A DNA stretch of 23,266 nucleotides from Octopus sinensis (Eukaryota): NCBI RefSeq assembly GCF_006345805.1, contig NW_021836480.1, positions 1 to 23,266 of the forward strand. The letters are read 5' to 3'. Under the pieces are notes generated by a model that saw only the letters and a list, made by a program, of their open reading frames with translations, was not told the DNA's origin and did not search any database. Shown here piece by piece: positions 1 to 23,266 of the stretch. Position 1 is the stretch's first letter. The number at the start of each line of letters is the position of its first letter. Both the position numbers and the translations under genes were made by a program.

Positions 1-486
1 CTCGAGAGACAAACGACATTTTTGTATATAAAACAATAATACCACGTGCACAACAAACCATTTATCATGTGAATAAAATCTTACTCGTATATTTCAAGTT
101 TCGTCACGTGTTTGGAACACGAAACGTTAATTGTTCAGAGACACTGTGGTTTTAAAAAAATCAATGATACTCTCTGATGAGAATCTAAGCCATTGCCTTG
201 ATGTCATGCAGCAAATCCATCCCACAGTTTCTCTCAACTCATTTTATGGAAGCAGTGATGAGAGCTTCAATGACACTGTAGGGGTTTATATACAAGTTGT
301 GATGATATACCTGAACAAAATGGCGGCTTCGATTCAACACAAGATCAAATAAATAAAATTTTAAAAAATAAAGTGTCACGTGCTCATTCCTTATTGTTAA
401 ATTCGTTGTCTTTTGAAGAAATAATAATCAGCAAAGCTAATACAACGTGATTTAACCGAATTAGTTTCTTTTGAGAAGAAACTAAA

Positions 487-534
487 TTTTATTTTATTTT
501 ATTTTATTTTATTTTATTTTATTTTATTTTATTT
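487..534. repeat. (TTTTA)n microsatellite
   Basis: Pentanucleotide tandem visible directly. Confidence 0.95.
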
Positions 535-569
535 CTGTATGTAATTATAGGAATGGCAGAACATGATGC

Positions 570-720
570 TGGTTGCGGCCACTTGGCACAATCGTTTGAA
601 CGTCGGATAAATTACTTTGCGGTAATCATTCCCGCTACGCCATCTGCTCCTTCTGTTCAAATCTCGCTGAGGTCATCTTTGCCTTTCATTCTTTCGTGGT
701 CGATAAATAAAGTACCAGTT
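570..720 (+). mobile_element. degenerate tRNA-derived SINE, same family as 13445-14049
   Basis: ctttgcctttcattctttcgtggtcgataaataaagtaccagtt matches the body of the 13.5-kb copies. B-box-like gttcaaatctc is present. Confidence 0.7.
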
Positions 721-768
721 CTGTCACGACGTCGATTCTTCTCTTTCTTAAAATCTCTTTTTCTCAAA

Positions 769-1230
769 ACATCCATACATACATCCACACATCCATCCAT
801 ATGTAAGGATGCATGCATCCATACATACATAGGTACGTGCGTACGTACGTACATACATACATACATACATACATAGTAAGTATATTGATCCATCCATCCA
901 TCCATCCGTCCATACATACATACATACACACATACACACATACATACGTACATATGTACGTACATGCATACATACAAGCATACATACACACATACGTACA
1001 TGCATCCATACATACATATGTACGTATGTACGTACGTACATACATACGTACATACATACATACATACATACATACATACATACATACACACACACATACA
1101 TACGTACATATGTATGTATATGCATACATACATGCATACGTACATTCATACGTACATACATACGTACATACATACATGCATACATGCATACATACATACA
1201 TACATACATACGTACGTACGTACGCATATA
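769..1230. repeat. (CATA)n compound microsatellite with CATC/CGTA variants
   Basis: Visible directly; source of the MYVC/HTYI pseudo-ORFs. Confidence 0.97.
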
Positions 1231-1304
1231 CCAAACTAATAGATTTTTATTTAAACAATTTCAACAGCAGAAAAAATGAAGCGATGCCATGCAGCGGTCA
1301 CTCA

Positions 1305-1502
<198 letters not shown>

Positions 1503-2039
1503 TCAAATTGATTAATGACTGAACATGGGGATTAATGAAGTATGAACGTCACACCTTCCCGTTTACTCATCTAAGAATAACATGCTTATATATATTTAGG
1601 TTACCGCTTCAAATGCGAATTAAGAACGGAAATGCGAGAACGAAATTGGCTTAGAAACTGCAAACTCAGGGCAAACATTTTTTACAAACAGGTCGATGGT
1701 TTTAATCGTAATATCGTAAAACGAACGCAGGTATAATGTGTCAAAGCCAACAGGAAGCGTCGATGCTTCCTAGGGCTAAATAGCGGTGGTGTAATTCCCT
1801 TTACGGGACTGTCACGTTATGTTGACAGTATACAACCACTCTATCGCTCCACCACCGCTCATGTCTCTTTGAGACGTTTAGAAATTCAATATTTCTAATA
1901 TATATATATATATATATATTCAAAGAGCAATAAAGATTCAAGTTAATTTAAAAAATTTACTTGAATATGGTACCTAACTTAGATGCACCAAAAAAAAACA
2001 ATACTGATTTAACAATACAGTAATGTGGGGTGATTATAA

Positions 2040-3022
2040 GCGAGAAAGAAGCAACAAGAATGGATAGGTTTTTAGTACGATCGTTTCATACAAGGACAGG
2101 TTTTATTAAAAGTTGCAAAGATTACAGCATATAAACGAGTCCCGTACTCATCAGCTAAAATACATGTAAGTTCTCTAGACATCCTAGTGTTTGAGGCTAT
2201 ACTCATGAAGTAATGTAGATAATTAAACAGATTTCTAAAGTTCATTAAAGTTCCTTAAAGATGATGTATAGTCTTATCACAGAATTTTAAAAAAGTTTTG
2301 ATAGCATCACAGAGAAGGTGACCTAATCCATATGAATTTCCATAGATATGATGAGGGATTATATACTCACAGAAGACAAATTTATCCATTGTTATTAGCA
2401 TTACAGAGAGGGTGAATTAATCCTTTGTATATATGCACAATTCCAAAGGTGTAGATGTAAATTTCCAGAGAAATGGAGATGAATTTCATATTCACAGGCG
2501 ATAAATTTTACAATGGTTGAACACAATGAGTAGGTACCTACCTCATTGTGTTCAACCATTGTAAATTTATCGCCTGTGAATATGAAATTCATCTCCATTT
2601 CTCTGGAAATTTACATCTACACCTTTGGAATCTGTGCATATATACAAAGGATTAATTCACCCTCTCTGTAATGCTAATAACAATGGATAATTTGTCTTCT
2701 GTGAGTATATCATCCTCATCATATCTATGGAATTCATATGGATTGGTCACCTTCTCTGTGATGCTATCAAAACTTTTTAAATTCTGTGATAAGACTATAC
2801 ATCATCTTAAGGAACTTTAATGAACTTTAGAAATCTGTTTAATTATCTACATTACTTCATGAGTATAGCCTCAAACACTAGGATGTCTAGAGAACTTACA
2901 TGTATTTTAGCTGATGAGTACGGGACTCGTTTATATGCTAATCTTTGCAACTTTTATAAAACCTGTCCTTGTATGAAACGATCGTACTAAAAACCTATCC
3001 ATTCTTGTTGCTTCTTTCTCGC
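2040..3022. repeat. 983-bp near-perfect palindrome (inverted duplication with no spacer)
   Basis: Left arm 2040-2535 is the reverse complement of right arm 2536-3022. Axis lies inside TAGGT|ACCTA. Hand alignment gives 12 indels and 1 substitution. Confidence 0.97.
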
Positions 3023-3080
<58 letters not shown>

Positions 3081-3082
<2 letters not shown>

Positions 3083-3461
3083 GAGCACTCCGTCAGTTAC
3101 GACGAGGGTTCCAGTTGATCCGATCAACGGAACTGCCAGTTCGTGAAATAAACGCACAAGTGGCTGAGCACTCCACAGACACGTGTATCCCTTAACGTAG
3201 TTCTCGGGGAGATTCAGTGTGACACAGAGTGTGACAAGGCTGGCCCCTTTGAAATACAGGTACAAGAAAAACAGGAAGAAAGAGTGAGAGAAAGTTGTGG
3301 TGAAAGAATACAGTTGGGTTCGCCACCACCCCCTACCGGAGCCTCGTGGAATTTTAGGTGTTTTCGCTCAATAAACACTCACAACGTCCGGTCTAGGAAT
3401 CGAAACTGCGATCCTATGACCGCGAGTCCGCTGCTCTAACCACTAGGCCATTGCGCCTCCA
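3081..3461 (-). mobile_element. tRNA-derived SINE, probably full length
   Basis: Minus strand starts GGAGGCGCAATGGCCTAGTGGTTAGAGCAGCGGACTCGCGG. A-box TGGCCTAGTGG at 3450-3440, B-box GTTTCGATTCC at 3406-3396. Ends in a (TA)n tract at 3024-3080. Confidence 0.85.
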
Positions 3462-3532
3462 TACAGAGACAAATAGATAGGTAAGTAAATAGATAGATGG
3501 ATATATAGAGAGATAGTTAGATATAAATAGAT

Positions 3533-3569
<37 letters not shown>

Positions 3570-4486
3570 AAGAGAGAGCAAGGAAGGTGACAGACAGACA
3601 CAATAAACGACTGTTGTTAAAAAGAAGCAATGGATTATAGGTTTGTGTAAGGGAGGGGGGAGTGGTGTTGTATATCTATTAAGGATATAAGGTTTTAGAG
3701 GTGTTCCTAACCGTCACCATAGAAACAGGTCCTAGAGAGGGATATAGATAGATTTAAGGTGGTAGTGTTTGAAAGGGCAGAAAGGGGACGATGATGGGCG
3801 GGCATAAATTGTATATTTGATCTAAGGACTTGTCTGATTTCTGTTTTTTGGCCGAAGTGTCGTATTCTGGGAACGGAAAACCGCGATAAGAGATTTTCCA
3901 CTTTGCTATTGAGACGAGGGTTAAACATGGATTTAAAAATTAACATCAAAGGAGGCAGTTTTTATTATTTTTGTGGGGAGGGGCGTCGGGGAGGAACCAG
4001 GTGGTGTTTTCTCTGTAACTTTTATATTTTGTTTAGGTTGTTGATGTTTTTCTTTAAATAAACTAAAATATAATTTTTATTATTATTATTCCCATGTTCT
4101 TTTCGGTTGTTATTGCTTGGTCCCAGTTCAAAACCGATTAAGTAAAATTAGGATCGAAGGCATTCCAGTCATGACCATCAATGACGAGATCGTTTGCTGC
4201 ATCCTTCATTTCGATTATTTTGAAATTAGCAGGTTATCACAAGGATGTCAGGTTAGCAACACCGAATTATCTTCATATATATATGGGGGGGGGGGGGGGA
4301 TATACCAATATCTGTTTTTCTGTTCAGTTATAACAAAAACAATTTTACATTAATCTGATGGGTTACTCTATACTTCTGTAGAGTACAAATTTATTATTCT
4401 TAAATGAGAATATTATTGACAGTAACTTCGAAGGTTCAGTCACCTAAGGCATCGTCGGACTGTCCGAACAACACTCATGTATTTTA

Positions 4487-4669
4487 ATTATATATATATA
4501 TATATAATATATATATATAATATATATATATATATATAATATATATATATATATAATTAATAATGATAAAACTCTGATTTTCGGATGTCGGGGTGGAAGC
4601 TCACGCCGCCATCTCTTCAGTATCCGGTCATCGGAAAAAAATGCTATGAAATATATATATATATATATC

Positions 4670-4701
<32 letters not shown>

Positions 4702-4712
4702 CATATATATAT

Positions 4713-4743
<31 letters not shown>

Positions 4744-4762
4744 GAGAGAGAGAGAGTGTATG

Positions 4763-4813
<51 letters not shown>

Positions 4814-4935
4814 CATAGCTTCATTTGAACTTGTCAATCCCTAAGATATATACGAATATATACGCATATATATATATATATATATATACGCATGCATGCA
4901 TACATACATATATTCATGCATATATACATATATAC
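4487..4935. repeat. (TA)n/(CATA)n/(CA)n/(GA)n compound microsatellites, interrupted
   Basis: Visible directly; bounds approximate. Confidence 0.9.
4565..4624 (-). ncRNA. degenerate type I hammerhead ribozyme-like motif (Penelope-like/retrozyme remnant)
   Basis: GATA-CTGAAGA-long stem II hairpin (GATG..CGG..GTG/CAC..CCG..CATC)-C-GAAA-short stem III-TATC. Stem I GATA/TATC is 4 bp; the cleavage triplet is a suboptimal UUU. Confidence 0.45.
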
Positions 4936-5280
4936 ACTTCGTTTTCGTATTTCGTTCACAATATTCTTGATGTGAATTCGTGAATTAAAATAAATCTTGT
5001 TGTCTTGGAAAGGTCATTACATTAATAATAGCACATACACTGGTTCAATATTACTTCTTTATAGATAAGATATTTAATCTAGTTGCAGATTAGAGATAGT
5101 TAACCAAGTGACTAACAATAAAAAAAGCTGATTGTTAACCAATGCATATGTTATTATTAGTGGCATATCCACCCCACCAAGACAAGCACCCTACATACAT
5201 AGACGTGTGTGTGTGTGTGGTAGCAGTAGTAGTTACCGGAAAATTAGAAGAAAGAAGAGTACGTAAGGTAGTTTACATAC

Positions 5281-5387
5281 GTGTATGGTGGGAGTATCTC
5301 ATATGGAGAATATCACAGGCGTGTATGTAATGGTATAATGTCTTCTCGATCAGATCTTGCGGTTCATAACCCGTCAGTTGCGCCACC
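5281..5387 (-). CDS. sim: single-minded internal exon, PAS-B, 107 nt (absent from the ORF track)
   Basis: AG|G GTG GCG... gives [36 protein letters not shown]+C. Acceptor tttcag ends at 5388, donor gtatgt at 5280-5275. Confidence 0.96.
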
Positions 5388-5517
5388 CTGAAATGGAAAA
5401 TGGACAAATGGTGAACTGGGGCAGTTGGAACAAATAATCATACGTACACAACTGTGTATACACATACAGACACACAGTCATACATAAATACATCACACAT
5501 AGGCACATATATACATT

Positions 5518-5603
<86 letters not shown>

Positions 5604-6029
5604 TCGGGTAAAGTATAATTATTTTAATTATTTTATTCTTTATACCGATCTAATTCCGAAACGCGCGTACGTGGGTAAACCAATACCGATTGATTTTCGT
5701 TATTTTTCCCTTTCGCCTGCGTGGATTGTTTTCAAGTACTTGGGTTTTTCTGGGAGCCCCTTTTAAAGTAGAAGGAAGAGCTAAGAATTTTTGACTGCTA
5801 TTTCTAAACTTCGGTATGTGGTGAAGCAAATCTTTGCTGAACCCTAATTATATATATATATAAAATTAAAATTAGAATTAATCAAAGGACATAGTAAGTA
5901 TGTCTACCTGCTTGAAATAACAGTCAAAACTCTTATTAAATCGCAAAAATACACTGATGATAACTATATATATATATATATCCACCACTGTCAAGTGTAA
6001 TTTTTTCCGTCCAACCCGTACAGATTCTT

Positions 6030-6087
6030 CGGGGTTGTCTGATGATCCTGTGCATCCACAGGTGAAACAAAATAAAGTAATCCTTCG
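6030..6087 (+). ncRNA. type I hammerhead ribozyme-like motif
   Basis: CTGATGA (6039-6045), stem II CCTGTG-CATC-CACAGG (6047-6062), GAAAC (6064-6068), loop, GTA cleavage triplet (6077-6079). Stem I is possible with a bulge. The stem II closing pair is a T.T mismatch. Confidence 0.6.
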
Positions 6088-6462
6088 TAAAGGTTAGTTG
6101 TCTTGCTGATGTGAATATCTCTTTGAAAATGAAAGAGGATAACTAACGATAACTGCTTCGAAGTTTCTATCATCTATATACAGATTGCAAGCTCACATTT
6201 ATACCAATAATAATTGGTGGCCTTAGTTTGTGAGTAAATGCCTAACTGATAATCCGGTTTACCTTGAATTTTCAGAAAAACCACCTAACATCTACATTAC
6301 AAATACAATCTGTAAGCGGAACAGTAAAAATATACAAGACATTTCCTAAGTTTAAAATATGAATTGGTTTTTATCTACATTTAAATGATGGAGTTTTGTA
6401 TCTTTGTTAGAAACCAGCTCCTTCTTCAGGGGGAGAATTTAGATAATGAAAAACTGCAGAGA

Positions 6463-6560
6463 ACATACATACATACATACATACATACATACATACATAC
6501 ATACATACATACATACATACATACATACATACATACATTCATACGCACTCACACATACAT
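6463..6560. repeat. (CATA)n microsatellite
   Basis: Visible directly. Confidence 0.95.
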
Positions 6561-6696
6561 GTACGTTTGGGTTTACAAACCGTGGAAAGAGTACTCAATA
6601 CAAAAGATAGAGTATCTGTTATGGAGTTATATAAACTTTAATTTATAAAGGTAAATCTTATTTTTTTACTAATAATGTAGTTTTGATTGTACTCAC

Positions 6697-6896
6697 CTGG
6701 CATCTAGAAATATTAGCTTCAAGTCTAAACTGGCTCTGAACATAAACATATTGTTAAACATTTTAATCTCTGTTACAGCGCTAGGTGGCAGTGAATGGCC
6801 GACAGCTACCAGACCGACATTTTGGTAGCATCCGTCGTATGGTGAAATATCCATTGTGTATTGCTTGATTTTCAAGTAGCCACTACAATGAATTAC
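6697..6896 (-). CDS. sim: single-minded internal exon, linker and start of PAS-B, 200 nt
   Basis: [66 protein letters not shown]+AG. Acceptor ccag ends at 6897, donor gtgagt at 6696-6691. Confidence 0.97.
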
Positions 6897-7485
6897 CTGG
6901 TGGAAAAACGAAAAGAAATAGCGACAGGTTAACATAGTAATTTGGCTAAAAGGAAAACAGGCTTTAACGGTCTTTCAAATTTGAGTTCAAATCATACATG
7001 TTTTTGGTTTATCTAAAAGTTTATGAGACGTCTTGGCGCAGCCGTTTTTTTTGCCGCTTATTTGGCGTCGCTGATTCGACGCTGACATATTTGACATTAG
7101 ACATTGTAATGTTTCTCACATTCTGTCTCTCCCCTCTCTCTCTCTCTATATATATATATGTGTATCTGTGTGTGTGTGTGTTTGCGTGTATGCATGTATG
7201 TGTGTGTGTGTGTACGTGTATGCGTGCGAACATCTTGTGTAATAATGTCTCTTTGCCTCTCTCTGACTAAATTTAGTATCTCTCTCTGTACATTTCTGCG
7301 CAGGCGTGCATGTTTGTGTGAGCCTGTTTACCTCAAGTGCCAAAAAGTACGGCGGTTAAAACAAATTCAGCCGTGACAAATCATTAGTGCCGAAAAAGCG
7401 GCGCCCGATTGTCCTATTCTGCAGTCGAGGGAAGATGTTTTTTTAATCATAAAAACAGAAAATGTTTGTCATTATAGTTGCATAT

Positions 7486-7716
7486 AAGGCAGCGAGCAAG
7501 CAGACTCGTTAACATGCCGGACAAAATGCCTAACAGCATTTCTTCCGGCTTCTTGCGTTCTGGGTTCAAATTCCGCCGGAGTCAATTTTGGATTTCATCT
7601 ATTTGGGGACGATTAAATAAAGCATGTCAGACACTGGGGGCTGCTGTAATCGACTGGCCTCCACACCCACCTACTTCCCCAGCATTTCAGGACTTGCACC
7701 CAGAATAGAAAGAATT
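7486..7716 (+). mobile_element. diverged tRNA-derived SINE, same family as 13445-14049
   Basis: aaggcagcgagc...gttctgggttcaaattccgcc (B-box GGTTCAAATTCC), followed by a diverged body. Confidence 0.7.
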
Positions 7717-7732
7717 AGAGCTGCAAACGGAT

Positions 7733-8075
7733 GCGTGTGTATTTTTGTGTGTGTGTGTGTGGTGTGTGTGTGTGTGTGTGCGTGCGTGTGTGCGTGTGTG
7801 CGTGCTTGTGTGTGAGTGTGTGTGAGTGTGTGTGTGTGTGTGCGTGTGTGTGTGTAAGTGTGTGTGAGTGTGTGTGCACGCGTGAGTGAGTGTGTGTGCG
7901 TGTGTGTGTGCGTGAGAGTGTGTGTGCGCGTGAGTGTGTGTGTGTGTGCATGCCTGAGAGTGTGTGTGTGTGAGTGTGTGTGTGCGTGCATTAGTGTGTG
8001 TATGTGCCTGAGAGTGTGTGTGCGCGTGAGTGTGTGTGTATGTGTGCATGAGTGTGCGTGTGTGTGTGTGTGTAC
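7733..8075. repeat. (TG)n microsatellite with GAGT/GCGT variants
   Basis: Visible directly. Confidence 0.95.
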
Positions 8076-8344
8076 TAGAGCGTGAAAGTGTGCAGACGAG
8101 AGTGAGAGAGCAGGCGTGTGTGAAATGCGTGAAGAAGGATTTCATTTCCATTTTTGTTTTTATTGCTTCTCTCCTTTTATGGCATTCTTCGAGAGAGGCT
8201 CCAAGTCAAAAAGACAAAAAGAGCAGCAGAAGGGAGAGGGGGAAAAAGAAAGAAAGAAAGAAAGAAAGAAAGGAAAAAGAAGAGGGAAGAAGTAAAAAGA
8301 CAGAAGTGGAGAAAAGAGAAGAAAATGAATGAAAAAAGAAGTGC

Positions 8345-8398
8345 AACAATAACAACAATAATAATAATGATGATGATGATGATGATGATAATAATAAT

Positions 8399-8479
<81 letters not shown>

Positions 8480-8492
8480 AATATTAATAATG

Positions 8493-8569
<77 letters not shown>

Positions 8570-8578
8570 AATAATAAT

Positions 8579-8662
<84 letters not shown>

Positions 8663-8719
8663 AATAATAATTATAATAATTATAATAATAATAATAATAA
8701 TATAATAATAATAATAATA

Positions 8720-8754
<35 letters not shown>

Positions 8755-8769
8755 TGATAATTTAAAATG

Positions 8770-8808
<39 letters not shown>

Positions 8809-8842
8809 TAATAATGATGATGATGATGATGATGATAATAAT
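8345..8842. repeat. alternating (ATA)n/(ATG)n blocks
   Basis: Visible directly; source of the poly-I/poly-M pseudo-ORF. Confidence 0.97.
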
Positions 8843-9107
8843 AAGGGCAATAATCCAGATTACCTTTAGGAGATGACTAAAAGCAAACGAAGCTGATTTG
8901 TTGAAGAATTTCGGGGTTTCCTCCCCCCGCGGCCCCTAAAAACGCCAGCATTGTAATGTCAATCAGTTTGTGGAGTGGAAAGTATTCCAATGAGTTTAAT
9001 CAAACAGCCACAAGGTAGACTGCACGCGCTGGCGTAAATCATTCGACATTAGTCTGATGACCTATCGCGGTACCAAGATGCATTTCTTATGTTGCACATC
9101 ATCGGCG

Positions 9108-9155
9108 TCATCATCATCATCATCATCATCATCCTCATCATCATCATCACTATCC

Positions 9156-9213
<58 letters not shown>

Positions 9214-9244
9214 TATCATCATAATCATCACTATCGTCATCATC

Positions 9245-9276
<32 letters not shown>

Positions 9277-9307
9277 CGTCATCATCATCATCATCATCAT
9301 CATCATC
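9108..9307. repeat. (CAT)n microsatellite
   Basis: Visible directly. Confidence 0.97.
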
Positions 9308-9528
9308 AGTAGCAGCAATAGCATGATATCTTCACCGTCGCCACAATTAAGTTAATTGTTAAGGCGGTGAAATTCGAGCGCTTGTCCTCGCATTTTGTAT
9401 TTTGGGACTCTTATTTTTAATTTCAATTTTCTTTTTAATCATGGGAAAAGGAGATCAGAATGTCTGAAGGTCGGGTGGTCAGGAGGTCAGGAGGTAAATG
9501 ATCGCTTTACAAACTACTTAAATTATTA

Positions 9529-9660
9529 TTTGCATAAACCTTTAATAGCAATGTCTGGTCTATTAACAATAACCCTGGTTTTTCTGTCATTCTTAATGGA
9601 ACCGTTCCAGAAGGTGTTCTGATCAAGGATGTTCCCTTAACCTAGAACAGGTTTACAAAC
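9529..9660 (-). mobile_element. highly degenerate RLE-type LINE remnant
   Basis: Minus frame KPVLG*GNILDQNTFWNGSIKNDRKTRVIVNRPDIAIKGLCK* resembles the W-x-x-x-I-x-T/N-D...NRPDI motif before the restriction-like endonuclease. Short and interrupted. Confidence 0.35.
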
Positions 9661-9757
9661 CTACATTGTCCAGCGGAAACTGACCAACCTAATTAAGTCA
9701 ATTTACACCACTACATTCGACAAATATCCAGCGCTTATTTTCAGTGTGATTTGCCGT

Positions 9758-23266: not shown

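What the first reader, a model, noticed from the sequence alone, without database searches (positions are those of the whole stretch)
2040..3022. 1-kb zero-spacer palindrome with an error-like, one-sided divergence pattern
The 496-bp and 487-bp arms fold back on the axis TAGGT|ACCTA with no loop. The arms differ by 12 indel events and only 1 substitution. Ten indels are extra bases in the left arm, eight of them homopolymer extensions (for example TTTTAAAAAA versus TTTAAAAA, GGG versus GG). Natural divergence is normally dominated by substitutions, so this pattern resembles uncorrected long-read error. Either the palindrome is an assembly artefact from a fold-back read, or it is real and one arm was poorly sequenced or polished. 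If real, such a long perfect palindrome is rare and unstable (cruciform-forming) and could be a collapsed foldback or long-TIR element. Both ends sit next to TATA (2035-2038, 3024-3027). The arm sequence is not a microsatellite and I cannot assign it to a family.
Basis: partly seen in the sequence, partly recalled or inferred. Interest (0 to 1): 0.7.

Follow-up and report, generated by a model that had tools for sequence, protein, structure and literature searches.

The report
Intronic 1-kb hairpin palindrome with sequencing-error scars
A 983-base stretch folds back on itself almost perfectly inside an intron of an animal gene; it is probably real DNA (a hairpin-type mobile element or a repair-made inverted duplication), and the small differences between its two halves look like sequencing errors, so it is of modest interest.

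Summary
Positions 2040-2535 and 2536-3022 are reverse complements with no spacer. They differ by 1 substitution and 12 one-base-type indels, 10 of which make the left arm longer. Other repeats in the same window differ mostly by substitutions (about 8-24 per gap). The arm differences are therefore consensus errors, not evolutionary divergence.

The palindrome lies in the intron between two exons of a single-minded-like bHLH-PAS gene. A distant relative carries the same exons in the same order, so both flanks belong to one locus. This argues against a plain fold-back-read artefact, which would mirror everything up to the read or contig end, and against a join of unrelated loci.

The right arm abuts a (TA)28 tract that looks like the tail of a SINE-like repeat. 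TATA lies one base outside each end.

My best reading (about 0.55) is a genuine near-perfect palindrome whose arms could not be polished. Its origin is either a TA-targeting foldback or long-TIR element, or a fold-back repair duplication beside the (TA)n/SINE junction. A more complex assembly artefact remains possible (about 0.3).

No other copy could be found, because the species and its close relatives are absent from the searchable collections. Raw reads would settle the question. Interest is low to moderate.

The parts
2040..2535 (+). Left arm of the palindrome (496 nt). It continues leftwards into unique intron sequence.
   Evidence: alignment; searches show the sequence occurs only here and in the right arm.
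2536..3022 (-). Right arm (487 nt), the reverse complement of the left arm. It is 9 nt shorter net and lacks bases mainly in short homopolymers.
   Evidence: 1 substitution, 12 indel events, 10 of them missing here relative to the left arm.
2530..2541 (.). Axis GTAGGT|ACCTAC with no spacer. The centre is GGTACC.
   Evidence: The fold places a 4-nt tip here.
2035..2038 (.). TATA one base outside the left end (A2039 intervenes). It could be a target-site duplication, a microhomology, or the remnant of a (TA)n tract.
   Evidence: TATA within 0-2 nt of a random non-repeat position occurs at 3.7%.
3024..3080 (.). (TA)28.5 tract one base outside the right end (G3023 intervenes). Its first four bases mirror or repeat the left TATA. 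It reads as the 3' tail of the adjacent SINE-like repeat.
   Evidence: TRF, 100% matches.
3081..3460 (-). SINE-like repeat on the minus strand. It has a tRNA-like head with an A box (TGGCCTAGTGG, 3440-3450) and a B-box-like motif (GTTTCGATTCC, 3396-3406). The body ends at 3081, directly followed by (TA)n.
   Evidence: Read directly. ARAGORN and Rfam do not call a tRNA. Repeat status rests on my recollection of similar sequences and was not tested.
1306..1453 (-). Downstream exon (PAS-B, ...[49 protein letters not shown]) of a single-minded-like bHLH-PAS gene. It marks the left flank as part of the gene.
5281..5387 (-). Upstream neighbouring exon ([35 protein letters not shown]) of the same gene. 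The palindrome lies in the 3.8-kb intron 1454-5280 between these two exons.

Best explanation
The sequenced DNA probably does carry a near-perfect, spacer-less inverted duplication of about 0.49 kb per arm. It sits in an intron of a single-minded-like gene, directly next to the (TA)28 tail of a SINE-like repeat.

The 13 differences between the arms are not biological. They are residual long-read consensus errors, mostly missing bases in short homopolymers.

These errors survived for two inferred reasons:
- The arms are each other's reverse complement, so short reads map ambiguously. The right arm has no unique anchor: it lies between the left arm and (TA)28 plus a repeat.
- If nanopore data were used, reads lose bases in the arm that passes the pore second.

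The true palindrome is therefore probably perfect or nearly so, and young or homogenised.

I cannot separate two origins, and rate them about equal:
- (a) A non-autonomous foldback or long-TIR hairpin element inserted at a TA inside the SINE's (TA)n tail. Removing it together with one TA/TATA copy restores ...GATTATATATA..., a clean empty site.
- (b) A break beside the (TA)n/retroposon junction was repaired by fold-back priming at a micro-palindrome (GTAC/GGTACC). About 490 nt were copied back, and the end was then joined at or near TATA.

Shown: the structure, the error-like difference spectrum, and the collinear flanks. Inferred: that reads support the structure, which arm is wrong, and the origin.
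For: - Structure and counts.
- Indel-only differences against substitution-dominated divergence of all other repeats in the window.
- The neighbouring exons are frame-intact and give strong PAS_3/PAS_11 and PDB PAS-B matches, so unique sequence is accurate.
- Both flanks belong to one locus. Exons at 6697-6896, 5281-5387 and 1306-1453 (minus strand) bracket the palindrome. They match, in the same order and orientation, three blocks of a related species' contig.
- Fold-back artefact reads mirror the read about its midpoint (PMC12870357). That does not match 0.49-kb arms with unrelated flanks.
- True inverted duplications cause missed bases and low quality in nanopore reads after the junction (PMC7229812). 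This matches a shorter second arm.
- No adapter remnant at the axis or the ends (adapter sequences taken from memory).
- TATA lies at both ends, with a chance of about 4% on the left.
- Inverted duplications of flanking DNA formed by self-annealed 3' overhangs with 2-bp homology are documented at LINE-mediated insertion sites (bioRxiv 10.1101/2024.12.14.628481).
Against: - There are no reads, no second assembly and no second copy, so the physical existence of both arms is not shown.
- 13 errors per 983 nt is high for a region covered by many spanning long reads. This hints that one arm rests on few reads, which also fits an artefact.
- Spacer-less palindromes of this length are expected to be unstable in vivo.
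- For origin (a): the terminal bases do not pair (A2039/G3023), there are no subterminal repeats, and no family members were found.
- For origin (b): the junction needs a 1-nt filler or mismatch, and the left TATA could be coincidence.
Confidence: 0.55

Rival explanations
1. Assembly artefact. The genome has only one arm at this locus. The second arm was introduced by a chimeric or hairpin molecule, by gap closing or patching with a single corrected long read, or by stacking two haplotypes that differ by an inversion of the segment between the TA tracts.
For: - The arms differ only by error-type indels at about 2.5% if they are charged to one arm. That is the quality of a single corrected read rather than a deep consensus.
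- Fold-back reads with no sequence between the halves exist at about 0.6% in nanopore genomic data.
- The junction has no spacer.
- The arms are identical in substitutions, as expected if both derive from one template.
Against: - A fold-back read mirrors everything up to its end. Here the mirror stops after 487 nt and continues into (TA)28, a SINE-like repeat and the next exons of the same gene.
- A second chimeric junction, exactly at the symmetric point, would therefore be needed.
- No adapter remnant was found.
- The rest of the window shows no excess of indel errors.
Confidence: 0.3
2. A real palindrome whose indel differences are also real, for example slippage or error-prone repair synthesis in one arm during break-induced or fold-back replication.
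For: The differences are one-sided (10 of 12) and lie mostly in homopolymers. Homopolymers are where replication slippage and break-induced replication make frameshifts (established knowledge).
Against: - Twelve indels in 490 nt with a single substitution is orders of magnitude above known in vivo frameshift rates.
- All other repeats in the window diverge by substitutions.
- The one-sidedness is only p=0.04.
Confidence: 0.05
3. Two separate copies of a dispersed repeat that happen to abut head to head, or two loci wrongly joined at a shared repeat end.
For: It would explain two different outer flanks.
Against: - Both copies would have to start and end at exactly the same bases.
- The flanks are collinear parts of one gene.
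- No further copy or fragment of the arm occurs in 23 kb.
Confidence: 0.05

Closest known systems
Foldback-type and long-TIR non-autonomous DNA transposons (Drosophila FB and Galileo-like elements, hairpin MITEs)
   Same: Almost the whole element is two long inverted arms. It is non-coding, AT-rich and about 1 kb long, with sharp ends flanked by a short direct repeat (TA/TATA). It sits in an intron.
   Different: - No central spacer at all.
- No tandem subrepeats in the arms.
- The terminal bases are mismatched.
- The flanking repeat is uninformative because it lies in a TA tract and is self-complementary.
- No other family member or transposase relative was found.
Fold-back (templated) inverted duplications at DNA breaks, including those seen next to LINE-mediated insertions and in origin-dependent inverted-repeat amplification
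   Same: An inverted copy of flanking DNA is joined at a micro-palindrome. It lies next to a retroposon junction and a hairpin-prone (TA)n tract. The duplicated length is within the resection range.
   Different: - Those cases are somatic or experimental, and usually on the side opposite the tail.
- Here the event would be germline.
- The ancestral single-copy state could not be examined.
Palindromic AT-rich repeats (PATRRs) of human chromosomes 11, 17 and 22
   Same: They are near-perfect, spacer-less palindromes several hundred bases long in non-coding DNA. They are hard to sequence and clone and are prone to cruciform formation (established knowledge, not tested here).
   Different: This one is longer and only 67% A+T. 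Nothing is known here about polymorphism or rearrangement.
Fold-back chimeric reads of long-read sequencing
   Same: A zero-spacer inverted junction, with the second half of lower quality.
   Different: The artefact mirrors the read about its midpoint and has no independent flank on the far side. Here the mirror is short and embedded in a collinear locus.

Membership tests
Foldback / long-TIR MITE-like DNA transposon | Terminal inverted repeats | tested here: met
   The arms are 487/496 nt at 97% identity. This holds trivially for any palindrome.
Foldback / long-TIR MITE-like DNA transposon | Target-site duplication of fixed length flanking the element | tested here: inconclusive
   TATA (or TA) lies on both sides, one base outside the palindrome. 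It is part of a (TA)28 tract on the right and is self-complementary, so it is equally a palindrome extension or a microhomology. Left-side chance is about 4%.
Foldback / long-TIR MITE-like DNA transposon | Multiple dispersed copies and empty sites in the genome | not testable with these tools
   No other copy in the window. The two metagenome scans gave nothing beyond 21-24-nt chance matches, and the viral scan gave nothing. The species and its close relatives are absent from the collections.
Foldback / long-TIR MITE-like DNA transposon | Sequence relationship to a known element, or subrepeats in the arms | tested here: not met
   No internal subrepeats. No protein relatives of any arm reading frame.
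Long-read fold-back read artefact | Inverted junction with little or no intervening sequence | tested here: met
   Zero spacer.
Long-read fold-back read artefact | The mirror image extends to the end of the read or contig, symmetric about the read midpoint | tested here: not met
   The mirror ends after 487 nt. The flanks are different and collinear within one gene. Criterion taken from PMC12870357.
Long-read fold-back read artefact | Not supported by the majority of reads at the locus | not testable with these tools
   No read data.
Break-induced fold-back inverted duplication | Microhomology or short inverted repeat at the inversion junction | tested here: inconclusive
   The centre is GGTACC/GTAC, but any spacer-less palindrome has a palindromic centre.
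Break-induced fold-back inverted duplication | Single-copy ancestral state at the orthologous site | not testable with these tools
   The related contigs found (L001, L006-L008) are only about 82% identical in the exon and show no intron homology.

The most novel reading that the evidence does not exclude
The palindrome is a genuine, recent germline inverted duplication. It would have formed when a broken 3' end folded back at a micro-palindrome and copied about 490 nt of itself. That end was then captured at, or served as primer for, the (TA)n-tailed SINE insertion. This would be a natural, heritable counterpart of the retrotransposition-associated inverted duplications so far described in cultured cells and tumours. 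Alternatively, it is the first seen member of an unrecorded spacer-less foldback element family that targets TA microsatellite tails.
Probability: 0.25. Interest if true: 0.4.

Novelty: new member of a known kind. Interest (0 to 1): 0.2.

Why it matters
If real, this is a cruciform-capable perfect palindrome inside an intron of a developmental transcription-factor gene. It would be a potential fragile site and a clean example of either TA-targeted foldback-element insertion or fold-back repair next to a retroposon tail.

In practice it mainly matters as a quality flag. The 13 arm differences should not be read as variation, and the locus should be checked against reads before the assembly is used for structural or repeat analyses.

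If it is an artefact, it shows that inverted duplications can be embedded inside otherwise collinear contigs.

Tried and rejected
**Looking for independent copies or an independent assembly**
- A 22-mer and a 20-mer from the arm were scanned against metagenome contigs. The first gave nothing. The second gave four microbial contigs that match only 21-24 nt, which is chance.
- The viral contig scan gave nothing.
- A concatenation of all stop-free arm translations was searched against 5.8 billion proteins and gave no hit. The arm is non-coding and was not gene-called anywhere.
- Exact look-ups of four window ORFs found nothing on record.
- The exon search found only distant relatives, at 81-83% nucleotide identity in the exon. 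Their introns do not align, so the ancestral state of the site could not be read.

**Features tested and not found**
- Subrepeats in the arms, as in Drosophila FB elements: none.
- Adapter remnants (SMRTbell, nanopore, Illumina, Tn5; sequences from memory): none above background.
- tRNA or Rfam calls for the SINE-like head: none. The sub-threshold miRNA-like hits at 3014-3096 are just the (TA)n hairpin.
- Target-site duplications of the SINE-like repeat: none recognisable by eye.
- Homopolymer length spectrum as a clue to the sequencing platform: uninformative.

**Ideas rejected**
- Error-prone repair synthesis as the source of the indels. The density is far too high.
- A join of two unrelated loci. 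The flanks are collinear.

Full report
**What is there**

I read 1800-3300 and aligned 2040-2535 to the reverse complement of 2536-3022. The two stretches are inverted copies with no spacer, and the axis is ...AATGAGTAGGT|ACCTACCTCATT....

They differ by one substitution and 11 gap runs, or 12 events if the adjacent T and A are counted separately.
- Ten events are extra bases in the left arm. Eight lengthen short homopolymers. The other two are AC and a lone T.
- Two events are an extra G in the right arm.

The arm occurs nowhere else in the window and has no internal subrepeats. As single-stranded DNA the region folds into one hairpin of -546 kcal/mol. blastn extends the symmetry to 2035-3027, because TATA lies one base outside each end and is self-complementary. 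Bases 2039 (A) and 3023 (G) do not pair.

**Are the differences error-like?**

The window supplies its own controls. Six other repeat pairs, including a 183-nt unit repeated three times at 13495-14049 and 20/40-nt repeats at 15828-16020, differ by mismatches:gaps of 25:3, 11:1, 24:1, 17:1, 21:4 and 8:1. The arms differ by 1:12 (Fisher p about 5e-10).

Three nearby exons translate without frameshift into a 151-residue PAS-B region with strong Pfam and PDB matches. Unique sequence in this window is therefore accurate, and ordinary divergence here is substitution-dominated.

The arm differences are a local burst of indel errors. The one-sidedness is only marginal (10 of 12, p=0.039).

**Context**

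The window is animal DNA with 28% tandem repeats.

On the minus strand it carries three exons of a class-I bHLH-PAS gene. Sources name the closest homologues 'single-minded-like'. The exons are:
- 6697-6896
- 5281-5387
- 1306-1453

They splice in frame to ...[32 protein letters not shown]...[17 protein letters not shown]....

A 681-kb contig of a distant relative (L001) has matching blocks in the same order and orientation. The palindrome lies in the 3.8-kb intron between the second and third of these exons. Both of its flanks therefore belong to one collinear locus.

Immediately right of the palindrome come G, (TA)28.5 (3024-3080), and then a 380-nt SINE-like repeat on the minus strand. That repeat has recognisable pol III A and B boxes (3440-3450, 3396-3406) and its body ends exactly at the (TA)n. 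ARAGORN and Rfam do not call a tRNA there. That it is a dispersed repeat is my recollection, possibly of cephalopod sequences, and was not tested.

**Artefact or real?**

Fold-back artefact reads are documented at about 0.6% of nanopore genomic reads, often with no sequence between the halves. They mirror the molecule about its midpoint (PMC12870357). A contig that follows such a read turns back on itself and keeps going.

Here the mirror stops after 487 nt. The contig then continues through (TA)28, the SINE-like repeat and the next exons of the same gene. A second chimeric junction at exactly the symmetric point would be needed. Concatenation of two molecules, or a join of two loci, is excluded by the collinear flanks. 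No adapter remnant is present (adapter sequences from memory).

The error burst has known causes in a real palindrome.
- True inverted duplications make nanopore reads lose bases and quality after the junction (PMC7229812). This fits a shorter second arm.
- Short-read polishing is blind when two arms are reverse complements.
- By inference, the right arm in particular has no unique anchor within a typical insert length, because it lies between the left arm and (TA)28 plus a repeat. The left arm adjoins unique intron sequence.

Against this, 13 errors per kb is high for a deep long-read consensus. One arm may rest on few reads, which keeps a more complex artefact alive: gap patching with one corrected read, or stacking of haplotypes.

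My estimates are:
- real with erroneous arms: about 0.55
- artefact: about 0.3
- real indels: about 0.05
- head-to-head repeat copies or a wrong join: about 0.05

**Origin if real**

Two models fit equally well.

(a) A non-autonomous foldback or long-TIR element inserted at TA within the SINE's (TA)n tail.
- Deleting A+palindrome+G together with one TA/TATA restores GATTATATATA....
- TATA so close to the left end has about a 4% chance expectation.
- However, the terminal bases mismatch, there are no subrepeats, and no relatives were found.

(b) Fold-back repair.
- A break near the hairpin-prone (TA)n/retroposon junction is resected.
- The 3' end primes on itself at GTAC/GGTACC and copies about 490 nt.
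- The end is then joined with a 1-nt filler at TATA.
- Inverted duplications of this kind, with 2-bp homology, are described beside LINE-mediated insertions (bioRxiv 10.1101/2024.12.14.628481).

Error-prone synthesis cannot account for the indel density.

**What failed**

- Two metagenome scans and one viral scan with arm oligomers gave nothing beyond chance 21-24-mers.
- Arm reading frames have no protein relatives.
- Four exact ORF look-ups found nothing.
- The nearest species in the collections share only about 82% exon identity and no intron homology.

As a result, copy number, empty sites and the ancestral state could not be examined.

**Verdict**

The simple fold-back-read artefact is disfavoured. 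The most likely object is a genuine but ordinary kind of structure, a hairpin element or inverted duplication, with unpolished arms. Interest is low to moderate, and the raw reads would settle the matter in minutes.

Noticed in passing
window 6697-6896, 5281-5387, 1306-1453 (minus strand): Three consecutive exons of a single-minded-like bHLH-PAS gene (PAS-B region) with canonical splice sites. The window is therefore intronic and exonic DNA of a developmental transcription-factor gene.
   Followed up: yes
window 21057-21174 (+): A full-length 5S rRNA gene (Rfam RF00001, 68.5 bits, E 9e-13) sits alone among microsatellites. Short repeats at 20660-21237 resemble 14244-14468.
   Followed up: no
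window 3081-3460 (-), 640-760, 7553-7622, 13495-14049: SINE-like sequences are each followed by a long microsatellite: (TA)28, (ACAT)113 and (GT)n. One of them occurs as a 183-nt unit repeated three times in tandem. Microsatellites in this genome may largely grow from retroposon tails.
   Followed up: partly
window 12153-13117, 769-1223, 8348-8844, 11308-11725, 22071-22437: There are very long microsatellites: (GTAT)242, (ACAT)113, (AAT)166, (ATT)140 and (TAT)125. Tandem repeats cover 28% of the window. The (ACAT)n and (GTAT)n arrays are inverted relative to each other, 11 kb apart.
   Followed up: no
window 14807-15175 (-): A 122-residue ORF (…NRPDIMIWDREEKLCTVVEISCSAD…) has no Pfam match. 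From memory it resembles the C-terminal end of retroelement polyproteins common in invertebrates. This was not verified.
   Followed up: partly
window 4285-4299: A run of 15 G sits inside otherwise ordinary intron sequence. It is the only homopolymer longer than 9 in the window.
   Followed up: no
window 15828-16020: A 20/40-nt tandem repeat (about 9 and 5 copies, 82-83% matches) of unknown nature.
   Followed up: no
L001 10584-11942 (+): The related species' contig carries a 452-residue ORF without Pfam hits just downstream of the orthologous PAS exon. It may be a transposable-element gene inside the intron.
   Followed up: no
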